Below, in pieces: positions 1 to 34,167 of a DNA stretch of 34,167 nt. This stretch comes from a virus: IMG/VR virus record IMGVR_UViG_3300000116_000002, positions 1 to 34,167 of that record. One strand, written 5' to 3'. A program made the translations under genes and the position numbers. How positions within the stretch are numbered: the stretch's first letter is position 1; the number at the start of each line of letters is the position of its first letter. The notes beneath the pieces are model-generated. The model saw only the letters and a program-made list of their open reading frames with translations. It made no database searches and was not told where the DNA came from.

Positions 1-105
1 CTCATCCATAGCGTCATCAAACACTTTTTCCATTTCAGCAACTCTTTCAGCAAGATTGTTGCCGTTAAAAGCGTCATCAAACTCTGGTATGTATTGGAAT
101 CTAAT
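1..105. repeat. Terminal direct repeat, copy 1 (identical to 34063..34167); circular-closure overlap
   Basis: Direct reading: ctcatccatagcgtcatcaaacac...gtattggaatctaat occurs at both window ends. Confidence 0.95.
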
Positions 106-2661
106 TCCTGTCAGGGCAGCTGTTGGTTCATTTCCTAACGCTTGAACGCTTGCCCGATCTGCCTGTCTTGCATCAGTGATGAATGTAAAACCATCCACGC
201 CTTTGTCTTGCAATATTTTTAAAATGTTTTCTGCAAAATTTACGTCTTGCCTGTCTCTGAAATATATTTCAACACCAGGTCTTGCATTAGCCGCGCCATC
301 TGGCACCACTTTTGAGACAAACACAGCGTCTTGATCATATTTACGCCCAGCCTCAACAATAGCATTTGTCATGTCTGTTGGGTCAAAATCAACCTGAGTA
401 ACGACTTCAAAATTCAAATTTCTTTCTCTGTCACCAGCAAACCCGCCAATAGATGGATTAGCTTGAACGCCAATCATCTTATCATCTTTTAATACTGGCG
501 CTAAAACTTCTTGCGCTAATTCATTTTGTTCAATGTTTGTTGGCACCATATCGGGGCGCTGTCTTGAAATACCAGCAGTAAAGCGCTGTGGCGCGCCCTC
601 TAGTGTGACTAGCTCTGCTTGGGCATCTGCTATTTGCTGTGGGGTGCTGCCTTTTTTGTTTATCACAGACCTTAGCTGTGCCACTCTTTCGCGATTAGCT
701 GAGCCGCCATAGACTGATTCATAGTCTAATGACCCGCCCTCGCCAGCTTTTGTTGTCCAGCCGTTCTTTGTCCACTTTTCTTTTTCTAAGAACCAAACAA
801 CAGCTTGCAAATCATCAGGGCCGATATCGCCAAGCTCAGGATTGACCTCTTTTATAATACCACTTGCATTTAGCTCGGCGGCTGCTTCAGAAAACACCTC
901 TTGTCCGAAACCAAATTCTGCACCTATTTGCGGGTCGTCAAATGTAGATTTTGTCAGATGTTTGCCGGAAACAGCTTTTTCTGCCGGCGGTGGTATGCGA
1001 GGCAAACCAGCAGCATCGCGCAGGAATCTAGCAGCCCACACATCAATGGTTGCTTCGTTGCCAAATCCAATCAAATTGCCGGTAAAGTTAATAGTTTTCG
1101 GCGCTTTATCTTTTTTGATCTGTCTAAACATATCAAGCAGCGCTTCTGTAGCTGCTGGGCTGTTGGTGTTGAATAATGCGCCTGATGCTTTGGTAATTAG
1201 CTTAAATGGGCTGTTTTCATCTTTGTGCAGTATGTTTAATTCTTTGCTGCTTAAAGTATCTCCAGACTCAATTCTGGCAGTATATATAGCGATTTCTTCA
1301 TCGAACTCGCCGCGTGAGAATCTTCTTAATACTTGCAACGCATTATCATAATTTTGTTGCACATTTGTTTGTGCTGACGTTGCGCCAATGATGTCTGCGA
1401 AAACATCAGCCAAGCCCCCAAATTCTTGACGCAGCCTAGTACGCATTGAGCGATACCAGTTAGCCTGATTGATAATTTCTATTGCGGCTGTGTCACCGTT
1501 TTTTGCACGTTCAACGATGTTGGCAACGTCCGATACGGTAACATCAACCAAATTTTGTTTATGCGCTGCCACTTGTGCTTTGCCGGCAGCGCCTTTTAAT
1601 TTTTCGCCTGGCGGAATGTGAAACGCATATGCCGGTTGTTGCCAATTAATTTCTAAACCGCCATCTTTATCAACTTTAAAAGTTGGCGTCCTTTTTGATG
1701 GATCTTTGATATTTTCGCCAGTTTGCACATTAATAGGCAACCAGCCATCCTCGGCCGGGTACTCATTCTTTATACGTTCAGCCTCAGTCACAACATCTTT
1801 CAATATTGCAGGGGCTGCTCCTTTTTTTGGTTTTTGATTTGCTACGTCTGTTTTTATAAGGTCACGCTCAGTTTTGTTGAGCTTCACAATGCGTTTTAAT
1901 GTTTGTGACGGCGAGCCCTCAGCATCTGATGATATCAAGGGCGTTGCCCCTACAGCTGTGGCAATGGTGTTTGTTGCATAACGTAAAAAAGTGGGGTTGT
2001 TTTTGATTAATCGCAGGGTTCCGATTATACCGTCAAACGCCAAACCAAGAGCCCCGCCCTGTACGCCAAGCCCGGCCCTGCTTCTAAGCCGCTCAAGCAC
2101 GGTATCTTCTTCTGATGACTCAACAGCCAAAAACTCAACAGCTTGCGGCAAAATGCCAAGGTCAATCAATGGCCGGATAAAACCACCTTCTTTGGGATCA
2201 AAGTACCCGCCCTCTGCCAGTGCAGATTTTCCGGCTATTCTAAGCGGCGTTGCAGCACCAGCGCCGGGCGTCATAACCATGCCAACACCGAACTGCACAA
2301 AGTCTCTAGCCAGCTGCCCTATCATCCCCTCTGGCTCTGGTATATCTGCCAAGCGTGATGGCGGCACCTTTACTTGTAATCGTTGGTTGGCAAGCGCGGC
2401 AGCCGGGCCAAAGAAACCAGCCTCTAACAGATCAGAACCTGTTTCCATACCAACATTTGCCGCATCAACAGCACCGCCAAGCCCAACATTGTAGGCAGCA
2501 CTTTTAAGTTGCTTGCTGACATTTTCGCCAGCTTCCTCAAGCTCGCTGATAGGCGTTCCCATGACTTCTATTTCTGGTTCAGGCTTTTTGATCGAGCCCA
2601 TGAGATAGCGCTGTGCATCAGCTGCGTCGTAGGCGTTTAGCTGTTCTGATTCGTAATCCAA
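1..2661 (-). CDS. Large virion (internal/ejection-type) protein, N-terminal 887 codons; continues across the circular junction to stop TAG at 33868 (951 aa in total)
   Basis: I translated the minus strand by hand from TTG 2661. A GAGGGA Shine-Dalgarno lies 6 nt upstream, and an alternative ATG is at 2601. The frame is open to base 1 and is in frame with the MEKVFDDAMDE ORF listed at 33868..34095. The ORF track omits it because it runs off the window edge. It sits among internal virion protein genes. Confidence 0.8.
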   Translation of the reverse strand, partial: MDYESEQLNAYDAADAQRYLMGSIKKPEPEIEVMGTPISELEEAGENVSKQLKSAAYNVGLGGAVDAANVGMETGSDLLEAGFFGPAAALANQRLQVKVPPSRLADIPEPEGMIGQLARDFVQFGVGMVMTPGAGAATPLRIAGKSALAEGGYFDPKEGGFIRPLIDLGILPQAVEFLAVESSEEDTVLERLRSRAGLGVQGGALGLAFDGIIGTLRLIKNNPTFLRYATNTIATAVGATPLISSDAEGSPSQTLKRIVKLNKTERDLIKTDVANQKPKKGAAPAILKDVVTEAERIKNEYPAEDGWLPINVQTGENIKDPSKRTPTFKVDKDGGLEINWQQPAYAFHIPPGEKLKGAAGKAQVAAHKQNLVDVTVSDVANIVERAKNGDTAAIEIINQANWYRSMRTRLRQEFGGLADVFADIIGATSAQTNVQQNYDNALQVLRRFSRGEFDEEIAIYTARIESGDTLSSKELNILHKDENSPFKLITKASGALFNTNSPAATEALLDMFRQIKKDKAPKTINFTGNLIGFGNEATIDVWAARFLRDAAGLPRIPPPAEKAVSGKHLTKSTFDDPQIGAEFGFGQEVFSEAAAELNASGIIKEVNPELGDIGPDDLQAVVWFLEKEKWTKNGWTTKAGEGGSLDYESVYGGSANRERVAQLRSVINKKGSTPQQIADAQAELVTLEGAPQRFTAGISRQRPDMVPTNIEQNELAQEVLAPVLKDDKMIGVQANPSIGGFAGDRERNLNFEVVTQVDFDPTDMTNAIVEAGRKYDQDAVFVSKVVPDGAANARPGVEIYFRDRQDVNFAENILKILQDKGVDGFTFITDARQADRASVQALGNEPTAALTGIRFQYIPEFDDAFNGNNLAERVAEMEKVFDDAMDE

Positions 2662-2663
2662 TG

Positions 2664-4490
2664 CTAATCCCTCAACAGTTTTTCATAGCTTTTAATTGTT
2701 TGCACTACGCCGAGCGTCAAAGGATTTTGCGGATCTGACTGTAATCGTTGTTGCAAAAATACTTTTGCGGCTTCGATATCTGAAGGCAACCCCGGCATCG
2801 TTCTTTGTTGGCCTAGTATATAAGACGTAAGCGCTTCGCCCATCATCTGTTTATATTCGACATCATTAGCGGCTATAATCTCACGCGCTTTCTTTACTGT
2901 TTCCTGATAGGTTGCCCCAGCCCCCTCACCTACAGTGTTCAGCCAATCATCGAGTTCAAACATACTTTGCTGGTACATAGCGTCAGACGCATCACCCAGC
3001 GCATTGTTACTGTCTTTAAACTCATTATATCGCAGTCTGCTTCCGATTAAGCCCTTTGCGGCTGTGCGGCCTTCTTTGCCTTCCGTGATAGCGCGCTTAA
3101 AATATGCGTTATAATCAGTCGTTGATAACTTATCTGCAAACGTATCAACCAAGGCCACAGTCAGAGTGTTGTCGTTATCAGCTTTATTTAAAGCTCTGAC
3201 AGCATCTTTGCTGGTTTTGATATCAGTGCCGGCTGTAGTTTTCTGTAGACCCAGCCTTTTCTCAGCTGCGTTGCGCTCTGATGCTGTATAAAAATTATCT
3301 TTTAGCAATTCTTTGTGCAGCGCTTTTGCAGCGGTCATTGCTTCTGCATCAGCTGTATCAACATTGATGATTGTCTGAAAATTCTTTTTGTTTTCTTCGT
3401 CTGCCGCTTCTTCATCGGCCTCTTCTTTTTCGCGTCGTTCTGTGTCTATTTTGTTGCCTAGCGTGAACATGTCACTAATTAGTTTGACTTGATCGCCGGC
3501 ATCCATTTGGTTGATCACTGATTGCATCACGGGATCTTGTATGTCGCCTTGAGCAATTTGTAAGACAACCGCTTCAGCAGATGGCGCCTCAGTCATTACG
3601 CCTAAAAACGTCTGACGCACTGTGTCATCAGCTGCGGCACGTTTTCTTTTCTCACCCTCATCAGCTGTGATGGTGTTGTTGGTTACCGCTTTGTTAATGT
3701 CAGCGACCAAATCTGTGTAAGCGGTTGTCCGTTCCTGCACTGTGCGATTACGCACATCGCCGGCAATATTTACCCGCTTGTTTGTGTTGCTCTCCAGTAT
3801 TGCAGCATCGGCTTTCTGGGCTCGATCACGCACTGATACAAAAGCGGCTCTTGATAGTTTTGCAGCTTCAGACTCTTTTATATATCCATCCGCTGCCATT
3901 TGCTCATAATGACCGACTATATTTTTTGATGGATCGCCAAACAATTTTTCGTTTGCGATAGTTCGTTGGGCTTGGTTGCCCATCACAATGTCGTCCATTA
4001 GCTCATCAGCTTTGCGAAACCCGTTAGCCTTGTTTTGATCAATCAGCCGGTTTCGGGCGCCTTGGTTGACGTTTATCGTAAATGTATTGAGGCTGTCGCG
4101 CGCATTTTTTTGAAAAGCTCGACGCACACGCTTGTCATCGATGTTAGCTAAAATGTTGTTAATTTTTTGTTGACCAAGCGAAGCAAACCCCTGTGTGCCT
4201 TTATTTGGCTGGTCATATAGAACATCGTTAGGTGTTCGAGTTGTTTGCTGTTGTTCTAGCTGTTGCAGCTCTTGTTTTAGCTCAAACTCAGCATCATCCA
4301 GCTCAGACTGTCTTTTGATCTTTTGTTCATTTGCATAATAATCAACAGCTAGTTTTTCAGCTGCCGACACAAATTCACCAGCAGCGCGCAATCCGGCAGA
4401 CAAAGCGCCGGGGTTGGCTTGCACACTAAACATGGTAGCGCCAGTTTTTTCTGTTACAGCTGTTTGCTGTCTGTATGTTGGCACTTTCAT
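2664..4490 (-). CDS. Internal virion / ejection protein (T7 gp15-like position), coiled-coil rich, 608 aa
   Basis: Long ORF whose start abuts the stop of the upstream ORF. Composition is rich in Gln, Glu, Ala and Lys and looks helical. The call rests on its place in the T7-type structural gene order. Confidence 0.65.
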   Translation of the reverse strand: MKVPTYRQQTAVTEKTGATMFSVQANPGALSAGLRAAGEFVSAAEKLAVDYYANEQKIKRQSELDDAEFELKQELQQLEQQQTTRTPNDVLYDQPNKGTQGFASLGQQKINNILANIDDKRVRRAFQKNARDSLNTFTINVNQGARNRLIDQNKANGFRKADELMDDIVMGNQAQRTIANEKLFGDPSKNIVGHYEQMAADGYIKESEAAKLSRAAFVSVRDRAQKADAAILESNTNKRVNIAGDVRNRTVQERTTAYTDLVADINKAVTNNTITADEGEKRKRAAADDTVRQTFLGVMTEAPSAEAVVLQIAQGDIQDPVMQSVINQMDAGDQVKLISDMFTLGNKIDTERREKEEADEEAADEENKKNFQTIINVDTADAEAMTAAKALHKELLKDNFYTASERNAAEKRLGLQKTTAGTDIKTSKDAVRALNKADNDNTLTVALVDTFADKLSTTDYNAYFKRAITEGKEGRTAAKGLIGSRLRYNEFKDSNNALGDASDAMYQQSMFELDDWLNTVGEGAGATYQETVKKAREIIAANDVEYKQMMGEALTSYILGQQRTMPGLPSDIEAAKVFLQQRLQSDPQNPLTLGVVQTIKSYEKLLRD

Positions 4491-4939
4491 TATGATGCCG
4501 CATATATTGAGGTTGCTGTATTCATTAAGCTCTGGGCAGCTCTGGCCTTGCCTCTGGTTGCCGCAGCCTTGCCATACATTCTGTTGAGCTGGCCTTGCAA
4601 TCGTGACTCCACGCCTTTTTCGCGCAGTGTCTGAGCGCCAACAGCAGCGTTGTATCTGCGTGTTTCTATCTCGGCGTCGGCCTCTTGTGCATTGGCCAGC
4701 GCTACTTTGAGCGGTGTGCCTTCCTCAGCGATCCATCCATTGTAACGATACGCCTGTTGCGTCGCATCTTGCAGATCTTGGAAATCTTCACGAAATTTCA
4801 CAATGTTCTGTTCTTCTGTGAAAATAAGTTGTGCCGCTTCCTGATCTGCCGCTTTGGCATTTCGCTCGTTAACATCAGCGTTAAAGTTATATGCCGCCTG
4901 TTCCTGCTGACCGGCCTGATATTCAAACAAAAAGCCCAT
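4490..4939 (-). CDS. Small internal virion protein (T7 gp14-like position), 149 aa
   Basis: ORF tightly packed between the gp13-like and 608-aa genes. Composition is Ala/Gln/Glu-rich and helical. Confidence 0.55.
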   Translation of the reverse strand: MGFLFEYQAGQQEQAAYNFNADVNERNAKAADQEAAQLIFTEEQNIVKFREDFQDLQDATQQAYRYNGWIAEEGTPLKVALANAQEADAEIETRRYNAAVGAQTLREKGVESRLQGQLNRMYGKAAATRGKARAAQSLMNTATSIYAAS

Positions 4940-5383
4940 TTAACTTACCTTTGCTATTCTGATGTAGTCTGCTTGTTCTGGGCCGTATTTACGCATCAGC
5001 CCCTCTTCTTCGAATCCCATCAACCGGGCAAAGCGCCGCGCTGCCGGCCAGTCTGCTTTGCAAACACCCTGCACCCGCCACAGTTTGTTTTTCGCTACTA
5101 CGACATCCATTACGTCTGTTTTGGCAAATCTTATGAACGGTCTGACATTTTCATGAATCTTGCTCGATGCTATAAACCAAGCCTCACCGACGCCCGGCCA
5201 CATATCAACGATGCCGCAGCAACACAATATGTGACCATTTTCTATAAGAGTGTATGACCAGCCAGGTTGCTGTAATGTTTCGGCGTATGATCGCATATAG
5301 CCTATGTTCTTGACCGCGCCATCGTTTAGGTCGCCATCCATAAGCTCATAAAGATGAGCCTCTTCGTAGTCTAAAATTCTCAC
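4940..5383 (-). CDS. T7 gp13-like internal virion protein A / GNAT-like fold protein, 147 aa
   Basis: It lies directly after the tail tubular B-like gene and overlaps it by 4 nt. The segment CCCGIVDMWPGVGEAWFIASS resembles gp13/DUF2833-type proteins, from memory and unverified. Confidence 0.5.
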   Translation of the reverse strand: MRILDYEEAHLYELMDGDLNDGAVKNIGYMRSYAETLQQPGWSYTLIENGHILCCCGIVDMWPGVGEAWFIASSKIHENVRPFIRFAKTDVMDVVVAKNKLWRVQGVCKADWPAARRFARLMGFEEEGLMRKYGPEQADYIRIAKVS

Positions 5384-7971
5384 TGATCAAATGTAATCAG
5401 ACGCGGGAAAATGCCGATTATGGTCAGCGGCAGCGGCTGATCCTGCCGGACAACCACAAAACCATCTGTGTCAAACCCACCTCTGAACTCTATCTCTTTA
5501 TCGCCAGTAAACAGCGGTATCGCCGCGCTCATGGCTTGCGCTGATGATCTAAACGGTATGCGATCCAGCTCTGTTTCTGAGCTGCCTACAGTAACACCGA
5601 CTGTGCGGAACAATCTAAGCACTACCTCATGTATTCGCTTTGTTTTACCCTGCGCTGTCCCCTCAGTGCCGCCAGCCTCAATACGCATGGTTTGCAATGT
5701 TGAGTTATAATTTAATCCGATATGCGCTTTGGTTACAGCAAAGTCTAAAGTAATGGCACCAGAGCTGACGGTTTTATTTGGATGCGTTGAGCCGTTTGCA
5801 AGTATTGAGACAACTTCGCCCTCTAAGTGACTGAGTCCACTAATGGATGTGGCCGACGCTCCAGAGTATGTCAGGCCGCTATCTATAAAGAACGCATCCT
5901 CAACATCTGTGCCAAAATCAAAGCTGCTAAAATATTCTACATATCGTTTTGTCGCGCCATTAACTGTTCGCTGCACAACCAGATAGGTATCATCCTCATT
6001 AAGATCACCTGGTATCGTTGCCACACTCTCGACCAGCGCATGGGTCTGATCTGTTGTTGTAAGCCTGGTAGTGTCTGAGCTGACCACAGATAGAAACCCG
6101 GTAGGTGTCGGGCTTGTCTCTTCTATGGTAACGATTGCAGCTGCCGGGTTGGCTACGGTAAAATCAGCGTGTGCGTTGATTGCCGTAAAAATATTGTCAG
6201 CTGTGGTGTTGTTATTAGTATTTGGCCTAAAACCCAAAGATGATGACGGGTCAGAGCTACCAGCTGCCTCTGATGTGAAAGTTACTGTCGTCCCATCGCT
6301 TTTTGTAAAGGTCAGTGTCGTGCCAGTGGCTATATTGGCGTAGTCGCTGACCGTAACAGTGCAAGCGCCAGATCTGCCACCAATGATATGCTCATGCCAG
6401 GCAATGACGTTTTCTTCGCGCCGGTAGGTCATCCCGGCAAATAGGCCATTCTCCAACACGCACCAGACGACGTTATCGGGCTCTTGTTGCAGTGACATCT
6501 CTTTGATGCCGGTATCGGTGATATGCTCTGCCAATAGCGTCAGATCGGGCGCCTGATAGCTATCTGTATTGAGATCGAACACCAGCTCACGCAGTTTACG
6601 CTTTGCACGCTGCACAAACAGCGTCACGTTGGCCACCTGTACGGGTTGGATGTCTGCCGACCCATATGTGGCCTGACGCTTCACAACGGCGTTTGTAGGG
6701 CTTAGAGGGGCGTCCTCAGAGCTTGTGACCACAAACTCACCGCCGGATGTTCCAACCAGCAGCACACGGCCAGCCTGTAGATATCTAATGATGTTGACCT
6801 GGTTCGATCCTAATGTGTAGGTCAGCGCGTCATCAGCGTCGGTGCCGTCTGCAAAGTCCTCAAAGCTGCCACCCACAGAAAAGAACAATGTCTGTGGCTG
6901 GGCTGTGGTTGATGCAAACACCAGGCGCTGTTCGTAGAACGCGACGGCTGATGGAAAGCCGGTAGTCGTTGAAAACGCGCCTAATGACCAGTCTGTACTG
7001 GCTGTTAGATCTCCAGAAATTGTCACGCTGTCGCCAGCAGCTTCATCTGTTAAATCAGCACTGGGCGCTAGCAGCAACGTATCTTCCGTCACTTTTACAA
7101 TGATAGCTGACGTTTCGTTATTGTTACTGTCGGTAAAGCCTGTGACTGTAATTTTTTGCCCGACCTTGAATCCTTGGGCTACAAACTGCCCGGCTGTGTC
7201 CTGATAGCGGTCATTGTGTTCCAGGCCGGTTGATGACGGGTCGCCCTCATGGGCTGATATTGTGGTCGCGGCATAACTCGGCATTAGCTCTGCCCGGCCA
7301 TCAGCATTGGTCTGCACGGCTGTTGCAACCACAGTAGCGCTGGTAAAGCCGGTAATCTTGGTCACACCATCATGCACTTTGATTAGCCGGCCAACGTCGG
7401 TGCTAACAAATGTACTGGTGCTGGCGGTCACATTGACCGTGCCGGTACGGCCTGATGCCAGAAATGTTGTAGCGGTGGTGTTTTCGTCTTGAAACGGCCC
7501 CCGCAGAAAATCAACCTCTGCAATCGTCCAGGCTGTGTGGCTGGTTCTGGTAATCTTGCGCGGCGAAAAGTCAGGGTGCGCCACATACATGACATCGGCG
7601 CTTTGTGTAAATTTTATCTTGGCAAGATCAGTGTGAGCATAGGGTGTACTGACCTCAATAGGATCACTGCTACCATCAACCACCGTGCCGCCATCTTTGT
7701 GGATACGAAAGTATGTGTCGCCAAACTCAAGGATATAGGTTTGCTCGACGTTAAACTCAAATGGGATCAGGCGCACATTATGGGCGCTGTTCTTGACCTC
7801 ACGCACAAAGATAGTGCCGGGGCGCCGGCTGGCACCGCCATGCGGATGCACAATAAAATTCTGTAGTTTTTTGCAGCCACTGAAATATTTTTGCAGATCG
7901 GTGCGGCCATCGAGCCTGGGGCTCAGCTCACCGGCTGTAAAATTAGTAAAGGCTGGCGACGCTTTGGCCAT
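5380..7971 (-). CDS. Tail tubular protein B-like (nozzle) protein, 863 aa
   Basis: The size and the position directly after a gp11-like 196-aa gene fit. The N-terminus FTNFTAGELSPRLDGRTDLQKY...RRPGT is typical of podovirus gp12-like proteins, from memory. Confidence 0.7.
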   Translation of the reverse strand: MAKASPAFTNFTAGELSPRLDGRTDLQKYFSGCKKLQNFIVHPHGGASRRPGTIFVREVKNSAHNVRLIPFEFNVEQTYILEFGDTYFRIHKDGGTVVDGSSDPIEVSTPYAHTDLAKIKFTQSADVMYVAHPDFSPRKITRTSHTAWTIAEVDFLRGPFQDENTTATTFLASGRTGTVNVTASTSTFVSTDVGRLIKVHDGVTKITGFTSATVVATAVQTNADGRAELMPSYAATTISAHEGDPSSTGLEHNDRYQDTAGQFVAQGFKVGQKITVTGFTDSNNNETSAIIVKVTEDTLLLAPSADLTDEAAGDSVTISGDLTASTDWSLGAFSTTTGFPSAVAFYEQRLVFASTTAQPQTLFFSVGGSFEDFADGTDADDALTYTLGSNQVNIIRYLQAGRVLLVGTSGGEFVVTSSEDAPLSPTNAVVKRQATYGSADIQPVQVANVTLFVQRAKRKLRELVFDLNTDSYQAPDLTLLAEHITDTGIKEMSLQQEPDNVVWCVLENGLFAGMTYRREENVIAWHEHIIGGRSGACTVTVSDYANIATGTTLTFTKSDGTTVTFTSEAAGSSDPSSSLGFRPNTNNNTTADNIFTAINAHADFTVANPAAAIVTIEETSPTPTGFLSVVSSDTTRLTTTDQTHALVESVATIPGDLNEDDTYLVVQRTVNGATKRYVEYFSSFDFGTDVEDAFFIDSGLTYSGASATSISGLSHLEGEVVSILANGSTHPNKTVSSGAITLDFAVTKAHIGLNYNSTLQTMRIEAGGTEGTAQGKTKRIHEVVLRLFRTVGVTVGSSETELDRIPFRSSAQAMSAAIPLFTGDKEIEFRGGFDTDGFVVVRQDQPLPLTIIGIFPRLITFDQ

Positions 7972-8562
7972 TTAAAATCTCGCGTTGATAAATGTATCAG
8001 CAGCGACTGTTCTGCTTTCATTAACAATCGATGTGTTAATTGCGTTATCTTCAGTCGCGTCCACAAAACGTGCTTCGGTCAGTTTGGTCTGGTAAAGGCT
8101 ATACATATTGGAGCCGAGCGCTGATGAGCCGACCAGCGGATAGGCAAGGTCTGCGGCCAGTGCAGCTGCCAGTGTTTCGATTAGCAGCGTGTCGTACTGG
8201 TTCACGTCAGTAACGCGCGCTATGTATATCATCTGGATTGTGCTTTCGTTGCACAACAGTTTGCGCCCCTCTACCCGGTAAAGGGTATTCGCATCGCTAA
8301 GGCCAAGAACACGCAAACAGAACGGATCGGTCGGCAATGTGAATTGCTGTGTAAATTCAAAAACCGGGGTGGCGGTATCTGGTGCCAGAGCCACTCGGGT
8401 GGTCAAGCTGTTCCAGGGGTGAGCCCGGAATGTTGCATCTCGCACAAAGTCATAGCGCTGGTTGCACAGCCGTGCCGCCTTGCTGTCCTCAGTAAGCGCA
8501 ATAATATTTGACGCGCCGATCTGATTAAGTGCGCTGTTACAGATATCAACAACAGATGCCAT
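7972..8562 (-). CDS. Tail tubular protein A-like (adaptor, T7 gp11-like), 196 aa
   Basis: 196 aa, the same length as T7 gp11. The N-terminus VVDICNSALNQIGAS...RYDFVRD...HPW has a gp11-like pattern. It follows the capsid genes. Confidence 0.7.
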   Translation of the reverse strand: MASVVDICNSALNQIGASNIIALTEDSKAARLCNQRYDFVRDATFRAHPWNSLTTRVALAPDTATPVFEFTQQFTLPTDPFCLRVLGLSDANTLYRVEGRKLLCNESTIQMIYIARVTDVNQYDTLLIETLAAALAADLAYPLVGSSALGSNMYSLYQTKLTEARFVDATEDNAINTSIVNESRTVAADTFINARF

Positions 8563-8571
8563 GAAACCCTC

Positions 8572-8612
8572 ATAAAAGAAAAGGCCAGCCCAACACTGAG
8601 CTGGACTGGCCT
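8572..8612 (-). terminator. Rho-independent terminator after the capsid/decoration genes
   Basis: The minus strand reads AGGCCAGTCCAGC-TCAGT-GTTGGGCTGGCCT, a 13-bp stem with two G-U pairs. It is followed by TTTTCTTTTAT and sits in the 55-nt gap after the 159-aa ORF. Confidence 0.7.
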
Positions 8613-8617
8613 ATAGG

Positions 8618-9097
8618 TTAGTTCACAACGTAGTGGATTAGAAACGACATGGTTCCAGCAGTGCCACCTGTGGCGTTGAAAGTCACCGCCACATAGTAGT
8701 ACCCGCCAGGGTCAGTCGTATCACCCGCTAGTTCGAACACTTTTTTGCCAGCAGTATCGATATTTGCTGCCTCAAAGCGCACGTCAGCCATTCCCGCAGC
8801 GTCAGCCACTGATGTTGCAAAGACATCTTCGTCTTTCACAGTGCCGTCTGCCAGGTATAGACCCACGTTGAACGTACAAGACCCGCCGAATGTATCGGTG
8901 CCGATAAAAATCTGCGGGAGAGTTGCATGGCTTGGAACTGGCGCCAGCATGACAATATCATTGTCTGTGCTATCACCAGCCACTAGCTCGATGGTGCCTT
9001 GTGCGACACGCAGTTCACCGCCAAGCAGTGCCGCATCGTTAAACACCTGAGGGCTAGCTTCAAAGTTTGCAACCAAGTCTGAGTTTTTAGTTGTCAT
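8618..9097 (-). CDS. Virion structural protein, possible capsid decoration/cement protein, 159 aa
   Basis: It lies immediately downstream of the major capsid gene and upstream of a terminator. Composition is beta-rich (Gly/Thr/Val/Asp). The function is inferred from BPP-1-type head modules only. Confidence 0.45.
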   Translation of the reverse strand: MTTKNSDLVANFEASPQVFNDAALLGGELRVAQGTIELVAGDSTDNDIVMLAPVPSHATLPQIFIGTDTFGGSCTFNVGLYLADGTVKDEDVFATSVADAAGMADVRFEAANIDTAGKKVFELAGDTTDPGGYYYVAVTFNATGGTAGTMSFLIHYVVN

Positions 9098-9108
9098 GAC
9101 TAGCTCCC

Positions 9109-9972
9109 TTATGCTGACTCATCGCAATCGATTTGGATCACTTTGGCCTCTTCCATACGGGTCGCACCAAACTGGGCGCAATAATAAACCTGTGTAGAAT
9201 AAGACTTGTCAGCTCTCTCATCGATGCGAGATTGAACGTCTTTGCCGACTGCCAGCTTGAGGCCATCTTGAGCCCAAGCGAAACAGCTACGAATGTTGCC
9301 AGATTTTGAAAGGCGAGTAGACACATGGAACTGAAAGCCCATGAATGTGTTAACCTCACCCTGCACCAGGGCTTTGACTGTGTTAAAGTCAGAGCTTGTG
9401 ACAGAGGTGGTGTTTAACAACGCCTCGATTTGGTCTGGCCCCACAGCAATGTGCCGTGGAATTGATGGATCAACTGAACCCAGGTCAAGTAACTTCTTGG
9501 CTGAGATTAGTTTCGCCACAGTCAGATCAGCTGATCCGTCAGCAATCTGGTTTGCTGCAAGCATTGTTGTGCTTGTTGCACCAGCTTTGCCGGTCAGTGA
9601 TGTGCCTATTGCTGCCTCGATGATTGCATCATCCATAGCACGACCCATAGCAGCAGCTGCCGCACGGGCATATGTGCTTGTAGGATCGATGAGCATCTGG
9701 ACTTTGTCAGCGTCATCAATGAGATCAGCCCATTCATAGGCTTCCATAGTCACCATGCGGCGGCTATGTGGTGTGTCAACCATGGGTGTATCCTGGTGCC
9801 TTGATGTACGTTTTACCGCAGCCGCTGCACCAACTTGATCGAAGAAAGCCTTTTCTCCGACCACTGATTCCTCTTCGACGCCGCCCCGTAGGATCGACCC
9901 CATCTGCTGAGAAAGCAGCTGTACGTTTGTGCTAAACTGCTGGGAAAACGCGGTTGAGATTTGTGTAGACAT
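9109..9972 (-). CDS. Major capsid protein, 287 aa
   Basis: The motifs RHQDTP...HSRR...YEWADLIDDADK...DP.S.Y, VTSSDFNTVKALVQGEVNTFMGFQF and DKSYSTQVYY match the podovirus 'phage capsid protein' family pattern, from memory. A GGGAG Shine-Dalgarno is present and the gene follows the scaffold gene. Confidence 0.85.
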   Translation of the reverse strand: MSTQISTAFSQQFSTNVQLLSQQMGSILRGGVEEESVVGEKAFFDQVGAAAAVKRTSRHQDTPMVDTPHSRRMVTMEAYEWADLIDDADKVQMLIDPTSTYARAAAAAMGRAMDDAIIEAAIGTSLTGKAGATSTTMLAANQIADGSADLTVAKLISAKKLLDLGSVDPSIPRHIAVGPDQIEALLNTTSVTSSDFNTVKALVQGEVNTFMGFQFHVSTRLSKSGNIRSCFAWAQDGLKLAVGKDVQSRIDERADKSYSTQVYYCAQFGATRMEEAKVIQIDCDESA

Positions 9973-10065
9973 ATCAATGTCTCCCTTTGCGTTTGCAGTT
10001 AAATGGCTTGCTACCCGCCGGAATGACGGACAAAGGTTTTTGCAGTACGGATGCGCCGACCGGGG

Positions 10066-10257
10066 CTATGCAGCTTGTCCGGGTTTTTGCTTTGGTGCCT
10101 TGGCTGACTGGGCGCTAGGCTTGTCAATCGGCGTGAGGCACCACTGCAAATTCTTTTCTGCCTGTTCCAATGGGTTCTGGATCACAGCGTGTGTGCCGGC
10201 TTCCATTGTCAGGCGTAATACTTCTAGCCGGAACTCTCTATCCTCATGCTCCGACAT
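10066..10257 (-). CDS. Hypothetical small protein, 63 aa
   Basis: ORF between the scaffold and capsid genes. Its start overlaps the end of the scaffold gene by 14 nt. Confidence 0.45.
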   Translation of the reverse strand: MSEHEDREFRLEVLRLTMEAGTHAVIQNPLEQAEKNLQWCLTPIDKPSAQSAKAPKQKPGQAA

Positions 10258-11071
10258 TTAACATTTCCTGATATCTCAGCCCCTCTTGCACATAGAACTG
10301 ATGCTCAGGGTGACGTTGATCCCAGTATGGTGTGCCTGGCGCTCTAATTTCTGAGAGCTTGGCTTTGGCATCATCAGGCGTCAGACCGCCGGATGATTTG
10401 GTGCCGGCCAGTACATCTTCACCAATCTTGCTGTTTATAAACTCGCTGACATTGACCATCATCTTAATGATGCCAGGGTGATCTCCCAGTAGCCGGCCAT
10501 CGGCCAGCTGGATCTCTGACAGCTCAGCTGAGCCAAACTCTTGCATGGCGGCGTTGCCGTTAGTAATGCGATCTGCATAGGCAGCGCCATATTCTTTTTT
10601 AAGCTCAATCTCTGTAGTTTCACGCATTTGCTGGATCTGACCTTCATCAGCGCCTAACTGTGTGCCAAGAAACTGATTATAGCCACCAAGCAGCTTTTGT
10701 GCTTGTGATGGTGTCAGACCGGCCTCATGGGCTGCGCTTTTAAACCAGTTCAGCATATCGTCTGATTGCTCGATGCCTTCCGGCATTTCGTTGTCCAACT
10801 CGTAACCATCCGGCGAATCTGGCCGGCCTAGTCTGCGATATACCTCGCCCCAGTCTTCATCAGTGGCGTGTTTGCCCGGTATCGCCAGCTTATCAGCGCC
10901 GATCATTGACTGCGCGTTGACATAGCTTTTAGCCAGAGCCCCAACGTCGGTAATATGTTCTAATGACTTATGTCCCCGGATTTCCTCGGGAACGCTAGTG
11001 CGCCAATCGCTGGCGACAGACTGGGCTACCGTTGCATCGGCAACGACCTCAGCTACCTGTTCTTCACTCAT
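10244..11071 (-). CDS. Scaffolding protein, 275 aa
   Basis: Acidic, helical protein encoded between the portal and major capsid genes. Confidence 0.65.
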   Translation of the reverse strand: MSEEQVAEVVADATVAQSVASDWRTSVPEEIRGHKSLEHITDVGALAKSYVNAQSMIGADKLAIPGKHATDEDWGEVYRRLGRPDSPDGYELDNEMPEGIEQSDDMLNWFKSAAHEAGLTPSQAQKLLGGYNQFLGTQLGADEGQIQQMRETTEIELKKEYGAAYADRITNGNAAMQEFGSAELSEIQLADGRLLGDHPGIIKMMVNVSEFINSKIGEDVLAGTKSSGGLTPDDAKAKLSEIRAPGTPYWDQRHPEHQFYVQEGLRYQEMLNVGA

Positions 11072-11288
11072 CTGATGTCATATCCTCTAATTGTTTGCGA
11101 TCCCGCAGCATGGATCTGATAAAAAGCAAAACCGTGCGCTGCCCTTCACGGTAGGCTGTTTCACAAGGATCAGCCGAAAATGTTGTCGAATGTTCACAAA
11201 ATCTCACACCCAGATCATCTAGGATGCGTTGCCCGTCCTCACTGCTGAACACAGTTTTATAAAGCTGTATCGTATCTTCCGGCGTCAT
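11064..11288 (-). CDS. Small head-module protein (Bbp19-like), 74 aa
   Basis: It lies between portal and scaffold and overlaps both neighbours. The pattern F.S.DG..IL.DL....F..DP..TAY.EGQR.V resembles the small proteins at this position in BPP-1-type phages, from memory. Confidence 0.5.
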   Translation of the reverse strand: MTPEDTIQLYKTVFSSEDGQRILDDLGVRFCEHSTTFSADPCETAYREGQRTVLLFIRSMLRDRKQLEDMTSDE

Positions 11289-12901
11289 TCAGCTGCCTCG
11301 GATGCATCAATGGCTCTGACCATTGGCGCGGCATTGCCAGCAGCCTCGGCTGTTTGCATAAGCTGTTGCTGTTCTGCCATTGCCGCCTGTTGTTCCTGGC
11401 GCTGCGCGCGCAAAATAGCGACTTCCTGATCGCCTCTCACCGCCGTGGCCGGCACTGACAGGATCTTGATCAGGTGACGTGATATGCCGTCGCTGTCCAC
11501 ATAATCCATGATTGACGGATCAAGCTGCGATAGCGGCGTCATTAGCTCTAGCAATCTGGTCATGGACTGTATGTCGCCCTGACGCTGTGCTTTGGCCAAC
11601 GGGCTGACATAGATGATTTCTATGTTTGAGCCGGTCATAAAGTCAGGCGCCGGGGCAAATGCCTTTTGCCGTGACAGGATGCTATATACGCGGGTGATCA
11701 GCGGTTGCAGCAGCTCCTGCGACAATCTTCCAGTCAGAGGGCCAAGCAGTCTCATTTTTTCTTCGGTGCGTTGAACCACCTCGGTGGCCGTCATTTGCGG
11801 CCCGGTGCCTAGTATCAGCTGGTCAACATAGAAAGCCGCACGGATAGCGCCGCGTCGTTGCTCTTCCATGTTAAGCCCCAGCGGGTTGTTTGCCCCTATA
11901 TTTAGTGGCTCAATCTTGTCGCGTGTACCAGATCTATAAAAGTTCAGACCGCCCGGTACTGTCCTGACCGGCAGCATAAAGCCGTCATCCGGCACCAGTA
12001 GCGGCGGGTCTACCTGTTTTTGCGCTGCCCGGATTGTCACTTCCGACATACGGTTTAGCATTTTTATATCTGCTAGCGCTGTCATAGATGGTGACCGGCC
12101 ATAGCCAAGCTCAAAAGAGCTTTTGCTAAAACGCGGCGCCATGTATGGGAACTCATCAAAGCCTGATTCGGACAGCACGACCTTTTGATCAGGCTCGATA
12201 TAGACTGAGGCAAACGGTTTGTTTTCAGCTGTGACCTTGGTTATGTCACGATCATCACGGCTATAGACCGCATGAAGCAATGTGATTTCATCATAGGGAT
12301 TATTCTGCGCGCGTTGCAGTATTTTACTATTGAATTTTTCTTCACCGAATCGGTTCATGGCGGCTCTGGCCGGCATCTTAAACTGGCGATAGACCGTATC
12401 GACCCGCCCTTTATCGTCTTCGGACAGGAAACATTCCTTGATATGGCGTGTACTAAATCTGATCTGTTGCTCGTCGTCTTTATCCACAAACATCACAGCA
12501 GTGCCAAATGTCACCAGATCGAGATATAGCTCGGCAATTTGCTCTTGAAAGTTGGAGCGGTTGAACGCCTGGTACATCACGTCCTCGACGCTTTGCAGCC
12601 ATTCTTTAGCTTCATCGTCGCCGTTCAGCTCATCATCATTATATCTAAGCCCGAACCAGCTGGTTGAGCCGTTGGTCAACATACCATGCAAGGAAGCTGC
12701 TAACAGCTCAGCTGCCAGTATGGCGGTGCCATCAAACACCAGCTCTGAGCGTTTATCGCCGGGAGAGCGGTTTTTTGTGACATCTGCCTTGCGCGGCACC
12801 ACATAGTCAGCAATTTCCTGCCAATGCCCTTCCCATGTCTGGCGCTGCGTTTCTAGCGCGTGGAAGCGTTTGATCAGGATTTGTGCGATTTCATCAGCCA
12901 T
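11285..12901 (-). CDS. Portal (head-tail connector) protein, T7 gp8-type, 538 aa
   Basis: The N-terminus RFHALETQRQTWEGHWQEIADYVVPRK...DGTAILAAELLAASLHGMLT...WF is characteristic of podovirus connectors. The size and position after terL also fit. Confidence 0.85.
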   Translation of the reverse strand: MADEIAQILIKRFHALETQRQTWEGHWQEIADYVVPRKADVTKNRSPGDKRSELVFDGTAILAAELLAASLHGMLTNGSTSWFGLRYNDDELNGDDEAKEWLQSVEDVMYQAFNRSNFQEQIAELYLDLVTFGTAVMFVDKDDEQQIRFSTRHIKECFLSEDDKGRVDTVYRQFKMPARAAMNRFGEEKFNSKILQRAQNNPYDEITLLHAVYSRDDRDITKVTAENKPFASVYIEPDQKVVLSESGFDEFPYMAPRFSKSSFELGYGRSPSMTALADIKMLNRMSEVTIRAAQKQVDPPLLVPDDGFMLPVRTVPGGLNFYRSGTRDKIEPLNIGANNPLGLNMEEQRRGAIRAAFYVDQLILGTGPQMTATEVVQRTEEKMRLLGPLTGRLSQELLQPLITRVYSILSRQKAFAPAPDFMTGSNIEIIYVSPLAKAQRQGDIQSMTRLLELMTPLSQLDPSIMDYVDSDGISRHLIKILSVPATAVRGDQEVAILRAQRQEQQAAMAEQQQLMQTAEAAGNAAPMVRAIDASEAAE

Positions 12902-13204
12902 TTAGCCACCTAGCAGCGTTTTGGATTCTGTAGGCGCATCACCCATCACGCCTTTGGTGCTGGTCATAATGGTGCCTGATTTCTTCTTTTTCTTTTTCTT
13001 TGGGGCGCCGTCTGCCTGTTCGCCGGCATAGATAACCTCATCAGGATTATCCGGCTCTGCCGCATCTACCGGCTCATTCACCGGCTGCTGGCCGCGCATG
13101 GCCGCTTCCTGTTCTTTCTTTGATGGCGCCACGCCCGTTGCTTTTGCCGTTTCTGCAAGCGCTTTAGTAAATGTTTTTCTAATTCTTCTGACCACACCGC
13201 CCAT
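12902..13204 (-). CDS. Small protein with a Lys7 tract and C-terminal ...SKTLLGG; paralogue of the upstream ORF, 100 aa
   Basis: The ORF is coupled on both sides, with a TAATG overlap upstream and the portal ATG directly after its stop. Its C-terminal 30 aa align with the 74-aa ORF. Confidence 0.65.
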   Translation of the reverse strand: MGGVVRRIRKTFTKALAETAKATGVAPSKKEQEAAMRGQQPVNEPVDAAEPDNPDEVIYAGEQADGAPKKKKKKKSGTIMTSTKGVMGDAPTESKTLLGG

Positions 13205-13428
13205 TATTTGCCTCCAAGTAGTGATTTATATTCGACCGGCGCCTCGGTGGTAACACCCTGCGGCCCTGTCTTCTGGCTGGTTTTCATTGTCGCCTTGCCC
13301 GTTTGCTTTTTCTTGGTCTTTTCAGTCTCGGTGCCGGGCGCATCCACAACAGGATCAGGGGCTGGCGGCGGTGGCGGCGGCGCTGGTGGCGGCGGCGGTA
13401 TATTTACCTTTGGTGTCAAAAAACTCAT
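13204..13428 (-). CDS. Small protein with a poly-proline tract and C-terminal ...YKSLLGGK, 74 aa
   Basis: The ATG at 13428 forms an ATGA overlap with the terL stop. The longer listed start at 13488 lies inside terL. The sequence is MSFLTPKVNIPPPPPAPPPPPPAP... Confidence 0.6.
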   Translation of the reverse strand: MSFLTPKVNIPPPPPAPPPPPPAPDPVVDAPGTETEKTKKKQTGKATMKTSQKTGPQGVTTEAPVEYKSLLGGK

Positions 13429-14705
13429 GCGACCACTCCTAACGGGTTGTACGCGCTGTCTGCGATTTTTTGGGGCGGCCTCTCCCACGCTTGGTTTTCT
13501 TTGATACCGACGGCGAGGTATCTGAAAGCGTCGGCGGCGTGGCTCGACCAGTCGTGGACGGGCGTGGATCTAAAACTTCTAAGACGCTCGTTATACGCCC
13601 TATGATAGTGCCTAAGAGCTTCCAAGCCCGGCCCACAAGCGGTTTTGTCAAACCAGCAGCGTGGAATAAGCATCTGTGCAGCATGGATTCCATCCTCTAA
13701 TGGTAGTTTGGGTACGACCCGAAAGTTAATCCCCAGATCCCAGGCGACCTCTCGCCGGCTTTTACCAGACCCCAGCTCTCTTACCTCGATGTCATGCGGG
13801 GCATTGTGTGTGCCGTAAAGGTAATCTTTTTCTTGAAGCATCCGGGCATAGTGCGGCAAGCCCTCGCCACGGTTTTCATAAAAATCGATAACGTGAACAG
13901 CCCTGCCCACGCTTTGCGTAAACCAGACCACAGTGCTATCGCCGACGCCCAGATCCCACCAGGTATCCACCTTTGCACTTGGATCATAGGGAACTGAAGA
14001 GATGCGCCCTGTTTCTTGAGCGGCTTGCAGCTCTTTTCCAAAAACAGCCCCCGGCACATTAGCCACCCAGCTGCACTCAAACTCTTGCTCAAACTGATCT
14101 GCCGACATCATAGACCGGGCAGCGTCCAGCTCTTCAGCATCCAGGATGCCAGTCTCGCTGGCCTTGTGAATTGCCGTGTACCAGTCGTCCTGGCTTTCGG
14201 CCGCCACAAACAATTCATAAAATGCGTTGTGGCCTCTAGGCGTACCGATAAACAGCGCCTTGCCTTTCCTGTCGCTCAGCGCCGGCCTGATAATCTCAGG
14301 AAACAAACTCTCAGGCATATCTGCCATTTCATCGAGACACGCCATGTCCAGATAAATACCACGCAAGCTATCCGGGTTCTCAGCGCCCAAGAGCTGTATC
14401 CTTGCGCCATTAGGCAAATCACACCTAAGCTCAGTCTCATGAAACCTGGTCATAGGTATCTTGCCGGCGAACTGCTTCAAGTAATCCCATGCCACCGCCT
14501 TAGCTTGCCTGTAGGTGGGCGCTATGTAAGCACAGCGCGGATTGGTATTGGGATTAAGCACAGCCTCTCTCAGCAAGTGATTTATCGCCATGACGGTCTT
14601 GCCAGCACGTCGGTGCAGGACAACGACGCCCCAGCGCTTGGCGCTTAGCTCAGCGTGGAGCTGCGCTTGCAATGGCCGTGGTGTATAGGGGATCTCAATG
14701 TTCAT
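13425..14705 (-). CDS. terL: Terminase large subunit, 426 aa
   Basis: Walker A-like LHRRAGKT and Walker B-like LDEMADM motifs are present, followed by a C-terminal nuclease-type region. It lies upstream of the portal gene. Confidence 0.9.
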   Translation of the reverse strand: MNIEIPYTPRPLQAQLHAELSAKRWGVVVLHRRAGKTVMAINHLLREAVLNPNTNPRCAYIAPTYRQAKAVAWDYLKQFAGKIPMTRFHETELRCDLPNGARIQLLGAENPDSLRGIYLDMACLDEMADMPESLFPEIIRPALSDRKGKALFIGTPRGHNAFYELFVAAESQDDWYTAIHKASETGILDAEELDAARSMMSADQFEQEFECSWVANVPGAVFGKELQAAQETGRISSVPYDPSAKVDTWWDLGVGDSTVVWFTQSVGRAVHVIDFYENRGEGLPHYARMLQEKDYLYGTHNAPHDIEVRELGSGKSRREVAWDLGINFRVVPKLPLEDGIHAAQMLIPRCWFDKTACGPGLEALRHYHRAYNERLRSFRSTPVHDWSSHAADAFRYLAVGIKENQAWERPPQKIADSAYNPLGVVA

Positions 14706-14856
14706 GTCAGAGACAGGCTCATGATAGGTTATTATACGCTATAGATTCGGCGGGTTAGTCCGGGGGTGGTGGGGGGGTCGCTTTTGCAAATCCCCACATA
14801 AAACAGGTACGCATCCCGTCACTCTCATAAGCATATCAACGGTTTCAGCCAGCCGA

Positions 14857-14875
14857 GTGCCAAGCCAGTGCCAAG
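14857..14875 (-). repeat. Tandem 11-bp-phased CTTGGCAC pair (third cluster, in the terS-terL spacer)
   Basis: The minus strand reads CTTGGCACTGGCTTGGCAC. This is almost identical to 23393-23410 in the attP region. Confidence 0.8.
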
Positions 14876-14967
14876 ATCATTCCCAGCCAGACATCAATCA
14901 AAGAAAAACAAAACTTGGGTATGCCTCGTGCGCGCGAGCCCTGACACAGACAGCTTGTTATATATAT

Positions 14968-15420
14968 CTACCCAACCACTTCAGCTTCAGCATTGCCCCA
15001 CACCAAAGTCAATGTCCCGCCCTGCTGCTGCTTGTCATCTGCCTTATCTCTGATACCCAATGGCTGCATCTGCCTGATGTGCTTATCCTTGTGATCAGCC
15101 TCTAACCTTCTACGCTGCACCTCAGCCATGGCCAGCTTGGGATCGTCAGGCAATGGCGCTTCAACAAGATCAATGATTTGATCACGCATGACCTCACACT
15201 GCAAAGCCCTGGCTGTCCTGTATGCTGTGTAAGCCTCTTCATCTTCTTGAACGTGACGCAATACTGTACGCCATGAAGGCAAGCTGTCATCTTCATTGCA
15301 GATCCTGGTCAGACTAATCCCGTCTGCAATCCGCTCGCAGATCGTTGTCATCTGTGTTTTTGTGATGCGTCGTTTAGCCATTGCCATCCAAAAGAACTGA
15401 CCCAGCCATAGGCATGTCAT
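14968..15420 (-). CDS. terS: Terminase small subunit (HTH-type), up to 150 aa; true start uncertain (possibly MAMAKRR or MAKRR)
   Basis: The pattern ICERIADGISLTRICNEDDSLPSWRTVLRHV..DEEAYTAYRTARALQ is typical of phage small terminases. It lies upstream of terL. Confidence 0.75.
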   Translation of the reverse strand: MTCLWLGQFFWMAMAKRRITKTQMTTICERIADGISLTRICNEDDSLPSWRTVLRHVQEDEEAYTAYRTARALQCEVMRDQIIDLVEAPLPDDPKLAMAEVQRRRLEADHKDKHIRQMQPLGIRDKADDKQQQGGTLTLVWGNAEAEVVG

Positions 15421-15503
15421 GGCTGAGCCAGCTTGTAAGGTTCAAGTTAAGGGAGGATTTACGCAACATATAGTGCAGCGTATAAGAATCTGTACTACTT
15501 TTA

Positions 15504-15520
15504 GATCATTCGCGTCAAGT
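15504..15520 (-). promoter_or_regulatory. ACTTGACG-type promoter/operator-like element upstream of terS
   Basis: The minus strand reads ACTTGACGCGAATGATC. It shares ACTTGACG..AAT with three other intergenic elements. A related TCCCTTAACTTGAAC lies about 70 bp downstream. Confidence 0.35.
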
Positions 15521-15536
15521 GCTTTGACCAATTATG

Positions 15537-15920
15537 TCACAACACATAATACAATCTAATCAACACATCCTTGTAACGCCGCTTGACGATCCTTGGATCG
15601 TTGAGCTGCAAGATCCTTGCAAGCTTTGTCCATGATGGGCCACGCTCTCTGAACGCAGCGCTGTGAGCTACAGCCCAGACCAGTCTCCGATCCTCTTGAT
15701 CGAGCTTGGTTACAGCCAAGCCAACAGCCTTGTCATATCTTGTGATTTGATCAGGTGTAGCTTTGAGCTTGGGCGCTTCGAAAGCATTGTAGCCATATGC
15801 TTGCCATTCCATGACATAGTCTGGCCATGCAGACATCTTTTGCTTGCGAATAGCAGCTGGTAGCTTGCGCTCTGTCTCGGCTGCTTCCATGAAAAGCTCG
15901 TTAAGCTCAGCCACGTCCAT
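15537..15920 (-). CDS. Hypothetical protein with a possible C-terminal HTH (candidate regulator), 127 aa
   Basis: I chose the ATG at 15920 because an AGGA lies 9 nt upstream. The listed start at 15953 lies deeper inside the upstream ORF. The C-terminus is WTKLARILQLNDPRIVKRRYKDVL. Confidence 0.55.
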   Translation of the reverse strand: MDVAELNELFMEAAETERKLPAAIRKQKMSAWPDYVMEWQAYGYNAFEAPKLKATPDQITRYDKAVGLAVTKLDQEDRRLVWAVAHSAAFRERGPSWTKLARILQLNDPRIVKRRYKDVLIRLYYVL

Positions 15921-16215
15921 TGAGCTTATCCTGTAGCTTGTGCAGATAATCAACGCGATCTAACGCAGTCATGGATTGCATAGCTTTTTGCAGCTCTTTG
16001 AACGCTTCTAAGCTATATCTAGGTCTAAGCCTTTTCATGACTCTACGTTCAAGCTCAGCAATCGGATCTACCTTAGATCTATCTATAGCTTGGACATACG
16101 GTGCTTTGCAGAGCAAAGCCTGTTTTTTAAGTAAATTATTTATGGTTTGATCAGCAGATGCAATCCGTGATTGCTGTGACTGCTTGGAATCAGAGCTACA
16201 TGATACCCGTTTCAT
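15907..16215 (-). CDS. Hypothetical protein, 102 aa
   Basis: ORF within the packed early minus-strand operon. Confidence 0.55.
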   Translation of the reverse strand: MKRVSCSSDSKQSQQSRIASADQTINNLLKKQALLCKAPYVQAIDRSKVDPIAELERRVMKRLRPRYSLEAFKELQKAMQSMTALDRVDYLHKLQDKLNGRG

Positions 16216-16218
16216 CTG

Positions 16219-16515
16219 TCAAGCCCCATTAGTCATGTTGTAAAAACTATATTTCTCTACAACATCACGACCGAGCGCTGGCATCTGTGGCATCGGCACT
16301 TGCTTTTCCAGATCATAATGAGCCGGCATTTGCTTTACGCACATGTCTAAAATGTAAATTGTAGCCGGCTGATCCTTAACCAATGTCATGCCTTGAGCTG
16401 TCCACTCAGCGAAATTTTTCATTTCCTCGACTGTATCTAAACCGACAGTCATGTGGTTTTCCAATGTTTGCAGATCATTACTGTCGCCCTGAATTACAAT
16501 TGAACAATATGGCAT
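16219..16515 (-). CDS. Hypothetical acidic protein, 98 aa
   Basis: ORF with a GAGGAG Shine-Dalgarno 9 nt upstream of the ATG. Confidence 0.6.
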   Translation of the reverse strand: MPYCSIVIQGDSNDLQTLENHMTVGLDTVEEMKNFAEWTAQGMTLVKDQPATIYILDMCVKQMPAHYDLEKQVPMPQMPALGRDVVEKYSFYNMTNGA

Positions 16516-16585
16516 TTATCACTTCTCCTCATAAGTAGCCCCTGTGTTTTTAACAGCTATCCTGACTGCTTCTCTCCAGCACCGA

Positions 16586-16888
16586 TCATTGGCGCAAACC
16601 AGCTTGCCGCTGCCCAGAATGACCCATGTCCCCATCATTTGCTCGTGATATGCCTGGCAGATACAGCACCTCTGCGGCCAGTGTGTCTCGTCCAATGTCC
16701 ATCTCCATTATCTGCCCGGCCATCTCAGCCAACACATAGCCTTCTGTTAACACTCCATGACCGCCATACTGCGTCACAGCCCAGGGCTCGATGTCCCAGG
16801 CTTCAGCAATCATAAACAAGCCCATACCGTCTAGCACCGAGCGCCGGTAATCTTGCTGCGCTAGCTGCATCGCCTGTTCGTATTTCAT
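16586..16888 (-). CDS. Hypothetical protein, 100 aa
   Basis: The ATG at 16888 forms an ATGA overlap with the stop of the upstream 55-aa ORF. The track's start at 16897 is a GTG. Confidence 0.55.
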   Translation of the reverse strand: MKYEQAMQLAQQDYRRSVLDGMGLFMIAEAWDIEPWAVTQYGGHGVLTEGYVLAEMAGQIMEMDIGRDTLAAEVLYLPGISRANDGDMGHSGQRQAGLRQ

Positions 16889-17052
16889 CCGGTACACTCC
16901 CCGCCATCAGCCTGACAAAAAAAGCTCTCATCATCAAAAACCCAGTCAGATTGTCGGGCTACAAAGTCAGTAAACTCAGCGCTGGTTCTGCCGCCAGAAA
17001 AGCTGATCTGGATGTTGCCGTCTGGCAATGTGTACGGGTTCACGTCAGCCAT
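16885..17052 (-). CDS. 55-aa ORF carrying a PP-loop-like SFSGGRTS motif (possible remnant of a PAPS-reductase-like gene)
   Basis: Hand translation gives MADVNPYTLPDGNIQISFSGGRTSAEFTDFVARQSDWVFDDESFFCQADGGECTG. It is below the ORF-track length cut-off and is coupled to both neighbours. Confidence 0.4.
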   Translation of the reverse strand: MADVNPYTLPDGNIQISFSGGRTSAEFTDFVARQSDWVFDDESFFCQADGGECTG

Positions 17053-17594
17053 CTAACTACCGGGTCATCACAATAATCTGCTTCCCACACAAACCAGGCA
17101 TAAGCCGTCGTGCCAGAGCCGGCCACCTCTTGATCACCACGCCAGATCGTCAAGCGCCGGGCAAACACATAGACTTTTGCTGGTGGATTCATGGCAAATA
17201 AACGCCAATAGCGCTGTATTCCCTCTAGGAAGCTCAGACGCAGCAACCAAGCATGTTTGGTGCATCCCAGTGCTATGGCATGGCTTATGAACGCCTCAGC
17301 GAGCTTGTATGGCGGGTTTGTAATCAAATGATCAGCTGCGCGCTTCTGTTCCATCAGAAAATCAACGCCAGCTGGGCAATATCCATAATCATTTAGATCT
17401 GTCGCTATGACCTCGTAACCGGCCAGATCACAACACTCAGCCAAGGCGCCATCACCAGCTGCCGGCTCCCAGATAGTCTTATCAAACCGCTCATTGCTCA
17501 GTAACGCATGAACAGCTTCTGGCGGTGTCGGATACCAATCATCCTTTTGCCTCATGTCCAGCCCCTGCCATCGCAGCTGTAACAGCTTGTCCAT
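17040..17594 (-). CDS. Orphan N6-adenine DNA methyltransferase, 184 aa
   Basis: The SAM-binding motif I (EPAAGDGAL) is followed by catalytic motif IV (ITNPPY). No restriction endonuclease partner is present. Confidence 0.8.
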   Translation of the reverse strand: MDKLLQLRWQGLDMRQKDDWYPTPPEAVHALLSNERFDKTIWEPAAGDGALAECCDLAGYEVIATDLNDYGYCPAGVDFLMEQKRAADHLITNPPYKLAEAFISHAIALGCTKHAWLLRLSFLEGIQRYWRLFAMNPPAKVYVFARRLTIWRGDQEVAGSGTTAYAWFVWEADYCDDPVVRWLT

Positions 17595-17788
17595 TCCACA
17601 CAGCCATCGCCGTCTGGTTGGCGTATCATTCCATCTTTGCAGTCATGGCAAGGCTTCACAGCTATGCCCAGGCCGCATGTTTTACACACGACAAGAGCGC
17701 CTTCCCGACTAGGCAGTGTGGTGTCGCACTTTGGGCATCTGCCCCAACGCAGACGGCTATGCCATGTACCGTCGCCATCAAGCATCAT
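17552..17788 (-). CDS. Cys-rich zinc-ribbon protein (DnaJ-type CxxCxGxG-like repeats), 78 aa
   Basis: The motifs CPKCDTT, CKTCGLG, CHDCKDG and CYSCDGRG are present. It overlaps the methyltransferase gene by 43 nt. Confidence 0.6.
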   Translation of the reverse strand: MMLDGDGTWHSRLRWGRCPKCDTTLPSREGALVVCKTCGLGIAVKPCHDCKDGMIRQPDGDGCVEWTSCYSCDGRGWT

Positions 17789-18174
17789 ATGCCGGCCCTC
17801 AGCTTGACGATGGGCTCTAAAATATCGCGTACCTGTTCGACCGACCTGGCCAAGCCCCAGTGGCAGCCGGCCAGCAACAGCCGGTTCCGCATCTCTTCCT
17901 GGTTTGGTGTCAGCTTGCCGCCTTTCAAGCGCTTTAGCTCTATAAACACCGACGTGCTGATGCCAACCTTGCTTTCATCAGCTGGCACAAATATCTCAAG
18001 ATCCGGCCAGCCAAACTTGGTTCCCATCAGTTTGAGCTTGCGTTTAAAAGCAACGTGCCTAGTGCCTTCGTTGGGGCTGTGATGAAATATACAACCGGCC
18101 GGCAGCGCATAGTGCAGCCAGCTGGCCACCTGTTTTTGCAGCTCATCCTCAGTCACGCCGGAGATAAAAGTCAT
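17785..18174 (-). CDS. VRR-NUC domain nuclease, 129 aa
   Basis: Motifs GWPDL...IELK...G.LTPNQ, followed by ...AGCHWGLARSVEQV. Confidence 0.8.
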   Translation of the reverse strand: MTFISGVTEDELQKQVASWLHYALPAGCIFHHSPNEGTRHVAFKRKLKLMGTKFGWPDLEIFVPADESKVGISTSVFIELKRLKGGKLTPNQEEMRNRLLLAGCHWGLARSVEQVRDILEPIVKLRAGI

Positions 18175-18361
18175 TCGGCATGACCTCTCCGTTGCTCAGC
18201 AGCACAATGCGATCCATGAATAGCTCGTTGGGTATCAGCCGGTCTTTGTGGTCAAACGGTAAGCACCAGCGGCGCGCCACCGTGGCATGACTGGCATCAA
18301 CTTGCCTGGCCAGCTCGCTGTACGACCAGCCCTTTTGTCTACGGAATGTGTCTAAAATCAT
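18149..18361 (-). CDS. Cro-like HTH transcriptional regulator, 70 aa
   Basis: HTH segment WSYSELARQVDASHATVARRW. It is transcribed divergently from the CI-like repressor gene and is the first gene of the long minus-strand operon. Confidence 0.7.
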   Translation of the reverse strand: MILDTFRRQKGWSYSELARQVDASHATVARRWCLPFDHKDRLIPNELFMDRIVLLSNGEVMPNDFYLRRD

Positions 18362-18376
18362 ACGTCATAAATTACA

Positions 18377-18395
18377 TGACTTGACTTAATCCGTC
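18377..18395 (+). promoter_or_regulatory. Promoter/operator element TGACTTGACTTAATCCGTC in the divergent switch region
   Basis: It matches 19123-19141 at 18 of 19 positions. It contains a TTGACT -35-like box and a GAC-N7-GTC dyad. Confidence 0.5.
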
Positions 18396-18447
18396 CAGAG
18401 GCTTAACACAATAAAAGTATTTTAACGGAAACGGACAAGGTGATACA

Positions 18448-19125
18448 ATGATCTTCATGTCAAACAACCTGTCAGTAATGATTGCCCGGTCGGGCTTGAA
18501 TAAAAAAGATGTTGGCGCTGCTATCGGTGTGGCGCCCGAAACCGTGTCGCGTCATATGTCTGGCAACATTCAGATCAATCTTAAACTAGCAGAGGAATAT
18601 GCCAAGGTGCTAAACTGTATGCCCCAGGACATACTGTTCGCCACCAAGCCTCTCAAAATACTGATGCACAATCATGTTCATGACAATGGTGAAATATCGC
18701 GTGCGCTTGCCGGTGAAACATGTCCACGCACAAAAGGTCGTGCCAAAAGCGGTAAAATCTATATGAACCATATGTTTCAAGACAAGCTAAGCGCTATTGT
18801 ATGGACTATGGATAAAAATTATACCGGCATAAAAGAATCGCTCCGGGAAGCAATCAGCATTGTGCGTTCTGACCCTGTGCAACAAAAATATGTTGATGAA
18901 GCGTGTGACAAACGCCCTTGCTATTTTCTTTCAAAAAACAGCAAAGACCAAAGCGCAGATATTGGCTATGGCGTCATTTATCCTGAGCCGGGAAACTTAT
19001 TTACAGTCGTTGATTGTAACACTGGCGACATTCGCAGAGGCTTAGAATTGATCTGGGCTACACCGCATATTTCAACAGTGTGGCGGCCTGATCTGCGTGA
19101 TATAAATATAGTCTACGACAAGTGA
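18448..19125 (+). CDS. CI-like repressor: N-terminal XRE-family HTH plus an unrecognised, non-S24 C-terminal domain, 225 aa
   Basis: HTH segment LNKKDVGAAIGVAPETVSRHMSG. An AAGGTGA Shine-Dalgarno is present and the gene is divergent from the Cro-like gene. I saw no Ser/Lys peptidase G-[DS]-SM motif. Confidence 0.7.
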   Translation: MIFMSNNLSVMIARSGLNKKDVGAAIGVAPETVSRHMSGNIQINLKLAEEYAKVLNCMPQDILFATKPLKILMHNHVHDNGEISRALAGETCPRTKGRAKSGKIYMNHMFQDKLSAIVWTMDKNYTGIKESLREAISIVRSDPVQQKYVDEACDKRPCYFLSKNSKDQSADIGYGVIYPEPGNLFTVVDCNTGDIRRGLELIWATPHISTVWRPDLRDINIVYDK

Positions 19126-19141
19126 CTTGACGTAATCCGTC
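19123..19141 (+). promoter_or_regulatory. Second copy of the promoter/operator element, TGACTTGACGTAATCCGTC
   Basis: It matches 18377-18395 at 18 of 19 positions. It contains TTGACG and the dyad GACG-N5-CGTC, and overlaps the stop codon of the repressor gene. Confidence 0.5.
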
Positions 19142-19153
19142 GCATTTGATACG

Positions 19154-19179
19154 CATATCCTCACACATGAGAGGATATG
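19154..19179 (+). promoter_or_regulatory. Perfect 9-bp inverted repeat CATATCCTC-N8-GAGGATATG covering the Shine-Dalgarno of the next gene
   Basis: Read directly. The 3' arm contains GAGGA, which lies 9 nt upstream of the ATG at 19185. Confidence 0.6.
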
Positions 19180-19184
19180 ACGCT

Positions 19185-20126
19185 ATGAAACATGACGTGC
19201 CTGAGTGGGCTTTACGCCATCAATATAAACATCATTCAAATCAAAGATCCAAAGATCGAGCCAAAGATCTTTTTGAAAAATCCCACATCCGACCGCTAAT
19301 CGATGCAGCTTTTAATACGCTCTACGATAAAAGCGCCTCAGACAAAGACAAATTAATAGCTAAAGATACGCTGCATAGGCTGCGTGACGGTCGTGGTAGC
19401 GCCAATATGCGAGGCGGCGTCGCCGTCCAGACAGTGTGCGATCTGCGCCTTGTTATGGACAAAGACGGCAAGACGCTTGACATGGCTGAGGCTACCCGCG
19501 CCGGCATTGAGCAAATGCAGGAATATAAGCCTGTTGATGAGCTGGATGAGGCCAAGAAAGAAAAGTATTTAGAAGAGCTGCCGCTGGTTGCTGAACACGC
19601 TGTGATGGGCTTGAGCGAAGCTATGGCTAGCGACAACCGCATCTTGGGTGAAATCGACCTTAAAGATACTTTTCCCAGCCTCGCTCTGCCCTATTTCACC
19701 AAGCCAGATTATAACCGGCGCGGTGATCTTAAAACAAAATGGTCACGGCCAAGTGCCAGATCAAAGTCTGGCTGGCAAACAGGCACCCTGCCCAGCTCAC
19801 TGAGCGGCATGTTCGATATGAACAATGTGTTCCAGTGTGCCGGGTTCTGGCAGCTGAACGGCCATCAGCCGCCATTCCTAGTCTATGCCAATGCCACCGA
19901 CTACCGTGTGTTCACCCCGGACAATGCGCCAGAGCTGCGTAATGATTTTCTGGCCGACATCATCAGGCACACGACGCAATACCACAAAACCACTGAAAAT
20001 ATACTGCGCGCAGCAAGCACAAAAGATGAGCTGCTGGGCTTAGTCTCGCCGGACTGGTCGCACATCTGCTGGTCTGAACCCGAAACCTATCTGGCTGAAG
20101 CCAGAACATTATGGGGGATATCATGA
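19185..20126 (+). CDS. Hypothetical early protein, possible PD-(D/E)xK nuclease, 313 aa (in-frame alternatives at 19146 and 19167)
   Basis: Long ORF. The segment KPDYNRRGDLKTKW is compatible with a PD...(D/E)xK core. It sits in the same operon as the ERF annealing protein. The functional call is weak. Confidence 0.45.
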   Translation: MKHDVPEWALRHQYKHHSNQRSKDRAKDLFEKSHIRPLIDAAFNTLYDKSASDKDKLIAKDTLHRLRDGRGSANMRGGVAVQTVCDLRLVMDKDGKTLDMAEATRAGIEQMQEYKPVDELDEAKKEKYLEELPLVAEHAVMGLSEAMASDNRILGEIDLKDTFPSLALPYFTKPDYNRRGDLKTKWSRPSARSKSGWQTGTLPSSLSGMFDMNNVFQCAGFWQLNGHQPPFLVYANATDYRVFTPDNAPELRNDFLADIIRHTTQYHKTTENILRAASTKDELLGLVSPDWSHICWSEPETYLAEARTLWGIS

Positions 20127-20239
20127 AACAATGGATTGTAGAAGGCGTGAATACCATCGTCTGGGTCATTCTGATGGCCATGATCTACTTTATTTTGACG
20201 ATGTTGTTTGTCGATCCGACTTGGTGGAGCCCGTCATGA
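20123..20239 (+). CDS. 38-aa single-pass membrane peptide (not in the ORF track)
   Basis: Hand translation gives MKQWIVEGVNTIVWVILMAMIYFILTMLFVDPTWWSPS. ATGA overlaps with the neighbouring genes occur at both ends. Confidence 0.45.
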   Translation: MKQWIVEGVNTIVWVILMAMIYFILTMLFVDPTWWSPS

Positions 20240-20583
20240 TGAGCCAGCCAGAGTTCGATTTCACACAACCACCAATGGTTCACAAAAACGCCAAAGATAC
20301 TGAGCGGATGGCCGCTGAGTTTATCGCACCAAAAGTAACGGGACTACGGCTCAAAGCCCTGCAAAGCCTCGCCGCAGCCCCGTCTGGCCTAACTGGTAGT
20401 CAGGTTGCTGACAACATGGGCGCCTGGATTTACAGCGTCAAGCCTCGGCTGACAGAGCTGCAAAACATGGGGCTTGCTGTTGATAGCGGCGCGCGCGCCA
20501 AGAATGAACGAAACCGGCAAGAGGTTGTGTGGCAAATCACACCAGCTGGTACTGAATTTTTGAGGGGTAGAGATGGAAACTAA
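20236..20583 (+). CDS. Winged-helix (MarR-like) DNA-binding protein, 115 aa
   Basis: The segment LKALQSLAAAPSGLTGSQVADNMG....VKPRLTELQNMGL has a wHTH pattern. I prefer the ATG at 20236 to the listed start at 20131. Confidence 0.55.
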   Translation: MMSQPEFDFTQPPMVHKNAKDTERMAAEFIAPKVTGLRLKALQSLAAAPSGLTGSQVADNMGAWIYSVKPRLTELQNMGLAVDSGARAKNERNRQEVVWQITPAGTEFLRGRDGN

Positions 20584-21262
20584 AGACATAAACGCTGCCA
20601 TAGCCAATGCTATGGATAAAATTAAGATGCTGGGTAAAGGTGAGAAAAACAACCACCAGAATTATAACTTTGCATCCATCGATGATTTTTTAGAAATGTG
20701 CCGGCCTATCTGCGCTGCGGAAGGCTTACACATAAACCCAAACTGTGTGTCGATGGATACATTCCCAGTCAATAACAAAACATGGGCGACATTTACATAT
20801 AGCATCACTATGTGTCATGCGTCCGGCCAACAAACTGAGCCAGCTGGAAGCATAGTCAGCTTGCCGTTGACTGGTGCCCAAACATCTGGGGCAGCACAAT
20901 CTTACGCGGTGAAACAATATCTGCGCGGTCTTTTGCTTATTGCAACCGGCGACAACGACGATGCTGATTTCCTGCCACAAGTTGAGGGTGGCATCGAAAA
21001 CAAGCCAGCTGCTGCCAAGGCACCCTCACCGACACCAAAAGCTGACGCACCGCCGCCACCACCAGCTGATGTTGATTGGCAAAAGTGGGTCAATGAACAA
21101 ATGGTAATCCTGCGTGACGCAACAAAAGTAAAATTATTGATGTGGTCGCGCAAAACAAAACAGCAACGGGATCAGCTGGTTGAAGCTGACCGGGAGCTAA
21201 ACGCATTGCTCAACGATTATTATCAAGAGCGTTATGACGAATTAAACACAGGAGAAAGATGA
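20573..21262 (+). CDS. ERF-family single-strand annealing protein, 229 aa
   Basis: The segments NHQNYNFASIDDFLEMCRPICAAEGL and AQSYAVKQYLRGLL match the ERF family pattern, from memory. Confidence 0.75.
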   Translation: METKDINAAIANAMDKIKMLGKGEKNNHQNYNFASIDDFLEMCRPICAAEGLHINPNCVSMDTFPVNNKTWATFTYSITMCHASGQQTEPAGSIVSLPLTGAQTSGAAQSYAVKQYLRGLLLIATGDNDDADFLPQVEGGIENKPAAAKAPSPTPKADAPPPPPADVDWQKWVNEQMVILRDATKVKLLMWSRKTKQQRDQLVEADRELNALLNDYYQERYDELNTGER

Positions 21263-21576
21263 TGCCAGGTTTTGGTAGGAGTAAATTCAAATTGCGTCAG
21301 GACATTGCAATGGCTGACGATGATGGCAACCCGGTCGAATATCAAAGCTCGGCCTTTATTCAGTTTCGTACTGAGTTCAACGAAGAGACACGGCGCTTTG
21401 CCCCAATGACAGATGAACAACGGGAGATCTGTGATGAGATCCACGCCATGATCTTTGAGGCCGGCGTTGAGCTGGGCATCAGCATCACGCGCCGGATACC
21501 GGGCGAGACTGATGTGCGTCAGTTTCCAAAAGTAGCAACATTTTCACTGATAGCTAATGAGCCGAAAAATGGATGA
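21259..21576 (+). CDS. Hypothetical protein, 105 aa
   Basis: ORF with an AGGAG Shine-Dalgarno. It overlaps the erf stop codon. Confidence 0.55.
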   Translation: MMPGFGRSKFKLRQDIAMADDDGNPVEYQSSAFIQFRTEFNEETRRFAPMTDEQREICDEIHAMIFEAGVELGISITRRIPGETDVRQFPKVATFSLIANEPKNG

Positions 21577-21769
21577 CAAAAATCTTATGACGCTGCCGGA
21601 AGCAGCGGTGTACCTGTTCAATGACGATAGCCATGCCGCATACAAGCGCGCCAGGCGCCTCATAGAAAACGCCGGGGTTCCGACGATACGATCCGGCAAA
21701 GCAATCTATGTGAGCCGCGCCACGCTCGATGATCAGTTCAACATAAGACTGGTGAACGACAATGCGTAA
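21557..21769 (+). CDS. Excisionase-like / MerR-type HTH DNA-binding protein, 70 aa
   Basis: The segment LMTLPEAAVYL.....AYKRARRLIENAGVPTIRSGKAIYVSRATL has an excisionase-family pattern. It lies close to int. Confidence 0.5.
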   Translation: MSRKMDDKNLMTLPEAAVYLFNDDSHAAYKRARRLIENAGVPTIRSGKAIYVSRATLDDQFNIRLVNDNA

Positions 21770-21971
21770 CGCTGCTGATATGACGCTACAAGAGTTTAAG
21801 CTAGAGCTGCAATGGTTGCGGCACCAAGTGTTGTATATCGAGCCATTAGCAGCGACGCGGGAAAACGCTCGGAACACACGCACTTACATCAACGCAGCTC
21901 GCGGTAAAAAACTGTCGCCCTTCCGATATGTCAGTTGGGCGACAGTCGATTCTGTCAAGAGTAGGATGTGA
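21762..21971 (+). CDS. Hypothetical protein, 69 aa
   Basis: Last ORF of the plus-strand operon. It abuts the convergent int stop codon with no spacer. Confidence 0.45.
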   Translation: MRNAADMTLQEFKLELQWLRHQVLYIEPLAATRENARNTRTYINAARGKKLSPFRYVSWATVDSVKSRM

Positions 21972-23096
21972 TTAGAACGCTTCTGCTATTCCGTCAGCAA
22001 TCTTGTCGTCGCGCTCTTTATCGTCAAGCCAATGGCCGTAAACATCGCTTGTTGTACTGATGCTAGCGTGGCCCATCAGGTTAGTTATTGTCCACCAGTC
22101 AGCTCCAAACTTTTGCAGCAAACGGCTGGCATAGTAGTGGCGCAGATCGTGCCACCTGATGCGTCCAACGCCAGCTTGCTCACACGCCTTACCCAGCACT
22201 TTAGCAAATACATTTGTGCCGAGCGGGTCACCGAATCTGCCGGTAAAGACTAGCGCGTCATCAGCTGGTCTGCCCAGTAACAAATACAGCTCTTGTAAAG
22301 ATTGTTTTACATCTGGGTGCAGTGGCACCTTGCGCTTACCCCGCTTGGTTTTTGGATCGCCGATCTCACTGCTGTTATGCTTGACTGCCTTGTTGACGTG
22401 AACATAGCCAGGCTTGCCCCAGTCAATGTCAGACCAAGTTAGCGCGCGAAGCTCGCCCTGACGCAGACCAGTAGTTGCAGAAAACCTAGCGCGCAAAGCC
22501 CAGTGAACAGGCATTGCATCAATGATTGCGTTGATCACGTCAGGCTGTATCTGCTTGATCTCTTTTGCCGGCTTTGCTTTGTCGCCCTTGCCTTTTACAT
22601 CAGTCATTGGATTGCTGTTGCGGCAACCAGAATCAATAGAGTAGCTCATAAAGTATCTGAGCGAACCGAGGATATTATCGACAGTCTTTTTAGCCCGACC
22701 GACCCGCAGTTGCTCAACAATCTGCAACCGCATATGCCCGGTTGTAAGATCACGCACCTTGCTTTGCCCGACAGGTTTACCGTCAAGAGTAAGACCGACA
22801 AACAATTTGGCATCGCGCTCTTTTTCTGACTTTGATGACGTGGTCATGTCACCCTTGTCATGCTGGCTTGTTATGTGGGTTATGAAATTGCTGTACAACA
22901 TATCAAAGTCCCAATCCCATGCAGCTGCTGTGCTTGGTGTCAGCTCTGCCTTGATCTTATCGACGTGACGCTCAGCCTCTAGCTTTGTGTGAAAGAACTC
23001 GCGCTTGCCGTTAGCAACAATAGACCTGGTGTCTACGCAAAATGCAGCCCATCCTTTTTTTACGCGTGACTTGTGTTCTACAATTTTGATGTCCAT
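21972..23096 (-). CDS. int: Tyrosine recombinase (phage integrase), 374 aa
   Basis: Catalytic-domain motifs TGLRQGEL, HDLRHYYAS and LMGHASISTTSDVYGHW are present. An AGGAG Shine-Dalgarno precedes the start and the gene is adjacent to a tRNA fragment. Confidence 0.92.
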   Translation of the reverse strand: MDIKIVEHKSRVKKGWAAFCVDTRSIVANGKREFFHTKLEAERHVDKIKAELTPSTAAAWDWDFDMLYSNFITHITSQHDKGDMTTSSKSEKERDAKLFVGLTLDGKPVGQSKVRDLTTGHMRLQIVEQLRVGRAKKTVDNILGSLRYFMSYSIDSGCRNSNPMTDVKGKGDKAKPAKEIKQIQPDVINAIIDAMPVHWALRARFSATTGLRQGELRALTWSDIDWGKPGYVHVNKAVKHNSSEIGDPKTKRGKRKVPLHPDVKQSLQELYLLLGRPADDALVFTGRFGDPLGTNVFAKVLGKACEQAGVGRIRWHDLRHYYASRLLQKFGADWWTITNLMGHASISTTSDVYGHWLDDKERDDKIADGIAEAF

Positions 23097-23127
23097 AACT
23101 ATCTCCTTTTCTTGACCTTACGCTACT

Positions 23128-23156
23128 TATATAGTGACGTATTCCGTCAAGTTCAA
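23128..23156 (-). promoter_or_regulatory. Candidate int promoter (TTGAAC-N17-TATATA) with an operator-like dyad GACGGAATACGTC in the spacer
   Basis: Read on the minus strand, the promoter ends 32 nt upstream of the int ATG. The spacer carries ACTTGACGGAATACGTC, which is related to the elements at 18377 and 19123. Confidence 0.45.
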
Positions 23157-23194
23157 GGGATAATCCCGTTACTCTCGCGACTTATCATGTCTTT

Positions 23195-23216
23195 CTTGGC
23201 ACGCGCTTGGCACGCG
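23195..23216 (+). repeat. Perfect tandem 2 x 11 bp CTTGGCACGCG (candidate integrase arm-type sites, P arm)
   Basis: Read directly. It lies about 60-80 bp from the tRNA-derived core. Confidence 0.75.
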
Positions 23217-23218
23217 GA

Positions 23219-23259
23219 CAAAAAAATAAGCCACCGAAAGCTAATGCTTTCAGTGGCTT
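23219..23259 (-). terminator. Rho-independent terminator downstream of the tRNA 3' fragment
   Basis: A 14-bp stem with one mismatch (AAGCCACTGAAAGC-ATTA-GCTTTCGGTGGCTT) is followed by TATTTTTTTG on the minus strand. Confidence 0.75.
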
Positions 23260-23273
23260 AACACCGTAAAGAA

Positions 23274-23301
23274 TGGTGAGCGCGACAGGATTCGAACCTG
23301 C
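23274..23301 (-). other. attP core: 3'-terminal fragment of a tRNA gene (T-arm, acceptor 3' strand, discriminator A, CCA)
   Basis: The minus strand reads GCAGG-TTCGAAT-CCTGT-CGCGCTC-A-CCA. No matching 5' acceptor strand, D-arm or canonical anticodon loop lies upstream, so it is not a complete tRNA. Confidence 0.75.
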
Positions 23302-23315
23302 TCGAAAGCGTCCTA

Positions 23316-23338
23316 TAATGTACGGTGACGGTACATTA
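23316..23338. repeat. Perfect dyad TAATGTAC-N7-GTACATTA beside the tRNA fragment
   Basis: Read directly: 8-bp arms separated by a 7-bp spacer. Confidence 0.85.
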
Positions 23339-23391
23339 CAGACACTTATGGGTCAACCCCATGACGCTATATTCCACCTAATGACATGTAG

Positions 23392-23435
23392 TCTGGCACT
23401 GGCTTGGCACGGGCGCGTGCCAAAGCTCTTGGCAC
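23392..23435 (+). repeat. Cluster of CTTGGCAC-type repeats (candidate arm-type sites, P' arm)
   Basis: The cluster holds TCTGGCACTGG and CTTGGCACGGG in 11-bp phase, an inverted GTGCCAA that forms TTGGCAC-N6-GTGCCAA, and a further CTTGGCAC at 23428. Confidence 0.75.
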
Positions 23436-23440
23436 TGGGT

Positions 23441-23611
23441 TTAGGCTCTGCGCTTCTTCGCGGTTTTTGCTGATTGCCTAAATGCTTTAGCTGTCGGCGC
23501 GCCTTTAGCACCTGGCTTACGCATACGCTCGGGCTTTTTGCCAGCTGCTTTTTGGGCTGCTATGCGCTTACGTTTTTTATGAATGTTTGTATAAAGGCCG
23601 GGCTTAGCCAT
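23441..23611 (-). CDS. Highly basic 56-aa protein (not in the ORF track)
   Basis: Hand translation gives MAKPGLYTNIHKKRKRIAAQKAAGKKPERMRKPGAKGAPTAKAFRQSAKTAKKRRA. Its start lies 1 nt after the stop of the upstream ORF. Confidence 0.55.
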   Translation of the reverse strand: MAKPGLYTNIHKKRKRIAAQKAAGKKPERMRKPGAKGAPTAKAFRQSAKTAKKRRA

Positions 23612-23612
23612 A

Positions 23613-23741
23613 TTACTTGCCTTTCTTTTTAGACTTTATAATTTTAGATTGCAGAGATTTCGGCAGGGTCTTTTGCTTTGCTGTCAACTTGCCCATCTTT
23701 TTTTTCTTGGCGCCCATTCCTTTTCCGTAATGCCCCGGCAT
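23613..23741 (-). CDS. Highly basic 42-aa protein (not in the ORF track)
   Basis: Hand translation gives MPGHYGKGMGAKKKKMGKLTAKQKTLPKSLQSKIIKSKKKGK. An AGGAG Shine-Dalgarno lies 9 nt upstream. Confidence 0.55.
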   Translation of the reverse strand: MPGHYGKGMGAKKKKMGKLTAKQKTLPKSLQSKIIKSKKKGK

Positions 23742-23758
23742 TGATCAGTCTCCTTTGG

Positions 23759-24019
23759 TTAACATTTCCATCTGCGTCTTGCAGCCTTGCCTCTCGGCCC
23801 CGTCCAGCTCTTGGATCTGGCACAAAAGCTTTTGCGCCGCGCAGCTGCTTTGCTGCCGGCCTTTACCTTGCCGGTGACTGGCGCCTTTAGTTTGCTGCCT
23901 GTCGCCCGGTTGTACTTCGCCCTGCCCTTTGCAGTGAGCCCACCACCCTGCTTAACCGAGCGCTTTTCGCCCCGGCCAACTGACAGGTTTACGGATTTCT
24001 TTTTACGCTTTGCTGCCAT
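23759..24019 (-). CDS. Highly basic 86-aa protein
   Basis: ORF-track entry with about 29 Lys+Arg and 1 acidic residue. Its start overlaps the endolysin 3' end by 17 nt. Confidence 0.6.
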   Translation of the reverse strand: MAAKRKKKSVNLSVGRGEKRSVKQGGGLTAKGRAKYNRATGSKLKAPVTGKVKAGSKAAARRKSFCARSKSWTGPRGKAARRRWKC

Positions 24020-24461
24020 CGATCAATCCGTGCCGGTAGCCGTTAGATCTGTCATAGGTCAGCACGTCTTTGCGGGGCTCATGCACATAGCTGCAATGCA
24101 CCCAGCCGCTGTTGCCGCCCGTGTAACATTCCAAGATGAGCTGATCGAAAGCCAGGTGGTCGCGTATCCACTCAGCCAGCTTCATATTACTGATGCCCGG
24201 CACCTCAAAGTCTGCTGCTTGTCCCTTGGCGTGTTGGCTTTTAATGTTGCTGCCAACAGCGATACATAACTCCGGGCATCGATACCCAGAGCTTACTGTA
24301 AAGGGTATGCCAAAATGGTTGCGTACCGGCTGTAAGATCTCCGCACACAGCTTCTCCATGTTGTCGATGGCAGATTGGTCAGGCGTGTTGTCAATGCCCT
24401 TCCTAAGCGCTGTCTGGCTCTTTACCATCTCAGCCAGGCTAAAATTTGGTGATAGTTTCAT
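24003..24461 (-). CDS. Endolysin, peptidase M15 family (Zn D-Ala-D-Ala carboxypeptidase / L-Ala-D-Glu peptidase-like), 152 aa
   Basis: Motifs FSLAEM..., SSGYRCPELC and SQHAKGQAADFEV. An ATGA overlap links it to the holin gene. Confidence 0.85.
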   Translation of the reverse strand: MKLSPNFSLAEMVKSQTALRKGIDNTPDQSAIDNMEKLCAEILQPVRNHFGIPFTVSSGYRCPELCIAVGSNIKSQHAKGQAADFEVPGISNMKLAEWIRDHLAFDQLILECYTGGNSGWVHCSYVHEPRKDVLTYDRSNGYRHGLIDGSKA

Positions 24462-24853
24462 TTTGTCAGCCCTGATTTTTTTTCATATGTCCTCAAGCCG
24501 CCTATCCCAAGCATCCCGCCAAGCACAGTCAGAAGCGTACCCATATCGAACTCAGGCATCTCAGGCAGCTCTAGGCCGGCAAAGGACGCTCCGAATATAA
24601 TTAGGTCTTTGAGGATGAAGTGATATGCAAAAGCAATGGCACAGACCCAGCCTACAGCTGGGCGCCAGCCGCCTTTAAATACACTGCCGCTAGCCGCCTC
24701 AGCCTTGTTGATTTCCAGCTGGGCAAGCAAGGCTTGCTGCGCGTGTTGGTCTGCCATTGTGGCCAACTCATGTGCGAGCTTGTTCTTTTGATCTTTGTCC
24801 TCAATAAATTTATCTAGCAAGCCGGTCACCGGCCCTATCAATGCCTGTATCAT
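24458..24853 (-). CDS. Holin, 3-TM GTA-type holin family, 131 aa
   Basis: The segment AQLEINKAEAASGSVFKGGWRPAVGWVCAIAFAYHF matches the signature of the 'holin of 3TMs, for gene-transfer release' family, from memory. It lies directly upstream of the endolysin. Confidence 0.75.
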   Translation of the reverse strand: MIQALIGPVTGLLDKFIEDKDQKNKLAHELATMADQHAQQALLAQLEINKAEAASGSVFKGGWRPAVGWVCAIAFAYHFILKDLIIFGASFAGLELPEMPEFDMGTLLTVLGGMLGIGGLRTYEKKSGLTK

Positions 24854-25065
24854 CTTGACAATACTCCCTTGGGCAGCGCCTTGCAGCTCCAGCCCACAGG
24901 CTTGTAACCGCGCATATGTTTGTGAACGCGCTCAGCCAATACAAACGCATGGCTCATACAGGCTCGCTCTGTGTCGTGCCATTTCTGTGCTTCTAGGTAT
25001 GTGCATTGGTCTCGCTGCACCGCGCTTGTGCCGATCAGGCAAGCTATGACGATTGCCTGGTACAT
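24850..25065 (-). CDS. Small Cys-containing protein with a hydrophobic N-terminus (VIAC lipobox-like), 71 aa
   Basis: The ATG at 25065 shares one base with the upstream stop (TAATG). The listed 112-aa version would overlap the upstream ORF by 124 nt. Confidence 0.5.
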   Translation of the reverse strand: MYQAIVIACLIGTSAVQRDQCTYLEAQKWHDTERACMSHAFVLAERVHKHMRGYKPVGWSCKALPKGVLSR

Positions 25066-25280
25066 TACTCTTTTGGTGTCCTTGCTTCTTTGCCCAGGTA
25101 AATGCCATAGACGCCGGTCATCACGCCCATGATGACGCTGACAAAGGCAGATTGCTGCGTTGTTGGTGCTTCGAGATTCATAAACCATTCAGCGCAACGC
25201 CATGACATAGCAACAGAGGCAAGCATGGTTAGTTTTGCTGTAAGATTAAATTGTATGTATCGTTTCCACCAGTCGGTCAT
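25065..25280 (-). CDS. Two-TM small membrane protein (holin/antiholin-like), 71 aa
   Basis: Two hydrophobic segments are present, LTMLASVAMSW and FVSVIMGVMTGVYGIYLG. It sits in the lysis-cassette context. Confidence 0.55.
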   Translation of the reverse strand: MTDWWKRYIQFNLTAKLTMLASVAMSWRCAEWFMNLEAPTTQQSAFVSVIMGVMTGVYGIYLGKEARTPKE

Positions 25281-25789
25281 AGGACAATCACCTCAGCTTG
25301 GCTTTGAGCCACAGTGACAAACAGAAATGCAAACAATGCCAAGACTACCAGAATGATACCGGCGACAAGTAACGTGCCTTTAATCGTTTCCTCAAGCTCG
25401 CGAGCTTTGCGAGCCGCCTCACGCTTCGCTTGCGCTTGCGCCTCTTTTTGCTCTCGCAATGCCTTATTATGATGATCAAGTATTTCCTGCCATGTGCTTG
25501 GCTGATTAGCTGGTTTTGGCCAGCGCATATTTATCAGGGTTGCTACTTGTTGCATTTCTTCAGCCAGGCGCTTTGATTCAAGCACCGCGTCGATAGAGCC
25601 TTTGAAGCTGATATCGCCAACGCCAGCCTGTTTGTTGCGCTCCTCGTTGAGCTTTTTCTGTGCGTTAAACAGTGTGCCGATTTGGTCTGAAATATCAGCA
25701 ACAGATTGAACATCGTTAATCCTTGCTTTGATAAATGCTATGGCGTTTGACGCAGCAGAAACAGCCGCTAAAGCGGTGATAGGCTCCAT
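25277..25789 (-). CDS. Coiled-coil protein with a C-terminal TM anchor, 170 aa
   Basis: A charged helical region (KEAQAQAKREAARKARELEE) is followed by LLVAGIILVVLALFAFLFVTVA. Confidence 0.6.
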   Translation of the reverse strand: MEPITALAAVSAASNAIAFIKARINDVQSVADISDQIGTLFNAQKKLNEERNKQAGVGDISFKGSIDAVLESKRLAEEMQQVATLINMRWPKPANQPSTWQEILDHHNKALREQKEAQAQAKREAARKARELEETIKGTLLVAGIILVVLALFAFLFVTVAQSQAEVIVL

Positions 25790-25803
25790 GATGTGTCTCT
25801 ATT

Positions 25804-25968
25804 TTAGATGCGGTCTGCTAGTAGCAGCAGAATGATTGCGGCTGCTTGACCTATAAGGATATGCTCTGTTCGCTTGATCCTGGTGATGGTTTCGACCCAA
25901 CGCTCATCTGTCCGCGCAATGTGCTTCTCAAGCTCGACATGAATTGATTGCAAGGTTGGCTTGCTCAT
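25804..25968 (-). CDS. Small protein with a C-terminal TM, 54 aa
   Basis: The ATG at 25968 overlaps the upstream stop by one base (TGATG). The C-terminus is ILIGQAAAIILLLLA. Confidence 0.5.
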   Translation of the reverse strand: MSKPTLQSIHVELEKHIARTDERWVETITRIKRTEHILIGQAAAIILLLLADRI

Positions 25969-26537
25969 CAGATTGCATCCGGCCAATCATTTATGGGTGC
26001 GTTGCCAGATGGCTCGCCATTACTATCTACAGGCGTATCATACAATGCCATGAACGCTGCAAGGTCAGAGGCACCATTGATGGATGTTTCTATCGCCGCA
26101 CACTGAGTGCGAACCGCATCCCTGTAAGTGCTGATTGTGCTAGGGATTGCTGTAGACTTTTCTGATTTGCGAATTACATACCAATCGTATGGTGCTAACA
26201 AACTAGCTGCTGTTGTCTTTGCCTGTGCTACAGCTATAGACTTTAGGCCAAGCGTTACAAGCTGGTTGCCATCTAAATCTAAGACAGCATCGCCATTGTC
26301 ATCAACCTCATTAACGTCTGTCAGGCTGCGCGGGATTAACGTGCCATCAGCCTGTCTGCCCCAATAAAAGCGATTGTCGAATGGTGCCTCACTAGCTGGC
26401 GCATCTTCCCACACCAGCCCAGCAGCCGCCTTCTCAGCGTCTGTCCAGCGCATCCACGTTGCAGGGTGGGTGATGTTGTTGTCATCTTGCCAGCTTCTGC
26501 CAGCGCGGATGATTTTACCATTGTATGTATATGCCAT
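25968..26537 (-). CDS. Fibre-associated protein (possible tail fibre assembly / accessory protein), 189 aa
   Basis: It lies immediately downstream of the 830-aa fibre gene. The function is inferred from position only. Confidence 0.4.
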   Translation of the reverse strand: MAYTYNGKIIRAGRSWQDDNNITHPATWMRWTDAEKAAAGLVWEDAPASEAPFDNRFYWGRQADGTLIPRSLTDVNEVDDNGDAVLDLDGNQLVTLGLKSIAVAQAKTTAASLLAPYDWYVIRKSEKSTAIPSTISTYRDAVRTQCAAIETSINGASDLAAFMALYDTPVDSNGEPSGNAPINDWPDAI

Positions 26538-26547
26538 TGGTTATCTC

Positions 26548-29040
26548 CTATCTGGCGTTGCTATATTTTGCAGGGGCTTCGGCAAAGGCGAGGTAGATGT
26601 AGGTATATGTGTTTTCGTTTGTCGCACCATTTGCACTTCTTAGTTCGAAACCATTGCTTAAAAAATCTATCGTTTCTGCGCTTGACGACAATTCGGCGGC
26701 ACCACTATTTGCTCTAAGTTCATTGTCATCTACATTAAACTGACCTCTTACTGAATCACGCAACTGCCAGTTCCATCCGCCGCCGACCGCAGTTTTACCA
26801 ATTAACAAAAACGCTGGCCTAAACCCTGTGTAAACAAACGTGCCATTTGCATTACCGTTGCCGCGATATTTGCCAACGGCCTGATAGCCGGGAACGCTGT
26901 GGAACGCATAAAAAACTAAATCTTCTCCGCTATTGTTTGTATTTTGTGCTGTGCCTACAGAAAACACACTGGTAGTTGGCGCAGTGTCATTCCAATAAGT
27001 TGCCGCATCACCTGCCGCATCAGTTGCGTTTAAAAAAACGTGGTCTGTTTCTGCATCACTGGCAATATATTTATGGTATATAGGCCATTGTGTACCAGCT
27101 TGGGTTCTGCTTTTTACAATTATCATCTCTGGCGCACTAGACAAACCGTGACCAATCGTAGCGTTAGCACCTGTTCCAGTATAAGTTCCTATACTAAACC
27201 CAGCATCGGGTGCAGCCGACACCTGTGACGTAATACTGCCATCTGAATTGCTTGATGCGCTGCCACCAGCTTTCCAGTTCCACGCAACGTATGTGTCACT
27301 CGACCCGTTAGTCGCATCGAATGTGCCATCTGTGCCATCGTCAACAGTAAAGCCATCGCTGTCAAATGACGTTAAACCACCAAAACTTGCTGTTGAAATT
27401 GCACTAGCATTTTCCGCATCTGTGCCATTACTACGCAACACATTGTCTGCACCACGCACACTATCAAATAAAGCATGTGATGCTGTGCCGTTTCTCGTTT
27501 TAATCCAAGTCCAATCCGGCTGAAAACCAACGCCAGTTATTGCGTTGGACGAGGAGCCGTCACCCGTATAAAGCACCGTATTAAAGTAATCGTCAGCCTG
27601 TTCCGCGCTGTTCGGGCCGATGGTTGGTTCTGGTAGGTTGGCTGAACACAACGATTTGTAACCAGATGGCACAGAATACTTGAAGTCACCGTAGCCATTA
27701 GCATCGGTGTTGCCGCCAGCCGTTACTGCACCGGCAAAAGTGCTGTCCTGACCATAGTTGGTTGAAAGGGAAAGAGTGCTGTTTATTGACACCGCTGGAA
27801 CATATTGCCCCGTCAGCCCAGTTGCGGCGGCAGTACCAGAATTTTGTATCGTACCATTTTTGTAAAAATAAAGTGCGCCAGCTTTAACGGCGATTCCAAT
27901 GACATCACCTGTTGTAAAGCTATCACCATAAGAGGAGTCAACGCCACCAGTGCTTTTGCTGCCATTACCTTTGTAGGCAATGCCATCTGATGAGTGAGCA
28001 AAATTGAATGTGGGGTCTGATTGATTAAAGTATATGTTTTGCGGTTTAGATATGCCAAATCTTACTTCAACACCGCCGCTATTTACATACCCTTCCCAGT
28101 ACCATCCGTCTGTATCCTCGACATCGAACAAAAATGTCCCAGCCATATTATCAAAGTTACCGCCAACGCCAACCATCTTTAGGTTGCCTTCGGAGTGCGT
28201 AATGTTAGCTCTCATTGCGCCGTTGTTTGTACACCAATTATTAGTCGGGCTTTCACCGGACATCACATCGCTTGCGGCTAAGTTGTTTGCAGTCCAGTCA
28301 TTATTATTGCCAGACACATCGTTACCTATATTCGCGCTATCTGCAAAATCTAGGTGATAACCATTAACACCGTGACTGGTTGTGCCGTTGTCAACGTATT
28401 GCTTTGGCACCCATATACCATTCACTTCTTCAGCAAAATCAGTCGGTGACAATGCCTGACCGTCAACCATATGGATTTCAGCCATATAACCATTAAAATA
28501 TCGGGAATATGCAGAAACGTAACGACCCCATCTTTGTTCTTGACCATTTGTGTTTACAGAAGCCATTACGCTGTTTAGACTCGGAAATGTTCCGGTATAG
28601 TCTGTTTGTTGTGTGCCATTTACATAGACTTTAACACGATCTGTATCTGTAGATTGTGTGGTGTCATATACAACAAGAAAATGATACCAAGCACCGCGAT
28701 CTCGATATAGTCTTGGAGATGTTGGATTTGCGCCACCGTTTTGCGTGTATATTTCAAAATCATCATCTGTACCAAAAGCATAAGTGTTGTGACCCTGACC
28801 AGTTCCACTTCCAGTGTTTTTTGATGAAAATACAGTCCGAAAATCTCCACTGCCTTGTGCCAGTTTAATCCATACAGAAAAAGTATATTTCTTGTTGTCT
28901 GTTCCATTTGACGACGGAGTAAAACTTAAATACGCACTATCCGCTTCTTCAAATCGCAAAGACTGGTCAATGCTGTATGAGTAAAACCCAGCCGCCCCAC
29001 TTGAATACATCCATTGGCTTGAACCTATTGGCCCTGACAT
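26548..29040 (-). CDS. Tail fibre / receptor-binding protein with an N-terminal LamG (concanavalin-like) domain and three C-terminal repeat modules, 830 aa
   Basis: The segment WYHFLVVYD...VKVYVNGTQ...F.GYMAEIHMVDG has a LamG-type pattern. Three roughly 100-aa modules share Y.G.G.....G.GF.P......K.R, and two of the three continue with DSVRG. The gene follows the 466-aa fibre gene. Confidence 0.65.
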   Translation of the reverse strand: MSGPIGSSQWMYSSGAAGFYSYSIDQSLRFEEADSAYLSFTPSSNGTDNKKYTFSVWIKLAQGSGDFRTVFSSKNTGSGTGQGHNTYAFGTDDDFEIYTQNGGANPTSPRLYRDRGAWYHFLVVYDTTQSTDTDRVKVYVNGTQQTDYTGTFPSLNSVMASVNTNGQEQRWGRYVSAYSRYFNGYMAEIHMVDGQALSPTDFAEEVNGIWVPKQYVDNGTTSHGVNGYHLDFADSANIGNDVSGNNNDWTANNLAASDVMSGESPTNNWCTNNGAMRANITHSEGNLKMVGVGGNFDNMAGTFLFDVEDTDGWYWEGYVNSGGVEVRFGISKPQNIYFNQSDPTFNFAHSSDGIAYKGNGSKSTGGVDSSYGDSFTTGDVIGIAVKAGALYFYKNGTIQNSGTAAATGLTGQYVPAVSINSTLSLSTNYGQDSTFAGAVTAGGNTDANGYGDFKYSVPSGYKSLCSANLPEPTIGPNSAEQADDYFNTVLYTGDGSSSNAITGVGFQPDWTWIKTRNGTASHALFDSVRGADNVLRSNGTDAENASAISTASFGGLTSFDSDGFTVDDGTDGTFDATNGSSDTYVAWNWKAGGSASSNSDGSITSQVSAAPDAGFSIGTYTGTGANATIGHGLSSAPEMIIVKSRTQAGTQWPIYHKYIASDAETDHVFLNATDAAGDAATYWNDTAPTTSVFSVGTAQNTNNSGEDLVFYAFHSVPGYQAVGKYRGNGNANGTFVYTGFRPAFLLIGKTAVGGGWNWQLRDSVRGQFNVDDNELRANSGAAELSSSAETIDFLSNGFELRSANGATNENTYTYIYLAFAEAPAKYSNAR

Positions 29041-29049
29041 AGCAGCCCC

Positions 29050-30450
29050 CTACGCAAACGCCAGTTGAGGCGCACCTAACAGAACACGCCCCGATGCTGC
29101 AACAACATAAGGCACAATGTCTGTCGTGCTTGCGGCTGTAGACAGGGTAAGGCCAGCACCACCAGCAGTCTCATAGTCTGTGCCAAGTGACACAGCCCTG
29201 CCGCCGGTTGAATCTTGAATAAATACAATGAAGCCAGATTGCCCAACTTGTTCTGTCGTTGGATTAGCAAGTGTAACAGCACCTGTTAACGTCAATACAA
29301 AATTTTGATTAGCAGCAAAGTCAAGCGTAACGCTGCCTGTGTTTGATGTGTCTGTATCTGTTGCGCCAATCACAGATTTCTCAAACTCAGCTACTGCGCC
29401 GCCAATTTTTAAGCGGTCATCGGTTGTCTCATCATACTTAATAAACGCATCACTATCTGTACCAAATGACAAGTTCTCATCATCGGGTATAACTTTGTTT
29501 GTAAGGCTTTGTGAAGCCACTGTGCTTACTAACTCACCATCGCCACCGGGCGGCAATGTCAGTGTATTAGTCACTGACGCACTATGCGGCTGTGCCTTGA
29601 CTGTCTGCCCATGACTGTTTGCCTCACAGTTGAACACAACAGTACCGGGGTTTGTATTGCCTTTGACAACAACAGTGCCAGTGCCATTAGGTGCAAGGTC
29701 TATAGTGCCATTAGATGTGGTCACAATATCCTGACCATTCATGTCTAAGTCACCGCCAAGCTGTGGTGTTGTGTCTAGAACTACATCAGATAGACCACCA
29801 CCGGAAGCGCCAGTTGCACCAGTTGCGCCTGTTGCGCCAGCCGGTATACCCAAAGCCAATGCTAAGGCACCGCTAGCAGCTGTGTATGTAGCTGTCGCTG
29901 AAGGTGTTGCGCCAGCTGATAAGCCGGACGCAGATATTGTTACAGTATCTATCTTGCCCTCAGTGACTGTCAGATCACCGCTAGCGTCAAAACTCAACAG
30001 CTTGTTAGCTCGATCAGTAGCCGACGTTGTAAATTCAGACGTGGCAATGACGTTGGTTTGCGACACTTTGAGCGATCTGCCCACAGCTTCATCAAGCTGC
30101 TGCGTGATCATGGTCAGCCGGTCGAGCGCATCTTCATGGCTTTCTGCCGGAAACGGATCGTTGGCAACGTAGTCTGTAGCCTGGGTCAGTGTGAGCTTGC
30201 GTAGGATCACGACAGTCTCGCCAGACGCCGGCACATTCCCGGTGGTGAAAGTCACGTTGCCGCCGCTGTCAGTCCCGGCGCCAGACACTGTGTAATGTGT
30301 CGTCAGCGTCTTGGTTGTTTCAACGCCGGCTGATGATCGGATAATAACCGTCAGATCAGCATCTGCGAATATCTTGAACCCGTAAGCAAACGCGGTTGTG
30401 CTGCCGTTGCCAGAGTAGCTGGCACGGTTGGTCGTCGTTGAAACTGTCAT
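29050..30450 (-). CDS. Tail fibre protein with a short (GAT)n collagen-like stretch, 466 aa
   Basis: The N-terminus NRASYSGNGSTTAFAYGFKIF...DLTVII...HYTV is typical of phage fibre N-terminal domains. A GATGATGATGASGGG stretch is present. Confidence 0.7.
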   Translation of the reverse strand: MTVSTTTNRASYSGNGSTTAFAYGFKIFADADLTVIIRSSAGVETTKTLTTHYTVSGAGTDSGGNVTFTTGNVPASGETVVILRKLTLTQATDYVANDPFPAESHEDALDRLTMITQQLDEAVGRSLKVSQTNVIATSEFTTSATDRANKLLSFDASGDLTVTEGKIDTVTISASGLSAGATPSATATYTAASGALALALGIPAGATGATGATGASGGGLSDVVLDTTPQLGGDLDMNGQDIVTTSNGTIDLAPNGTGTVVVKGNTNPGTVVFNCEANSHGQTVKAQPHSASVTNTLTLPPGGDGELVSTVASQSLTNKVIPDDENLSFGTDSDAFIKYDETTDDRLKIGGAVAEFEKSVIGATDTDTSNTGSVTLDFAANQNFVLTLTGAVTLANPTTEQVGQSGFIVFIQDSTGGRAVSLGTDYETAGGAGLTLSTAASTTDIVPYVVAASGRVLLGAPQLAFA

Positions 30451-33400
30451 TACTGTACCCCTGCTTGTTTCAGCGCATCACGCTCAGCCAGTCTAAGCGA
30501 TAAATCCTGATTACCTGGCTGAGACAACAGCACCGGCAATGCCGCACGATAAAACCGCGCCTCAGCGTTCTTGATCATGCTTTTGCGTCGGTCATCGTCA
30601 GCGCTTGCATAAAGTGGGTGCGCCATCAGGACTTTTAGATAATCTCTGAACGGGTATACCGCCGGGCCTTGCTGCCTATCGCCTCTGGTTGTCACCATCG
30701 TCAAAGGCAACGCCACATCATTTTTAGCAATTCTGGTCAGCTCGCCCCGATTGCGCTCACTGAGCGACACACCCATGATTTTCTTTTTGTCGCGGCTTTC
30801 TGTCAGCGGCGCACCCAGTCTAATTAGCTCACGGTGATATGGCTCGACATCCTCGCCATAGGCCAGCTTAAACGGCGTGACGCTAGACCAGACAGCTGCC
30901 ACCGGGTTGATGTCAAATCTCAGCCCTTTGGTTTTCTGTTCGCCCAGCATATCGTATTGAAACGCATAATTTTCTTCTATCTTATTGACATACGGAATGT
31001 TCATTACTTGCTGTTCCCAGCCCCAAGCCACTTGCTCATAGAACATTTTTGACCAGCTGGCGTCCTGCCAGTTTTTCACAGTGCCAACCAAGCTATATGG
31101 CACTTTTGAATATGGGTTGTCCGTGCCTTGGCTCTCATCATAAAGTCGTTGCACATCTTCAACGCTGTAATATTGATAGGGCTGATCGACCTTTTTCTTG
31201 GCGTTGCCCCCGGTCAGTTTTTCTACATTTCTGACAACCGCAGAAAACGGAACAGGAAAAATAGCAACAGTCCCACCCATAAACCCGTCAGTGATCATGC
31301 TAGGGTCTTCGTATTGGAACGCCTTGTATATGGTGCCGATACCCTGTAACATCGGCAGATCGCGGAAATATTCCATGGTTGCCATCGTCGCCGCGCTAAG
31401 TAGATTTAGCCGGTCTTCTGGGTCAACAAACATTGTCTGATGCCGAGCCGTGCTAGCAGCTATGCCAACAAACGCGCTAACCGGCTCCAGTCCTTGATAA
31501 CTAATGTATGCCAGCTCACCATTGGGCAAGCCTGTCTCTTTGTTATAAAGAGGCAACGGATCGCCGTCAGCGTCTACTGGGAAATCACCCGCGCGAAACA
31601 CAAAGCTATAAGGTTGCCACTTAGGCGGCAGCATCCTTTGCAACTGCTTATCTACTGGATAAGACCCCGTAACACGTCCATTCAGCGCTAACTGATGGAA
31701 GCCGTACATGGTCATGGTTCCCATTGCCAGTCTGCCATAAGCGCGATCTCTAGCTTGCGGCCCGTTCTTACCAAGTAATGTATCTCTGGTTTTGCTTGAG
31801 CCGGGGTTAAGAGCTAGTACGGCTTGAATCAACGGGTGGCCTTCTGCGTTTATCTTGATTGTATTTGTTGGCGCTTTGGCAAACGGCATGGTCAATTTGC
31901 CAAGCACATTGCCGCGAAACGCATTAGTAAACTTGCCAATGACGCCATCGCCAAGATCGGTCGTCATGGTTGCGTATCGACCAGCTGCATCCATTTCATC
32001 TGTGGCATACTTAGGATCAAGCAAAACCATCATGGCGTCATCCATCGCCTCAGTGTCATCCCGCCCCATATGCTTTGATCTGCGATATGCGCGCACAGAT
32101 TCCTCATACAGTGCGCCTCTTGACGCAATTGTTTTGAATAAATCGTCGGCAAACATAAGACCGCGACCGGGCAGTCGGATTACACGCCCCAAAAAATCAA
32201 CAGCATTGCCTACGCTATTATTGTCAATGTTCAGATTTTCACGATCTATTGCCCTAAAGGTTGCACCCTCAACCTTTTGCAATGGATCAGCCGCTGACTC
32301 GTCAGCAAATCCTTTAGCGGCTAAAGTCCAAGCATCACCGAAAGATTGACCAAAACCATACACACGCGCAAAAACATCCTCAAAATGTACGCCGTCTGGA
32401 TCGGGATCACGCCCAGCTAGTCTGGCGCCAGTGCGAAAAACTGTGCCTACACTTGCAGACATAAGGTCAGTCAGCACGTTGTAGGTCATAAACAACGGAG
32501 TGCCTAAGCCGTTTTTGATTTGTGTAGGAAAATAGGAAAGCAGCCCATTCATATAGACTTCCATCCATACGCCCTCTATTTTCTGGCTCCACGCGCCGGC
32601 TGTGTATTTATTAGCGTTAACCTGGCCACCTTCTGCCAAGGCGTCGAGATATCCCTTGGCCATTTTCTTGACAAGCCCGGCGCCGCCAGAATCAGTCAGG
32701 ATAGCATCCATCACATCAGCTGGCACTTGGGTGCCGACGGGTATCTTAAAGGCTTGCATAGCTCTGGCTATCTCTGTCTGCGCGCCCTTGGCTTTCATCT
32801 GTATCCCAGCATGAATTGACATCTGCCGTCTAAAATCGACCATAGCTTTCGGACTGGCTAGACCGCTTTGTATCTGAACGGCCATTTCCTGCAACTTAGC
32901 ACCAGATCTTTGCAGCAAGATCCTAAGCGCAGTCATTTCTTCAGCGTTTAGAGCTTTGCCTGACTGTTTGCGTAAAATGCTTCTGGTAAAACCAACCTCA
33001 TCAGCAAGCAGCTCGCCAGCGTTTGCCAGCGTTTCTTGGTTGGTAACAATGCCACGTTTTTCTGCTTCTATGGGGTCTTTGATAATATCTGACATTGCGT
33101 TGACAACGCGGTTGATGTCTTCGCCGCCTTCGAAATTGTCGAAATTAAAATCAATGCCGTCTTTGCCTTGCACATTGCTACTGATCAAATCACGGGCATC
33201 TTTATTTATCTGCGGAACATCATCAGCAAACTTTTCGTATTTGCTTTTAACAACTGGATCAGCCCCACCAATAGACATTTGGGCTTTTTGAGTGACTTGC
33301 TCATTATTCGGCAGCTCTGGTTTGACTGGCTCGAACAGATCCGGCTGATCAGCCAGCTCACGTTCTGTGGGCGTTGCAATAGCAGTCCGTGCGTCACCGC

Positions 33401-33707
33401 CAGATGCTTCTAGCCGAGCCTGGCCTTCTGGCGATAGCGCGTCCTTAGCAAGCGCCTCTTGTGTTGCTTGCCTTGTTGTCCCTTCTGGCGCAATGCCCTC
33501 GGTGATAGGCTCAGCAACGCGGCCAGCCACGCCGCCCTCTAGTGTTTCACGCGCTGTGCCGGGTGCAGCTTTTGCTGATTGCTGCAATAGTTTTTGCAAA
33601 AACCCAGCAGTCTGGATGCCCTCATCGACCTGGGGTTGCGTGTCGGCGAATTGCGTCACGCCCCCGGTGCGTAGCGCACGGGCTGCTTGTTGTGCTGGTG
33701 TTGCCAT
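30450..33707 (-). CDS. Large virion protein (internal/ejection type), 1085 aa
   Basis: Very long ORF with a GGAG Shine-Dalgarno, lying between the 951-aa virion protein and the fibre genes. I recognised no enzymatic motif. Confidence 0.6.
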   Translation of the reverse strand: MATPAQQAARALRTGGVTQFADTQPQVDEGIQTAGFLQKLLQQSAKAAPGTARETLEGGVAGRVAEPITEGIAPEGTTRQATQEALAKDALSPEGQARLEASGGDARTAIATPTERELADQPDLFEPVKPELPNNEQVTQKAQMSIGGADPVVKSKYEKFADDVPQINKDARDLISSNVQGKDGIDFNFDNFEGGEDINRVVNAMSDIIKDPIEAEKRGIVTNQETLANAGELLADEVGFTRSILRKQSGKALNAEEMTALRILLQRSGAKLQEMAVQIQSGLASPKAMVDFRRQMSIHAGIQMKAKGAQTEIARAMQAFKIPVGTQVPADVMDAILTDSGGAGLVKKMAKGYLDALAEGGQVNANKYTAGAWSQKIEGVWMEVYMNGLLSYFPTQIKNGLGTPLFMTYNVLTDLMSASVGTVFRTGARLAGRDPDPDGVHFEDVFARVYGFGQSFGDAWTLAAKGFADESAADPLQKVEGATFRAIDRENLNIDNNSVGNAVDFLGRVIRLPGRGLMFADDLFKTIASRGALYEESVRAYRRSKHMGRDDTEAMDDAMMVLLDPKYATDEMDAAGRYATMTTDLGDGVIGKFTNAFRGNVLGKLTMPFAKAPTNTIKINAEGHPLIQAVLALNPGSSKTRDTLLGKNGPQARDRAYGRLAMGTMTMYGFHQLALNGRVTGSYPVDKQLQRMLPPKWQPYSFVFRAGDFPVDADGDPLPLYNKETGLPNGELAYISYQGLEPVSAFVGIAASTARHQTMFVDPEDRLNLLSAATMATMEYFRDLPMLQGIGTIYKAFQYEDPSMITDGFMGGTVAIFPVPFSAVVRNVEKLTGGNAKKKVDQPYQYYSVEDVQRLYDESQGTDNPYSKVPYSLVGTVKNWQDASWSKMFYEQVAWGWEQQVMNIPYVNKIEENYAFQYDMLGEQKTKGLRFDINPVAAVWSSVTPFKLAYGEDVEPYHRELIRLGAPLTESRDKKKIMGVSLSERNRGELTRIAKNDVALPLTMVTTRGDRQQGPAVYPFRDYLKVLMAHPLYASADDDRRKSMIKNAEARFYRAALPVLLSQPGNQDLSLRLAERDALKQAGVQ

Positions 33708-33714
33708 GAAAACT

Positions 33715-33744
33715 CCAAAGAAAAAGGCGCCCCGAAAGGACGCC
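33715..33744 (-). terminator. Intra-operon rho-independent terminator (probably partial) just upstream of the 1085-aa gene
   Basis: The minus strand reads GGCGTCC-TTTCG-GGGCGCC, a 7-bp stem with one G-U pair. It is followed by TTTTTCTTTGG. Confidence 0.55.
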
Positions 33745-33782
33745 CTACTTTATTTGTTTTTACTATAATTTAGATGCGTTGG

Positions 33783-33968
33783 CTACACGGTTTGTGTAGG
33801 TCGTTTATAACTGCCGGTCACATAGAGATCTTGGCTGGTTTGCCCAGATTTTTTAGCTGCAATCTGCCTACGGAGCTGCTTCACTGAAAAGCTCTCCTCC
33901 GTCTTGCCCCGGCTCAATGCCCGTTCCAGCCTTGCTTCCAAGGTATTCTTCATAACTTGTTCCGCCAT
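33783..33968 (-). CDS. Possible 61-aa basic protein, overlapping the 3' end of the 951-aa gene out of frame
   Basis: A GGAG lies 7 nt upstream of the ATG. The ORF overlaps the larger gene by 101 nt in the +1 frame. Confidence 0.35.
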   Translation of the reverse strand: MAEQVMKNTLEARLERALSRGKTEESFSVKQLRRQIAAKKSGQTSQDLYVTGSYKRPTQTV

Positions 33969-34167
33969 TTATCCACTCCGTACCAGTACGATCCGTGTTT
34001 TTAAACACAGTCGTGTCGTAATATACGACATCTGCATATGTTATGCCATCTATTTCTGCAATCTCATCCATAGCGTCATCAAACACTTTTTCCATTTCAG
34101 CAACTCTTTCAGCAAGATTGTTGCCGTTAAAAGCGTCATCAAACTCTGGTATGTATTGGAATCTAAT
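33868..34167 (-). CDS. C-terminal part of the junction-spanning 951-aa virion protein (same gene as 1..2661)
   Basis: The listed 75-aa ORF (MEKVFDDAMDE...) has no stop upstream of it within the window. Its first 11 codons are the same sequence as bases 1-33. Confidence 0.8.
   Translation of the reverse strand: MRFQYIPEFDDAFNGNNLAERVAEMEKVFDDAMDEIAEIDGITYADVVYYDTTVFKNTDRTGTEWINGGTSYEEYLGSKAGTGIEPGQDGGELFSEAAP
34063..34167. repeat. Terminal direct repeat, copy 2 (identical to 1..105)
   Basis: Direct reading. Confidence 0.95.

Follow-up and report, generated by a model that had tools for sequence, protein, structure and literature searches.

A candidate ejected internal virion protein with a widely conserved, exchangeable core in a probable temperate marine podovirus

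The window analysed here, the whole 34,167-nucleotide stretch of IMG/VR record IMGVR_UViG_3300000116_000002, encoded on its minus strand a large protein, ORF951, whose gene ran across the circular junction of the contig. We assign a probability of roughly 0.6 to the reading that ORF951 is an ejected internal virion protein, in which an adaptor at the N-terminus is joined to a conserved core acting as effector or hub, alleles of which are exchanged. The internal and ejected role was proposed because the gene sits in a cassette of internal virion protein genes. The gene most likely belongs to the late virion module of a temperate HTVC010P-like marine podovirus, in a T7-like cassette of this kind.

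The minus strand was open for 887 codons from a TTG codon at 2661 to base 1. Bases 1–105 were an exact repeat of 34063–34167, which gave a unit genome of 34,062 bp; the frame resumed at 34062 and ended with a TAG codon at 33870–33868, for a total of 951 aa. The gene was missing from the list of open reading frames because that list omitted frames running off the end of the source, so that a large gene overlooked in the linear track, owing to its position across the contig junction, was recovered. The single junction-spanning gene described in the earlier note proved to be real. An independent, linear contig of 7,439 bp (L022) was 100% identical, crossed the junction unbroken and held a single copy of the 105 bp, which ruled out an assembly artefact. 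A database protein (P0001) was identical to ORF951 over 951 aa and had the same start. The GAGGGA Shine-Dalgarno sequence proposed for this start was present at 2673–2668; it shared 1 nt with the final sense codon (2669–2667) of the gene for an upstream 608-aa protein, the TAG of which occupied 2666–2664. The gene and its immediate surroundings were as follows.

1–2661, minus strand: codons 1–887 of ORF951, with the TTG start at 2661–2659 (open frame, P0001, L022)
33868–34062, minus strand: codons 888–951 and TAG stop of ORF951, continuing across the circular junction
34063–34167, no strand: assembly overlap, a copy of bases 1–105, not additional coding sequence, as expected of a circular or terminally redundant contig
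2668–2673, minus strand: Shine-Dalgarno-like GAGGGA, 6 nt upstream of the TTG, read from the sequence
2664–4490, minus strand: upstream neighbour (608 aa), presumed internal virion protein by position, with no family match
30450–33707, minus strand: downstream neighbour (1085 aa), matching PHROG 6651 'internal virion protein' (E 6e-20)

The genome carried genes for portal, capsid, tail tubes A and B, terminase, integrase, repressor and Erf. Its capsid was 62–69% identical to those of HTVC010P-type pelagiphages, and the comparison with HTVC010P itself gave 68% for the capsid, 59% for the portal and 53% for tail tube A. Synteny and the core structural genes (terL, portal, capsid, tail tube A/B) were shared with the HTVC010P type, and an integrase and an Xre-like repressor were present as in HTVC010P-type subgroup II (Du et al. 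2021, PMC8477408). The same study uses a G+C content of 29–36 mol% as a criterion for pelagiphage assignment. The window had a GC content of 49.3%, outside this range, and the host is therefore probably not SAR11. Among the related loci, L004 was a prophage within a Hyphomicrobiales MAG contig of 186 kb; a homologue is carried by the Hyphomicrobiales prophage in GCA_027483895.1 (contig JAIXTP010000026).

The gene order was tail tube B, 147 aa, 149 aa, 608 aa, ORF951, 1085 aa and tail fibre, with PHROG 'internal virion protein' matches for the 147-aa and 1085-aa neighbours. This order was fully syntenic in seven related loci (L002, L003, L004, L005, L006, L020 and L021). In four distant loci with partial synteny, the gene lay between a tail-tube-B-like gene and 1085-like/fibre-like genes (L009, L013), a 1085-like gene (L010) or a fibre-like gene (L017). 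ORF951 thus occupied the slot that corresponds to gp14, gp15 and gp16 of T7, between tail tube B and tail fibre. Like these proteins it was large, acidic and partly helical, and its neighbours matched PHROGs of internal virion proteins (families 308 and 6651). The T7 cassette differs in having one large gene fewer.

An AlphaFold model of ORF951 consisted of an N-terminal region of low confidence and a single conserved core with several subdomains. The family alignment contained approximately 95 invariant columns, rich in D/E/K/R/H/S/T/N. Together, the model and the alignment gave the following layout.

1912–2661, minus strand: N-module, aa 1–250, Gly/Ala-rich, weakly hydrophobic and acidic (pI 4.5), of low AlphaFold confidence and lineage-specific
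2482–2589, minus strand: hypervariable patch, aa ~25–60, 13–20% identical, also in relatives with 92% overall identity
1594–1911, minus strand: start of the core, aa 251–356, a linker and a small helix/beta region with conserved GW (306–307), Y345 and F347
592–1593, minus strand: helical core domain, aa 357–690, the most conserved part, with ~70 invariant residues
1–591, minus strand: C-terminal alpha/beta core domain (ferredoxin-like repeats in the AlphaFold model), aa 691–887
33934–34062, minus strand: continuation of the modelled alpha/beta core domain across the junction, aa 888–930
33871–33933, minus strand: C-terminal tail, aa 931–951, acidic and of low model confidence

The invariant residues of the helical domain included R385, D390, W402, Y403, D423, S429, K522, N525, D540, E561, H568, D616/D617 and the GEGGS motif at 640–644. 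Beyond this domain, E798 was likewise invariant. In the hypervariable patch, ORF951 and its relative P0002 differed by an 18-aa indel. The N-module varied in step with the upstream internal proteins, in a comparison based on a handful of loci. Its Gly/Ala-rich character, noticed earlier, was confirmed by the composition (A 13.3%, G 12.5%). A transmembrane N-terminus was rejected, as the top 19-residue Kyte-Doolittle mean was 1.31, under the usual 1.6. ORF951 as a whole was strongly acidic (pI 4.7), and a DNA-binding pilot protein was rejected on this ground.

Searches with tblastn, using the whole of ORF951 and aa 300–887, found no match among 50,697 GenBank phage records, and hence no homologue in a cultured phage, even at E ≤ 1, and megablast of 12 kb against GenBank phage records found nothing. 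A plasmid search gave two weak, uninformative matches (26% identity). A 108-sequence profile searched against PDB sequences returned spurious TPR matches only (E 0.6–1), and single sequences of the 608-aa and 1085-aa neighbours had no match there. With Foldseek, the full AlphaFold model retrieved nothing from the PDB below E 0.09 (probability ≤ 0.66); resemblances to ferredoxin-like, ACT, chlorite dismutase, HPPK or SAM-lyase folds (E ≥ 0.09) were generic and were not taken as identifications. The helical domain modelled on its own (pLDDT 80) matched no PDB entry better than E 2.2 (probability 0.04). NCBIfam gave no match and PHROGs a single weak one, to a family of unknown function; neither these nor Pfam recognised an enzymatic or effector domain. 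No catalytic fold or motif was recognised with Foldseek, PDB profiles, NCBIfam or Pfam, the last giving a sub-threshold match to DUF7178 only. A lytic transglycosylase in the helical domain was rejected, since Pfam and Foldseek gave no SLT or lysozyme match; T7 gp16, in contrast, has such a domain. Neither sequence nor fold homology to T7 gp15/gp16 or other solved ejection proteins was detected (PDB, Foldseek, BFVD). The 'internal virion protein' entries of BFVD matched the model at E 0.17–0.86 only, and the BFVD fold matches were named as pyrophosphatase-, LPD-, RelA/SpoT- or ART-PolyVal-containing.

The match to DUF7178 (Pfam PF23802) covered aa 398–547 and scored 20.4 bits (E 5e-4), under the gathering threshold of 27 bits. 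In a 45-sequence subset of the family, 31 members matched the same model at E < 0.01, and a giant relative (P0223) passed the gathering score in the equivalent region (31.9 vs 27 bits). On these profile scores, aa ~385–547 are likely to be remotely homologous to DUF7178. The model spans just ~110–150 of the ~650 core residues, and the family, of which no mention was found in the papers searched, has no assigned function.

The core belonged to a family of at least 1007 protein clusters (50% identity) at E ≤ 1e-3. Many members were 1.5–4.1 kaa long with the core embedded in them, and the family profile matched these giants at E values down to 1e-130 and beyond. Pfam searches of 14 giants found ART-PolyVal in 7, LPD22 in 5 and LPD38 in 3, as well as InPase, Zeta_toxin, Acb1 and LPD37; mid-size relatives added GNAT and LPD23. 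The link to polyvalent proteins suggested earlier was thus upheld, in that the core is homologous to a domain of these multidomain proteins. In the relatives the core was always intact (556–821 aa). An N-extension almost always preceded it (10th percentile 217 aa, median 337 aa), and C-extensions ranged from 0 to 2,422 aa. The few shorter N-extensions looked like truncated records. PHROG annotation of the genes next to P0223 gave no pointer to morphotype.

Polyvalent proteins have been argued to be packaged and injected, and the LPD models of Pfam (PF18xxx series) derive from the LPD1–40 domains described in the same work (Iyer et al. 2017, J Bacteriol 199:e00245-17; PMC5512222). None of these LPD models matched the ORF951 core. 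ORF951 resembles the phage-type polyvalent proteins in its homologous core, its location among virion genes, and its predicted packaging and injection. The homology is to domains of bona fide polyvalent proteins, and the virion/packaging context was found in the window, in the 7 fully syntenic loci and in the 4 partly syntenic ones. Polyvalent proteins join at least two domains of disparate activity in one polypeptide, whereas ORF951 consists of N-module and core only, with neither a further recognisable activity nor a hub of the metallopeptidase, MuF, portal or vRNAP type. Judged by domain searches, ORF951 is not polyvalent in the strict sense, as it lacks a recognised effector domain. With the MuF/SPP1-gp7-type head protein fusions and the N4 virion RNA polymerase it shares a logic, in which a virion-targeting and a functional part are joined in one polypeptide and are exchanged as modules. 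Pfam and Foldseek found no MuF or RNAP homology in ORF951. In MuF toxins the packaging domain is N-terminal and conserved and the cargo is C-terminal and variable; ORF951 shows the reverse, with a variable N-terminus and a constant C-terminal core.

In our proposal, ORF951 would enter the capsid along with the other core proteins and pass into the host either before the DNA or at the same time. The N-terminal ~250 aa may serve as an adaptor that docks the protein to the internal core or the envelope-crossing apparatus of its own phage. The ~650–700-aa core is the constant hub of a very large family, with giant polyvalent proteins among its members, and may perform a conserved, probably enzymatic, early job on a target common to many hosts. 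A constant core with attached cargo domains fits a carrier or translocation role equally well as an enzymatic one. The core would have particular interest on either account: its family is very large, had no structural relative in our searches and no member in the 50,697 GenBank phage records, and forms the hub of many giant polyvalent proteins.

The conservation of the core was compared with that of other virion proteins in four loci. Identity over aa 381–700 was 55% in L004, 79% in L005, 73% in L006 and 85% in L001. The capsid was 30%, 66% and 65% identical in L004, L005 and L006, respectively, there being no capsid on the short L001 contig, and the 1085-aa protein was 27%, 31%, 52% and 32% identical in L004, L005, L006 and L001. 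Where aa 381–700 were 55% identical, the portal was 24% and the capsid 30% identical. The N-module was undetectable in all four loci. The 147-, 149- and 608-aa proteins were undetectable in L001, L004 and L005, and only 29–42% identical in L006. In this widespread group of temperate marine podoviruses, no segment of the virion module is better conserved than the core, which is far more conserved than is usual for ejection proteins.

A strong version of the enzymatic reading, which we put forward tentatively and consider rather unlikely, is that the ~650-aa core, with its DUF7178-like helical domain and ferredoxin-like domains, is an undescribed enzyme with a fold unseen in solved structures, injected by thousands of uncultured phages and acting on a universal host target. 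It would span phages of at least Alphaproteobacteria, and apparently of other phyla too. If true, it would explain the higher conservation of the core relative to capsid and portal and its central place in giant polyvalent proteins. The shuffling of its surface patches and whole alleles among co-circulating phages would then reflect an arms race with host defences. A new early-infection activity would thereby be defined.

The core might instead be a structural or translocation component of an ejectosome, comparable to T7 gp15/gp16 and required for any packaging and passage through the tail, with ORF951 as a carrier devoid of cargo and the giants as carriers with effectors; this is possible but somewhat doubtful in our judgement. 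Such a carrier would account for the entry of polyvalent effectors into podovirus capsids and their exit from them. The fixed position of the gene among internal virion protein genes agrees with it, as does a constant core with recognised enzymes appended on either side. The large, mainly helical domain resembles no enzyme fold, and many of the invariant residues are W, F, G or P, which suggests structural constraint. However, a part that binds other proteins of the phage would be expected to diverge along with these, while aa 381–700 stay 55% identical at a distance at which the adjacent internal proteins can no longer be recognised or, in the case of the 1085-aa protein, are only 27% identical. 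HTVC010P, which is alike in capsid, portal and tail architecture, lacks an ORF951 homologue altogether, and the absence of a Foldseek match to ejection proteins of solved structure, those of T7 included, also speaks against a carrier.

The exchange of alleles was apparent in a comparison with locus L019, which encodes the homologue P0012. Both flanking genes were 94–100% identical in nucleotide sequence. Within the gene, codons 91–250 were ~95% identical in nucleotides, and only 54–78% identity remained on the stretch that begins at nt ~1910, crosses the junction and ends at ~33800. This pattern indicated that the C-terminal ~700 aa are a swapped cassette, with the following extent.

1–1910, minus strand: 5′ part of the cassette exchanged relative to L019; identity drops from 27/30 to 15/30 at nt ~1910 (aa ~250)
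33800–34062, minus strand: 3′ part of the cassette; identity returns to 29–30/30 at ~33800, ~70 nt past the stop

Independent breakpoints, at aa ~690, were found relative to P0003/P0005 and L020. Read from these alignments, homologous recombination was shown to swap pieces of the gene between related phages, with joints at aa ~250, at aa ~690 and in the 3′ UTR, which are domain boundaries. ORF951 provides a clean natural case of cassette exchange, broken at such boundaries, in the gene of a putative phage ejection protein. The earlier note had taken the gene for a chimera. This held insofar as the C-terminal ~700 aa differ in ancestry from their surroundings relative to L019, but the replacement was a homologous allele: the exchanged part was not an unrelated cargo domain but a divergent version of the same core.

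The model of that note, a conserved N-terminal virion-incorporation domain joined to a variable, horizontally acquired cargo that differs between relatives, is improbable. Within one lineage, L019/P0012 does combine a near-identical N-module (~95% nucleotide and 93–100% amino acid identity over aa 61–240) with a divergent C-terminal 700 aa, and the GC content of the core is among the lowest 1% of equal-sized stretches of the genome. The 'different' C-terminus is, however, the same core domain at 56–77% identity. Across 173 homologues and 1007 clusters the core was conserved and the N-terminus was replaced or unalignable, so that the polarity was reversed family-wide: the core, especially aa 381–700, was conserved and the N-terminal ~250 aa were variable. 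Approximately 50 homologues were collinear over all 951 aa, a pattern that the note itself had named as contrary to a chimera, and a low core GC3 recurred in all alleles examined. In its strong form the model is already refuted by these alignments.

The step in GC content near 1900–2000 was present, at about half the size described (51% vs 44%, not 55–65% vs 33–40%). In 60-nt lines, mean GC was 52.1 ± 6.2% at 1981–2661 and 43.8 ± 7.7% at 101–1900 (Mann-Whitney p = 0.004), and each of the ranges quoted before contained only 27% of the lines. Codons for aa 1–230 had 51.4% GC, typical of the genome (690-nt windows: 49.4 ± 3.2%), and those for aa 231–951 had 44.2%. The step coincided with the module boundary at aa ~250 (nt ~1910) and was not unique, being the fifth largest of the genome (−0.097 in 600-nt windows). 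GC1/GC2/GC3 values were 0.64/0.45/0.45 in the N part, 0.55/0.42/0.38 in aa 241–690 and 0.57/0.38/0.32 in aa 691–940, from which ~60% of the step was ascribed to amino acid composition and ~40% to synonymous sites. We attribute the step to two sources, allele exchange and the bias of the N-module towards Gly/Ala codons.

That the step is a mere by-product of a Gly/Ala-rich N-terminus in a gene with a single evolutionary history agrees with the share of codon positions 1 and 2 in it, with its rank in the genome and with the higher GC of the N-terminus than of the core in every relative of intermediate GC, but is very improbable, being already contradicted by the nucleotide breakpoints at ~1910 and ~33800 between near-identical flanks in the L019 alignment, by the independent breakpoints at aa ~690, and by L001, where the core is 69–85% identical yet the downstream gene is 32% identical and the upstream gene unrelated. 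The upstream 608-aa gene was likewise low in GC (45%, GC3 0.41).

The gene for the 951-aa protein (ORF951) is real and single. On the minus strand, 887 codons were open from TTG at 2661 to base 1. Window bases 1–105 were repeated exactly at 34063–34167, which leaves a unit genome of 34,062 bp (49.3% GC). Read as a circle, the frame resumed at 34062 and ended with TAG at 33870–33868, giving 951 aa in total. As the earlier note had claimed, a Shine–Dalgarno-like sequence (GAGGGA) was present; it lay 6 nt 5' of the TTG, directly past the stop of the upstream 608-aa gene. The linear metagenome contig L022 (7,439 bp), independent of the window and 100% identical to it, crossed the junction with a single copy of the 105 bp and carried ORF951 internally, and the protein collection contained the identical 951-aa sequence (P0001). 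The circular frame, L022 and P0001 together confirmed the proposed single gene across the junction, from TTG 2661 to TAG 33868, which was missing from the ORF list only because ORFs running off an end go unlisted.

The window had PHROG matches to portal, major head protein, tail tube A and B, terminase large subunit, tyrosine integrase, Xre-like repressor and Erf. Its capsid was 62–69% identical to those of HTVC010P-type pelagiphages, and it resembled their subgroup II in having an integrase and a repressor (Du et al. 2021, PMC8477408). It differed in its 49% GC, outside the 29–36% that these authors give as a pelagiphage criterion (PMC8477408), and the host is therefore probably not SAR11. 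The late genes followed a T7-like order:

Tail tube A, 196 aa
Tail tube B, 863 aa
147-aa protein, PHROG 'internal virion protein'
149-aa protein
608-aa protein
ORF951, 1–2661 and 33868–34062, minus strand
1085-aa protein, PHROG 'internal virion protein' (E 6e-20)
Tail fibre, with a T7-type N-terminal adaptor

ORF951 therefore lies within the internal-core/ejection-protein cassette. A SAR116-type host is hinted at by the window's 49.3% GC together with a homologue (P0027) encoded by a Puniceispirillaceae MAG. The GC content of Puniceispirillum marinum is ~49%.

An AlphaFold2 model, built on a 108-sequence alignment, had low confidence for aa 1–256 (the N-module comprises aa 1–250) and ~90 pLDDT for aa 260–930. 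It consisted of:

aa ~260–356, small helix/beta region
aa 357–690, helical domain
aa 690–930, ferredoxin-like alpha/beta units
after aa 930, acidic disordered tail

The N-terminal 240 aa were Gly/Ala-rich (13% Ala, 12.5% Gly), as described earlier; the hydrophobicity also ascribed to them was weak (maximum 1.31), so that no confident membrane helix was found there. The whole protein was acidic (pI 4.7). Nearly all of the ~95 invariant alignment columns fell within aa 385–860, and many were polar or charged, such as D390, D423, S429, K522, N525, D540, E561, H568, D616/D617, the GEGGS motif at 640–644, E746, E752 and E798. ORF951 contained zero cysteine in 951 aa, and the 244–261 family members sampled had practically none (0.0%) in their N-modules and cores.

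The position of ORF951 was conserved in seven related loci examined in full, including a Hyphomicrobiales prophage (65% GC, on a 186-kb MAG contig) and a contig of 37% GC. Partial synteny was found in four further MAG-derived loci, in which the core gene was surrounded by tail-tube-B-like, 1085-like and fibre-like genes (L009, L013), by tail-tube-B-like and 1085-like genes (L010) or by tail-tube-B-like and fibre-like genes (L017). Pelagibacter phage HTVC010P (L007, 11529–16650) has capsid, portal and tail tube in common with the window phage. Its internal-protein region was different, ~2.8 kb shorter and broken up into small ORFs, with a gap of 690 nt left unannotated (12335–13027), and no homologue of the 608-, 951- or 1085-aa proteins was detectable in this phage. 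The Hyphomicrobiales prophage, complete-looking and of the window's phage type (L004/L011; GCA_027483895.1, JAIXTP010000026.1, ~64–87 kb), encoded a 914-aa ORF951 homologue, an integrase and, 5' of the portal, a separate SLT-domain gene; although MAG-derived and without a cultured strain, it alone among the loci of this analysis had host flanks. Several 27–40-kb 'MAG' contigs with homologues (Nitrosopumilus, Verrucomicrobiota, Flavobacterium; among L009–L018) are probably phage genomes mis-binned into MAGs.

The earlier note had proposed a conserved N-terminal domain joined to differing C-terminal cargo. Across the family the reverse was found. About 50 of the 173 homologues were collinear over all 951 aa (48–92% identity), and in many others the alignment started only at aa ~230–290, with unrelated N-termini; P0039 and P0040, for instance, were 70% identical to ORF951 over aa 227–932 and about 20% before aa 227. 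These alignments show that, across the family, it is the C-terminal core that is conserved and the N-terminus that is replaced. Segments were also compared across whole loci.

Amino-acid identity to window proteins in four related loci (tblastn)
ORF951 aa 381–700: L004 55%, L005 79%, L006 73%, L001 85%
Capsid: L004 30%, L005 66%, L006 65%, L001 contig without capsid
Portal: L004 24%, L005 56%, L006 62%, L001 contig without portal
1085-aa protein: L004 27%, L005 31%, L006 52%, L001 32%

By tblastn, the N-module was undetectable in 4/4 of these loci, and the 147-, 149- and 608-aa proteins were undetectable in L001, L004 and L005 and only 29–42% identical in L006. Judged by these identities, no segment of the virion module is better conserved than the helical domain of the core, and the N-module decays in step with the small internal proteins.

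A sharp GC break near 1900–2000 had been reported. The step exists, at about half the estimated size: 60-nt lines averaged 52.1 ± 6.2% GC at 1981–2661 and 43.8 ± 7.7% at 101–1900 (p = 0.004), and only about a quarter of them lay inside the ranges quoted earlier. Codons 1–230 were ordinary for the genome (51.4% GC), codons 231–951 (44.2%) were in the lowest 1% among equal-sized windows, and the step near 1900 was the fifth largest in the genome. GC1/GC2/GC3 was 0.64/0.45/0.45 in the N part, 0.55/0.42/0.38 in aa 241–690 and 0.57/0.38/0.32 in aa 691–940. The step derived to ~60% from the Gly/Ala-rich amino-acid composition and to ~40% from synonymous sites. Higher GC in the N part than in the core also occurred in the L001, L002, L005, L019, L020 and L021 alleles, and was not seen in the 65%-GC or the 37%-GC relative.

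Cassettes were exchanged at domain boundaries, as located by sliding-window identity along ORF951. P0012 switched at aa ~245 from 93–100% to 13–57% identity, and P0003 and P0005 at aa ~690 from 93–100% to 47–57%; P0004 and P0006 showed the converse at aa ~690. A hypervariable patch at aa ~25–60 (window 2482–2589) was only 13–20% identical, with an 18-aa length change, in relatives that were 92–98% identical elsewhere (P0002, P0003). Nucleotide identity between contig L019 and the window was 94–100% across the 3' end of the 608-aa gene, ~95% over ORF951 codons 91–250, only 54–78% from ~nt 1910 through the junction to ~nt 33800, and 95–100% once more beyond, into the 1085-aa gene. Between high-identity flanks, the C-terminal ~700 codons are thus cleanly exchanged for a diverged allele of this very core, with a 5' breakpoint that coincides exactly with the reported GC break. 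The suggested chimera with a horizontally acquired C-terminal ~700 aa thus stood as to different ancestry and fell both as to cargo, the core being the same, and as to the N-terminus being the conserved part.

Between the stop of ORF951 and the beginning of the downstream 1085-aa gene lay a 160-nt gap (33708–33867, minus strand), likewise ~160 nt in L002, L020, L021 and L005, within which the 3' breakpoint (~33800) falls. It contained a strong terminator-like hairpin (33746–33724; 10 bp, 6 GC, then a T-run) just 5' of the GGAG-ATG of the 1085-aa gene, so that transcription of the late operon may be attenuated or otherwise regulated from within.

When 1.84 billion representative proteins were searched with a profile, the core was matched by 1007 clusters at E ≤ 1e-3 (463 at E ≤ 1e-30), and many of the matching proteins were 1.5–4.1 kaa in length and had the core embedded in them. 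Where the core was intact (249 proteins), it spanned 556–821 aa; nearly all of these proteins had an N-extension before it (10th percentile 217 aa, median 337), and C-extensions varied from none to 2,422 aa. Pfam domains in 14 giants were ART-PolyVal (7), LPD22 (5) and LPD38 (3), as well as InPase, Zeta_toxin, Acb1, LPD37, AAA_33 and CTP_transf_like; mid-size relatives additionally had GNAT or LPD23. These giants are phage-type polyvalent proteins, for which packaging into the capsid and injection along with the DNA have been argued (Iyer et al. 2017, PMC5512222). The link to polyvalent proteins drawn earlier was thus borne out: the ORF951 core is homologous to their hub, and ORF951 differs from them (PMC5512222) as a minimal relative with N-module and hub core only. 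DUF7178 scored above the gathering threshold in the giant P0223, at a position equivalent to ORF951 aa ~385–547, and matched weakly in 31/45 relatives; ORF951 scored 20.4 bits, below the cut-off of 27. The core had no match in NCBIfam or PDB sequence profiles, and the suggested AlphaFold and Foldseek search gave nothing against the PDB better than E 0.09 (full model) or 2.2 (separate helical-domain model). Against BFVD, Foldseek matched proteins of uncultured phages strongly (E 6e-39 to 1e-16) and, more weakly, entries named as pyrophosphatase-, LPD-, RelA/SpoT- or ART-PolyVal-containing. No homologue of ORF951 was detectable in 50,697 GenBank phage records.

We hypothesize that the ORF951 protein would be packaged together with other internal proteins and ejected at infection. 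Since it co-varies with the phage's own core or envelope-crossing proteins, the lineage-specific N-module would serve as an adaptor to them, and the core would carry out a conserved early function. An enzymatic or effector role of the core is tentatively favoured (probability about 0.35–0.4), because the core has kept its sequence as every phage partner diverged, holds many invariant polar residues and is dispensed with by HTVC010P, which builds the same virion type. The main rival, in which the core serves as a carrier or translocation module and effectors are attached to it, would suit a constant hub without any enzyme-like fold; we consider it somewhat less likely. Invariant stretches that alternate with hypervariable patches, and the swapping of whole alleles, would fit an arms-race target. 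The earlier observation was thus partly confirmed and its interpretation partly supported. ORF951 is a new minimal member of kinds already known, namely modular internal/ejection proteins and polyvalent proteins; new are the recognition of the hub domain as very large, very conserved, structurally unmatched and absent from cultured phages, and the breakpoint-resolved evidence that it is exchanged as a cassette.

Within the gene for the 1085-aa protein, 150 nt of its 5' part (~33153–33302) were 100% identical to L019 and L002 and only 55–57% identical to L020 and L021, the reverse of overall relatedness, which suggests another small mosaic patch in this neighbouring internal-protein gene. An 830-aa virion protein (26548–29040, minus strand) strongly matched Pfam DUF7483 (E 1e-113) and also PHROG tail-fibre or structural families; its gene may be another recently exchanged module, because its GC3 (0.37) was unusually low, like that of the ORF951 core.

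What the first reader, a model, noticed from the sequence alone, without database searches (positions are those of the whole stretch)
14706..14967. Unusually long terS-terL spacer containing a third copy of the attP arm-type repeat pair
terS and terL are separated by 262 bp of apparently non-coding DNA, while nearly every other gene pair in this operon overlaps or abuts.

On the minus strand, 14857-14875 reads CTTGGCACTGGCTTGGCAC. This is an 11-bp-phased tandem that matches 23393-23410 beside attP (CTGGCACTGGCTTGGCAC) at 18 of 19 positions. Single TTGGCAC heptamers occur elsewhere at about chance frequency. Phased pairs occur only at these three loci.

If the attP clusters are integrase arm-type sites, Int or whichever protein binds them may also bind upstream of terL. 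That would suggest coupling between the integration/excision machinery and packaging-gene expression, or a role in terminase site recognition.

The spacer also holds a perfect TATAAT on the minus strand (14731-14736), 25 nt upstream of the terL ATG.
Basis: partly seen in the sequence, partly recalled or inferred. Interest (0 to 1): 0.64.

Follow-up and report, generated by a model that had tools for sequence, protein, structure and literature searches.

The report
Integrase docking site upstream of terL
A pair of integrase "arm" docking sites, followed by a look-alike of the crossover core, sits in a conserved non-coding cassette just before this marine phage's DNA-packaging motor gene and changes in step with the integrase in related phages, so the integration enzyme very probably also acts at the packaging genes.

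Summary
terS and terL are separated by 262 non-coding bases. On the minus strand, 14857-14875 carries an exact 11-nt-phased TTGGCAC pair, otherwise found only in the two arms of attP.

Comparative evidence shows it is a functional site:
- 43 of 64 relatives have an exact 11-nt-phased pair about 170 nt before the downstream start codon, and the motif differs by lineage.
- In all 22 genomes holding both regions (9 motif classes), the spacer motif equals the motif clustered beside int.
- Near-identical phages (TerS and TerL 100% identical) differ only by a ~27-nt patch that swaps the pair.
- Motif class tracks two residues of the integrase N-terminal beta-sheet domain, not CI, TerS or TerL.
- Relatives lacking int and cI carry a different module there.

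A second element 30 nt downstream, a 5-7-5 inverted repeat resembling a tRNA T-arm, shares a lineage-specific 11-15-mer with a site next to the int promoter region. The spacer therefore looks like a compact pseudo-att site.

What integrase does there is inferred. My best guess is control of terL and late-gene expression. The main rival is a lox-like recombination site. The scan has not noted this on other DNA.

The parts
14706..14967 (-). Conserved ~255-nt non-coding cassette in front of terL. In order it holds palindrome a, a T-rich stretch or hairpin, the phased pair, GCTGTRAYC, inverted repeat c, a C-rich box, a TATA box and the leader.
   Evidence: Present in all 64 relatives that hold terS and terL. 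It stays intact when an extra gene is inserted between terS and the cassette (L004, L040) or between the leader and terL (L042-44, L052).
14857..14875 (-). 11-nt-phased pair CTTGGCACTGGCTTGGCAC. I read it as an Int arm-type doubled site outside attP.
   Evidence: Exact match. A phased pair sits at -166..-175 from the downstream ATG in 43 of 64 relatives, with a lineage-specific motif. The motif equals the attP arm motif in 22 of 22 genomes holding both regions.
14803..14827 (-). Module c, TGAGAGTG-ACGGG-ATGCGTA-CCTGT. It is a 5-bp inverted repeat around 7 nt with T-arm-like geometry, and a candidate core-type (C-O-C') site.
   Evidence: It is the only consensus hairpin found by RNAalifold, with compensatory changes. 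It matches the attP tRNA core 23276-23299 at 18 of 24 positions in the same orientation relative to the pair. Its 5' half GAGAGTGACGGGAT recurs at 23163-23176 (13/14; 0 expected).
14921..14946 (-). Module a, TGTCAGGG-CTCGCGCGCACGAG-GCAT. It is a near-perfect 14-bp palindrome conserved in temperate and lytic relatives alike.
   Evidence: Alignments. Function unknown; it is not tied to int.
14762..14778 (-). C-rich box ACCCCCCCACCACCCCC, conserved in sequence across all lineages.
   Evidence: Alignments. Function unknown.
14731..14736 (-). TATAAT-like AT-rich box 25 nt before the terL ATG.
   Evidence: An AT-rich TATA-type box is conserved at this position, but there is no -35 partner and the promoter scan did not call it.
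13425..14705 (-). terL (large terminase).
   Evidence: Pfam Terminase_6N, TerL_ATPase and Terminase_6C. 58% identical to TerL of HTVC010P-type pelagiphages.
14968..15420 (-). terS (small terminase, Sf6-like).
   Evidence: Pfam Sf6_terminase, E 1e-20.
23196..23213 (+). attP P-arm doubled arm-type site, on the int-proximal side.
23393..23435 (+). attP P'-arm cluster: two direct copies, one inverted copy, then one direct copy.
   Evidence: The same architecture is found in G002, G003, G004, G006 and G009.
23274..23301 (-). attP core: the 3' fragment of a tRNA (T-arm, acceptor strand, CCA), followed by a terminator at 23227-23260.
   Evidence: ARAGORN finds no whole tRNA.
23158..23176 (-). Element ii, GAGAGTAACGGGATTATCCC, lying between the P-arm pair and a TTGACG -35-like box upstream of int. 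It is the partner of module c.
   Evidence: The own-genome match is better than any cross-genome match in 6 of 7 genomes.
21972..23096 (-). Tyrosine integrase with an extra N-terminal beta-beta-beta-alpha domain. W16 and R32 are the candidate specificity residues.
   Evidence: Pfam Phage_integrase. AF2 model of the N-terminal 80 residues. Foldseek matches to XerA, Tn1549 Int and full-length lambda Int. Residue-to-motif correlation.

Best explanation
The 14857-14875 pair is a genuine, selected binding site for the phage integrase's N-terminal (arm-binding) domain, placed outside attP.

Together with the T-arm-like inverted repeat 30 nt downstream (14803-14827), it forms a compact att-like module: a doubled arm site plus a core-type look-alike. 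This module is plugged into a conserved regulatory cassette in front of terL. The same two elements, in the same order relative to the downstream gene, lie just upstream of the promoter-like region of int.

Shown by comparison:
- The same specificity determinant reads the spacer pair and the attP arms.
- That determinant follows Int N-terminal residues, not TerS, TerL or CI.
- The module exists only in phages that carry int and cI.

Inferred: Int assembles on the cassette, possibly with a partner that reads module c. From there it modulates transcription passing from terS into terL and the structural operon, most plausibly by repression or roadblock. The nuclease/motor TerL and virion genes would then be held down while Int is abundant, that is, during establishment or maintenance of lysogeny and before excision. 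This extends the way IntS and TorI act at the KplE1 int promoter.
For: Conservation of the pair:
- Position and 11-nt phase are conserved in 43 of 64 relatives, while the motif differs by lineage.
- Within the TTGGCACt class, the heptamers are invariant while the flanks and the 4-nt linker vary.

Co-variation with attP:
- The spacer motif equals the attP arm motif in 22 of 22 genomes. This covers 9 classes: TTGGCACt/a/c, TGTGACC, TGTGATGc, TTGGCATGCG, cAGTGACC, AGGCGCC and GCGACC.

Natural swaps:
- L049 and L050 have TerS 135/135 and TerL 426/426 identical. Their spacers are identical except for a ~27-nt patch that exchanges the pair.
- L015/L017 and L035/L036 show the same thing.

Which protein:
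- Int residue 16 tracks the 3' end of the motif: K or R with ..CC, W with ..(C/T)(T/G), H with ..CA.
- Int residue 32 tracks the motif core: R with GGC, Q with G(T/C)GA.
- This holds across several Int backbones. L035 vs L040 and G003 vs G004 differ almost only in this N-terminal part.
- The two residues sit at the starts of strands 2 and 3 of a predicted beta-beta-beta-alpha domain.
- CI does not track the motif.

Link to lysogeny:
- The int-less, cI-less relatives G001, G010, G005 and G011 lack the pair and carry another module there.

Second shared element:
- Module c and element ii match in 6 of 7 genomes, and each matches its own genome better than any other.
- Element ii abuts a -35-like TTGACG/TTGACA box upstream of int.

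Precedent: IntS arm-type and core-type sites plus TorI sites overlap and repress PintS (PMC2951348).
Against: - No binding, transcript or reporter data exist.
- The promoter scan found no promoter next to the pair or module c. The TATA box is about 115 nt downstream of the pair and lacks a -35. The scan also called no promoter upstream of int.
- A complete 5-7-5 inverted repeat is more than a simple operator needs.
- The pair-to-ATG distance varies by about 9 nt, so strict helical phasing with a promoter is unlikely.
- Int N-terminus and attP arms are physically linked, so part of their correlation could be hitch-hiking of a cassette.
- Foldseek with the N-domain model alone gave no significant match to lambda Int or Tn916 Int.
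- A more distant int+ clade (G014, L060, L074-L080) keeps only one arm-like copy in the spacer.
Confidence: 0.45

Rival explanations
1. The cassette is a lox-like second recombination site. Int recombines two copies of the pseudo-att with each other. Each copy supplies two arm sites and one C-O-C' core, which is exactly what an Int tetramer needs. This would circularise terminally redundant injected DNA or resolve multimers, as Cre-lox does for P1. The overlap differs from the attP/attB overlap, so the site does not cross-react with them.
For: - The anatomy is fully att-like. A doubled arm site sits 30 nt from a 5-bp inverted repeat around 7 nt, in most lineages.
- In the window, both half-sites match the attP core 5 of 6 each. 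The 7-nt centre differs: ATGCGTA vs ATTCGAA.
- In G009 the match to its own core is 16 of 17, with one change in the centre.
- The site lies beside the packaging genes of a phage with an Sf6-type TerS and a T4-type TerL. The record assembles as a circle.
- From my own knowledge: lambda attL x attL recombination and P1 Cre-lox cyclisation are established.
Against: - Similarity of module c to its own core is significant in only 2 of 7 genomes.
- A c-like hairpin persists, with other geometry, in int-less relatives.
- Mosaic boundaries between relatives do not fall at module c.
- The phage has an Erf-type recombinase that could circularise the DNA.
- There is no evidence of where pac lies or how large the terminal redundancy is.
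Confidence: 0.25
2. The repeats are read by another protein of the lysogeny/attP module, such as a recombination directionality factor or another small DNA-binding protein. That protein acts at both attP and the terL cassette, as P2 Cox or 186 Apl act at att and at promoters. Int is not the reader.
For: - Phased direct repeats about one helical turn apart are typical of Cox/Apl/Xis-type sites (my own knowledge).
- The pair is present only in genomes with the lysogeny module.
- The authors of the HE-PICI 'doubled motif' leave open whether Int arm domains or AlpA bind it (PMC10111431).
Against: - The repeats flank the core on both sides, in the doubled-motif layout expected for four arm domains.
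- Motif class follows Int N-terminal residues in otherwise near-identical integrases.
- No conserved small gene lies next to int. The 109-aa ORF is not conserved.
- CI is excluded.
Confidence: 0.08
3. The cassette is the packaging initiation region (pac or cos). The Int complex is an architectural helper for terminase recognition, as IHF is at lambda cosB.
For: - This is the longest non-coding stretch of the late operon and lies between the terminase genes.
- It contains sequence-conserved boxes (palindrome a, the C-rich box) present in all lineages.
- One complete relative's contig (G009) is broken 12 nt after the terS stop.
Against: - Contig ends of other relatives do not share a position.
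- The cassette keeps its place relative to the downstream start codon, not to terS, when genes are inserted.
- Lytic relatives package without the pair.
- Read termini could not be examined.
Confidence: 0.07
4. There is no dedicated function. The pair is a chance match, a decaying relic of an old duplication, a sigma-54-type promoter (TGGCAC-N5-TGGC), or the spacer is explained by a small gene or a structured RNA.
For: - The window's motif matches GG-N10-GC spacing.
- A 31-aa ORF exists at 14739-14834.
- One small hairpin is conserved.
Against: - The other motif classes (TGTGACC, TGTGATG, GCGACC and others) have no GG/GC promoter pattern, yet keep position and phase.
- Precise patch swaps in identical backgrounds show selection for a match.
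- ORF frames differ between lineages.
- There is no Rfam match, and only 5 consensus base pairs are predicted across 262 nt.
Confidence: 0.03

Closest known systems
Arm-type sites of heterobivalent tyrosine integrases (lambda Int P1/P2, P'1-P'3), and the 'doubled motif' of HE-PICI attP sites (PMC10111431)
   Same: Short direct repeats, distinct from the core, lie on both sides of a tRNA-derived crossover core as co-oriented tandem pairs. They are read by an extra N-terminal domain of the integrase.
   Different: Here a third doubled site lies 8.3 kb from attP in the terS-terL spacer. It is conserved in position and co-evolves with the attP arms. I found no such extra-att arm site in the papers I searched.
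KplE1/HK620 intS promoter controlled by IntS (arm- and core-type sites) and the RDF TorI (PMC2951348)
   Same: int is read from its own promoter inside the att arm. Integrase and accessory sites sit around the -35/-10 region and repress transcription. The window's P arm has the same layout: pair, element ii, then a TTGACG box.
   Different: In KplE1 the regulated gene is int itself. Here the same pair of elements is duplicated in front of terL, and no promoter overlap is evident there.
P1 Cre-loxP used for cyclisation of terminally redundant DNA and dimer resolution (my own knowledge; no paper fetched)
   Same: A phage-borne recombinase site separate from any chromosomal integration function, placed so that it could fall in the terminal redundancy.
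   Different: loxP is a simple 13-8-13 site with no arms, and Cre has no arm domain. Here the site would be served by the integration enzyme itself. Recombination at it is unproven.
Dual-function excision proteins P2 Cox and 186 Apl (my own knowledge), and ICE RdfS (PMC11963761, listed but not read)
   Same: Proteins of the recombination machinery also bind phased repeats at promoters, coupling excision to gene expression.
   Different: Those are directionality factors acting at the lysis-lysogeny switch or at transfer genes. Here the evidence points to the integrase N-domain and to the packaging genes.

Membership tests
Integrase arm-type binding site (lambda Int paradigm) | A repeated short motif, different from the core, clustered on both arms of attP. 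| tested here: met
   The P pair is at 23196-23213 and the P' cluster at 23393-23435, flanking the tRNA-fragment core. The same layout is found in 6 other genomes.
Integrase arm-type binding site (lambda Int paradigm) | The motif specificity follows the integrase N-terminal domain. | tested here: met
   Residues 16 and 32 co-vary with motif class in about 24 integrases. Near-identical integrases that differ at these residues have different motifs. CI, TerS and TerL do not track the motif.
Integrase arm-type binding site (lambda Int paradigm) | The integrase carries a separate N-terminal three-stranded-sheet-plus-helix DNA-binding domain. | tested here: inconclusive
   - The AF2 model (pLDDT 77) gives strands 5-9, 17-22 and 32-35 and a helix 38-52.
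- Foldseek with this domain alone finds nothing significant.
- The full-length model aligns over 350-363 columns with full-length lambda Int 1z1g at E 1.7e-4.
- There is no Pfam Arm-DNA-bind hit.
Integrase arm-type binding site (lambda Int paradigm) | Physical binding of the Int N-domain to the site. | not testable with these tools
   Needs EMSA or footprinting.
Tyrosine-recombinase core-type site (C-O-C') | Inverted half-sites flanking a 6-8 bp overlap. | tested here: met
   The window has ACGGG-ATGCGTA-CCTGT. A 5-7-5 geometry is seen in most lineages, with compensatory changes. L028 is an exception.
Tyrosine-recombinase core-type site (C-O-C') | The half-sites resemble those of the element's own attP core. 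| tested here: inconclusive
   The match is significant in G000 (18/24; 1 of 500 shuffles) and G009 (0 of 500) and marginal in G006. It is not significant in G002, G003, G004 and G014.
Tyrosine-recombinase core-type site (C-O-C') | Cleavage and strand exchange at the site. | not testable with these tools
   Needs an in vitro or two-site plasmid recombination assay.
Int/RDF-controlled promoter (KplE1 PintS type) | Recombination-protein sites overlap a mapped promoter. | tested here: inconclusive
   Upstream of int, element ii abuts a TTGACG/TTGACA box in several genomes, but the consensus scan calls no promoter there or in the spacer. There are no TSS data.
Sigma-54 promoter | Invariant GG-N10-GC with TGGCAC/TTGC elements, conserved in relatives. 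| tested here: not met
   Only the TTGGCAC classes fit the spacing. The TGTGACC, TGTGATG, GCGACC and other classes at the same position do not.
pac/cos packaging site | Virion DNA termini or terminase cuts map to the region. | not testable with these tools
Contig ends give no consistent position.
Known structured RNA (Rfam) | A match to a curated covariance model. | tested here: not met
   No match near any gathering score.

The most novel reading that the evidence does not exclude
The cassette is a self-contained second recombination site for the phage's own lambda-type integrase. Two copies of the pseudo-att (2 arm sites plus 1 core each) would load one Int tetramer and recombine with each other. 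This would circularise terminally redundant DNA or resolve concatemers next to the packaging genes. The diverged 7-nt overlap would keep the site from reacting with attP or the host tRNA. A heterobivalent integrase would then be doing the job of Cre-lox in a widespread marine phage family.
Probability: 0.25. Interest if true: 0.85.

Novelty: new variant of a known kind. Interest (0 to 1): 0.7.

Why it matters
Integrase arm sites are normally thought of as parts of attP only. Here a doubled arm site plus a core look-alike is maintained 8 kb away, in front of the large terminase gene. It occurs across a large, globally sampled family of marine temperate podophages related to HTVC010P-type pelagiphages, and it is re-matched every time the integrase specificity changes.

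That is strong genetic evidence that the integration enzyme has a second job at the packaging genes. The job could be a checkpoint tying lysogeny or excision to packaging, or a second recombination reaction.

The natural specificity swaps also give a small, directly testable recognition code for an arm-binding domain. Residues 16 and 32 line up against positions 3-5 and 7-9 of the heptamer. This could be useful for engineering orthogonal integrases.

Tried and rejected
- **Sigma-54 promoter.** Rejected. The GG-N10-GC look is specific to one motif class.
- **TerS as reader of the repeats (pac boxes).** Rejected. Identical TerS occurs with different motifs.
- **CI repressor as reader.** Rejected. 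The same HTH occurs with different motifs, and the same motif occurs with CI only 45% identical.
- **Small gene in the spacer.** Rejected. ORFs are inconsistent, and the frame through the C-rich box differs between lineages.
- **Large structured RNA.** Only a 5-bp hairpin is supported, and there is no Rfam hit.
- **Physical genome ends in the spacer.** The ends of G009 abut exactly 12 nt after the terS stop, but other contig ends are scattered. No conclusion.
- **Xis candidate downstream of int (109-aa ORF).** Not conserved, probably spurious.
- **Fold match of the N-domain to lambda or Tn916 Int.** Not obtained. The PDB sequence profile search and Pfam at E up to 10 were empty.
- **Prophage copies in cultured or species genomes, to name the host and define the crossover.** None were close. 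The only 70% relative is a phage contig binned into an archaeal MAG.
- **Literature search for extra-att arm sites near terminase genes.** Nothing found.

Full report
**What the window is.**
The window is a complete 34,167-bp IMG/VR virus record with terminal repeats. It is a small temperate podophage with these features:
- a T7-type portal, major head protein and tail genes, with no RNA or DNA polymerase;
- a CI-like repressor at 18448-19125(+) facing a Cro-like gene;
- an Erf-type recombinase;
- a tyrosine integrase at 21972-23096(-).

Its closest cultured relatives are HTVC010P-type pelagiphages, with TerL 58% identical. Subgroup II of that group is known to carry int and integrate into tRNA genes (PMC8477408).

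The lytic direction is the minus strand, in this order: early genes, terS (14968-15420), the spacer, terL (13425-14705), portal and the structural and lysis genes around to 24003, attP, then int.

**Check of the observation.**
- TTGGCAC-N4-TTGGCAC occurs at three places only: 14857-14874(-), 23196-23213(+) and 23393-23410(+, one mismatch). 0.53 matches are expected.
- Nine of the sixteen single heptamers lie outside these loci, which is about chance.
A tRNA 3' fragment and its terminator on the minus strand are flanked by a pair on the int side. On the far side there is a cluster of two direct copies, one inverted and one direct.
- The only other long gap of the late operon holds a 63-aa ORF.

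**The spacer is a conserved cassette.**
I fetched 80 relatives through TerL. In 64 of them terS and terL are both present, and a 220-290-nt non-coding stretch precedes terL.

The alignment shows these parts in order:
- a near-perfect palindrome (CTCGCGCGCACGAG);
- a T-rich stretch or a small hairpin;
- the phased pair;
- GCTGTRAYC;
- a 5-bp inverted repeat around 7 nt (module c);
- a C-rich box;
- a TATA-type box;
- a conserved leader.

Extra genes occur between terS and the cassette (L004, L040) or between the leader and terL (L042-44, L052). In both cases the cassette stays whole and stays attached to the downstream start codon.

**The pair is a selected binding site.**
- In 43 of 64 relatives an exact 7-mer is repeated at exactly 11 nt, starting 166-175 nt before the downstream ATG. 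The 7-mer differs by lineage.
- Within one motif class the heptamers are invariant, while the flanks and the 4-nt linker vary.
- In every genome where I could read both regions, the spacer motif is the motif clustered on both sides of the attP core beside int. That is 22 genomes, with TerL 70-100% identical to the window.
- These 22 genomes cover nine motif classes:
  - TTGGCACt, TTGGCACa and TTGGCACc
  - TGTGACC and TGTGATGc
  - TTGGCATGCG
  - cAGTGACC
  - AGGCGCC
  - GCGACC
- L049 and L050 have identical TerS (135/135), identical TerL (426/426) and identical spacers, apart from a ~27-nt patch that replaces cAGTGACCgag x2 by TGTGATGcg x2. L015/L017 and L035/L036 behave alike.
- A site 8 kb from attP that is re-matched in this way is under selection to be read by the same factor as the attP arms.

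**Which factor.**
- TerS and TerL are excluded by the swaps.
- CI is excluded. L035 (TGTGACC) and L038 (TTGGCACa) share the same helix-turn-helix. L038 and L040 share a motif with CI only 45% identical.
- The integrase N-terminus tracks the motif.
  - The residue after the invariant G15 is K or R when the motif ends in CC. It is W when the motif ends in (C/T)(T/G), and H when it ends in CA.
  - Residue 32 is R with a GGC core (TTGGCA, AGGCGCC) and Q with G(T/C)GA.
- L035 vs L040 and G003 vs G004 are near-identical integrases that differ almost only in this N-terminal part, and they have different motifs.
- AF2 predicts strands 5-9, 17-22 and 32-35 followed by a helix at 38-52 (pLDDT 77). The two residues therefore sit at the starts of strands 2 and 3.
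- From my own knowledge, this is the topology of the lambda and Tn916 Int arm-binding domains.
- Foldseek with the domain alone was not significant. The full-length model matches XerA, Tn1549 Int and full-length lambda Int.
- Caveat: the N-terminus and the attP arms are neighbours and may travel as one cassette. The residue-motif link is therefore co-adaptation or co-inheritance, not proof of contact.

**Link to lysogeny.**
Four relatives have neither int nor cI, and all lack the pair:
- G001 (100% complete)
- G010 (100% complete)
- G005 (93% complete)
- G011 (88% complete)

At that position they carry a different ~100-nt module, (C)CATAAT.GAT.TTATGCGACA...ATGTCG, with its own compensatory hairpins. 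All pair-bearing genomes that are complete enough have both genes.

A more distant int+ clade (G014, L060, L074-L080) keeps only one arm-like copy: TGTCACt against arm TGTCACC.

**A second shared element.**
- Thirty nt downstream of the pair, module c (14803-14827) reads TGAGAGTG-ACGGG-ATGCGTA-CCTGT.
- Its 5' half, GAGAGTGACGGGAT, recurs as GAGAGTAACGGGAT at 23163-23176. That copy is on the same strand, between the P-arm pair and a TTGACG box upstream of int. None is expected by chance.
- The same holds in other genomes with quite different sequences: 15/15 in G006, 11/11 in G003 and G004, 12/13 in G009 and 14/15 in G014. The own-versus-other matrix has a clear diagonal in 6 of 7 genomes.
- Module c also has the 5-7-5 geometry of a tRNA T-arm, and compensatory changes keep the inverted repeat.
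- It resembles the attP core in the same orientation relative to the pair: 18/24 in the window and 16/17 in G009.
- This similarity to its own core is significant in only two of seven genomes, and the window's copy is as close to another lineage's tRNA core.
- I therefore read module c as a probable core-type site, or the site of a partner protein. The spacer as a whole would be a compact pseudo-att. Its central 7 nt (ATGCGTA) differ from those of attP (ATTCGAA).

**What it does.**
This part is inference.

The P arm shows the same two elements in the same order before int, next to a -35-like box. That is the arrangement by which IntS and TorI repress PintS in KplE1 (PMC2951348). By extension, I take Int-dependent control of transcription into terL and the late operon as the most likely role (0.45).

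Points against this reading:
- No promoter is evident next to the module.
- A full 5-7-5 repeat is more than an operator needs.

The main rival (0.25) is a lox-like reaction between two copies of the pseudo-att. Its stoichiometry fits one Int tetramer, and it lies beside the packaging genes.

Lesser rivals are a different reader protein, a packaging-site helper, or no function. The last of these is contradicted by the co-variation.

**Limits.**
- The host is unknown, and no integrated copy was found in the species genomes.
- The literature searches found no description of an arm-type site maintained outside attP near terminase genes.
- The nearest published anatomy is the co-oriented 'doubled motif' of HE-PICI attP sites (PMC10111431).

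Noticed in passing
Int residues 16 and 32 (window 23049-23051 and 23001-23003, minus strand) and homologues in L022-L157: An apparent two-residue recognition code for the arm-binding domain. At position 16, K or R goes with a motif ending ..CC, W with ..(C/T)(T/G), and H with ..CA. At position 32, R goes with a GGC core and Q with G(T/C)GA.
   Followed up: partly
L007, L008-L010, L014, L033, L034, L052, L066, L116: spacer between module a and module c: Int-less, cI-less (lytic) relatives replace the pair by a ~100-nt module with conserved hairpins. These are CATAA-loop-TTATG and a long-range CGACATT/AATGTCG stem that changes to CGACATC/GATGTCG in L007. This is possibly a structured RNA.
   Followed up: partly
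window 15395-15536: The 116-nt gap before terS holds a TTGACG box like those upstream of int and in the cI/cro switch. It also holds a terminator-like 16-bp hairpin (15433-15395) overlapping the annotated terS start. The upstream gene is a DUF6362 protein with a C-terminal HTH-like tail, conserved in all relatives. It is a possible late-regulator set-up.
   Followed up: no
L004:327-626, L040:8827-9126 (between terS and the cassette): Some relatives carry an extra ~97-aa gene (MEERPSWLKRALDP...) inserted between terS and the cassette. Others (L042-44, L052) have a small Cys-rich ORF (MDIDLTRPVIYAADCAPCELCGEPVCPRC...) between the conserved leader and terL.
   Followed up: no
G009 (contig of L055), both ends: This complete 37,378-bp relative is linearised exactly 12 nt after the terS stop. 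The two ends abut without overlap or gap when compared with L054. This could be arbitrary or a physical end.
   Followed up: partly
L056 and L066, first 30 nt after terS: A different 11-nt-phased pair (GGTACA-N5-GGTACAGCG) sits right after terS in two lytic-type relatives. It is not clustered elsewhere in the complete genome G010.
   Followed up: partly
L116 (PAOW01000004.1): A 38-kb contig of this phage family (TerL 70% identical, lytic-type spacer) is binned in a MAG labelled Methanobacteriota archaeon. This is almost certainly a binning error.
   Followed up: no
window 14762-14778 and 14925-14938: The C-rich box ACCCCC.ACC.ACCCCC and the palindrome CTCGCGCGCACGAG are conserved in sequence across temperate and lytic relatives down to 78% TerL identity. 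They are likely sites of conserved phage or host factors of unknown identity.
   Followed up: no
window 9973-10243: The apparent 271-bp gap before the major head gene holds an unlisted 63-aa ORF (MSEHEDREFRLEVLRL...).
   Followed up: no
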